Of a stretch of 10,418 nt of DNA, positions 1 to 10,418 are shown in pieces (positions within the stretch are counted from its first letter, which is position 1; every line of letters starts with the position of its first letter). The position numbers were made by a program, and so were the translations under genes. Below the pieces are notes generated by a model. The model saw only the letters and a program-made list of their open reading frames with translations, had not been told where the DNA came from and searched no databases. This DNA is from Promethearchaeota archaeon (GTDB taxonomy: Archaea > Asgardarchaeota > Lokiarchaeia > Sigyniarchaeales > SOKP01): assembly GCA_048941265.1 (NCBI GenBank), contig JBHLNT010000151.1:1-10418 (forward strand), in the 5' to 3' direction.

Positions 1-163
1 GTCATATGGAAAAGGTGTAAATTTTAATTATAAATTTTTGTCTCCATATTATAAAAGCCATATTAGGAACATCATTATACTTTGAATCATTATTTCTTTA
101 ATTAATTTAAATCTTAAAAGAAATATTTGAAATATTAAATTAAAATTGATTTCATAACTGTTC

Positions 164-955
164 ATGATGACATTTAATAATATTGAAAAATTAAAAGAGG
201 AAAATACCATAAAAATTCGTCAATTTTTTTTAGATTACCTAGATAGAGTAAATTACAAAGGGACTTTCGGAGTTGCGAAATTTTCATCCGTTTATAATGA
301 TTTAATGCCCGTACAGCAAGATAACGTTAAAAATAAACTTAAAGAACGATTCCTTGACTTTATGAATACTGGCTCTATTATTTCTATAGGTATTTTTTAC
401 GCTCCTGATATTATAGACTGTATAAATGTCAATAGGAATGATATAATTGATTTAAATCGTTGGAATCTTTATAGTGATGAATATCAGCACATAAATGACA
501 TGCTCAAAGTAATTAGCAAAAATATTGCAGACGAGTTTAATGGAATAGCTTATACTCCTACAACTGGAACACCTTCAGAACAAATTAAGAACGTGAAAGA
601 TTATTATTATAAAACTATTTCCCATCGTCTTGTCGCAGAATATGCTGGTGTTGGTTGGCGAGGCAAAAGTGAATTAATCATTACTGAAGAAAAAGGACCT
701 ACAATACGATTTACATCTATTCTTATCAACATTCCAATGATTCAAGGATTAAAATTAGAGAGCAAATGTGGGGAATGCACCGCATGCCTCGAAGTTTGCC
801 CTATTTTAAAAAATAAAGAATTTCTTGAAGATTACAGAGAAAACTGCAGAAAATTTCTTATTAACTTAGGACTAAAACATGAAGTATGTGGAAAATGTAT
901 AAAAGCTTGCTTTCGTGAAAGTATATATAAGAGAAATTTTAAGGCAAAACTCTAA
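164..955 (+). CDS. Epoxyqueuosine reductase (QueG)/reductive dehalogenase superfamily 4Fe-4S protein, probably cobalamin-binding; substrate unknown
   Basis: 263-aa ORF containing SHRLVAEYAGVGWRGKSELIITEEKGPTIRFTSIL, which resembles the QueG/RdhA 'A..AG.G..G...L.I....G...R...I' signature. It is followed by CGECTACLEVCP and C...CGKCIKAC Fe-S motifs. The start could be ATG 164 or ATG 167. Confidence 0.75.
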   Translation: MMTFNNIEKLKEENTIKIRQFFLDYLDRVNYKGTFGVAKFSSVYNDLMPVQQDNVKNKLKERFLDFMNTGSIISIGIFYAPDIIDCINVNRNDIIDLNRWNLYSDEYQHINDMLKVISKNIADEFNGIAYTPTTGTPSEQIKNVKDYYYKTISHRLVAEYAGVGWRGKSELIITEEKGPTIRFTSILINIPMIQGLKLESKCGECTACLEVCPILKNKEFLEDYRENCRKFLINLGLKHEVCGKCIKACFRESIYKRNFKAKL

Positions 956-984
956 TAATTTATCAGTCAAAAAAATATAGAAAA

Positions 985-1070
985 GTTCAGTTTTTTAATA
1001 ATATATAGCCAAAATATATAAGAAAAAAAAAAAGAAAAATTCAATTTTTAATTTTCACACTTTTTTTGTT
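985..1070. terminator. Probable bidirectional archaeal oligo-T terminator region between convergent genes
   Basis: There are T-runs on the + strand (about 991-997 and 1060-1067) after the 955 stop. An A11 run at 1023-1033 reads as T11 on the - strand after the cdc48 stop. Confidence 0.45.
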
Positions 1071-1076
1071 AAAAAT

Positions 1077-3356
1077 TTATCGATATAATTCTTCTGAGGG
1101 CTCTTCCAAGCTTTCAGTATACGATTTTTTAGCTCTTTCAGCACTTTGCTTAATTTTTTCAATAGCCTTTTCAAATTCATTATTTGATATTTTGACTTCT
1201 CTGAAAGATTCAGGAACCATCTTATCTATTTTATAATCATAAATACCTTTTCTAATTGCTAATAATGTAGCTTCCTCGCAAATCGCCGCTATATCTGCCC
1301 CTGCAAAACCCTCTAGTCTTTCTGCAAGTTTCTCAGTATTAACATCTTCATCGATCGGTCGACCTTTCAGATGAATCGTGAAGATTTGAATACGTGAATT
1401 TTTATTTGGCAATGGCACCTCTACATGTCTACCAAATCTACCTGAGCGTAGTAAAGCAGGATCTAGTAAGTCAGGTCTATTGGTTGCGGCTAATAAAACA
1501 ACATTTCTCAATTCTTCCAAACCATCCATTTCGGTTAATAATTGCGCGACGACCTGTTCATTGACCCGAGAATTAGAGCTATCACTTCGTTTTGCTGCTA
1601 TGGCGTCTATTTCATCAAAGAAAATAATACATGGTGCTGCTGATCGCGCTTTACGAAAGATTTCTCTTATAGCTTTAGCGCTTTCACCCACCCATTTAGA
1701 CATTAACTCCGGTCCTTTTATTGAAATAAAATTTACTTCAGTTTCATGAGCTACTGCTTTTGCCATTAATGTTTTCCCCGTTCCAGGTAATCCAAATAGT
1801 AATATTCCATTTGGAGGTCTTGATTTCATATAATTATAAAATTTTGAGTATTTTAACGGCCATTCAATGATCTCTCTAAGTTGCTGTTTTGCATCTTCTA
1901 GACCGCCAACATCATCCCAAGTTTCACTAGGTTTAGTTATAAATACTTCTCTTAGGGCTGAGGGTTCTATTCCAGTCAATGCATCTAAGAAATGAATCAT
2001 TTTAATCTTTAAATTCTGCAAAATTTCTTGAGGAATTGGAGCATCAAGATTAACCAGGGGGATTATCTCCCTAATAGAAAGCATGGCTGCTTCTTTAGCT
2101 AGTGCTTGAATATCAGCACCTACAAATCCATGTGTTTTTTCAGCAAGCAATTGCAAATTAACATCTTTAGCAAGAGGCATACCCCGTGTGTGAATTAATA
2201 AAATTTCATACCGACCATTTATATCAGGAACGCTTATTTCGATTTCACGATCGAATCTGCCCGGTCTTCTCAAAGCAATATCAATATTATTAATCTTATT
2301 TGTAGCCCCAATTATAATTACTTCTCCTCTTCCTTCTAAACCATCCATTAAAGAAAGTAATTGAGCGACAATCCGAGATTCAACTTGAGTTTTTCCTTCA
2401 TCTCGTTTAGGAGCAATTGAATCTAACTCATCAAGAAAGATGATTGATGGTGCTTTTTCTTTAGCTTCTTCAAAAATTTTTCTTAAATTTTCTTCACTTT
2501 GACCGAAAAATTTGCTCATAATTTCTGGACCACTTATAGAAATGAAATGAGCATCAGTCTCATAAGCAACTGCTCTAGCTAGTAATGTCTTTCCTGTTCC
2601 TGGAGGACCGTGAAGTAATACTCCTTTCGGAGGATTTATTCCAATTTTTTCAAATAATTCCGGATGTCTGATGGGTAATTCTATCATTTCCCTTATTTTT
2701 TGAATTTCTGATTCTAGACCTCCAATATCTTCATATGAGATTCTCGTAGCAATCTTATGCATTTCCTTTTCTAAATCGCCAATTGCTTCGTATTTCACTT
2801 TAGCTTTTTCCTTTAATAAAAAATCTTCAACTTTTTCATCAGTTAACTTTATTTTAGTATCTAAGGTAATTCTAACAGCATCAGCTTTAGGAGTGTAATC
2901 CACGATAACGAGATCAATTCTTCGTCCCATAGCATAAAAACTTAAACTGTCGCCTTTAGTAATTATTCTCTTTTCCAATTTTATTGCTAATTGTTGAGTA
3001 TCTCGGATCAGAAATGATTCATCTAGTCCGGCGAATGTAATACTTTCTGCAGGACTAGAGGTAATTTTTCGAATTTCTACATAATCATCAATCGACGCAC
3101 TTATATTTCTTCTCTCTGATGGATCCATCCTTATTACTTTGGTTCCTTTATCTTCTACTTTTCCAGGAGATAACAATGCAGCTGTTTTCTTATTTGAATT
3201 AGGATGAGATATTTCTAAAACATCATTCACTTTAAATCCAAATTTATTAATGATGTCAGGATCCAATCTAATGATTCCCTTTCCCGCATCTTCCTTAAAT
3301 GCGTCTTTTATCCTTAAATTAATTATTCCTTTAGTTCTGTTTTCTTTCTCATCCAT
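1077..3356 (-). CDS. cdc48: CDC48/VCP/p97 family AAA+ ATPase (N domain plus D1 and D2)
   Basis: N-domain motif DAFKEDAGKGIIRLD. D1 has YEDIGGL, GPPGTGKT, IIFLDELD and ALRRPGRFDREI. D2 has WDDVGGL, GLPGTGKT, IIFFDEID and ALLRSGRFGR. The C-terminus is an HbYX motif (LYR). The ORF track starts at GTG 3368, but that codon overlaps the GAGGTG RBS (3368-3373), so ATG at 3356 (759 aa) is preferred. Confidence 0.96.
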   Translation of the reverse strand: MDEKENRTKGIINLRIKDAFKEDAGKGIIRLDPDIINKFGFKVNDVLEISHPNSNKKTAALLSPGKVEDKGTKVIRMDPSERRNISASIDDYVEIRKITSSPAESITFAGLDESFLIRDTQQLAIKLEKRIITKGDSLSFYAMGRRIDLVIVDYTPKADAVRITLDTKIKLTDEKVEDFLLKEKAKVKYEAIGDLEKEMHKIATRISYEDIGGLESEIQKIREMIELPIRHPELFEKIGINPPKGVLLHGPPGTGKTLLARAVAYETDAHFISISGPEIMSKFFGQSEENLRKIFEEAKEKAPSIIFLDELDSIAPKRDEGKTQVESRIVAQLLSLMDGLEGRGEVIIIGATNKINNIDIALRRPGRFDREIEISVPDINGRYEILLIHTRGMPLAKDVNLQLLAEKTHGFVGADIQALAKEAAMLSIREIIPLVNLDAPIPQEILQNLKIKMIHFLDALTGIEPSALREVFITKPSETWDDVGGLEDAKQQLREIIEWPLKYSKFYNYMKSRPPNGILLFGLPGTGKTLMAKAVAHETEVNFISIKGPELMSKWVGESAKAIREIFRKARSAAPCIIFFDEIDAIAAKRSDSSNSRVNEQVVAQLLTEMDGLEELRNVVLLAATNRPDLLDPALLRSGRFGRHVEVPLPNKNSRIQIFTIHLKGRPIDEDVNTEKLAERLEGFAGADIAAICEEATLLAIRKGIYDYKIDKMVPESFREVKISNNEFEKAIEKIKQSAERAKKSYTESLEEPSEELYR

Positions 3357-3453
3357 TTTTTCAATCACACCTCTTATTTTCTTTTATTCTTCATTAAAAT
3401 TAAATAAAATACATTTTAGATTGATTCTGTGAATTAATCCTATGATCCTAATT

Positions 3454-3464
3454 AAAAAAAAAAA
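3454..3464 (-). terminator. Possible oligo-T (T11) terminator downstream of mtd
   Basis: A11 on the + strand, about 20 nt past the mtd stop codon. Confidence 0.35.
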
Positions 3465-3483
3465 TTTATTGTTTTTTTTAATT

Positions 3484-4473
3484 TTATTCTTTAAAAAGCA
3501 GTTTCTTCGCTACTTCAAAAGCATAATTATAATCAAAAACCTTTAAACCCTTACAATTTGCGGCTTCTTTAAGTATTTGTCCCTCAGAATTTGATTTAAG
3601 CTGGCCTAGAGCCATAGCGCCAATACCAAAAATTCCTGGATATATTTCTTCATTTTTATGTTTAGGTTTTAGACCCTCTATTCCGTAGGGTGGTACTAAA
3701 TTTATATCTACAACAATTTTTTTACCTTTAAGCCTTTGCATTAAATCTTCTGAAAGAATCTCAACACCCGCAGCAGCTAACGACCAAATTATATCTGCGT
3801 CTTTAGCAATTTCAAATCTTTCCTCTGGATCTGGAGCAAAAACTCCCTTAATTTCCCCAGCTTCTTTTCCGGCTTCTTCTGTTAATTCTTTTGCGAGGTT
3901 TTCGATAAAATTTTTGCTTGATTGTTCCCAAGTTTCAATTAAAAAAGTATTGCAATTAATTTTTGCCGCCAAAATTGCTGCAATTCTCCCTACAGGTCCC
4001 GCACCAAATACCACTACTTTTTTTCCTCTCAAATTTTTTATTCCATGCTTTTTATCGGCAATATGCATGGTCATTGCAACCACAGCGGATGCTGTTGTAT
4101 GAGATCCACGAGGATCTATAATCACAGGGCATTCAAAAGGGGTAACTAATGAGTTTATCACCTTTTTAGCAATACTTTCACCCTCTTTTACATTGGACCC
4201 TCCTATGAAAAATGTAGTAGCAGCACCCGGTTTCCGAGAAAAAATAGCATCTTGAACTAGCTTAGGAACTTGATCTGCTGTCATTTTACTAATAGGCACT
4301 ACAATATCAAAACCCGCATCATAGGCCATATTTATATCGAAAGGTGAAGCATTATCATCTGTATCAAAGAAATAACATATTTTATCTGACTTCTCTACCT
4401 TTTTTATTTTAATTGGTGTTAATTCTATTATGGTTTTTCTTCCTAATATTTTTTCTACTTCACTTCTTTGCAT
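3484..4473 (-). CDS. mtdB: NAD(P)-dependent methylene-tetrahydromethanopterin (or methylene-H4F) dehydrogenase, MtdA/MtdB family, with an N-terminal extension of about 30 aa
   Basis: Motifs SPFDINMAYDAGFD, LVQDAIFSR, DPRGSHTTASA, Rossmann VVVFGAGPVG, DINLVPPYGIEG and GIGAMALG..K match the Mtd family. An RBS-like GGAGTTGA lies upstream. The MtdA versus MtdB assignment is uncertain. Confidence 0.85.
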   Translation of the reverse strand: MQRSEVEKILGRKTIIELTPIKIKKVEKSDKICYFFDTDDNASPFDINMAYDAGFDIVVPISKMTADQVPKLVQDAIFSRKPGAATTFFIGGSNVKEGESIAKKVINSLVTPFECPVIIDPRGSHTTASAVVAMTMHIADKKHGIKNLRGKKVVVFGAGPVGRIAAILAAKINCNTFLIETWEQSSKNFIENLAKELTEEAGKEAGEIKGVFAPDPEERFEIAKDADIIWSLAAAGVEILSEDLMQRLKGKKIVVDINLVPPYGIEGLKPKHKNEEIYPGIFGIGAMALGQLKSNSEGQILKEAANCKGLKVFDYNYAFEVAKKLLFKE

Positions 4474-4534
4474 ATTTTATCAACTCCAATAACTTTTTTT
4501 TAAATTATTTAAATTTTAATAAAAAAAATCCTTT

Positions 4535-5260
4535 TTATTTCTCAGGAATTTCAATTTCAATCTCATCTTCTTGTTCCTTCTCCACTTCTTTAATAGTTCT
4601 CTTGATTTTTATCTGTTCAGTTTCTACACCTAATTCATTTGCTAATTTATCAAGGCCATTAAAATGTCTAAGATCACAGATAAATAGTCCTTTTAATTTT
4701 TTACCGTTGACATCCCTTGCAAGATTTAGTATATTCATCATCATCCATGCTTCACGTACTTTATGTCTTACTTCATCTTCCTGCTCTTCATAATCTCGAT
4801 GTAAATATTCTTTCCATAAAATTAATTGCTGGAAAAATTCATCATTTTCAGGAACTCCGCCTTTTTTTTCTATCATTTCTCTGATCCTTATCTCGAGCTT
4901 TTTTATACTTTCTCTATGGTCATCTAAGGCAACTGACAAATAATCGCTCGCATTTTCCGAAATATCCCCAAGTTTGAATGGAATATTTTTTTCTTTAAAT
5001 AATTTTATCAATGGATCATTAGGGTTAAGCGTATCATCTCTCATACCTTTCTCTTCCATAGCGAAATCAGGGTGATATTTCTCTATTAAATCTTCAATTA
5101 GGCCCAGATATTCCTTGGAAATTAGGTGTAAATTCCAGATAAGGTCTTCTTTAGCTTTCTTTGGAGCTTCAAACCACCATTCAACTGGAAATTCACTTTC
5201 AACCATTATTAATTTCAAATGCTGTTTCTTTAAAGGCTCTAATTCTAAAACTTCAGGCAT
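4535..5260 (-). CDS. Uncharacterised protein (241 aa), possible TraB/PrgY/Tiki-like alpha/beta fold with a helical insertion; paralog of 5286..5903
   Basis: Full ORF with AGGAGG RBS. Motifs IEKYHPDFAMEE, VREAWM and LFICDLRHFNGL are reminiscent of TraB-family 'PDxVxVE', 'RxxxM' and 'VVGxxHxxGI'. It has an acidic C-terminal tail. The fold call is by eye only. Confidence 0.7.
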   Translation of the reverse strand: MPEVLELEPLKKQHLKLIMVESEFPVEWWFEAPKKAKEDLIWNLHLISKEYLGLIEDLIEKYHPDFAMEEKGMRDDTLNPNDPLIKLFKEKNIPFKLGDISENASDYLSVALDDHRESIKKLEIRIREMIEKKGGVPENDEFFQQLILWKEYLHRDYEEQEDEVRHKVREAWMMMNILNLARDVNGKKLKGLFICDLRHFNGLDKLANELGVETEQIKIKRTIKEVEKEQEDEIEIEIPEK

Positions 5261-5285
5261 TTTTATTATCCCTCCTTTTTTTATT

Positions 5286-5903
5286 TTAAAATATTATATT
5301 TTTAATTGTATGTTTTTTATTATATTGAATAACTTTAACATTATATTCTCTTAAATACTCAACAACTTGTGAACAGATATCTTCACATATATCTGTTTGA
5401 ACAAAATGAACAAAATTGACATCATCTTCTTGAAAATTTTTCGCGAGATCCAACATCTTTTTCACGATCCACATAGGTCTAATCTTAAGAGTAAGATGAT
5501 TTTCTTTTTCTTGAATTTCAATATTTATCAAATCTATCCAATTTTTTAGACTTTGACCCTTATATGAATCCCTATCTTCCAAATTTACATATTCTTCAGT
5601 TAAACCTGTGAGCAACTCCTCCTTTTCCATAATTTCCTCATAAAGATACCCCATTGCATATTCCGGAATATCTACTTGATAATATTTAATTCCCAATTTA
5701 TCTAATGCCTTAGCAAACGGGGTCCTGCTGAAATCTTTAAGATCTATATCAAAGTCAACCGTAACAAAATTAATTTTGTTATTACTTAGAAAATTTTTTA
5801 ATAAATCTGGATCAGTACTTTGAAGACTCTTACTATTTTCCTTCGCGAATATAAAAGCTGTGACTTTTTTATTTTTTATTGGTTTAATTTCTAAAACTTC
5901 CAT
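5286..5903 (-). CDS. Uncharacterised protein (205 aa), paralog of the flanking 241-aa and 74-aa proteins
   Basis: Full ORF co-oriented in the cluster, with an RBS-like GAGTTGA and visible sequence similarity to both neighbours. Confidence 0.75.
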   Translation of the reverse strand: MEVLEIKPIKNKKVTAFIFAKENSKSLQSTDPDLLKNFLSNNKINFVTVDFDIDLKDFSRTPFAKALDKLGIKYYQVDIPEYAMGYLYEEIMEKEELLTGLTEEYVNLEDRDSYKGQSLKNWIDLINIEIQEKENHLTLKIRPMWIVKKMLDLAKNFQEDDVNFVHFVQTDICEDICSQVVEYLREYNVKVIQYNKKHTIKNIIF

Positions 5904-5965
5904 TTTTTCATCAACTCTTTTTTAATCTTGAATTTTTTAATTATAATAAAAAATTAAAATAAATT

Positions 5966-6190
5966 TTAAACCTCAGATCTCAGGTTGTCTATTAGCACTT
6001 CAAGATATTGAGCGTTGAATGATTCTTTATCAGTTATCTCGTTATATGCTTTTTCAAATCCTCTTAATCTTTCCATCTTTTCTGATCGTTCATATTCAAA
6101 ATAGGCGGTTGCATATTCAACCCAAAAATCTTCATCAGTCATTTTTTCTTCTTTATTCATAAACTCCATCTTAACTTCAGTCACTTCCAT
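5966..6190 (-). CDS. Small acidic helical protein (74 aa), stand-alone homolog of residues 81-130 of the 205-aa protein
   Basis: GAGGTG RBS 7 nt upstream of the ATG. An ungapped manual alignment with the downstream protein gives 18/50 identities. Confidence 0.8.
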   Translation of the reverse strand: MEVTEVKMEFMNKEEKMTDEDFWVEYATAYFEYERSEKMERLRGFEKAYNEITDKESFNAQYLEVLIDNLRSEV

Positions 6191-6301
6191 TTACAAACAC
6201 CTCTTTTTTTAGTAATTTTTACAATTTTTTTTTATTAGTATCCTAAGATTATATTCAAATAGTCGGATTATAAAGAATTTGATAAGAAAAATTTTAGTCT
6301 T

Positions 6302-6323
6302 TTTGACAAATATTTTTGTCAAA
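6302..6323. promoter_or_regulatory. Perfect palindrome TTTGACAAA-N4-TTTGTCAAA, candidate transcription-factor operator
   Basis: 9-bp perfect inverted arms in the divergent intergenic region. Degenerate copies with identical spacing occur at 6332-6351, 6410-6429 and 6570-6589. Confidence 0.6.
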
Positions 6324-6501
6324 TCGATATTTTAACAAAATAAATTATCAAGATTTTGCATAGCTTTAAACATGTCTTAAGGATATTGGTTAAAATTGTC
6401 ATTCATGACATGAAAACTTTTTTTGTCAAAATATTTGATAAAACTAACCTTTTTTAAATCATATTAGAAATAATATCCTTGAGTTATGTGAAATATTAAT
6501 G

Positions 6502-6527
6502 ACTTTCGAAGATGGATTTTCGAAAGT
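6502..6527. repeat. Inverted repeat ACTTTCGAA-N8-TTCGAAAGT
   Basis: 9-bp perfect arms read directly from the sequence. Confidence 0.6.
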
Positions 6528-6547
6528 TGATCAAACAATTTTTATTC

Positions 6548-6631
6548 TTGATAGAAATATTTATAAATCTCGACAACAATTATTGTCATGTCGAAAAGAA
6601 AAATTGTTAAATTAGTCATATTTATTATCAA
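6548..6631. promoter_or_regulatory. Phased array of degenerate TTGACA-N8-TGTCAA boxes upstream of the HTH-hdrA gene
   Basis: TTGATA-N8-TATAAA (6548), TCGACA-N8-TGTCAT (6570), TCGAAA-N8-TGTTAA (6591) and TTAGTC-N8-TATCAA (6612), spaced 21-22 bp apart. Confidence 0.45.
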
Positions 6632-6675
6632 GATCCTAAATATTAAAAATTTAAAAATATGGTGGAGATGATGTT

Positions 6676-9234
6676 ATGTTGGATATATATTCAATCTTAT
6701 CTCATCCTTTTAGAAGAAAAATCCTTTTGCTCCTGGAAAAAGAAGGGTATATTCCATATACAGATTTGATGGAAAAGTTGGGTCTTGAAACAACGGGACA
6801 ATTAAATTTCCACCTAAAAAAAGTTGGTAGTTTAGTTAACAAGGATCAAAAATCATATTTTCTTACGGAAGATGGAAAACGGATCTTAAAAATCATTAGG
6901 ATTAATAAGAGAATTTTAGAGGGAGAGGATATTAATGAATATTTAGAATCTAAGGGGAGTGAGATAAGTCGTGTTGGTGTTATTGTATGTAACTGTAATA
7001 CAGAAATATCAAAAGCGATTAACATCGATCTTCTTGAAAATTATCTAACTAAATTAAAGAATGTAGTTTCCGTTAGAGTATTTGATAATTTATGCCAAAC
7101 AAAGAATTTTGACAAGATTTCAAAATGGGTCAAAGAGAATTTTTTAAATAAAATCGTTATAGCAGCATGCTCTCCAAAAACCCATCAGATTCTCTTTGAA
7201 AGAATTTTTCAAGATGTAATTGATCGTGCTAATATTGAAATCGCTAATATTAGAGAACAATGTGCTTGGGTGCATTATTATAACGCTGATCCTAAGCAAA
7301 TAGATCCTTACCTTATCTTAGATAAAGCAAAATTATTAATTGAGGCTGCTATTGCGCGCGTAATTCTTCAAAAAGAAGTGAAAATTAAACGTGTTGAGAT
7401 AGAGAAAAGCTGTGCTGTTCTTGGAGGAGGCATTGCTGGTATGACTTTAGCTTTAAATTTAGCTAGAGCAGGGATAAAAGTATTTCTAATTGAGAAATCT
7501 CCTACTTTGGGCGGTAAAGTAGCTAGGTGGAATCGAATTTATAAAATGGGAGATTGTTCTATTTGTTTCATATCAGAATTAATAGCAGAGATTGTTAAAG
7601 AAAAGAATATTAAAGTTTTTACTAATACAGAAATAGAAAATGTATCTGGAGAAGTTGGGAACTTCACACTTGATTTAGTAAAAAAACCGAGATTTATAGA
7701 CGAACGAAAATGTACTGGCTGCAAACAGTGCCTTGAAGTATGCAATATAGAAAAATCCGATCAGTATGAGTTTGGTTTAAAGAATAGAAAAATTATATAC
7801 ATTCCTTTTATACATTCTTTTCCATATGTGCCTTTAATTGATGAAAGTGATATTAAAAATTGCCTTAATTGTAGGATATGTGAAAGGGCTTGTGTGAATA
7901 AAGCTATAGATCTGAATCAAGTTCCAGAAAATATAAAAATTAAAGTTGGGACAAAAGTTATCGCTATTGGTGCTGATCTTACCTCTAATTTAGAAGAATT
8001 TGGTTATAATCCGCAAGATGATATTATTACTTCTGCTGAATTTGAGCGAATTTTATCTTCAGATGGCATTACCGAAGGAAATTTGGTAAAACTTTCTGAT
8101 AGAGAACCACCAAAATCAATTTCAATAGTTCAGTGTGCAGGTAATTCTGATTTTCATTCGAAATTTAAAGATGCCATTGTATTAAAATATATAGATAGTA
8201 TTACAGGGAGGTTGCCTCAATGTGAAATTAATGTCTTTTATGATTTAAACAAATTCAAAAAAGATAAAGCTTTTTTCCTGACACCTATGGATAAAAGATT
8301 TCATTACGCGCAAAAATTAAAAATTATTGGAAAAAACAACAAAAAATATGTCATTGCAGATTCACAAGAATATCCTAGTGATATGATAATCCTAAATATA
8401 GATCTTATTCCAAATACTGATTTAAAAAATCTACGTACAATAATGGATTTTTCCTTAAACGATGATGGATTCATGAGCGAAGAAACATTAGGATCTGGGA
8501 TTTATGGCATTGGAACTATTTTGGGTCCTCTTGATTATCATAAAACGGTTTCTACTGCAAACAATGTGGCATTAAAAGTGATATCTTTACTTTCTCAAGA
8601 ATATTTAATAGCAGAATTTACCGGAATTGAAATTAATGAGGATAAATGCGGTTTATGTGGCTTATGCATGCAATCTTGCCCTTATAACGCAATTGTTATA
8701 GGAAATGAAAGAATAAATGTTGATAAATTTAAATGCAAAGGGTGTGGTACTTGTGTGAGTGTTTGTCCTACTAATGCGATTGAAATGAATGTTGACACTT
8801 CTGAGAAAATACTTAAAACGATTGAAATATTATCGAAATCGAAAAGAACTCCAAAAATAGTGGCATTCTGCTGTAAATCCTGTGGATATGCAGCCGCAGA
8901 TGATGCTGGATTTAAAAAACTCCATTATGATCCAAATATCTTTATTATAAGAGTCCCTTGTACCGGAAGGGTGGACACAAACTTTATTATTAAAGCTATT
9001 GAGTTTGGTTTTGATGGAGTCATGATAATTGGATGTAGAAGGAATGCATGCAGGTATATTGATGGAGTAGAAAAAGTAGAAAAAAAAATTCAATTATTAA
9101 GGGAAATTTTAGGCCCCAAATATGGCAATCGCATTATTCTCAAACACATGAATGCTGTTGAGGGGAATAAGTTTGCAGAAGTTATAAATGAATTTTATAA
9201 TCAATTGGCCGAGGAGGTAAAATTTGAAGCTTAA
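6676..9234 (+). CDS. hdrA: Fusion protein: ArsR-like winged HTH, HdrA-like flavo-iron-sulfur domain (heterodisulfide reductase subunit A) and C-terminal MvhD (hydrogenase delta, [2Fe-2S])
   Basis: Residues 1 to about 80 read LSHPFRRKILLLL...YTDLMEKLGLETTGQLNFHLKKV...YFLTEDG (wHTH). HdrA motifs: RVGVIVCNC, AACSP, NIREQCAWVH, GGGIAG, EKSPTLGG, DCSIC and EFERIL, plus four CxxCxxCxxxC ferredoxin motifs. MvhD motifs: FCCKSCGYAAAD, RVPCTGRVD and DGVMIIGCRRNACRY. RBS GGTGGAG at 6661-6667. Confidence 0.92.
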   Translation: MLDIYSILSHPFRRKILLLLEKEGYIPYTDLMEKLGLETTGQLNFHLKKVGSLVNKDQKSYFLTEDGKRILKIIRINKRILEGEDINEYLESKGSEISRVGVIVCNCNTEISKAINIDLLENYLTKLKNVVSVRVFDNLCQTKNFDKISKWVKENFLNKIVIAACSPKTHQILFERIFQDVIDRANIEIANIREQCAWVHYYNADPKQIDPYLILDKAKLLIEAAIARVILQKEVKIKRVEIEKSCAVLGGGIAGMTLALNLARAGIKVFLIEKSPTLGGKVARWNRIYKMGDCSICFISELIAEIVKEKNIKVFTNTEIENVSGEVGNFTLDLVKKPRFIDERKCTGCKQCLEVCNIEKSDQYEFGLKNRKIIYIPFIHSFPYVPLIDESDIKNCLNCRICERACVNKAIDLNQVPENIKIKVGTKVIAIGADLTSNLEEFGYNPQDDIITSAEFERILSSDGITEGNLVKLSDREPPKSISIVQCAGNSDFHSKFKDAIVLKYIDSITGRLPQCEINVFYDLNKFKKDKAFFLTPMDKRFHYAQKLKIIGKNNKKYVIADSQEYPSDMIILNIDLIPNTDLKNLRTIMDFSLNDDGFMSEETLGSGIYGIGTILGPLDYHKTVSTANNVALKVISLLSQEYLIAEFTGIEINEDKCGLCGLCMQSCPYNAIVIGNERINVDKFKCKGCGTCVSVCPTNAIEMNVDTSEKILKTIEILSKSKRTPKIVAFCCKSCGYAAADDAGFKKLHYDPNIFIIRVPCTGRVDTNFIIKAIEFGFDGVMIIGCRRNACRYIDGVEKVEKKIQLLREILGPKYGNRIILKHMNAVEGNKFAEVINEFYNQLAEEVKFEA

Positions 9235-9982
9235 GTTTTCAATTATTTCTTTAACTGGATGTAGTGGATGTATATCTACATTAATTTCACTTGATATTTT
9301 CCCTCAATTTTTAGAAAGGACTGAAATTTTATATTTTCCATTTATTAATGACACGAGAAAAGTTGAGAATTGTGATGTAGCATTAATAGAGGGATGTATT
9401 TCGGAAAAAAGTGAAATTAATTTTCTTAAAAATATAAGAAAGTCCGCAAAAAAAGTTTATGCCTTAGGTTCTTGTGCAGCTTATGGGGGAATCTTAAGCC
9501 TTTCAGATAAAATTAATGCAGAACCGATTTCAAATTTTATAGAGATAGATGGGTTAATTCCTGGTTGCCCAATCCCATCTAAATTACTCGGGAATTGCTT
9601 AATTAAATTAATCGAAAATAAAGAGATAGAATTATCCGAAAGAAATCTGTGTGCAACATGCCCTTTTAATGGAACCTTAGATTTAGATTTTAAAACAAAA
9701 GTAATTAAATATTATCCATCCCAAGATGAGATTTTAACTCCTGAAGAAAATTCAAATTGTTTTTTGAAGCGAGGAATTCTGTGTTTCGGTCCCATTACCC
9801 GAGATGGATGTGAACAAAGATGTATTTCACAGGGAATTCCCTGTGAGGGGTGTATGGGCCCTGTTTCAAAAGATTATTTTGCTAATATGATTAATTATCT
9901 AAGTTTAATAAAGCTTTCAGAGGAATTAAGAAGATATAAAGGAATTTTTTATCGATTTTCAAAACCAAAACTTAATTGGTGA
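9224..9982 (+). CDS. mvhG: [NiFe]-hydrogenase small subunit, group 3 (MvhG/VhuG-like)
   Basis: Motifs LTGCSGC, EG, GSCAAYGGI, IPGCP, CATCP and CFL..G.LCFGPITRDGC...C......CEGCMGP. No Tat signal. TTG start with GAGGAGGT RBS at 9211-9218, overlapping the upstream gene by 11 nt. Confidence 0.88.
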   Translation: MKLKFSIISLTGCSGCISTLISLDIFPQFLERTEILYFPFINDTRKVENCDVALIEGCISEKSEINFLKNIRKSAKKVYALGSCAAYGGILSLSDKINAEPISNFIEIDGLIPGCPIPSKLLGNCLIKLIENKEIELSERNLCATCPFNGTLDLDFKTKVIKYYPSQDEILTPEENSNCFLKRGILCFGPITRDGCEQRCISQGIPCEGCMGPVSKDYFANMINYLSLIKLSEELRRYKGIFYRFSKPKLNW

Positions 9983-9987
9983 TCGTA

Positions 9988-10418
9988 ATGCTAAAAGTTG
10001 TTGAAGTATGCTCTCGGGTTGAAGGACATGGTAATATGAATTTATATATTAATAATCAAAATGATGAAATTTCACATGTTGATTTTGAAATTAGAGCTTA
10101 TCGAGGATTTGAAGATATTTTAATCGGTAAAAAATTGATTGATATCCCTAAAATCACATCAAGAATATGTGGATTATGTCATGCCTCCCAATCCATCGTT
10201 AGTTGTAAAACTATAGAATCTATTTACGATGTTGTGCCATCAGAACGTTCAGTTCTTTTAAGAAGACTATTATTAGCAGGAGAATTGATAAAATCGCATA
10301 GTTTGCATTTCTTTTTTCAATCTTTTCCGGATTTATTGAAGATCTTTAATATTAAGCAGAAAATTCCGTCTCTTTATGAATTAATAAATTATAATCCCCA
10401 ATTAACAACAAATTTTTA
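9988..10418 (+). CDS. mvhA: [NiFe]-hydrogenase large subunit, group 3 (MvhA-like), 5' part; runs off the window end and is not in the ORF track
   Basis: Manual translation from ATG 9988 gives MLKVVEVCSRVEGHGNMNLYINNQNDEISHVDFEIRAYRGFEDILIGKKLIDIPKITSRICGLCHASQSIVSCKTIE...LIKSHSLHFFFQSFPD. It contains RVEGHG, RGFE, the L1 RICGxC and SHxLH motifs, with GGTGAT RBS upstream. The frame is open to the end of the window. Confidence 0.92.
   Translation, partial: MLKVVEVCSRVEGHGNMNLYINNQNDEISHVDFEIRAYRGFEDILIGKKLIDIPKITSRICGLCHASQSIVSCKTIESIYDVVPSERSVLLRRLLLAGELIKSHSLHFFFQSFPDLLKIFNIKQKIPSLYELINYNPQLTTNF

Follow-up and report, generated by a model that had tools for sequence, protein, structure and literature searches.

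The window analysed here, 10,418 nt in length, is an entire 10.4-kb contig. On its plus strand lies an ORF of 852 aa (6676..9234) that joins a winged helix-turn-helix (HTH), an HdrA-like flavo-iron-sulfur core and MvhD, as identified from the ORF list, Pfam and a phmmer search of the PDB. This fusion gene heads an mvhG-mvhA [NiFe]-hydrogenase operon on the same strand. The small-subunit gene (MvhG/VhuG-like, 9224..9982; Pfam Oxidored_q6) shares 11 nt with the 3' end of the fusion gene, and the large-subunit gene (9976..10416; Pfam NiFeSe_Hases) is cut by the contig end, leaving the N-terminal 147 aa. The best NCBIfam match of the small subunit was VhuG (E 3.3e-36, below cut-off), and a large-subunit ortholog matched ShyA (sulfhydrogenase) best (E 8.4e-56), followed by VhuA (E 5.6e-41), all below the cut-offs. 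In homologous loci, mvhA was found downstream in 16 of 16, with full-length orthologs of 434-452 aa, and an mvhG-like ORF lay between the two genes in 15 of 16. The fusion module occurs once in the genome, whose other HdrA paralogs are 32-36% identical.

Three conserved genes lie divergently on the minus strand (3484..5903), as recognised by Pfam, synteny and blastp. They encode proteins of 205 aa (5286-5903) and 241 aa (4535-5260) and an Mpt_N/Rossmann dehydrogenase of 329 aa (3484-4473; Pfam Mpt_N). The latter two proteins correspond to the halves of one protein of approximately 560 aa in other genomes (blastp). The Mpt_N gene is the only one in the genome. It is syntenic with the fusion gene in 6 of 7 loci of the group labelled f1 and in all three loci each of f19 and f12, lying directly downstream on the same strand in f12, and is absent in f16.

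Pfam matches of the fusion ORF comprised DUF7347, FAD/Rossmann families (NAD_binding_8, Pyr_redox_2 and FAD_oxidored in the FAD region), Fer4 families and FlpD. The phmmer search detected HdrA (8rvu_a, E 2.9e-112; 5odc_A, E 5.6e-108, pairing 621 residues with 645) and MvhD (E 6e-25). The AF2 model (pLDDT 85.4) was matched by Foldseek to 8rvu_A (E 2e-59, TMt 0.81) and to the Hdr core 8rwn_A (TMt 0.84, rmsd 2.9 Å). These similarities, the Pfam matches and an invariant GGGxxG motif agree on a thioredoxin-reductase-like fold with an FAD site. The best NCBIfam match was HdrA2 (NF040770, E 1.2e-177, residues 99-846), although the curated cut-offs were missed, with 592.5, 425.5 and 376.4 bits against 1100 for HdrA2 and 1300 and 1400 for HdrA.

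Along the plus strand, the HTH (aa 1-81, 6676..6918) is followed by a linker predicted to be flexible (aa 82-95, 6919..6960; pLDDT <50). An alternative start, a TTG at 6679, agrees with the family N-terminus MDIYSIL. The alignment to solved HdrA placed next the N-terminal domain with four Cys (C105, C107, C140 and C165; 6961..7380), the FAD dinucleotide-binding motif GGGIAG (aa 250-255, 7423..7440; Pfam; G250-G252 and G255 invariant in 53 sequences), and the invariant CSIC pair C294/C297 (7555..7566), which equals Cys197/200 in 5ODC and Cys202/205 in M. marburgensis and whose role is taken from two reports (PMC9012536, PMC13580544). At 7693..7911 lies an inserted ferredoxin domain, whose two CxxCxxCxxxC motifs supply eight invariant Cys. 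Farther downstream is GSGIYGIGTILGPLD (aa 606-620, 8491..8535; G608, G613 and G617 conserved), a C-terminal FAD-binding region that we take to be the GD-type motif. The C-terminal ferredoxin domain (8623..8835; Pfam Fer4 families and alignment) has two CxxCxxCxxxCP motifs with eight Cys, and a published model locates the mobile shuttle cluster HA3 in this domain (PMC12350162). The MvhD [2Fe-2S] domain (8848..9231; 5odc_D, E 1.8e-26) exceeded the FlpD cut-off of 22.3 bits with 122.9 bits and has the conserved MvhD Cys.

The original prediction held that the core had lost most of the flavin-proximal [4Fe-4S] ligands, and the translation of 8131-8570 gave the very letters on which this was based. 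The phmmer alignment set QCAGNSD......FHSKFKDAIVLK opposite IQCVGSRDAKvgNKYCSNVCCmyaMK of solved HdrA. When compared with 5ODC and 8RVU, three of the four ligand Cys of the thioredoxin-reductase-domain cluster (5ODC Cys386/399/403/404), which we take by elimination to be those of HA4, were indeed replaced. In the 5odc_A row, C386 corresponds to C487 and is kept, while C399, C403 and C404 correspond to H494, K498 and D499. The remnant of this loop, QCAGNSDFHSKFKDAIVLK (8131..8187, plus strand), is six residues shorter than in solved HdrA and ends at K504, the equivalent of K409. As claimed, this terminal Lys and the EFER motif are retained; the second Glu of EFER, E457 (8044..8046), equals E356 of 5ODC HdrA in the flavin N5 environment, and K504 and E457 were both found in all 138 sequences of the crown clade. 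Besides the query, this set comprised 119 proteins from databases and 18 genome copies.

The missing HPKLxPV segment was likewise confirmed, as AHPKLRPV of canonical HdrA is aligned to an 8-residue gap at the junction E602/E603 (8479..8484, plus strand). Two further changes had been listed with it. ILGPLD does stand opposite the canonical CQGPKD; the Cys of this motif is not conserved among canonical HdrA paralogs, and its change is therefore uninformative on any cluster. WNRIYKMGDC does stand opposite LDKTFPTNDC, but at aa 285-294 (nt 7528-7557) of the same ORF, outside the interval 8131-8570 to which it had been assigned.

At least three Cys in the four ligand columns were found in none of the 138 crown-clade sequences, all of which have two or fewer. 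At 0.537, against 0.68-0.88 elsewhere, the HA4 loop was less conserved than any other segment of the protein. A search for a new conserved Cys set across the family detected none, only C246 and C516 being lineage-specific; C516 was found in Cys-retaining forms too. Contigs from three DNA runs of two studies spanned 7900-8700 without an indel, and the sole difference among them inside 8131-8187 was a minor-strain letter at 8173. No RNA run was found to contain the stretch. Because no crown-clade sequence has three ligand Cys and the three-run coverage is free of indels, the loss of the HA4 ligands is neither chance nor an assembly error. The variability of the loop might suggest a functionless region in a degenerating paralog or an artefact of assembly, but this explanation is contradicted by the intact ORF, the invariance of all other ligands, the same state in 138 relatives, the single copy of the family in the genome and the contig coverage, and we regard it as highly improbable.

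The other cofactor sites were intact, as had been predicted for the N-terminal cluster, the four ferredoxin clusters and MvhD. In all 138 relatives, we found the N-domain Cys (105, 107, 140 and 165, present also in all outgroups), the CxxC pair (294 and 297) and five MvhD Cys (733, 736, 762, 787 and 792; C732 in 97%). The 16 ferredoxin Cys (346/349/352/356, 396/399/402/406, 658/661/664/668 and 687/690/693/697) were also kept in 138/138, with C690 at 99%. The loss was thus selective, affecting HA4 with all other cofactor sites invariant. M. marburgensis MvhD H68 and D71 touch an unknown ligand on the Cys pair; their equivalents here read R788 and A791 in the 5odc_D alignment and column counts, so that the electron input path may also differ.

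The loss of Cys turned out not to be common to HTH-fused homologs. The deeper HTH-fused clades retain all four Cys in 8 of 8 genome copies and 4 of 6 cluster representatives; f16 and f12 have four ligand-column Cys in each copy (n = 8), and f19 has one in each (n = 3). Outgroup paralogs have four ligand Cys in 6 of 7 cases, the seventh being a CC..GC variant. Among the cluster representatives (the best 150 at 50% identity, of which 148 cover the region and two are C-terminal fragments left out), 2 of 148 lacked the ligands (P0025 and P0126), both HTH-fused. Both the 6-residue loop deletion and the 8-residue deletion were common to the whole HTH-fused family, the latter being present in every HTH-fused form examined and in no non-HTH form shown. 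The HTH-less sister form f21 keeps a canonical Cys loop and an AHPKLRPS segment. The tree was (f12,(f16,(f19,f1))) with supports of 0.995, 0.806 and 1.0. On this tree, the loss of HA4 is a derived event in one crown clade of an older HTH-fused family; what is new here is this confinement of the Cys loss to the crown clade, with deletions that span the whole HTH-fused family. As the deeper clades keep four Cys, the HTH fusion and any sensing predate the loss, and neither follows from it.

The lost cluster is described as the exit toward HdrBC in published structural reports (PMC9012536, PMC13580544, PMC12350162). By these structures, HA4 is the flavin's only route to HdrC/HdrB in the solved Mvh/Elp/Fdh-Hdr complexes. 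With this sole route missing, H2 would not be coupled to heterodisulfide reduction. Pfam found no hdrB or hdrC in the window, as the original prediction had stated. A scan of all 128 cluster representatives found no HdrB/CCG gene within approximately 8 kb in 16 of 16 HTH loci (ORFs of at least 90 aa). In the only f21 locus that extends downstream, genes for a polyferredoxin, an HdrC-like protein and HdrB follow. The f12/f16-type deeper clades have no HdrBC gene nearby although they keep HA4, and missing hdrBC genes alone are therefore not diagnostic; the 52 CCG-domain matches elsewhere in the genome also mean that synteny leaves room for a trans-encoded partner. From the loss of the HdrBC-exit cluster together with the absence of HdrB/CCG genes in 16/16 loci, canonical heterodisulfide-coupled bifurcation by the fusion protein is very unlikely.

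The best explanation as a whole, to which we give about even chances, is a two-port H2/ferredoxin partner of the [NiFe]-hydrogenase that has lost HA4 and whose HTH has a regulatory side role. The protein is an HdrA2-like HdrA-MvhD fusion of Loki-type Asgard archaea, carrying at its N-terminus a flexibly tethered ArsR-like winged helix, and it would serve as the flavin/iron-sulfur partner in a conserved three-gene module of fusion gene, mvhG and mvhA. Through one port, electrons would pass from the [NiFe] site via the MvhG clusters, the MvhD [2Fe-2S] cluster and the Cys pair to FAD; through the other, they would pass from FAD to ferredoxin or a polyferredoxin by way of the C-terminal shuttle cluster and then both clusters of the inserted ferredoxin domain. 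Reversible H2:ferredoxin electron transfer would be the most likely activity, running in a fermentative Asgard host probably from reduced ferredoxin to H2 without a third, high-potential partner. The biochemically characterised group 3c hydrogenases all oxidise H2 in cells (PMC11216029), which counts against this proposal.

A point of tension for a two-port device lies in the flavin itself. The original prediction suggested a non-bifurcating protein, yet the equivalents of K409 and E356, flavin-N5 residues proposed as marks of bifurcating HdrA (PMC12054007), are the ones kept throughout the crown clade. Their invariance would fit a still-bifurcating flavin better than a simple relay. We reason that the first electron of a crossed-potential flavin is too high in potential for the low-potential branch, and a plain relay therefore needs a retuned flavin. 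Bifurcation or confurcation might instead persist with a third partner that needs no HA4, for which we see a limited though real chance. Such a partner might be a hydride-type substrate or carrier, namely NAD(P), F420 or a C1-carrier enzyme, that reacts at the flavin or close to it where the shortened loop leaves room, and a direct reaction of F420 at the flavin has been discussed for HdrA2-type proteins (PMC12054007). The former Cys loop has no Gly-rich dinucleotide motif, its family consensus being ISIIQxVGxS, which speaks against this option. A protein partner is also conceivable, for instance the syntenic Mpt_N dehydrogenase, whose N-terminal domain has an unknown fold. In favour of the dehydrogenase are its synteny in f1, f19 and f12 and the operator-like sites that precede its gene in f12, but the synteny is independent of HA4 (f12 has both, f1 and f19 have Mpt_N only, and f16 has HA4 only). 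In addition, the 241-aa domain contains a single Cys and lacks any cofactor motif, and the Mpt_N protein retains its own Rossmann motif and so needs no direct docking.

The regulatory part of the two-port proposal concerns the HTH, which matched the ArsR-like/DUF7347 family in Pfam (40.9 bits, cut-off 27.6). Its best PDB match was weak (1y0u_A, a putative ArsR repressor, E 0.018), and the element order H-H-E-H-H-E-E-H predicted in the AF2 model fits a winged helix. With a mean column conservation of 0.873, it ranks with the most strongly conserved regions of the protein, and the recognition-helix stretch TTGQLNFHLKK is near-invariant (aa 40-46 in 135-137 of 138). The divergent promoter region contains a perfect palindrome, TTGACAA-N6-TTGTCAA (6303..6322, assigned to neither strand), as a candidate operator of the fused HTH. 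It occurs once in the 5.0-Mb genome, even when the degenerate pattern is included. Four matches with up to two mismatches were found in the window against 0.15 expected, and three degenerate copies lie at 6332-6351, 6410-6429 and 6570-6589, the last of them 86 nt before the ATG and just after a TTTATAAA box, which may be a TATA box. Upstream of orthologs, 16 related sites were detected in 8 kb, compared with 6 in 34 kb of intergenic DNA elsewhere; the reversed control gave 0 in both sets. The conserved HTH and the genome-unique promoter palindrome support a putative regulatory side role, one that would be older than the cluster loss. The tethered HTHs, presumably two per HdrA dimer, would bind the palindromic site or sites, and as this promoter lies between the operon and the genes of the Mpt_N dehydrogenase, the enzyme would regulate the locus too. 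If the HTH binds, a fused DNA-binding domain with a private operator would be a new coupling of hydrogenase state to gene control.

The sensory role suggested in the original prediction goes further, in that the loss of HA4 would have shut the catalytic outlet and turned the enzyme into a dedicated H2- or redox-responsive transcription factor, the hydrogenase charging the flavin/Fe-S chain according to H2 or ferredoxin redox and thereby setting DNA binding by the HTH. The selective loss of the HdrBC exit stood, but a sensory role following from that loss did not, because the HTH fusion is older. The high conservation of the HTH and its flexible tether, the unique palindrome in its own promoter with related sites enriched upstream of orthologs, and the lost high-potential outlet would suit a protein that is mainly a sensor. 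On the other side, clades that keep HA4 likewise have the HTH fusion and operator-like sites, which makes sensing independent of the loss, and a dead-end sensor would not need the ferredoxin-side outlet with its 16 invariant Cys. The 65-88% identity over 850 residues in more than 100 relatives is, in our judgement, more typical of a core enzyme, and the genome holds no second copy of the module. We consider a mainly sensory protein distinctly improbable. Somewhat differently, the whole hydrogenase complex may be a transcription factor, in the crown Loki-type clade a combined H2 valve and H2 sensor freed by the loss of HA4 from any heterodisulfide-type partner, which we hold to be unlikely. It would read H2 and/or ferredoxin redox state via the [NiFe] site, MvhD, the flavin and whichever clusters are left, shift the two winged helices of the HdrA dimer on the private palindromic operator, and so switch both the operon that encodes it and the C1-dehydrogenase (Mpt_N) genes next to it.

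Reconstructions of Asgard metabolism routinely label the [NiFe] hydrogenase "MvhADG-HdrABC", electron-bifurcating or confurcating. For Prometheoarchaeum syntrophicum, MvhADG-HdrABC is described as the sole hydrogenase and as the path by which reduced ferredoxin yields H2 (PMC7015854). Should the HdrA linked to the hydrogenase in a large Loki-type clade lack the sole wire to HdrBC, this label would be wrong there, and H2 metabolism, central to syntrophy models of eukaryote origins, would use a simpler, or at any rate different, H2/ferredoxin device. The protein studied here probably works unlike the methanogen enzyme of its usual annotation. Sister proteins with and without HA4, in which the flavin site is otherwise invariant, would also offer a natural experiment on flavin-based bifurcation.

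With HdrA of methanogen MvhAGD-HdrABC, Elp-Hdr and Fdh-Hdr(-Fmd) (5ODC, 8RVU/8RVY, 7BKB and 9SW2), the fusion protein shares the four-domain fold (Foldseek E about 1e-59, TMt 0.77-0.81, identity about 30%), the N-domain Cys, the CxxC pair, both ferredoxin domains, the FAD site, the E356/K409 equivalents, the MvhD partner and the adjoining MvhG/MvhA genes. Unlike these, it lacks the HA4 ligands, has the 6- and 8-residue deletions, a fused MvhD, an N-terminal HTH and changed MvhD H68/D71, and has no hdrBC nearby. The architecture of HdrA with a C-terminal MvhD resembles that of Methanosarcina HdrA2, an HdrA-MvhD fusion of the 'type Ia' described in PMC12054007, but HdrA2 lacks an HTH, has retained the cluster and acts together with HdrB2C2 (PMC12054007), and the fusion protein, which has an HTH, scores 592 bits against its 1100-bit cut-off. 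Further counterparts are f16 and f12, the deeper clades of the HTH-HdrA-MvhD family (representatives P0123, P0124, P0125 and P0128). Here too an HTH and MvhD are fused to HdrA, the Cys loop is shortened, the 8-residue deletion and the RWxxI..DCxxC motif are present, and the gene stands in an mvhG-mvhA operon with no hdrBC nearby. They differ in keeping four Cys with the spacing C-x5/6-C-x3-CC and are 35-52% identical to the protein of the window.

Hyphomicrobium denitrificans sHdrA (6TJR) also has a thioredoxin-reductase-like flavoprotein core (Foldseek E 4.9e-20; phmmer E 2.4e-12). Its pattern is the opposite, as it is a minimal HdrA of 349 aa without the ferredoxin and N-terminal domains that retains only the core cluster. 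PutA, a trigger enzyme with a ribbon-helix-helix domain, and H2-sensing regulatory hydrogenases such as HoxBC-HoxJ/HoxA, in which HoxBC signals via a separate kinase, have no sequence relation to the fusion protein. The likeness is that of a redox enzyme or hydrogenase controlling transcription, a possible mode here, although the window's protein differs from both in carrying its DNA-binding domain as a fused part of the hydrogenase's flavoprotein.

The window is the entire contig C157 (10,418 bases) of a 361-contig, 5.0-Mb genome. The ORF list placed the fusion gene at 6676-9234 (+), encoding 852 aa, and Pfam assigned to its product the winged-helix (HTH) domain DUF7347, a family of undefined function, at aa 3-74 (40.9 bits; cut-off, 27.6), FAD/Rossmann families at approximately aa 246-287, 4Fe-4S ferredoxin families, and the MvhD family FlpD at aa 728-845 (122.9 bits). 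The next gene (9224-9982, +) was identified from the ORF list and Pfam as that of the [NiFe]-hydrogenase small subunit, and the large-subunit gene is cut by the contig end, leaving the first 147 aa in the window. The phmmer search against the Protein Data Bank detected HdrA of Elp-Hdr (8rvu_a, E 2.9e-112), of Mvh-Hdr (5odc_A, E 5.6e-108) and of Fdh-Hdr-Fmd (7bkb_A), and the C-terminus of the fusion protein matched MvhD chains. The AlphaFold2 model built from a 53-sequence alignment (mean pLDDT 85.4) consisted of a winged helix (aa 1-81), a linker with pLDDT <50 (aa 82-95) and the core, and Foldseek aligned it with the solved HdrA 8rvu_A (E 2e-59, TMt 0.81) and the core chain 8rwn_A (TMt 0.84, rmsd 2.9 Å). 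HdrA/HdrA2 is the ancestor type of the fusion protein, which works alike, whereas two defining features of the bifurcating heterodisulfide-reductase HdrA, the HA4 ligands and the association with HdrBC, are missing from it. The protein scored under all curated HdrA cut-offs; the best NCBIfam model, HdrA2 (the HdrA-MvhD fusion type), gave 592.5 bits, far under the cut-off of 1100 bits.

HdrA is composed of four domains (PMC9012536). HA4, the [4Fe-4S] cluster of the thioredoxin-reductase domain, takes the high-potential electron from the FAD and delivers it to the HdrB site, while HA3, a mobile C-terminal "shuttle" cluster, hands the low-potential electron to HA5/HA6 of the inserted ferredoxin domain (PMC13580544, PMC12350162). 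K409 and E356 at flavin N5 have been proposed to separate bifurcating from non-bifurcating proteins (PMC12054007). The four Cys residues 386/399/403/404 of 5ODC were assigned as the HA4 ligands by elimination from the sequences, because, apart from the CxxC pair, the thioredoxin-reductase domain has no other invariant Cys.

The translation of 8131-8570 was identical to that in the original prediction, which had claimed the loss of the flavin-proximal ligands. When residues were counted along the 5odc_A row of the phmmer alignment, IQC(386)VGSRDAKvgNKYC(399)SNVC(403)C(404)myaMK(409) paired with VQC(487)AGNSD......FH(494)SKFK(498)D(499)AIVLK(504) in a loop six residues shorter. Indeed, C487 is the only one of the four Cys that remains, the others being replaced by H494, K498 and D499. 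As also predicted, the terminal Lys (K504, equivalent to K409) and the Glu of the EFER motif (E457, equivalent to E356) are retained, and the HPKLxPV segment is missing, AHPKLRPV corresponding to an eight-residue gap between E602 and E603. The four Cys of the N-terminal domain, the CxxC pair, the 16 Cys in the two ferredoxin domains and the MvhD set were all present, in agreement with the claim that the other clusters are intact. The change of GACQGPKD to GTILGPLD was real but is no ligand loss, because the Cys there is not conserved among the canonical paralogs. That of LDKTFPTNDC to WNRIYKMGDC was likewise real, but it lies at aa 285-294 (7528-7557) of the same ORF, outside the 8131-8570 region to which it had been ascribed. 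An assembly error as the source of the altered loop was excluded, as contigs from three DNA runs (two studies) spanned 7900-8700 without indels; the one difference inside the loop, a minor-strain letter at 8173, did not create a Cys codon.

No compensating set of Cys for the lost ligands was found in the family alignment. The lineage-specific Cys were C246 and C516 only, and C516 also occurs in the cluster-keeping forms. Conversion of the loop remnant (QCAGNSD) into an NAD(P)/dinucleotide-binding loop was rejected, as the family consensus lacks GxGxxG/A. The HA4 loop was the least conserved segment of the protein in the crown clade, the HTH-fused group to which the window belongs, with a mean majority fraction of 0.537 versus 0.68-0.88 in the other segments, which fits relaxed constraint after the ligand loss. 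Another difference from methanogens lies in the MvhD part. H68 and D71 of M. marburgensis MvhD touch an unknown ligand on the HdrA Cys pair (PMC13580544), whereas the equivalent residues are R788 and A791 in the fusion protein, and R/N/S and A/S in the crown clade. Among the other genome families with the fusion, His is kept at the first position in f12 and replaced by Lys in f19 and mostly by Gln in f16; Asp at the second position was found in no HTH-fused clade, Ala or Ser occurring instead.

The distribution of the loss was investigated at three depths. A word-indexed protein search with the fusion protein gave 546 matches, of which the best 120 were examined. These showed 65-88% identity, and nearly all were of approximately 849 aa with DUF7347; the source names of the nearest relatives among the matches listed included Promethearchaeota and Lokiarchaeota archaeon. 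In these best 120, the C487 column held Cys in 34 and Glu in 48, the remaining three ligand columns essentially never held Cys, and K504 was kept in all 120. In a wider sample of 151 genomes drawn evenly across the phylum, full-length matches including the HTH were found in four genome families, namely, the window's family f1 (18 of 25 genomes), f19 (4/6, approximately 55% identity, one match being partial and covering residues 421-847 at a contig start), f16 (4/5, approximately 52%) and f12 (6/19, approximately 40%). A fifth family, f21, had matches of 38% identity in 3/3 genomes, which start at residue 97 and lack the HTH. The four ligand columns contained 0-2 Cys in the crown clade (n = 138; 119 database proteins, 18 f1 genome copies and the query), with three or more in none, and one Cys in each f19 sequence (n = 3). 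All four Cys were present in each sequence of f16 (n = 4) and f12 (n = 4) and in six of the seven outgroup paralogs, the seventh having a CC..GC variant.

The paralog-rooted FastTree tree (57 sequences, 842 columns, every sixth database protein included) gave the topology (f12,(f16,(f19,f1))), with supports of 0.995 for the HTH family, 0.806 for f16+f19+f1 and 1.0 for f19+f1. An exhaustive search of 50%-identity cluster representatives agreed with this distribution. The best 150 were taken, of which 148 cover the HA4 region and two are C-terminal fragments. Six of the 150 were HTH-fused. Of these, P0025 and P0126 (a partial sequence) are without the HA4 ligands, and P0123, P0124, P0125 and P0128 (35-41% identity) have all four Cys with the spacing C-x5/6-C-x3-CC. 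All non-HTH representatives covering the region had four Cys, with the CC..GC variant in four and a long insertion in one. Ligand loss was thus rare among the nearest HdrA relatives (2/148). The original prediction had raised the question of whether the loss is common to HTH-fused homologs; it is not, as f16, f12 and the four representatives above keep four Cys. Both the shortening of the loop by six residues and the loss of the eight-residue segment occurred in every HTH-fused form and in no non-HTH form compared, including f21, the nearest HTH-less relative (38% identity), in which the loop is canonical and the AHPKLRPS segment is present. Because the deletions are in every HTH-fused form and the Cys were lost only in f19+f1, the alignments indicate that the HTH fusion and the shortenings came first and that the ligands were lost later, in the f19+f1 crown clade.

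No account of HdrA fused to an HTH, or of HdrA devoid of the thioredoxin-reductase-domain cluster, was found among the papers listed by the literature searches, although such losses may be charted in the figures on Cys retention by HdrA class (PMC9012536, Fig 8B; PMC12054007, Fig 1B). These two surveys of HdrA diversity cover methane-metabolising archaea.

The surroundings of the fusion gene were compared at 16 HTH loci (seven f1, three f19, three f16 and three f12) and two f21 loci, with up to approximately 8 kb per side, or less at contig ends. ORFs of at least 90 aa formed 128 clusters, and all 128 representatives were scanned with Pfam. The mvhA gene was downstream of the fusion gene at 16/16 HTH loci, and an mvhG-like ORF lay between the two at 15/16, the exception (L050) having a 128-aa ORF of a different cluster. 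A CCG (HdrB-type) gene was found at 0/16 HTH loci, HA4-keeping ones included, among ORFs of at least 90 aa within approximately 8 kb on each side. At the HTH-less f21 locus L064, polyferredoxin, HdrC-like and HdrB genes are located directly downstream; at the other, L063, the sequence ends just beyond the HdrA gene. An HdrB-type partner may act in trans, which is compatible with the synteny given the 52 CCG-domain matches elsewhere in the window's genome.

The input side of the module is kept ([NiFe] subunits, MvhD [2Fe-2S] Cys, CxxC pair and FAD), as is the low-potential side with the C-terminal and inserted ferredoxin clusters, and the high-potential exit HA4 is lost. We infer that the module cannot run the reaction from H2 to heterodisulfide and ferredoxin, and the simplest function left would be reversible electron transfer between H2 and ferredoxin. 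In organisms believed to live by fermenting amino acids and to release their reductant as H2 (PMC7015854), electron flow from reduced ferredoxin to H2 would be downhill, and confurcation would be unneeded. Against this reading, and against the non-bifurcating role originally suggested, stand the invariant equivalents of K409 and E356, which argue that the flavin is still special. A flavin with crossed potentials would serve a single low-potential branch poorly. Moreover, HA4 is retained and evidently constrained in the deep clades, whose loci have no neighbouring hdrBC gene, and this points to some non-HdrBC use of HA4 in the family. For these three reasons, a third partner whose reaction does not require HA4 is a serious rival to simple H2:ferredoxin transfer. 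A role as a pure sensor, close to the sensory function originally suggested, is a weaker rival than the third partner, given the invariant wire on the ferredoxin side and an HTH older than the ligand loss.

The HTH itself is among the most conserved parts of the protein (0.873), its presumed recognition helix being nearly invariant. A palindrome scan of the 450 bases 5' of the fusion gene in the window and the 16 loci ranked TGACAA-N6-TTGTCA at the top (5/17 upstream regions). The perfect TTGACAA-N6-TTGTCAA is located at 6303-6322 and occurs once in the whole 5.0-Mb genome; the degenerate TTGAYAA-N6-TTRTCAA likewise had this single occurrence, versus 0 for the reversed control pattern. With up to two mismatches, the window contains four matches, all within 6303-6589, against 0.15 expected from shuffles. 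At the same stringency, the 16 loci had 16 sites in 8 kb upstream of the fusion gene versus six in 34 kb of other intergenic DNA, and the reversed control gave 0 in both sets. Clear sites were seen in f1 and f19; those in f12 were weaker, f16 had almost none and f21 had none. The palindrome and the HTH conservation support autoregulation by the fusion protein, which would use these sites as candidate operators. No RNA runs covering 5900-10418 of the window were found. A 74-aa ORF is predicted at 5966-6190 (-), between the 205-aa gene and the palindrome region, and with this ORF the divergent promoter region narrows to about 6191-6675.

Several further observations concern Hdr-type genes outside the module. 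The window's own genome has unusually many CCG (HdrB/HdrD-type) domains (52 places, e.g. C202, C307, C155 and C301) and unusually many HdrA paralogs, including double-HdrA proteins of 900-1170 aa; none of these adjoins the window's module. Canonical HdrA/MvhD paralogs at C251:10008-11888, C350:4475-6382, C301:40525-42444 and C47 are interrupted only by in-frame TGA (1-3 each), and the MvhD-like frames beside them are likewise broken only by in-frame TGA. Such a pattern is consistent with the HdrA/MvhD with selenocysteine that have been reported from Asgard archaea (PMC11227280). The fusion protein of the window has no in-frame TGA codons. Both f21 loci have a molybdopterin-oxidoreductase gene and an RnfB-like Fe-S gene upstream, and L064 also has a Molydop_binding gene with CODH/ACS subunits nearby; these surroundings look like an Hdr-Fwd type cluster without hydrogenase genes. 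The HA4-keeping module of f16 (L057-L059) adjoins molybdopterin-oxidoreductase, Molydop_binding and polyferredoxin genes and an apparent further HdrA-like gene split by the ORF caller, and an NnrD/YjeF NAD(P)HX repair gene follows mvhA. A 340-aa protein with two Cys only and no Pfam or NCBIfam family is encoded directly after mvhA at five of the seven f1 loci (L047, L048, L050, L052 and L053) and at none of the f19, f16 and f12 loci; the window's contig stops short of this position.

On the divergent side, the window encodes a 329-aa Mpt_N/Rossmann dehydrogenase (Pfam; 3484-4473, -), the sole Mpt_N gene of the genome, and two Asgard-specific proteins of 241 aa (4535-5260, -) and 205 aa (5286-5903, -) without a Pfam or NCBIfam family. 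The Mpt_N gene was present at 6/7 f1, 3/3 f19, 3/3 f12 and 0/3 f16 loci; in f12 it is the same-strand gene immediately downstream. The 241-aa and 329-aa proteins (3484-5260) are two halves of one protein of approximately 560 aa in other genomes (L054:11578-13257, L060:4128-5822 and L049), with 48-61% identity to the fused copy of L049 (f1) and 28-47% to the fused copies in f19 and f12. Most f1 loci have the split form; the fused form occurs in f19, in f12 and in a single f1 genome, where it is in duplicate. A TraB/ChaN-like fold for the 241-aa and 205-aa proteins was not convincing. The Atlas placed the 241-aa protein in its own Asgard clusters only, the nearest named cluster being TraB/PrgY/GumN at 0.82, and Foldseek of its AF2 model (pLDDT 77.4) gave no match in the PDB at E ≤0.001. 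The wide VIA-align search gave a precorrin-type methyltransferase N-domain at best (Z 9.2, 97 residues) and ChaN at Z 8.2 over 145 residues, both in a range that the tool rates as common. The 205-aa protein and the 241-aa domain are distantly related paralogs, sharing 25% identity over 150 aa. At the start of the window, a QueG-like (epoxyqueuosine reductase) protein (164-955, +) scored 66.5 bits against a curated cut-off of 200 and carries a ferredoxin-type Cys motif near its C-terminus.

Follow-up and report, generated by a model that had tools for sequence, protein, structure and literature searches.

Enterobacterial PutA is a "trigger enzyme": a flavoenzyme that carries an N-terminal DNA-binding domain, of the ribbon-helix-helix type, and autoregulates at a divergent promoter region. 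The redox state of its flavin is thought to toggle the protein between DNA-bound and working forms. PutA is bacterial, responds to proline, and has neither a hydrogenase nor an Fe-S chain. Hydrogenases serve gene control in the group 2b [NiFe] systems, HoxBC with HoxJ/HoxA in C. necator and HupUV-HupT/R in Rhodobacter, where HoxBC signals through a histidine kinase and a response regulator. Methanogens contain MvhAGD-HdrABC (PDB 5ODC, 9SW2); in the available accounts, the canonical HdrA C-x12-C-x3-CC cluster leads to HdrBC.

The window analysed here, a stretch of 10,418 nucleotides from a Promethearchaeota archaeon, ends in three genes that share features with each of these systems. We give a probability of roughly one half to the reading that these genes form an H2/redox-responsive, hydrogenase-coupled one-component transcription regulator. 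It looks like a direct hydrogen-to-gene switch, previously undescribed, in many Asgard archaea. The genes and their parts are as follows.

6676-9234, plus strand: HTH-HdrA-MvhD fusion, a single in-frame ORF of 852 aa
6676-6969, plus strand: N-terminal winged HTH (aa 1-98), from Pfam PF24038, AF2 models and a homodimer model
6970-8850, plus strand: HdrA-like flavo-iron-sulfur core (aa 99-725), from NCBIfam HdrA2, PDB HdrA chains and AF2
8107-8211, plus strand: former C-x12-C-x3-CC site (aa 478-512), from alignment to solved HdrA
8851-9234, plus strand: MvhD/FlpD domain, [2Fe-2S] type (aa 726-852), and stop codon, from Pfam FlpD
9224-9982, plus strand: mvhG-like [NiFe] hydrogenase small subunit, from Pfam Oxidored_q6
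9976-10418, plus strand: mvhA-like [NiFe] large subunit, 5' part, from Pfam NiFeSe_Hases
10162-10191, plus strand: MvhA L1 motif RICGLCHASQ, with Gln72 at the conserved His position

The sequence-only reading had proposed a winged HTH fused in frame to HdrA-MvhD, with mvhG and mvhA tightly coupled downstream, and both points are borne out by the domain matches and by the gene overlaps (11 nt between the fusion gene and mvhG; 7 nt between mvhG and mvhA). That reading would have fallen if the fusion were a one-off or an assembly chimera. It is no chimera: about 118 of 400 Asgard species genomes (counted as rows with E <= 5.4e-16) carry the HTH within a frame of 840-900 aa, and the best 120 database homologues (65-100% identity) are of equal length, mostly with PF24038. 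In a quick tree, the fused forms make up one clade against eight non-fused HdrA-MvhD rows (SH-aLRT 100). Of the fetched loci, 31 have DNA beyond the fusion gene, and in all 31 mvhG and mvhA come directly after it (related loci being non-independent samples), versus none of seven non-fused hdrA-mvhD loci. This comparison supports a fusion that is both conserved and old. Its distribution in near kin is patchy: it occurs in two of nine other genomes of the same genus and in none of 14 genomes of family f3, and is absent from one 92%-complete genome of 10 contigs.

Against a cut-off of 27.6 bits, Pfam PF24038 (DUF7347, winged HTH) scores 40.9 bits at residues 3-74 when the whole protein is searched and 46.1 bits when the domain is searched alone; matches to HTH_24 and HTH_20 fall below their respective cut-offs. 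The helices comprise residues 4-9, 11-23, 28-35, 40-53 (the recognition helix, TGQLNFHLKK), and, last, 65-81; the wing strands are 54-57 and 60-63. In the AF2 model the domain has pLDDT 86, and the linker (aa 83-95) is low-confidence. Its nearest folds are the dimeric winged-HTH DNA-binding repressors YodB, CadC, ArsR, and NolR (as NolR-DNA), at TM 0.6-0.7 with a weak Foldseek E of only 6.5e-3. No part of the module is better conserved than the HTH: over 43 sequences at 35-100% identity, 12 of its residues are invariant (11-12 in sets of 25-43 orthologues), and the domain is 85% identical between genome G000 and each of two genomes of genus g11 (G184 and G188). Other DUF7347 proteins with a similar recognition helix are present in these genomes and elsewhere; some are membrane proteins with two tandem copies.

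A homodimer model of residues 1-100 scored 0.61, against 0.01 for the best of three controls. Of proteins solved as one-chain pairs, 20 of 30 reached this mark, as did one of 23 solved as single chains; the counts are only rough, an own alignment having been used. The runs agreed in at least 94% of contacts with pLDDT of at least 85, and the predicted interface involves residues 1-9, 14, and 69-90. (The pass may stem from model memory of ArsR-type dimers.) The models support an ArsR-like fold with a predicted two-fold dimer. The earlier proposal looked to an HdrA homodimer for the symmetry needed at a palindrome; since the HTH is predicted to dimerise alone, that source would be unneeded.

The remainder of the protein is recognisably HdrA joined to MvhD. 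NCBIfam HdrA2 matches residues 99-846 (E 1.2e-177; 592 bits, short of the model cut-off of 1100), and residues 728-845 match Pfam FlpD/MvhD (E 9.6e-36). The HdrA core matches PDB HdrA chains at E 1e-108 to 1e-112, its AF2 model superimposes on 8rvy_A with TM 0.85, and the MvhD domain matches PDB MvhD chains at E 4e-26 with its Cys residues aligned. The core includes an N-domain four-Cys site, an FAD motif, a DCSxC pair, an inserted ferredoxin domain, and a C-terminal ferredoxin domain, with five intact [4Fe-4S] sites. The claim that this core is degenerate holds for one place, the C-x12-C-x3-CC [4Fe-4S] site, where three of four Cys are gone. It fails elsewhere: the FAD motif, N-domain Cys, DCSxC pair, both ferredoxin domains, and MvhD Cys are invariant in 43 orthologues. 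Among fusion proteins, the C-x12-C-x3-CC site is kept in 10 of 33 (families f19, f31, and f28) and lost in 23. The retained ferredoxin-type output branch is not obviously needed by a pure sensor and fits an enzyme equally.

The mvhG product (252 aa) matches NCBIfam VhuG at E 3e-36, below the model cut-off, and PDB MvhG at E 4.5e-32; the Cys residues of three clusters align, and the protein is about 35 aa shorter. MvhA is cut after 147 aa at the contig end (10418). The same assembly has a close variant on contig C64, 93.8% identical over 886 nt, that encodes a full-length MvhA of 437 aa; this protein matches 7t2r_D at E 3e-55 and MvhA 5odc_F at E 2e-50. At L1, solved large subunits of the MvhA type and their relatives have RICGIC(PVS/QVA/DVQ)H. 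As had been noted from the sequence, this MvhA has Gln at the His position; the residue shares its alignment column with a Gln in HoxC from C. necator. The protein of the window's lineage also stops directly after the L5 His, at HoxC's corresponding position in the alignment. Published accounts (PMC5665086 and PMC8159394) name the L1 Gln and the missing C-terminal extension as hallmarks of regulatory hydrogenases; it is also stated there that this Gln, in the bacterial sensor, "seems not to be involved in H2 sensing".

The expectation that the fusion always pairs with a Gln-type MvhA did not survive, because the L1 His is kept in 13 of 31 readable partners. The basal families f19, f31, and f28 share the HTH and the operator but retain the L1 His, the HdrA cluster site, and a short extension at the C-terminus. 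The fusion therefore predates these changes, and the HTH alone is no mark of a non-catalytic module. Other lineages have lost other second-sphere residues: the L0 His is missing in f31 and f19 (in f31 also the L0 Glu), and the L5 His in f28. The four Ni-Fe Cys are retained in every lineage compared. The window genome also encodes a canonical Vhu-type [NiFeSe] hydrogenase, together with hypD/E/F and an hdrC-like gene. Across the same genome pairs, canonical VhuA is 88%, 85.5%, and 56% identical and the HTH-linked MvhA 60%, 61%, and 35%; the latter evolves about three times faster.

Upstream of the fusion gene lie two palindromes and a divergent set of genes.

6571-6588, no strand: operator O2, CGACAACAATTATTGTCA, one mismatch, in the fusion gene promoter
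6304-6321, no strand: operator O1, TGACAAATATTTTTGTCA, an exact inverted repeat about 115 nt upstream of the divergent 74-aa gene
5966-6190, minus strand: w74, a small acidic ORF of 74 aa, whose homologues have the operator 100-170 nt upstream
5286-5903, minus strand: w205, Asgard-only and family-less, first gene of the divergent partner operon, from synteny
4535-5260, minus strand: w241, an Asgard-only, family-less protein, from synteny
3484-4473, minus strand: MtdA-like dehydrogenase, Mpt_N domain and Rossmann fold, from Pfam PF09176 (E 8.6e-25)

Operator-like palindromes had been pointed out here, and comparison turns them into a conserved operator, TGAYAA-N6-TTRTCA, the new finding of this follow-up. 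The 500 nt upstream of 33 fusion genes contain 18 exact operators, at 16 of the 33 loci; 500 dinucleotide shuffles average 0.016, with at most 1 in any shuffle, and spacings of 3, 4, 5, 7, 8, and 9 give counts of 0, 0, 1, 0, 1, and 0. A proximal operator with at most one mismatch is present at only 18 of 33 loci, and at none of the f28 loci. The 5.01-Mb genome contains only five exact copies, and O1 is its sole strict TGACAA-N6-TTGTCA. O2 starts 3 nt past the TATA-like TTTATAAA (6560-6567), 87 nt separate its end from the ATG, and this TATA-then-operator order recurs in further f1 loci.

The 482 kb of loci hold 15 further exact operators, in three groups: upstream of the frhB-like gene that heads the g11 operon; between mvhA and the w241-mtd gene in f31; and upstream of w74 or w205 homologues. 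Genome G188, which is complete, has four operators, three of them at these promoters; one of the three lies 160 nt upstream of a w205 homologue and 10 kb from the fusion gene. The w74 homologues likewise keep theirs even 5 kb away. Across lineages, then, the operator accompanies the fusion operon and the partner genes, even with 5-10 kb between them. It is found alongside the fusion operon also in families where the fusion protein shares only 35-40% identity with that of the window.

The gene context is metabolic. The MtdA-like dehydrogenase is the genome's only Mpt_N protein, in single copy, and its gene is a conserved neighbour in f1, f21, f4, f19, and f31. In f19 and f31 the w241-MtdA-like gene lies directly 3' of mvhA, and in several lineages other than the window's the two proteins are fused in one ORF of 558-567 aa. 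A gene for an HdrD-like CCG protein lies downstream. Family searches with w74 gave no match; w205 is a weak paralogue of w241, which was not found in four of five genomes without the fusion.

These observations establish the architecture and how well it is conserved, the operator with its set of genes, and the sensor-like residues. They suggest a model in which a flexible linker joins an ArsR-like winged-HTH dimer to HdrA-MvhD with its own dedicated [NiFe] hydrogenase, MvhG/MvhA. The HTH would bind the operator at three kinds of promoter: those of its own operon, the 74-aa gene, and the w205-w241-MtdA-like operon. H2 would be oxidised at the Ni-Fe site, and electrons would pass through the MvhG clusters and the MvhD [2Fe-2S] centre to the HdrA Cys pair/FAD and [4Fe-4S] clusters. 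Whether the HTH dimer holds its operator would depend on how reduced this chain is. The own-operon site, in the window right behind the TATA box, has a repressor layout, repression being the putative direction of regulation. In the window's lineage (Loki-type families), the module has acquired sensor-like traits, namely loss of the HdrA cluster, the L1 Gln, absence of the MvhA C-terminal extension, and a fast-evolving catalytic subunit; the canonical Vhu-type hydrogenase would cover metabolic work.

The main rival, possible but clearly the less probable account, is that catalysis is primary and regulation secondary, as in PutA. A working hydrogenase would link H2 with ferredoxin and, via FrhB- and MtdA-like partners, with F420/NADP and the H4MPT C1 pool; the HdrA-borne HTH would repress its own operon and the partners when the enzyme is idle or oxidised. 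The strict conservation of cofactor ligands along the full electron path fits real electron flow, so a catalytic role may apply. The basal lineages, with complete HdrA and His-type MvhA, are as this account would have them, as are the metabolic partners that share the operon (w241-MtdA-like after mvhA; FrhB-like in g11) and the fusion of w241 to the MtdA-like protein. Asgard NiFe-FrhG-HdrA clusters have also been read as energy-conserving hydrogenases, in the accessible parts of 10.1101/2025.02.26.640444 and PMC11291895. The window's lineage fits it less well: the HdrA cluster said in available accounts to lead to HdrBC is missing, MvhA bears both sensor hallmarks and evolves about three times faster than the canonical VhuA of the same genomes, and the patchy presence in near kin sits poorly with a primary catalytic role.

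Two further accounts are unlikely. The HTH might be a structural, dimerising, or tethering domain, with the palindrome bound by another factor such as another DUF7347 protein. The existence of such proteins with similar recognition helices, and the weak Foldseek E for the HTH model, lend this some weight. We nevertheless consider it improbable, given the co-occurrence of operator and fusion operon at low protein identity, the HTH's standing as the module's most conserved part, and conserved neighbours that include no further putative DNA-binding gene. Moreover, in one genome where the fusion was not found (G190, 97% complete; a single case), the w241-mtd locus has no operator in its 3.7 kb. 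Very improbable is a redox sensor that is not H2-specific, whose flavin/Fe-S chain reports ferredoxin, thiol, or oxidant state while the hydrogenase only poises or resets it. Ferredoxin-type domains and the FAD site are indeed retained, and the nearest HTH folds include the quinone/redox-sensing repressors YodB and QsrR, but a dedicated MvhG/MvhA pair in 31 of 31 loci, with all Ni-Fe and cluster ligands kept, is hard to explain without an H2 input.

The proposed H2-responsive regulator differs from each of the systems compared while sharing parts with several. Methanosarcina HdrA2 has the same HdrA-MvhD order (PMC6019823) and is the best NCBIfam match, far under its cut-off; HdrA2 has no HTH, and its partners are HdrB2C2 and F420H2 rather than a dedicated MvhGA. 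All four proteins or domains are homologous to those of MvhAGD-HdrABC (HdrA, MvhD, MvhG, and MvhA at E 1e-108, 4e-26, 4.5e-32, and 2e-50), with the FAD site, Cys pair, N-domain cluster, and both ferredoxin domains in common. Unlike that complex, the window protein has an N-terminal HTH and MvhD fused to HdrA; there is no adjoining hdrBC in the window, HdrA has lost its C-x12-C-x3-CC site, Gln stands at the L1 His position, MvhA lacks the extension of about 25 aa, and MvhG is shorter.

ArsR/SmtB and HxlR-type repressors (CadC, NolR, YodB, QsrR; archaeal 1Y0U) share the helix-helix-HTH-wing-helix order, a dimer (here predicted) through the first and last helices, and a palindromic operator overlapping the promoter. 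In those proteins the small domain does the sensing, of metals, quinones, or thiol oxidants, whereas the presumed sensing part here is a flavo-iron-sulfur module of about 750 aa with its own hydrogenase. Putative sensory [FeFe] hydrogenases (group C, HydS) also have a hydrogenase fused or coupled to a signalling domain (PMC11216029); they are bacterial, with an unrelated metal site and fold, and the domain is PAS rather than DNA-binding.

HoxBC offers a parallel to the purpose proposed here, being a [NiFe] hydrogenase used for gene control in a genome that also has catalytic hydrogenases. Window-lineage MvhA resembles HoxC in its L1 Gln and absent C-terminal extension, at equal alignment positions. 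The two share only 19% identity, and the tree places HoxC as an outgroup; the resemblance is therefore convergent. Unlike HoxBC, the system has Mvh/HdrA-type partner subunits, an archaeal host, and a DNA-binding domain carried on the electron-transfer subunit. In that last respect it is PutA that the fusion protein resembles, an N-terminal DNA-binding domain on a flavoprotein, here with a winged HTH and a proposed H2 input.

The gene at 6676-9234 encodes a single protein of 852 residues, in which a winged helix-turn-helix (HTH) domain is fused in frame to HdrA and MvhD, as the sequence-only reading had proposed. Three matches lie within this one frame: Pfam PF24038 (DUF7347, winged HTH) over residues 3-74 (46.1 bits versus a gathering score of 27.6, and 40.9 bits in the full-length fusion protein); an HdrA2-type HdrA over residues 99-846 (NCBIfam E 1.2e-177, under the curated cut-off); and FlpD/MvhD over residues 728-845 (Pfam FlpD, 122.9 bits versus a cut-off of 22.3). 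The unreached NCBIfam cut-offs are 1100 bits for HdrA2 (592 observed) and 1300-1400 bits for HdrA (376-425 observed). Cysteines of the MvhD-domain [2Fe-2S] site align with those of solved MvhD and are invariant in the orthologues. The elements discussed here are as follows.

3484-4473: MtdA-like dehydrogenase gene (Mpt_N, E 8.6e-25), divergent neighbour of the fusion gene in the Asgard families f1, f21, and f4
4535-5260: w241 (241 residues), divergent neighbour in the same three families
5286-5903: w205 (205 residues), divergent neighbour in the same three families
6304-6321: predicted operator O1, exact copy, about 115 nt upstream of the divergent gene w74 (74 residues)
6571-6588: predicted operator O2, one mismatch, 3 nt after the TATA-like TTTATAAA, ending 87 nt before the ATG of the fusion gene
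6676-9234, plus strand: fusion gene, HTH + HdrA + MvhD
9224-9982: mvhG, overlapping the fusion gene by 11 nt
9976 to beyond the contig end: mvhA, overlapping mvhG by 7 nt

The window is one entire contig (C157, 10,418 nt) of its source assembly, a 5.01-Mb Asgard metagenome-assembled genome (361 contigs, 91% complete, 4.8% contaminated, about 30% G+C). Another of its contigs, C64 (3,471 nt), overlaps window 9533-10418 at 93.8% identity and continues through mvhA, thereby supplying a full-length MvhA of 437 residues. This overlap is probably a strain variant, and the assembly seems to have been interrupted where strains differ. Contigs from public runs that cover the window contain many variant letters; all of these runs are DNA, and no RNA run was listed for it. 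Downstream of mvhA, C64 carries a 354-residue frame without known family; at about 1.2 kb a membrane-protein frame begins, with a cytoplasmic portion similar to N-terminal regions of sensor kinases. This second frame looks unrelated to the module, which lacks such a neighbour in other loci.

Neither an assembly chimera nor a one-off accounts for the fusion: homologues occur across Asgard genomes, and a contig from a public run spans window 6604-7154, across the start of the fusion gene. Among database homologues, the top 120 (65-100% identity) are almost without exception 843-855 residues long and span the entire query; most contain PF24038. A word search with residues 1-100 found 147 matches among 253 candidates; among the 120 matches listed, all have the same architecture and every source name is Asgard. 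The HTH alone, searched against 400 species genomes of the phylum, matched in about 118 genomes at E <= 5.4e-16 in a frame of 840-900 residues, two of these rows having a shorter frame. By rough count, the fusion is present in 90 of 134 genomes of family f1, 3 of 4 of f4, 3 of 3 of f5, 2 of 2 of f6, 3 of 6 of f21, 4 of 5 of f28, 6 of 19 of f19, about eight of f31, and none of the 14 of f3. Only two of nine other genomes of the window's own genus carry it. In a representative library of 1.84 billion proteins, 7 clusters match at E <= 1e-30, and an alignment spanning both the HTH and the HdrA N-domain is seen in only about eight rows.

The tight coupling of mvhG and mvhA noted in the window is likewise seen in other loci. 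Of 32 loci fetched, 31 include downstream DNA, and in all 31 both genes directly follow the fusion gene; none of seven non-fused hdrA-mvhD loci is followed by mvhG and mvhA. Public records label the fusion genes "hydrogenase iron-sulfur subunit", "FAD-dependent oxidoreductase", or "HdrA". The architecture and its conservation are solid.

Twelve residues of the HTH are invariant across 43 sequences of 35-100% identity. The AF2 model (pLDDT 86) contains helices at residues 4-9, 11-23, 28-35, and 40-53, strands at 54-57 and 60-63, and a helix at 65-81, followed by a low-confidence linker (residues 83-95) to the HdrA N-domain. The modelled N-terminal domain can be assigned with confidence as a winged helix with a recognition helix and a beta wing. 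Foldseek returned no match to the model at E <= 0.001 (best E 6.5e-3; the weaker rows are all winged-HTH regulators). The nearest solved folds, at TM 0.6-0.7, are dimeric repressors: YodB, CadC, ArsR proteins, and NolR on DNA. The best PDB sequence match is an archaeal ArsR-like protein (E 0.02).

The model also supports a two-fold HTH homodimer. Residues 1-100 scored 0.61 as a homodimer versus 0.01 for the best of three controls, with contact agreement of at least 94% and pLDDT of at least 85; the mark for this score was reached by 20 of 30 solved homodimers and one of 23 single chains, counts that apply only roughly here because the model was built from our own alignment. The modelled interface is formed by the first and last helices, as in ArsR-type dimers, so the high score may stem from structures of that type that the predictor has learnt. 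Another use of DUF7347 is seen in three membrane proteins of 310-441 residues (P0148, P0151, and P0188), which contain two tandem HTH copies of this kind with a similar recognition helix (TG.LNYHLK).

Operator-like palindromes had been noted upstream, and this observation extends well beyond the window. The 485-nt region before the fusion gene contains two copies of the inverted repeat TGAYAA-N6-TTRTCA (O1 and O2). Within 500 nt upstream of the fusion gene, 33 loci hold 18 exact copies, against a mean of 0.016 and a maximum of one in 500 dinucleotide shuffles, the loci being related and so non-independent samples; spacings other than N6 give 0-1 copies. A proximal copy with at most one mismatch is found in 18 of the 33 loci, including lineages whose fusion protein is only 35-40% identical to that of the window. 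Loci of f28, where the recognition helix differs, have no such proximal copy. The operator stands 2-4 nt after the TATA box in f1 loci, an arrangement that reads as a repressor layout.

Fifteen further exact copies occur across 482 kb of loci, and their placement is not random either: some precede the FrhB-like gene at the head of the operon in genus g11, some are between mvhA and the next gene in f31, and some stand 100-170 nt 5' of homologues of w74 or w205. Of the four copies in the complete genome G188, three are at promoters of the fusion operon or partner genes; one of these three precedes the w205 homologue by 160 nt, at a distance of 10 kb from the fusion gene. The window's own 5-Mb genome has five exact copies in all, and the four besides the window's lie in or at coding regions. 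In five further genomes, the number of distant sites outside the locus is close to that in the backwards-pattern control. A regulon reaching past the locus was accordingly rejected. As predictions from sequence, the operator and its gene set are solid, and the fused HTH very likely binds TGAYAA-N6-TTRTCA.

Two other elements share the upstream region. At 6502-6527, between O1 and O2, stands a strong palindrome distinct from both, ACTTTCGAAGAT/ATTTTCGAAAGT, with 12-nt arms of 92% complementarity; a bacterial scan for sigma-70 promoters and terminators, a method unsuited to archaea, marks it as terminator-like on the minus strand. The element AAATTGTYAAA, conserved and half-site-like, is found at 6600-6625 and in the corresponding position of other f1 loci, within the presumed 5' leader and 10-20 nt 3' of the proximal operator.

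The HdrA core had been called degenerate, a description that fits one [4Fe-4S] site and no more. Five of the six [4Fe-4S] sites are kept, the FAD motif GGGxAG (G250-G255) is invariant, as are all remaining cofactor ligands, and the model matches the thioredoxin-reductase-like fold of solved HdrA 8rvy_A (TM 0.85). The lost site is C-x12-C-x3-CC, three cysteines of which are absent from the window and from 23 of 33 fusion proteins; it is kept in f19, f31, and f28, all of them basal. We take this site to be cluster HA4. Published work places HA4 on the high-potential path from FAD to HdrC/HdrB. By eye, the aligned segment shows no GxGxxG-like motif that would suggest an NAD(P) site in its stead. 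The 10.4-kb contig contains no hdrB or hdrC gene; an hdrC-like gene adjoins the Vhu hydrogenase genes on contig C200 of the same genome, and a CCG-domain gene is 3' of mvhA in one g11 locus.

The large subunit retains its Ni-Fe ligating cysteines in every readable orthologue (L1 CxxC in 31 sequences, L5 DPCxxC in 31), and no lineage has lost them. The Gln that ends L1, first noticed in the window, is shared by C64 and every one of the 18 sequences from f1, f4, and f6; the residue is His in the 13 sequences of f21, f28, f19, and f31 and in the solved relatives, of which 7t2r_D and MvhA are the best. Gln at this position thus does not constantly accompany the fusion: 13 of 31 partners have His, which rules out a strict pairing. 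In addition, 16 sequences from f1 and f5 end with the L5 His itself, the next codon being a stop; the C-terminal extension, which an endopeptidase cleaves off in group 3c enzymes, is 5-13 residues in other lineages and about 25 in solved MvhA.

Gln at L1 and the missing extension fall in the same alignment columns as in the H2 sensor HoxC (Cupriavidus necator pHG1 genes); the membrane-bound enzyme HoxG of that organism has the L1 His and a 15-residue extension. Both traits are given as marks of regulatory hydrogenases in PMC5665086 and PMC8159394, one of which also states that the Gln of bacterial sensors "seems not to be involved in H2 sensing". Second-sphere residues have been lost elsewhere too: the L0 Glu and His in f31, the L0 His in f19, and the L5 His in f28. 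Two oddities, a frame that stops early (376 residues, L077) and Gln in place of the L5 His (L063), may be decay or sequencing errors in single genomes.

Sequence divergence was compared in three genome pairs: canonical VhuA is 88%, 85.5%, and 56% identical, and the HTH-linked MvhA 60%, 61%, and 35%. In the pairs with the g11 genomes G184 and G188, the HTH domain is 85% identical, the HdrA core 70-71%, and MvhD 77-78%.

Quick trees were built for HdrA and for a small MvhA set. The fused HdrA forms are one clade (SH-aLRT 100), and so are the HTH-linked MvhA (SH-aLRT 92), which stand beside a Vhu-like clade with HoxC and HoxG outside. In both trees f19 and f31 are the deepest branch and the f1, f4, and f6 forms (with f5 in the HdrA tree) are the most derived clade; only the MvhA tree resolves how f21 and f28 branch. 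On that tree, single-step changes run from fusion to loss of the cluster site (support 81) to His to Gln (99).

Partner genes give the module a metabolic setting. Homologues of w241 and of the MtdA-like gene, w205 excepted, are 3' of mvhA on the same strand in f19 and f31. In several lineages (L057, L059, L052, and L038) w241 and the MtdA-like gene are a single frame of 558-567 residues; they are two genes in the window. The window's own genome has a separate canonical F420-type Mtd and no Mpt_N protein besides the MtdA-like one. In four of five fusion-lacking genomes w241 was not found. The w205, w241, and w74 families have no match in Pfam or NCBIfam; an Atlas search gave nothing usable for w74, and the clusters it gave for w241 were all hypothetical proteins of Asgard archaea, apart from a faint pointer to TraB/PrgY/GumN (0.83). 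Weak paralogy links w205 and w241, both confined to Asgard clusters.

Other neighbours were recorded. In g11, an FrhB/FdhB-like gene (387 residues, two 4Fe-4S motifs; L038:5735-6895, likewise L040 and L041) sits between the operators and the fusion gene, and two genes follow mvhA, one HdrD-like with a CCG domain and the other HdrA-like and very large. The window also encodes a QueG-like Fe-S protein (164-955), whose TIGR00276 match (E 2e-18) is under the cut-off, and a double AAA ATPase of the CDC48/VCP type (1077-3368; 763 residues); the DNA of the ATPase gene is about 75% identical to that of a paralogue on contig C229.

The most economical reading is that H2, via the dedicated hydrogenase, would set DNA binding by the HTH. 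For the Loki-type module of the window's lineage, we give a sensor-leaning interpretation a probability of about 0.5. An enzyme-repressor (trigger enzyme) resembling PutA is a less probable alternative for the same module, set against the L1 Gln and the missing extension, yet it has several observations on its side: the invariance of every remaining cofactor ligand; the basal f19, f31, and f28 forms that keep the HdrA cluster site, with L1 His in these and f21; and a metabolic context of MtdA-like, FrhB-like, and, in g11, HdrD-like genes. Published reconstructions also count such clusters as energy-conserving (10.1101/2025.02.26.640444, PMC11291895).

Taken to its full extent, the sensor-leaning interpretation leads to a more tentative proposal. 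The module might be the first archaeal H2 sensor, as well as the first sensory hydrogenase that does not belong to bacterial group 2b. A module of Mvh/HdrA type would have converged on the two large-subunit changes of bacterial sensors and become the input domain of a one-component transcription factor, which would switch a small regulon with an H4MPT-linked dehydrogenase in Asgard archaea. The family would then preserve the steps: complete enzyme plus HTH; loss of the HdrBC-feeding cluster; and His to Gln with loss of the extension.

H2 exchange is central to the presumed lifestyle of Asgard archaea and to syntrophy models of the origin of eukaryotes; to our knowledge, nothing is known of how these archaea sense H2. 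The module is a concrete candidate: its DNA-binding domain and 18-bp operator are defined, its predicted regulon is small, and its intermediate forms make up a natural series. Counting such clusters as energy-conserving hydrogenases may overstate bifurcating capacity where the HdrBC-feeding cluster is gone. If the proposal is true, a hard-wired H2-to-DNA switch would be usable as a biosensor part.

Neither an HTH-HdrA fusion nor a sensory [NiFe] hydrogenase from archaea was found described in the literature searched, although supplements and figures of Asgard papers may list these genes. As the sequence-only reading had suggested checking, a canonical hydrogenase is present in the same genome: a Vhu-type [NiFeSe] enzyme on contig C200 (8,471 nt; about 700-3665), flanked by hypD, hypE, hypF, and the hdrC-like gene. 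Its small subunit is long (438 residues); its large subunit (434 residues, L1 His-type) lacks the L5 motif, which is found in a separate small VhuU-like frame with an in-frame TGA at the first L5 Cys position and a 21-residue extension. Each of three f1 genomes tested has both hydrogenase types, and one f3 genome has the Vhu type only.

Compared with group 3c enzymes, the HTH-linked module keeps the Ni-Fe cysteine pairs, whereas the L1 His and C-terminal extension are missing in the window's lineage. No kinase gene is conserved as a neighbour in the fetched loci, unlike the bound histidine kinase of group 2b. Group 2b sensors have Gln for the L1 His and no extension, and the window's MvhA is alike in both. 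However, HoxC is only 19% identical to the HTH-linked MvhA and groups with HoxG as a distant outgroup, which argues against common descent with HoxC/HupV.

Follow-up and report, generated by a model that had tools for sequence, protein, structure and literature searches.

An ArsR-like winged helix fused to an HdrA-MvhD flavoprotein in Asgard archaea: a possible trigger enzyme with a candidate operator at its own promoter

Why should a hydrogenase-associated flavoprotein begin with what looks like a DNA-binding domain? The question is raised by a gene on a Promethearchaeota contig (the window, that is, the whole 10,418-nucleotide stretch of DNA analysed here), in which a first-pass annotation had described an ArsR-like winged helix-turn-helix (wHTH) joined in frame to the N-terminus of an HdrA-MvhD protein. 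Asgard hydrogen metabolism is central to models of eukaryotic cell origin, and to our knowledge almost nothing is known about its regulation. We estimate a probability of about 0.6 that this single polypeptide is a trigger enzyme, controlling its own operon and a divergent partner operon. The gene and its operon are laid out as follows:

6661..6667, + strand: Shine-Dalgarno-like box GGTGGAG before the wHTH start, read from the sequence
6676..9234, + strand: wHTH-HdrA-MvhD fusion gene, 852 aa, with TTG at 6679 as a possible start
6676..6921, + strand: ArsR-like winged helix-turn-helix domain, residues 1-82 (DUF7347, fold model)
6922..6969, + strand: linker, residues 83-98 (poor conservation, low model confidence)
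6970..8829, + strand: HdrA proper, residues 99-718 (homology to solved HdrA)
8842..9210, + strand: MvhD domain, residues 723-845 (Pfam FlpD, solved MvhD)
9224..9982, + strand: mvhG-like [NiFe] hydrogenase small subunit (Pfam Oxidored_q6)
9976..10416, + strand: mvhA-like [NiFe] hydrogenase large subunit, running off the window (Pfam NiFeSe_Hases)

The in-frame fusion was confirmed and is kept across Asgard families. The frame from 6676 to 9234 is open throughout, with no stop and no frameshift, and places about 95-98 extra residues ahead of HdrA; solved HdrA chains align only from fusion residue 96-99, and the HdrA start motif RVGVIVCNC begins at R99, as the annotation had it. The ribosome-binding site that it had assigned to the wHTH is also present (GGTGGAG at 6661-6667, 8 nt ahead of the ATG at 6676), and a purine box (GGAGG- or GGGAG-like) lies 5-10 nt before the aligned start in most of 31 listed orthologous loci. 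The annotation had named reads failing to span the junction, and internal translation of HdrA, as outcomes that would undo the claim. Ungapped contigs from three public runs of one study, which may include the source sample, bridge the junction (X1, 6604-7154; X2, 6886-7154; X4, 6378-7130), and no ATG, GTG or TTG occurs in frame between codons 35 and 199, so that a separate HdrA product is not possible.

Retention of the domain in homologues had been set as a further test. PF24038 was found in 111 of the best 120 homologues (816-855 aa), while nine (793-821 aa) were called without it. Two genomes with an ORF call shorter by about 30 aa still have an intact wHTH, preceded by ATA as start codon; this is the likely reason for eight of the nine, and the remaining one (793 aa) is marked as partial. 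Among 201 Asgard genomes, at least 45, belonging to families f1, f19, f16, f12 and f7, encode a full-length match, with identity falling as low as 36%; the fusion is retained at lengths of 843-855 aa. Across 18 orthologues the wHTH has a mean pairwise identity of 0.57, against 0.51-0.53 in the catalytic domains and 0.35 in the linker, so the wHTH is conserved as strongly as the catalytic domains.

We next asked what the enzyme body is. Searched with phmmer against solved HdrA, it matched 8rvu_a (E 2.9e-112, query 96-718, chain 10-651), 5odc_A (5.6e-108) and 7bkb_A (6e-96), and it has the HdrA make-up of an N-terminal four-cysteine domain, an FAD domain, an inserted ferredoxin domain and a C-terminal ferredoxin domain. 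NAD_binding_8, Pyr_redox_2 and related Pfam models match residues 234-327. In 25 sequences, G250, G252 and G255 of the FAD GxGxxG motif are invariant, as are cysteines C105, C107, C140 and C165; C294 and C297; C346/349/352/356; C396/399/402/406; C658/661/664/668; and C687/690/693/697, which we presume, from solved structures, to be allotted to individual clusters, cluster binding itself being predicted. The MvhD part matches Pfam FlpD (PF02662) at residues 728-845 (122.9 bits against a cut-off of 22.3) and solved MvhD (5odc_D, residues 723-844, E 6e-25), with its [2Fe-2S] cysteines C733, C736, C762, C787 and C792 invariant. The NCBIfam HdrA2 alignment spans residues 99 to 846, at a score below its cut-off (NF040770, 592.5 bits against 1100); the HdrA models NF041778 and NF041891 likewise fall below theirs (376-425 bits against 1300-1400). 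By these scores the body is best classed as an HdrA homologue and not as the named CoB-CoM heterodisulfide reductase equivalog. The mvhG-like start overlaps the hdrA end, and the order hdrA-mvhG-mvhA is the same in loci of five families. We take the first role of the protein to be that of the HdrA-MvhD subunit, carrying flavin and iron-sulfur clusters, in a [NiFe] hydrogenase module of the Mvh type: neither the cysteine ligands checked nor the GxGxxG motif varies, and mvhG and mvhA come next in the operon. HdrA2-type HdrA-MvhD fusions (NF040770; 5odc, 7bkb, 8rvu) share this full HdrA and MvhD homology, the invariant Fe-S ligands and FAD motif, and adjoining mvhG and mvhA; what differs here is about 98 extra N-terminal residues forming the winged helix, a conserved companion that is an Mtd-like gene, and the absence of hdrB and hdrC from the window and the annotated neighbour loci.

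The extra domain itself matches DUF7347 (PF24038) over residues 3-74 (40.9 bits against a Pfam cut-off of 27.6), and the three HTH motifs noted before are all present (LSHPFRRKIL at 8-17, GQLNFHLKK at 41-49, YFLTEDG at 61-67). Its model (pLDDT 87.7) has helices at 4-9, 11-23, 28-35, 40-53 and 65-81 and a wing at 54-63 (strands 54-57 and 60-63), with 40-53 as the recognition helix, so that the ArsR/SmtB order of three helices, recognition helix, beta wing and C-terminal helix is reproduced in the model. A PDB profile search matched the archaeal ArsR-like repressor 1y0u (E 5e-6), and Foldseek neighbours included CadC, ArsR, NolR-DNA, YodB and QsrR-DNA; all the neighbours listed are transcription factors or DNA-binding proteins (TM 0.39-0.68, E ~3e-3), with CadC, ArsR, NolR, PagR and AntR at TM 0.5-0.63 and probability 1.00 (E ~3e-3 or weaker). 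The curated thresholds were missed by NCBIfam HTH_metalloreg (23 bits against 55) and Pfam HTH_24 (20.6 against 21.9), and we therefore class the domain, from its sequence, as an ArsR/SmtB homologue outside the curated family; among other DUF7347 proteins, the nearest have a tandem ArsR/HTH_20 make-up. The positions that do not vary are Y5, H10, R13, L17, G41, N44, H46, L47, K49, K56, Y61, L63 and G67. As the annotation had observed for the window, residues 1-82 hold no cysteine, and this is so in 18 of 18 orthologues, which leaves no metal- or thiol-sensing site in the domain.

The wHTH is predicted to pair with itself. The pair scored 0.62 against 0.03 for the best of three controls, a result that may reflect only likeness to ArsR dimers already solved; of proteins whose solved form is a same-chain pair, 20 of 30 attained the pass mark, and of those solved as single chains, one of 23. 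Runs agreed in at least 67% of contacts, with a partner pLDDT of at least 86. The predicted interface comprises residues 1-9, 14 and 69-90 and leaves the recognition helix free.

The 485-bp intergenic region upstream of hdrA contains four copies of a 20-bp palindrome, TTGACAA-N6-TTGTCAA, newly identified here:

6303..6322, no strand: operator-like palindrome S1, TTGACAAATATTTTTGTCAA, perfect; 26.6 bits, rank 1
6332..6351, no strand: operator-like site S2, two mismatches; 15.8 bits, rank 15
6410..6429, no strand: operator-like site S3, two mismatches; 19.5 bits, rank 2
6560..6567, + strand: TATA-box-like TTTATAAA, putative hdrA promoter, read from the sequence
6570..6589, no strand: operator-like palindrome S4, TCGACAACAATTATTGTCAT, two mismatches; 18.0 bits, rank 7

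Ranks are genome-wide and come from a matrix for which 17 loci were used, all of them in other genomes. S1 is the sole perfect N6 copy in the 5.01-Mb genome, and four of the genome's 50 sites with up to two mismatches fall in this one intergenic region. The best matrix site elsewhere scores 18.8 bits, and nine of the other 12 matches in the top 16 lie inside ORFs. S4 begins 2 nt past the TATA-like box and 106 nt upstream of the ATG, and S1 and S3 are spaced 107 bp apart towards the divergent operon. The half-site centres are about 13 bp apart, a spacing that we have not reconciled with an ArsR-type dimer and count against binding by the wHTH.

The palindrome recurs in other genomes. In orthologous loci, 12.4 kb of upstream sequence contains 26 sites, whereas 240 kb of other sequence contains 18; when the upstream regions were shuffled in 200 trials, the mean was 0.15 sites and the maximum two. 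Sites of at least 15 bits occur within 500 nt upstream in 53 of 79 loci and in the first 1400 nt of coding sequence in none of them, a count in which the matrix was trained on relatives of many of these loci and related genomes are not independent samples. In four further families, counterparts of S4 are placed between -58 and -161. The palindrome comes immediately after an ATTTATA(A/T)A box in the window and in L009, L039 and L010, and after GATTTTTATTT in L040 and L024. In a subgroup that lacks the proximal site, four loci have sites at -1301 to -1490, and in G192 these distal sites precede an FrhB-like gene read in the same direction. Family f16 has only a weak operator (13-16 bits), and the loci of G041, G058 and G008 have no site with up to one mismatch. 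A perfect palindrome is also present in two listed fusion-less genomes (G178 and G036), and whole-genome pattern counts are near those of a reversed control in many genomes.

On the far side of the intergenic region lies the partner operon:

3484..6190, - strand: divergent partner operon, four ORFs
5966-6190, - strand: 74-aa ORF
5286-5903, - strand: 205-aa ORF
4535-5260, - strand: 241-aa ORF
3484-4473, - strand: 329-aa Mpt_N/NAD-binding ORF

The 241-aa and 329-aa ORFs correspond to the two halves of methylene-H4MPT-dehydrogenase (Mtd)-like proteins of 559-565 aa in relatives. An Mtd-like gene is present in 44 of the 45 fusion genomes and in 17 of the 156 others. Pairs of sites 106-108 bp apart precede the operon of the 205-aa and Mtd-like proteins in the window and in G177, G132, G049, G156, G195, G192, G138 and G099 (in G144, a 20.4-bit site and a one-mismatch site form a 109-bp pair if the latter is counted), and the pair stays with the Mtd-like operon even where this lies 9-13 kb from hdrA or on another contig; where the two operons are apart, each keeps the site. 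Of ten Mtd-like loci examined in genomes with no detected fusion, eight are without any site of at least 11 bits, one has just one site, of 11.6 bits and within an ORF, and G099 alone has strong sites. The G099 contig ends 13 codons into the wHTH gene (MDIYAILSHPFRR), a hidden gene that its strong sites had correctly predicted. In genus g32, the fusion-less genomes G038 (closed) and G070 (97% complete) also lack both the Mtd-like gene and a perfect palindrome. Gains and losses of the wHTH, the 205-aa gene and the operator coincide, so the phyletic pattern is unable to separate them. Conserved neighbours gave no HTH family match at E up to 1, and the likeness of the 205-aa protein is to TraB/GumN-like folds and to the N-domain of Mtd-like enzymes rather than to DNA binders. 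The conserved operator and its link to the divergent Mtd-like operon are the main support for a DNA-binding reading.

We propose that the second role of the polypeptide is that of a sequence-specific DNA-binding regulator, acting through its N-terminal winged helix. HdrA is a dimer in solved complexes. Two wHTHs would pair through their N-terminal residues and helix 65-90, like ArsR/SmtB dimers, and the pair would read TTGACAA-N6-TTGTCAA with recognition helix 40-53 and the wing. An operator abutting the gene's own TATA box would occupy the position of an archaeal repressor site, and two operators about 107 bp apart would act upstream of the partner operon with its 205-aa and Mtd-like proteins. 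Since the wHTH lacks sensor residues of its own, DNA binding would most likely be switched by the state of the enzyme body, possibly by the redox state of the FAD and Fe-S chain, as in PutA, or alternatively by assembly into the hydrogenase complex. The annotation's suggestion that any sensory input would come from the fused redox domains is compatible with the Cys-free wHTH and with the invariant cofactor ligands of HdrA and MvhD. We infer the binding of the palindrome by the wHTH, the sign of regulation, the signal and the redox control. That the flavoprotein is an H2 and redox sensor and transcription factor in one, with FAD/Fe-S poise setting operator occupancy at both operons, is a tentative proposal that we consider possible but doubtful.

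Comparison with known systems places the protein among several partial counterparts. ArsR/SmtB repressors (1y0u of Archaeoglobus fulgidus, CadC 1u2w, NolR-DNA 4omy) have the same fold order, a dimer through the N-terminal segment and last helix like that predicted here, and a palindromic operator overlapping the promoter, for which the window has a candidate; they differ in that the wHTH here is not stand-alone but fused to a 750-residue redox enzyme, is Cys-free and belongs to Pfam DUF7347. In Thermococcales, hydrogenase operons are controlled by SurR, an ArsR-like and redox-switched regulator that is likewise archaeal and winged-helix and acts through short palindromes near promoters; it is stand-alone, however, and senses through a CxxC in its own wHTH, whereas the wHTH here is Cys-free and sits within a hydrogenase-associated flavoprotein. 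PutA is a flavoenzyme in which the FAD redox state governs DNA binding, through a ribbon-helix-helix domain instead of a winged helix. Archaeal RbkR is described as a kinase with its own DNA-binding domain (PMC5397151). Like these two trigger enzymes, the fusion joins a complete enzyme and a domain of the DNA-binding type in a single chain, and its predicted targets are also its own operon and functionally linked genes.

In our searches no DNA-binding domain turned up on any HdrA, hydrogenase subunit or electron-bifurcating flavoprotein, nor did any published description of a wHTH-HdrA fusion. If the trigger-enzyme reading is true, this would be the first HdrA found with its own DNA-binding domain, and an archaeal, very large and cofactor-rich addition to the few enzymes that act directly as gene regulators; if the sensor proposal also held, Asgard hydrogen and C1 metabolism would be coupled transcriptionally without a separate sensor. 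The association of the Mvh-HdrA module with the Mtd-like enzyme may point to a step of the Wood-Ljungdahl pathway in archaea that depends on hydrogen and has so far gone undescribed. The 20-bp candidate operator, the four window sites, the conserved pair at ~107 bp and the two target operons together make a testable regulon.

Winged helices are often reused for protein contacts, and the domain could be a structural or protein-protein adaptor, docking MvhA/G, the Mtd-like protein or another partner on HdrA or stabilising the HdrA dimer, with the palindrome read by a separate transcription factor encoded elsewhere. We consider this unlikely. A precedent is BamF, an MvhD-like adaptor of class II benzoyl-CoA reductase, whose wHTH is reported to form an interface with BamI in an HdrA-like bifurcating complex (bioRxiv 10.64898/2026.04.10.717634); it resembles the present case in placing a wHTH motif inside an MvhD/HdrA-type electron-bifurcating assembly. 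The predicted self-association of the wHTH would fit plain dimerisation equally well, and the unexplained module proteins of 74, 205 and 241 aa are possible partners. However, in BamF the wHTH is in the MvhD-like subunit and is not reported to involve an operator, whereas here it is N-terminal to HdrA, on a variable linker and with a promoter palindrome. The recognition helix and wing are the most invariant parts of the domain (G41, N44, H46, L47, K49, K56, Y61) and would lie outside the predicted dimer interface, and all 18 orthologues examined carry a net positive charge on the domain (+1 to +8). Its linker, variable and at pLDDT <50 for residues 83-95 in the full-length model, argues against packing on the body. 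The locus-specific palindrome, moreover, co-occurs with the fusion and foretold the hidden G099 gene, and an adaptor would require a second regulator with the same distribution.

Quite improbable, in our view, is that the wHTH binds DNA for other ends, be it constitutive autoregulation by free subunit (dosage balance) or nucleoid tethering. Such binding would suit a domain without sensor residues, whose link to the redox state is a matter of inference; the flexible linker would permit binding independent of the body, and feedback by excess subunit requires no allostery. Dosage autoregulation, however, leaves aside that operators also stand at a second operon that does not encode the fusion protein, and nucleoid tethering would have no need of a rare, locus-specific palindrome.

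Extremely improbable, and refuted as far as sequence data allow, is an artefactual fusion, whether through misassembly, an overlooked stop or frameshift, or an internal HdrA start, with the wHTH a separate small regulator gene. It would fit the nine of 120 listed homologues called without the domain. Against it stand the bridging contigs, the lack of an internal start, the wHTH intact behind ATA in the two short-called genomes, and a frame that is uninterrupted in over 100 independent assemblies of several origins and in the closed chromosomes L060 and L077. One correction concerns the start codon: a variant in X1 removes the ATG at 6676, and orthologues begin at the position of codon 2 (TTG, 6679), so that the true start of the fusion gene may be 6679 rather than 6676.

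In the window, the fusion gene is a single long ORF (6676..9234, forward strand, 852 aa) with a GGTGGAG box at 6661-6667, and it reads as the first-pass annotation had described it, open without stop or frameshift and containing all three helix-turn-helix motifs quoted there. Matches to domain models and solved structures are distributed along the protein as follows.

Domain and structure matches along the fusion protein
residues 3-74: DUF7347 (PF24038), 40.9 bits against a cut-off of 27.6; HTH_24 also matches weakly there
residues 96-718: solved HdrA chains 8rvu, 5odc and 7bkb, best E 2.9e-112
residues 99-846: NCBIfam HdrA2 (NF040770), match beginning at model position 1
residues 234-327: FAD/NAD-binding models (Pfam-type match)
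residues 345-408 and 651-704: ferredoxin models
residues 723-844: solved MvhD (alignment to a solved chain)
residues 728-845: FlpD/MvhD

Since the HdrA2 model and the solved chains align only from residue 96-99, the initial 95-98 residues are extra, in line with the earlier claim of about 95 residues ahead of the normal HdrA start. The alternative raised with that claim, translation of HdrA from an internal start, found no candidate codon: from codon 35 to codon 199 the frame contains neither ATG nor GTG nor TTG, and the HdrA N-terminal cluster domain starts at C105, so that an internal start cannot produce this domain. A purine-rich, Shine-Dalgarno-like stretch in the linker (AAGGGGAGTGA, 6952-6962) was considered as the remains of a former HdrA start and rejected; no orthologue has Met there. 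At the 5' end of the gene, a contig of run X1 carries AAA for ATG at 6676-6678 and the aligned orthologues start one codon later than ATG 6676; the true start in the window may be the TTG at 6679. At the other end, mvhG (TTG start, 9224) shares its first 11 nt with the end of hdrA and mvhA (TTG start, 9976) its first 7 nt with the end of mvhG, an arrangement that fits with translational coupling of all three genes.

Read mapping across about 6900-6970 had been proposed as a check of the junction, and contigs from three public runs of one study, possibly including the source sample, bridge it without gaps (run X3 covers it in short pieces only). A word-indexed protein search gave 2027 matches at E up to 0.001 out of 8000 scored candidates. 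Among the best 120 of these, 111 carry PF24038 (816-855 aa, 65-88% identity, 96-100% query coverage), so the HTH is retained among homologues; their source names are Promethearchaeota, Lokiarchaeota, Thorarchaeota, Hodarchaeota, Hermodarchaeota and Odinarchaeota. The remaining nine of these 120, which lack PF24038, measure 793-821 aa, and in two genomes where the ORF is called from Met32 an ATA start, preceded by a GAGGGGA box, opens an undamaged run of wHTH codons; the short, domain-less proteins are probably start-site miscalls. At loci L018 and L019 (genomes G057 and G109) the orthologue apparently begins at ATA, so that gene callers begin at Met32 and lose the first wHTH helix; at L019 a TAA stop immediately precedes the ATA and the GAGGGGA box lies 7-8 nt upstream.

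Of 201 Asgard genomes searched in six frames, 190 have HdrA-like genes, and in at least 45 genomes the match runs from query residue 1-3 (30 in family f1, 3 in f19, 4 in f16, 6 in f12 and 2 in f7), with identities down to 36%. Domain-less paralogues in the same genomes start at about residue 97-99 of the query, one of them on contig C20 of the genome that the window comes from, and a purine-rich box sits directly 5' of the aligned start in most of the 31 listed orthologous loci. With the wHTH profile, four clusters of full-length wHTH-HdrA-MvhD proteins were obtained at 50% clustering (P0024, P0127, P0133, P0151); two further proteins, P0173 (781 aa) and P0123 (530 aa), where DUF7347 is joined to ferredoxin or FAD domains and the MvhD match is absent, are probably partial. 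Relatives are encoded by 116 stretches of species-representative genomes; the best 80 all come from metagenome-assembled genomes, and 78 of them bear an Asgard-lineage or uncultured-archaea label, Helarchaeota and Jordarchaeia among them. The other two, fusion contigs under bacterial labels (L108 and L118; Nanopelagicaceae, Deferrimicrobium; wHTH 69% identical), are most likely mis-binned. Altogether, these sequence comparisons indicate that the fusion is real and old.

We compared the regions of the fusion protein among 18 orthologues.

Mean pairwise identity by region, 18 orthologues
wHTH: 0.57
linker 81-98: 0.35
HdrA N-domain: 0.53
FAD domain: 0.51
ferredoxin domain: 0.53
MvhD: 0.53

Invariant wHTH residues are concentrated in the recognition helix and wing (G41, N44, H46, L47, K49, K56, Y61, L63), with further ones at Y5, H10, R13 and L17. 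In all 18 orthologues the domain has a net charge of +1 to +8 and no Cys, the latter already noted for this protein. In a PDB profile search the wHTH hit the ArsR-like repressor 1y0u (E 5e-6), with PagR next. The AlphaFold model of residues 1-98 (pLDDT 87.7) consists of three helices, a recognition helix, a wing and a final helix, and every Foldseek neighbour listed is a transcription factor or binds DNA (CadC, ArsR, NolR with DNA, YodB, QsrR with DNA, PagR, MarR-type), at TM 0.39-0.68 and E-values of 2.6e-3 or weaker throughout. In the full-length model (pLDDT 84.9), the wHTH reaches about 84, residues 83-95 fall below 50 and the body is near 90, a profile compatible with a folded domain that is flexibly tethered. 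Two copies of residues 1-98 were predicted together with a score of 0.62 vs 0.03 for the best control (contact agreement at least 67%, pLDDT at least 86), past a mark that 20 of 30 solved homodimers, but just 1 of 23 monomers, attain; solved ArsR dimers exist, and the score therefore expresses likeness rather than binding. The predicted interface (residues 1-9, 14 and 69-90) is ArsR-style and leaves helix 40-53 free. Sequences and models show a complete HdrA-MvhD protein to which a variable linker attaches a conserved, basic wHTH of ArsR-like type; the wHTH is predicted to dimerize in the ArsR manner and is under selection as a putative DNA-binder. Weak relatives of the wHTH occur elsewhere in the genome (C225:14909-15154, C190:16402-16662, C1:9870-10115, C65:43408-43611, C207:1416-1583; 27-36% identity, E 1e-5 to 0.3), within ORFs of 274-961 aa, one with an internal stop, and the organism may have other proteins with a fused winged helix of this type.

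Four related palindromic sites lie in the 485 bp that separate the fusion gene from the divergent ORF (start 6190), all of the form TTGACAA-N6-TTGTCAA.

Palindromic sites upstream of the fusion gene
6303-6322: S1, TTGACAAATATTTTTGTCAA, perfect
6332-6351: S2, two mismatches
6410-6429: S3, two mismatches
6570-6589: S4, two mismatches

S1 is the sole perfect copy with N6 spacing in the 5.01-Mb genome, which has 50 sites at up to two mismatches. When the genome was scanned with a matrix built from 17 orthologous loci of other genomes only, the four sites ranked 1, 2, 7 and 15 (26.6, 19.5, 18.0 and 15.8 bits), the best site outside them scoring 18.8 bits; 9 of the 12 remaining top-16 matches fall within ORFs, and none of the 12 lies on the contig of the HTH-less paralogue. 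S4 starts 2 nt after TTTATAAA (6560-6567). The same order, ATTTATA(A/T)A and then the palindrome, is seen at loci L009, L039 and L010, and at L040 and L024 the palindrome follows GATTTTTATTT. In archaea, a site at such a putative promoter position would block polymerase recruitment.

Across 31 orthologous loci, sites with up to two mismatches number 26 in 12.4 kb of upstream sequence vs 18 in 240 kb elsewhere, and 200 shufflings of the upstream regions gave a mean of 0.15 sites and a maximum of 2. At least one upstream site is present in 17 of the 31 loci and each of five families has one.

Upstream sites by family
f19: -97, perfect, 24-25 bits
f7: -141, 18 bits
f12: -58, 17-21 bits
f16: -139 to -152, 13-16 bits only

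Sites of at least 15 bits lie within 500 nt upstream at 53 of 79 named loci, a count that is not independent, many genomes being related to the training loci, and none occur in the first 1400 coding bases at any of the 79. In a subgroup lacking a proximal site, four loci carry more distant ones at -1301 to -1490. In G192 the distal sites lie 5' of an FrhB-like gene on the same strand, whose end is 90 nt from the fusion gene; the operator-like site would thus head a longer transcription unit. When every site with up to one mismatch was listed in ten fusion genomes, six had one within about 300 nt 5' of the fusion gene (G138, G144, G171, G028, G064, G047); G041 and G058 of these ten, and also G008, have none at the fusion locus, which speaks against a link between wHTH and palindrome. 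So do the perfect copies in two listed genomes lacking the fusion (G178, G036) and the genome-wide counts at up to one mismatch, which do not discriminate among the 201 genomes (138 with a match) and are barely above a reversed control that is often similar. Where the sites lie is informative; how many a genome has is not.

The sites also mark a second operon. In G132 and G177 they lie 9.4 kb from the fusion gene and immediately 5' of an operon for 209-aa and 559-aa proteins, homologues of the window's 205-aa and 241-aa plus 329-aa ORFs, and they are likewise directly upstream of this partner operon in G049, G156, G195, G192 and G144. Nine genomes have two sites there, 106-108 bp apart (the window's, G138, G177, G132, G049, G156, G195, G192, G099), and G144 has a 20.4-bit site and a one-mismatch site 109 bp apart. 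Kept start to start across several genera (window 6303-6429; loci L041, L049, L042, L134-L140), a spacing of about ten helical turns suggests DNA looping or cooperative binding. The methylene-H4MPT-dehydrogenase-like (Mtd-like) gene of this operon, which encodes a single 559-565-aa protein in G147, G177, G049, Jordarchaeia and others, is split in the window into a 241-aa ORF (4535-5260, reverse strand) and a 329-aa ORF (3484-4473, reverse strand); the split is probably real and not an error, because it recurs (about 241 + 331 aa) in many genomes of the window's family. The 205-aa ORF (5286-5903, reverse strand) and the 241-aa ORF are paralogous, both to one another and to the first 230 residues of the long Mtd-like proteins, and neither matches a Pfam family. 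Structure-based look-alikes of the 205-aa protein are TraB/GumN-like folds (TM about 0.55, a lead only) and N-domains from Mtd-like enzymes.

Of the 201 genomes, 61 have the Mtd-like protein, which combines Pfam Mpt_N with an NAD-binding domain; it was found in 44 of the 45 with a full-length fusion vs 17 of the other 156, these being counts over related genomes and not independent samples; the sole fusion genome in which it was not detected, G050, is 69% complete. It lies 3' of mvhA on the same strand in f12 and f7, where the two genes are probably co-transcribed, and is divergent or displaced in f1 and f19. Within genus g32, fusion, Mtd-like gene and perfect palindrome are present together in G028, G064 and G047 and absent together from G038 (closed) and G070 (97% complete). 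Of ten Mtd-like loci examined in genomes where no fusion was detected, eight lack any site of at least 11 bits, G159 has a single weak site within an ORF, and G099 alone has strong sites, four of them. Neither fusion nor operon-type MvhA had been detected in G099, and it was taken as a counter-example until inspection of its contig end showed 13 codons of the fusion gene (MDIYAILSHPFRR) behind a ribosome-binding site. It was then rejected as such. All three of its one-mismatch sites are on this contig; their presence had correctly predicted the gene.

A rare palindrome sits, by sequence, at the promoters of two co-inherited operons, and we put the probability that the fusion protein regulates them in a sequence-specific manner at roughly 60%. 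HdrA is a dimer in solved complexes; such a dimer would offer two wHTH domains, and both could read one palindrome, in which 13 bp separate the half-sites. Occupancy of S4 would repress the hdrA-mvhDGA operon, and the S1/S3 pair, ten helical turns apart, would govern the Mtd-like operon, perhaps via looping. As the wHTH itself lacks a sensor, occupancy would depend on the body of the enzyme, through either its redox state or its assembly; we consider a true redox switch less likely than not. The wHTH, the 205-aa gene and the palindrome are inherited together, so that the phyletic pattern fits either protein as the one that binds the site; HTH families gave no match, at E up to 1, to the proteins encoded nearby, a purely negative result. 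A further argument against a wHTH-palindrome link comes from the BamF adaptor, related to MvhD/HdrA-type assemblies, whose wHTH acts as a protein interface (bioRxiv 10.64898/2026.04.10.717634).

Regulation by an enzyme fused to a wHTH has an archaeal precedent in RbkR (PMC5397151). HdrA-MvhD fusions and enzyme-regulator fusions are both already known, the former in agreement with the first-pass annotation. The closest working analogue of the proposed regulator is PutA. Fusions of the type HdrA-HdrA-MvhD are reported for Asgard archaea in a survey of fusions across archaea (PMC11237513), whose main text does not use the word 'helix' and whose passages on these fusions mention no DNA-binding domain on HdrA. 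No description of HdrA with a DNA-binding domain was found in searches of the openly accessible literature, and public databases give the fusion proteins generic names such as 'FAD-dependent oxidoreductase' or 'hydrogenase iron-sulfur subunit'. What the finding brings is a concrete, testable candidate regulon.

Other genes lie around the module. An additional HdrA-like protein, split into an FAD-binding N-part of 101-136 aa and a ferredoxin-rich part of 472 aa, often adjoins it and shares operator-bearing intergenic regions (L039 2502-4346, reverse strand; L049 1072-2811, forward strand), with ferredoxin, free MvhD and FrhB-like genes nearby. The window also encodes a 263-aa ORF (164-955, forward strand) with a weak C-terminal 4Fe-4S motif and every Pfam match below cut-off. 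Adjoining the Mtd-like gene is a clear CDC48/VCP-type double AAA ATPase (1077-3368, reverse strand, 763 aa), and in G171 a 776-aa ORF occupies the same position.

Follow-up and report, generated by a model that had tools for sequence, protein, structure and literature searches.

A glutamine-type [NiFe] hydrogenase of Asgard archaea, encoded beside an HdrA-MvhD fusion with a predicted DNA-binding domain

The stretch of DNA analysed here (10,418 nt, hereafter the window) comes from an Asgard (Promethearchaeota/Lokiarchaeia-type) archaeon and includes the 5' part of a [NiFe] hydrogenase operon peculiar to its lineage. Its large subunit carries glutamine (Gln68) in the L1 motif, four residues past Cys64, at the place taken by histidine in RxCGxCxxxH. 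Since this glutamine is fixed across the lineage and always occurs beside a flavoprotein with a predicted DNA-binding domain, it marks an unusual enzyme variant and is no proof of an H2 sensor. On balance, the sequence comparisons make it somewhat more likely than not that the operon encodes a hydrogenase that is catalytic, coupled to HdrA and retuned at its active site, and that may regulate itself by means of the wHTH domain of its flavoprotein.

Operon layout and the large subunit

The operon runs from a fusion of an ArsR-like wHTH with full HdrA and MvhD, through MvhG, to the large subunit:

6676..9234, + strand: wHTH-HdrA-MvhD/FlpD fusion, 852 aa (Pfam DUF7347, FlpD, Fer4 and FAD families; PDB matches to HdrA and MvhD)
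6676-6960, + strand: ArsR-like wHTH domain of the fusion, residues 1-95 (Pfam DUF7347)
Fusion residues 96-718: HdrA part (PDB 8rvu_a, E 2.9e-112)
Fusion residues 723-846: MvhD/FlpD part (PDB 5odc_D, E 6.2e-25 over 723-844)
9224..9982, + strand: MvhG-like small subunit, 252 aa (Pfam Oxidored_q6; MvhG 5odc_E, E 4.5e-32)
9988..10418, + strand: [NiFe] large subunit, first 143 residues, truncated at the contig end (translation, PF00374, phmmer)
10162..10194, + strand: L1 motif RICGLCHASQS, R59-S69 (translation, alignments to solved structures and HoxC)
10189-10191, + strand: Gln68 codon CAA in L1 (translation of the window)
10318..10320, + strand: Gln111 codon CAA in HFFFQSFPD (column comparison)

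The start of the MvhG-like gene overlaps the end of the fusion gene by 11 bases, and the three-gene cluster is retained in related loci wherever the DNA is present (MvhG in 28/28, the fusion in 27/27 and the wHTH in 24/24). The coupling of an MvhG-type small subunit with MvhD and HdrA, a hallmark of group 3c, is found here and kept in those loci. The fusion covers the whole of HdrA and the whole of MvhD in the PDB comparison, and the small subunit has 12 cysteines arranged for three [4Fe-4S] clusters and aligned with the cysteines of 5odc_E. An HdrBC-like or other second acceptor module is absent from the window, and no HdrBC genes adjoin the operon.

Translation of positions 9988-10416 (MLKVVEVCSRVEGHG...TSRICGLCHASQSIVSCK...SHSLHFFFQSFPD) confirmed the motif RICGLCHASQS at 10162-10194, with Gln68 specified by CAA, as described in the initial annotation, together with the RVEGHG and SHSLHFF motifs that it had also named. 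In phmmer alignments to solved structures, Gln68 is matched with the His of RICGICPVSH (7t2r_D), RICGICQVAH (MvhA, 5odc_F) and RICGICDVQH (9sw2_F). A MAFFT alignment places it opposite the Gln of Cupriavidus necator HoxC (RVCGICSVSQS; pHG1 17976-19433), in a column where HoxG has His; the L1 motifs given for MvhA and HoxC in the initial annotation hold. The histidine is not universal in group 3, as Tyr was present in 6/156 sequences. A sequencing accident is not the explanation for Gln68, because SQ stands at this site in a 95%-identical copy of the gene and in 119 of 120 close homologues, the remaining one having no parsable motif (119/119 scorable).

This second copy (G000:C64 1715-3016, minus strand; hereafter the C64 copy) supplies the full-length protein of 433 aa and matches PF00374 with 87.5 bits against a cut-off of 25.8, which the fragment in the window also exceeds. 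It ends in DPCISCATH followed by the stop codon; the L2 motif, whose cysteines might have been missing, is intact, and the C-terminal maturation peptide is absent, the outcome expected of a sensory enzyme. The L2 motif is likewise intact in 120/120 close homologues. Conservation extends to the four Ni-ligand cysteines (Cys61, Cys64, Cys427 and Cys430, the first two being the predicted ligands from L1), Glu12, His104/His107, Asp115 and the arginine of PRG.

By homology, H2 would be split at a NiFe site held by these four cysteines, and the proton would leave via the conserved Glu12 of RVEGH. Electrons would then reach the MvhD domain by way of the three [4Fe-4S] clusters in the MvhG-like subunit and go on to the HdrA flavin, a wiring of the flavin-based electron-bifurcating Mvh/Vhu-Hdr type. 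The large subunit would require no C-terminal proteolytic maturation. The catalytic reading is favoured by the best solved relatives, which are catalytic group-3 enzymes (7t2r_D and MvhA 5odc_F), and by the complete HdrA-MvhD acceptor, which is catalytic bifurcation hardware.

Relationship to group 3 enzymes and to HoxC

As had been proposed, the remainder of the protein and the partner proteins resemble group 3, in profile, PDB and NCBIfam matches alike. The best solved match is the large subunit of the electron-bifurcating HydABCSL complex (7t2r_D, E 4.4e-55, residues 7-433), which differs in having RICGICPVSH and a C-terminal tail, and whose partners, judged by entry name only, are not HdrA-type. 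MvhA/VhuA, the group 3c F420-non-reducing type (5odc_F, 9sw2_F), aligns over the full length with an E value of 2.7e-50 and shares the four cysteines, RVEGH and PRG as well as the partners MvhG, MvhD and HdrA. The best NCBIfam model for the large subunit is VhuA (170 bits against a cut-off of 800). In contrast to MvhA/VhuA, the present protein has Gln for the L1 His and Gln111 and Gln418 for the usual Leu and Glu, and it lacks the tail of approximately 25 residues that MvhA has beyond its final His. A further difference from Mvh is the union of MvhD, HdrA and a wHTH in one protein.

In the tree, Gln occupies the L1 column in 25/25 tips of one clade (support 0.755) and in 0/116 other tips. This clade is nested among unnamed, group-3-like representatives that bear His, and its sister, P0123, carries His (support 1.0 for the pair). 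Just four columns set the Gln clade apart from the 116 His-type sequences, and in three of them the residue is the same as in HoxC. Column 111, which we take to be the gas-channel gate position, has Gln in the clade, Leu in 89/116 His-type sequences and Phe in HoxC. Column 418 has Gln in the clade and in HoxC, and Glu in 85/116 His-type sequences; Phe424 is likewise common to this protein and HoxC. As Gln111 and Gln418 are present in the His-bearing sister too, these two positions would have been replaced first and His68 later, giving three second-sphere or channel positions that were exchanged and then fixed. Such replacements may represent the retuning of a working catalytic site, through hydrogen bonding to the bridging cysteine, redox states and gas access, and not a conversion into a sensor.

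The resemblance to HoxC, the group 2b protein of C. necator, extends to the end of the chain, which in both proteins is the L2 His. However, the identity is 18% and the Gln clade lies within group 3, so that Gln arose independently of group 2b and not by common descent. Furthermore, RVEGH and APRG of this protein correspond to RVEGD and AARG in HoxC, which is partnered by HoxB, the HoxJ kinase and the HoxA regulator, whereas MvhG and HdrA-MvhD are found here. The missing C-terminal peptide is not specific to sensors, since 18/117 His-type group-3 tips also have none, and 61/117 have 12 residues or fewer.

Against this background, the convergence on a sensor-type active site suggested in the initial annotation stands as far as Gln68, Gln418 and their independent origin are concerned; the step from there to an actual sensor is not supported. 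It is opposed by the peptide-free His-type enzymes, by RVEGH as against RVEGD of HoxC, by the complete HdrA-MvhD unit and by published work on the Ralstonia sensor, in the available text of which the L1 Gln "seems not to be involved in H2 sensing" (PMC5665086). According to the same text, from 2015, every [NiFe] hydrogenase retains the L1 His, the bacterial H2 sensors being the sole exception (PMC5665086), and two further papers deal with hydrogenase histidines other than the L1 His (PMC3325256; PMC6695573). A literature search outside the subscription journals returned no paper on Gln in the L1 motif of Asgard hydrogenases.

It had also been reasoned that the idea would fail if Gln were common among ordinary group-3 enzymes in operons without a regulator. 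Gln proved uncommon, and the operon encodes a regulator-like wHTH.

The fused wHTH domain and the promoter palindromes

The wHTH domain, which the initial annotation had not mentioned, matches Pfam DUF7347 with 40.9 bits (cut-off 27.6). Among related loci no other part of the fusion is as well conserved (72-86%, compared with 66-75% over the entire protein), and it has a mean column identity of 89% and an invariant recognition helix, TGQLNFHLK. A fold model (pLDDT 79) gave the element order H-H-E-H-H-E-E, and its nearest structures in Foldseek were the ArsR/HxlR/MarR-type regulators YodB (5hs9), NolR (4omy) and CadC (1u2w); the likeness is one of fold class (TM 0.54-0.67), the matches being weak with a best E value of 3e-3 and none at or below 1e-3. 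Unlike those regulators, the domain sits within an 852-aa redox enzyme. The best family match of the fusion is HdrA2 of Methanosarcina, itself an HdrA-MvhD fusion (NF040770; alignment of fusion residues 99-846 with profile positions 1-770 of 777, E 1.2e-177; 592 bits, under the NCBIfam cut-off of 1100), which differs from the present protein in that the latter has an extra 95-residue N-terminal wHTH and a hydrogenase encoded alongside. HTH-ferredoxin/HdrA fusions are already catalogued, going by the name of arCOG02189, [quoted passage not shown], in Table S4 of PMC11216029. The literature search, with the same scope as above, found no paper on the wHTH of this hydrogenase-linked HdrA-MvhD fusion.

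The intergenic region upstream of the operon contains the following elements:

6305..6320, no strand: perfect palindrome GACAA-N6-TTGTC, distal copy
6412..6427, no strand: third palindrome copy, one mismatch
6558..6568, + strand: TATA-like box ATATTTATAAA, aligned with TTTATATA in related promoters
6572..6587, no strand: perfect palindrome GACAACAATTATTGTC, directly past the TATA-like box and 104 bases before the start codon; candidate operator

The TATA-like box is probably a promoter element. Exact copies of GACAA-N6-TTGTC occur twice in the 5,011,874-base genome, both in this promoter, which is also the sole spot in the genome with at least three sites within 500 bases when one mismatch is allowed. 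The window contains three sites against 0.31 expected, a number reached in 1/200 shuffles, for a pattern that was picked after this promoter had been seen. A degenerate form, GAYAA-N6-TTRTC, lies 90 to 146 bases 5' of the start in 9/25 loci. Over the 25 loci its density is 1.6 per kb within the 400 bases preceding the fusion gene and 0.07 per kb in the rest, although it was derived from these same loci, several of them close kin; 13/25 loci have no upstream site of this form. A wider regulon was considered and set aside, as the exact palindrome is found nowhere else in the genome and the five other intergenic degenerate sites adjoin unrelated genes (AAA ATPase, SecY, EMC3, Lsm and aminotransferase), none of them near the Vhu/hyp locus.

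Under the catalytic reading, the N-terminal wHTH would most likely bind the palindromes over its own promoter, and the complex would thereby autoregulate, possibly according to its redox state. PutA, which autoregulates according to redox state, offers a parallel.

The same evidence could be accommodated by a dedicated H2 or redox sensor-regulator, an account that we regard as unlikely, in which a slow Gln-type hydrogenase would reduce the MvhD/HdrA cofactors and switch the fused wHTH on or off DNA. The extremely conserved wHTH joined to the electron acceptor and the palindromes in the operon's own promoter agree with it, as do Gln68, Gln418, Phe424 and the missing C-terminal peptide shared with HoxC. 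In its most compact form, the three proteins would make up a one-piece H2-responsive transcription switch, the redox state of the flavoprotein setting the occupancy of GACAA-N6-TTGTC by the wHTH; we consider this proposal doubtful. A full HdrA, with its FAD and numerous FeS sites, is a great deal of machinery for a sensor, no regulon is visible among the palindrome sites of the genome, RVEGH is canonical where HoxC has RVEGD, and the L1 Gln is reported to be dispensable for sensing in the regulatory hydrogenase (available text of PMC5665086).

A nearby histidine kinase could possibly take part. On the sensor account, the operon would be the archaeal equivalent of the HoxBC-HoxJ-HoxA system of bacteria, assembled from group-3 components. 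The gene for a membrane histidine kinase, with HATPase_c and kinase-core matches, lies shortly 3' of the large subunit in 7/29 loci, immediately next to it in six and two genes on in C64. Against its involvement, the linkage is confined to these seven loci, and the source genome has at least 24 kinase-like matches. Within the window, no cognate histidine kinase or response regulator of the HoxJ/HoxA type was found.

Distribution and co-occurring hydrogenases

In a GTDB-based sample, the Gln type was present in 45/62 genomes of its family. An Asgard-wide clade, suggested by the source names Hod-, Hermod-, Thor-, Heimdall- and Odinarchaeota, was rejected, as matches of at least 50% identity fell in one family only of that sample. 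At least 40 of the 45 carrier genomes also encode a canonical selenocysteine Vhu-type hydrogenase, which is far better conserved. This accessory spread, nearly always beside a Vhu-type enzyme with hyp genes, is what would be expected of a sensor and speaks against the catalytic reading.

The joint occurrence of the two types has also suggested a selenium-independent back-up isoenzyme, with Cys versions of the large subunit/VhuU, HdrA and MvhD for times of scarce selenium, comparable to Vhc/Frc beside Vhu/Fru in Methanococcus. In the source genome, the Vhu-type enzyme consists of VhuA and a separate VhuU-like peptide with an in-frame TGA at the place of the L2 cysteine, and in related loci a divergently encoded HdrA has an in-frame TGA at DDCAI-U; the Gln-type operon has Cys at the corresponding places. 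Moreover, MvhA/VhuU, HdrA and MvhD are listed among the Asgard selenoprotein families in the accessible part of PMC11227280. Nevertheless, an identity of only about 24% between their large subunits shows that the two types are not recent isoforms, and Gln, the wHTH and the palindromes are left unexplained. We judge the back-up account to be quite improbable.

Five genomes (G048, G072, G109, G217 and G229), chosen because the large-subunit query matched once only, contained no other PF00374, PF00346 or PF02906 match, and hypD and hypF were not found in four of them (the hypF search did not include G109). Taken at face value, the four genomes without HypD, HypF or any other hydrogenase could point to a decaying or cofactor-less relic whose large subunit no longer binds NiFe. 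The same four genomes, however, retain hypA (4/4) and hypC (2/4), and hypD lies 4-28 kb from vhu in the genera concerned; in the 10-contig genome G130, hypA and hypC are on contigs other than that of hypD. Because the absent genes cluster with one another and with vhu in those genera, one unassembled region suffices to explain their absence. The single-hydrogenase cases were accordingly treated as assembly gaps, and they served as no basis for regarding the Gln type as a sole hydrogenase. With all four cysteines and the proton and arginine residues conserved across 50-100% identity, a relic is highly improbable.

An archaeal group-3 clade that has independently lost the L1 His, together with a second residue also changed in sensors, provides in the loss at positions 68 and 418 a natural test of what the His/Glu pair does. 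H2 production or consumption by Asgard archaea is usually inferred from the mere presence of "group 3c" genes; should the Gln type prove slow, biased or regulatory, such metabolic reconstructions would be lumping two distinct things together. The wHTH-HdrA fusion with its genome-unique promoter palindrome furthermore constitutes a testable case of a bifurcating flavoprotein that may control its own synthesis. Should the switch proposal be true, no H2 sensor would have been described in archaea before it. Its components would be of group-3 and Hdr origin, in place of the bacterial group 2b/two-component design, and its hosts belong to the lineage whose hydrogen metabolism lies at the heart of models for the origin of eukaryotes.

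[NiFe] hydrogenases are described as highly abundant in Ca. L. ossiferum and Ca. P. syntrophicum in the available portion of PMC11216029. The abundance cannot be assigned to the Gln type and was not used as support: the single mvhA of Ca. L. ossiferum listed there (GNAMCCOK_01654, proteome rank 13) stands beside hdrB2, hdrC2 and mvhG, an arrangement with hdrB2/hdrC2 neighbours that was not seen at the loci studied here. Table S4 of the same source also lists an abundant HTH-HdrA protein, similar by description only to the fusion reported here, at rank 156 (GNAMCCOK_04659).

Large-subunit gene and its L1 and L2 motifs

The window corresponds to one entire contig, C157. In the window, the large-subunit gene is represented by its 5' part, which as translated reads ...SRVEGHG...TSRICGLCHASQSIVSCK...SHSLHFFFQSFPD.

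9988 (ATG) to window end: 5' part of the large-subunit ORF, 143 residues, open at the 3' end
10162-10194: L1 motif, R59-S69, with Gln68 encoded by CAA at 10189-10191

Translation placed both the motif and the Gln codon exactly where the initial annotation had put them, to the base. A 3' end is available from a second copy on contig C64 of the same genome (5.0 Mb; 5,011,874 bases, 361 contigs, 91% complete, contamination 4.8%), whose positions 2586-3471 overlap window 9535-10418, including its last 519 bases, at about 95% nucleotide identity. On this contig lie the 3' end of a small-subunit gene and a full-length large subunit of 433 aa, starting MLKVV, that is 95% identical to the window fragment and ends in ...IRAFDPCISCATH-stop. 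Both L2 cysteines, whose loss would have spoken against a NiFe site, are present in this copy, and no residue follows the final His. The overlap may reflect two strains binned together or a duplicated operon; the rest of the window's own gene is absent elsewhere in the assembly. Because all 120 close homologues (the best 120 in a 5.8-billion-protein collection, 57-100% identity) end at L2, with His as last residue in 119 and Tyr in one, the window copy can safely be expected to end there as well. L1 reads C[HYFC]xSQ in 119/119 of these homologues with a parsable motif.

The closest solved structures have His where these Gln-type large subunits have Gln68: RICGICPVSH in 7t2r_D (E 4.4e-55), RICGICQVAH in MvhA 5odc_F (2.7e-50) and RICGICDVQH in 9sw2_F (1.2e-45). 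All three continue for about 25 residues beyond the L2 His, unlike the C64 copy. Genes for the regulatory hydrogenase on pHG1 of Cupriavidus necator (Ralstonia) were also aligned with the Gln-type subunit. HoxC, the large subunit of the group 2b H2 sensor, reads RVCGICSVSQS; its Gln falls in the column of Gln68, and the protein likewise ends without a tail (DPCMVCTVH-stop), whereas HoxG, another large subunit of C. necator, has His and a C-terminal tail. The L1 motifs that the initial annotation gave for MvhA and HoxC are accurate. An absent tail is not specific to sensors, since 18 of 117 His-type tips also lack one (61/117 have at most 12 residues); four deeper Gln-clade representatives bear short tails of 5-11 residues.

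Origin of the Gln type and its co-varying positions

Among the best 150 large-subunit representatives of 50%-identity clusters, only ten carry Gln, all of them among the higher-scoring matches. His is retained in closer relatives, P0123 (45% identity, CYASH) and P0128 (35%, CSSAH). A tree was built from 156 sequences, comprising the 133 representatives of at least 380 aa (17 shorter ones were left out), 20 close homologues (every sixth of the 120), the VhuA-like protein of the same genome, HoxC and HoxG. All 25 Gln sequences other than HoxC formed one clade (support 0.755), whose sister is P0123 (support 1.0 for the pair); further His-bearing sequences come next. One Gln clade with a His-bearing sister indicates a single origin within group 3, independent of group 2b. 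The initial proposal of convergence with group 2b is consistent with this nesting and with the 18% identity to HoxC, and the possibility that Gln is commonplace in ordinary group 3 enzymes is contradicted by its confinement to one clade. Six group-3-like representatives (P0203, P0222, P0231, P0244, P0260, P0269) have Tyr in place of the L1 His (CPVAYQM). Gln in one clade and Tyr in another small group overturn the 2015 statement (PMC5665086) that every [NiFe] hydrogenase apart from the sensors keeps the L1 His.

Comparison of 25 Gln-clade with 116 His-type sequences yielded only four well-conserved columns that separate the two groups.

Columns separating the Gln clade from His-type large subunits
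Position; Gln clade; His-type; HoxC
68; Gln 25/25; His 116/116; Gln
111; Gln 96%; Leu 89/116; Phe
418; Gln 92%; Glu 85/116; Gln
424; Phe 100%; Tyr 84/116, Phe 27; Phe

We take column 111 to be the gate of the gas channel, the position of Leu122 in Desulfovibrio fructosovorans and of Phe110 in the sensor from Ralstonia. In P0123, Gln is found at both 111 and 418 but His is kept at 68, so the change at position 68 came last. Three of the four columns show convergence with HoxC, which argues for the Gln-type complex being an H2 sensor, a reading that we nevertheless hold to be unlikely. The remaining active-site residues are canonical (Glu12 and His14 of RVEGH, His104, His107, Asp115, PRG), and HoxC differs in having RVEGD. 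According to the Ralstonia sensor paper (PMC5665086), the sensor's Gln 'seems not to be involved in H2 sensing'.

Operon proteins and a candidate operator

Two genes precede the large subunit.

6676-9234: fusion protein, 852 aa, winged helix-turn-helix (wHTH) + HdrA + MvhD
9224-9982: MvhG-like small subunit, 252 aa (Pfam Oxidored_q6; MvhG 5odc_E, E 4.5e-32)

Twelve cysteines of the small subunit align with 5odc_E. Residues 96-718 of the fusion cover the whole of HdrA (8rvu_a, E 2.9e-112) and residues 723-846 match MvhD (5odc_D, E 6.2e-25); the highest-scoring NCBIfam family is HdrA2 (the HdrA-MvhD fusion of Methanosarcina), at 592 bits, under its cut-off of 1100. The wHTH (residues 1-95) is additional to these parts. 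It matches Pfam DUF7347 (40.9 bits, cut-off 27.6) and, weakly, HTH_24, and its predicted fold (pLDDT 79) has the element order of a wHTH, with YodB, NolR, CadC, SarZ, HxlR and QsrR as nearest structures (TM 0.54-0.67, E only 3e-3 or higher). Public database names are generic ('nickel-dependent hydrogenase large subunit', 'hydrogenase iron-sulfur subunit'), and an arCOG for HTH-ferredoxin/HdrA fusions already exists (PMC11216029).

Across 31 related loci from named Asgard MAGs, the MvhG gene precedes the large subunit in 28/28 with DNA there, the fusion gene is kept in 27/27 and its wHTH in 24/24. Within the fusion, conservation is highest in the wHTH (72-86% identity versus 66-75% for the whole protein), which has a mean column identity of 89% and an invariant TGQLNFHLK in 25 sequences. 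The N-terminal region is common to 182 protein clusters (E ≤1e-5); among the 120 of these listed, complete homologues span 819-855 aa with nearly always the same domain set, and three shorter ones (474-679 aa) include partial-labelled entries.

Judged from sequence, the operon encodes the machinery of a functional hydrogenase coupled to HdrA: intact metal ligands, a proton gate, MvhD, a full-length HdrA and three FeS clusters. Given this intact hardware and the Ralstonia report on the sensor's Gln, we lean towards a catalytic enzyme in which the environment of the active site was retuned a single time and became fixed, and to which the wHTH would give self-regulation. The fused DNA-binding domain would also suit a sensor.

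Copies of a palindrome, GACAA-N6-TTGTC, lie in the 485 bases that precede the fusion gene.

6305: exact copy
6412: copy with one mismatch
6572: exact copy, directly after a TATA-like box

The window holds three sites against 0.31 expected, a number reached by 1 of 200 shuffles, for a pattern picked after viewing this promoter. Its two exact sites are the only ones in the 5,011,874-base genome, which contains no other 500-base stretch with three near-copies. Over 25 loci, the 10,000 bases that lie upstream of the fusion gene contain 16 instances of the degenerate form GAYAA-N6-TTRTC and 313,013 bases elsewhere contain 22, a contrast to be read with the pattern's derivation from these same loci, several closely related, and with the higher AT content of intergenic than of coding DNA. 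Upstream sites are found in 12/25 loci, in nine of them 90-146 bases before the start codon; the 13 loci without one mostly have a different upstream neighbour. Five further intergenic degenerate sites in the genome all adjoin unrelated genes. If the wHTH binds the palindrome, its own operon would be the only visible target. In the literature searched (subscription journals outside coverage), nothing was found on this palindrome, on Asgard hydrogenases with the Gln substitution or on the accompanying Gln111 and Gln418. Another palindrome with related half-sites, TGTCAT-TC-ATGACA, lies at 6397-6411 in the same intergenic region.

Distribution and genomic neighbours

A second [NiFe] hydrogenase is encoded in the same genome.

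Contig C200, 853-3665, minus: second [NiFe] locus (L047), canonical type

It comprises a 438-aa small subunit, a VhuA-like large subunit (RICGICPIPHHI) without L2 and a separate VhuU-like ORF (...RCFDC-TGA-LSCAAH plus a 21-residue tail), in which the in-frame TGA, taken as selenocysteine, sits at the place of an L2 cysteine. An HdrC-like gene, hypD, hypE and hypF follow. GC content is 35-39% in the hydrogenase part and 25-36% in the hyp part. VhuU-type selenoproteins in Asgard archaea have already been described (PMC11227280).

Among 251 genomes of the phylum, sampled on the basis of GTDB, the Gln type at 50% identity or more was confined to the window's own family (45/62 genomes, including this one), with weaker relatives (35-44%) in three other families. 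The Vhu type occurs in 95/118 family genomes (71-95% identity) and HypD in 107/118. Of the 45 genomes with the Gln type, at least 40 encode a Vhu-type enzyme too; its absence from the other five is best explained by assembly gaps. An accessory distribution alongside a canonical hydrogenase would suit a sensor. The Cys/Sec contrast between the two types, for its part, fits a selenium-independent back-up enzyme, a reading that we consider quite improbable and that explains none of the oddities of the Gln type.

A gene for a histidine kinase, identified by HATPase_c and kinase-core matches, lies immediately 3' of the large subunit in six loci, three of which have a short version of 235 aa, and two genes downstream on C64. 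In total this concerns 7 of the 29 loci whose downstream DNA is long enough; kinase-like matches in the genome number at least 24. This occasional neighbour would again be compatible with sensing. Other recurrent neighbours are as follows.

C64 3-461 (minus), L009 8405-9466, and L028, L030, L031: membrane protein downstream of the Gln-type hydrogenase
C64 644-1693 (minus), and L004, L024, L033: 340-349-aa protein after the large subunit
L009 1196-3025 (minus): second HdrA, divergent from the operon and adjacent to an FrhB-like gene
Window 4535-5260 and 5286-5903 (minus): pair of acidic proteins without Pfam match, of 241 and 205 aa

The membrane protein contains a conserved KELNCLYGI stretch and is predicted to have some four helices; it runs on into a histidine-kinase core in L007, L009 and L020, and the version that closely follows the large subunit in L028, L030 and L031 is 235 aa long and lacks the kinase domain. 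The 340-349-aa proteins of the four loci share 42-52% identity, with no Pfam or NCBIfam match. The second HdrA occupies the equivalent place in most loci from L004 to L026, where the window has other genes; it is 33% identical to the fusion, lacks wHTH and MvhD, and contains an in-frame TGA (DDCAI-U-VLAP), in keeping with HdrA being a known selenoprotein of Asgard archaea. The acidic proteins are distant paralogues of each other and, together with an Mtd-like gene (3484-4473, Mpt_N) and a Cdc48 gene (1077-3368), also stand beside the operon in L027, L028, L029, L031 and L033.
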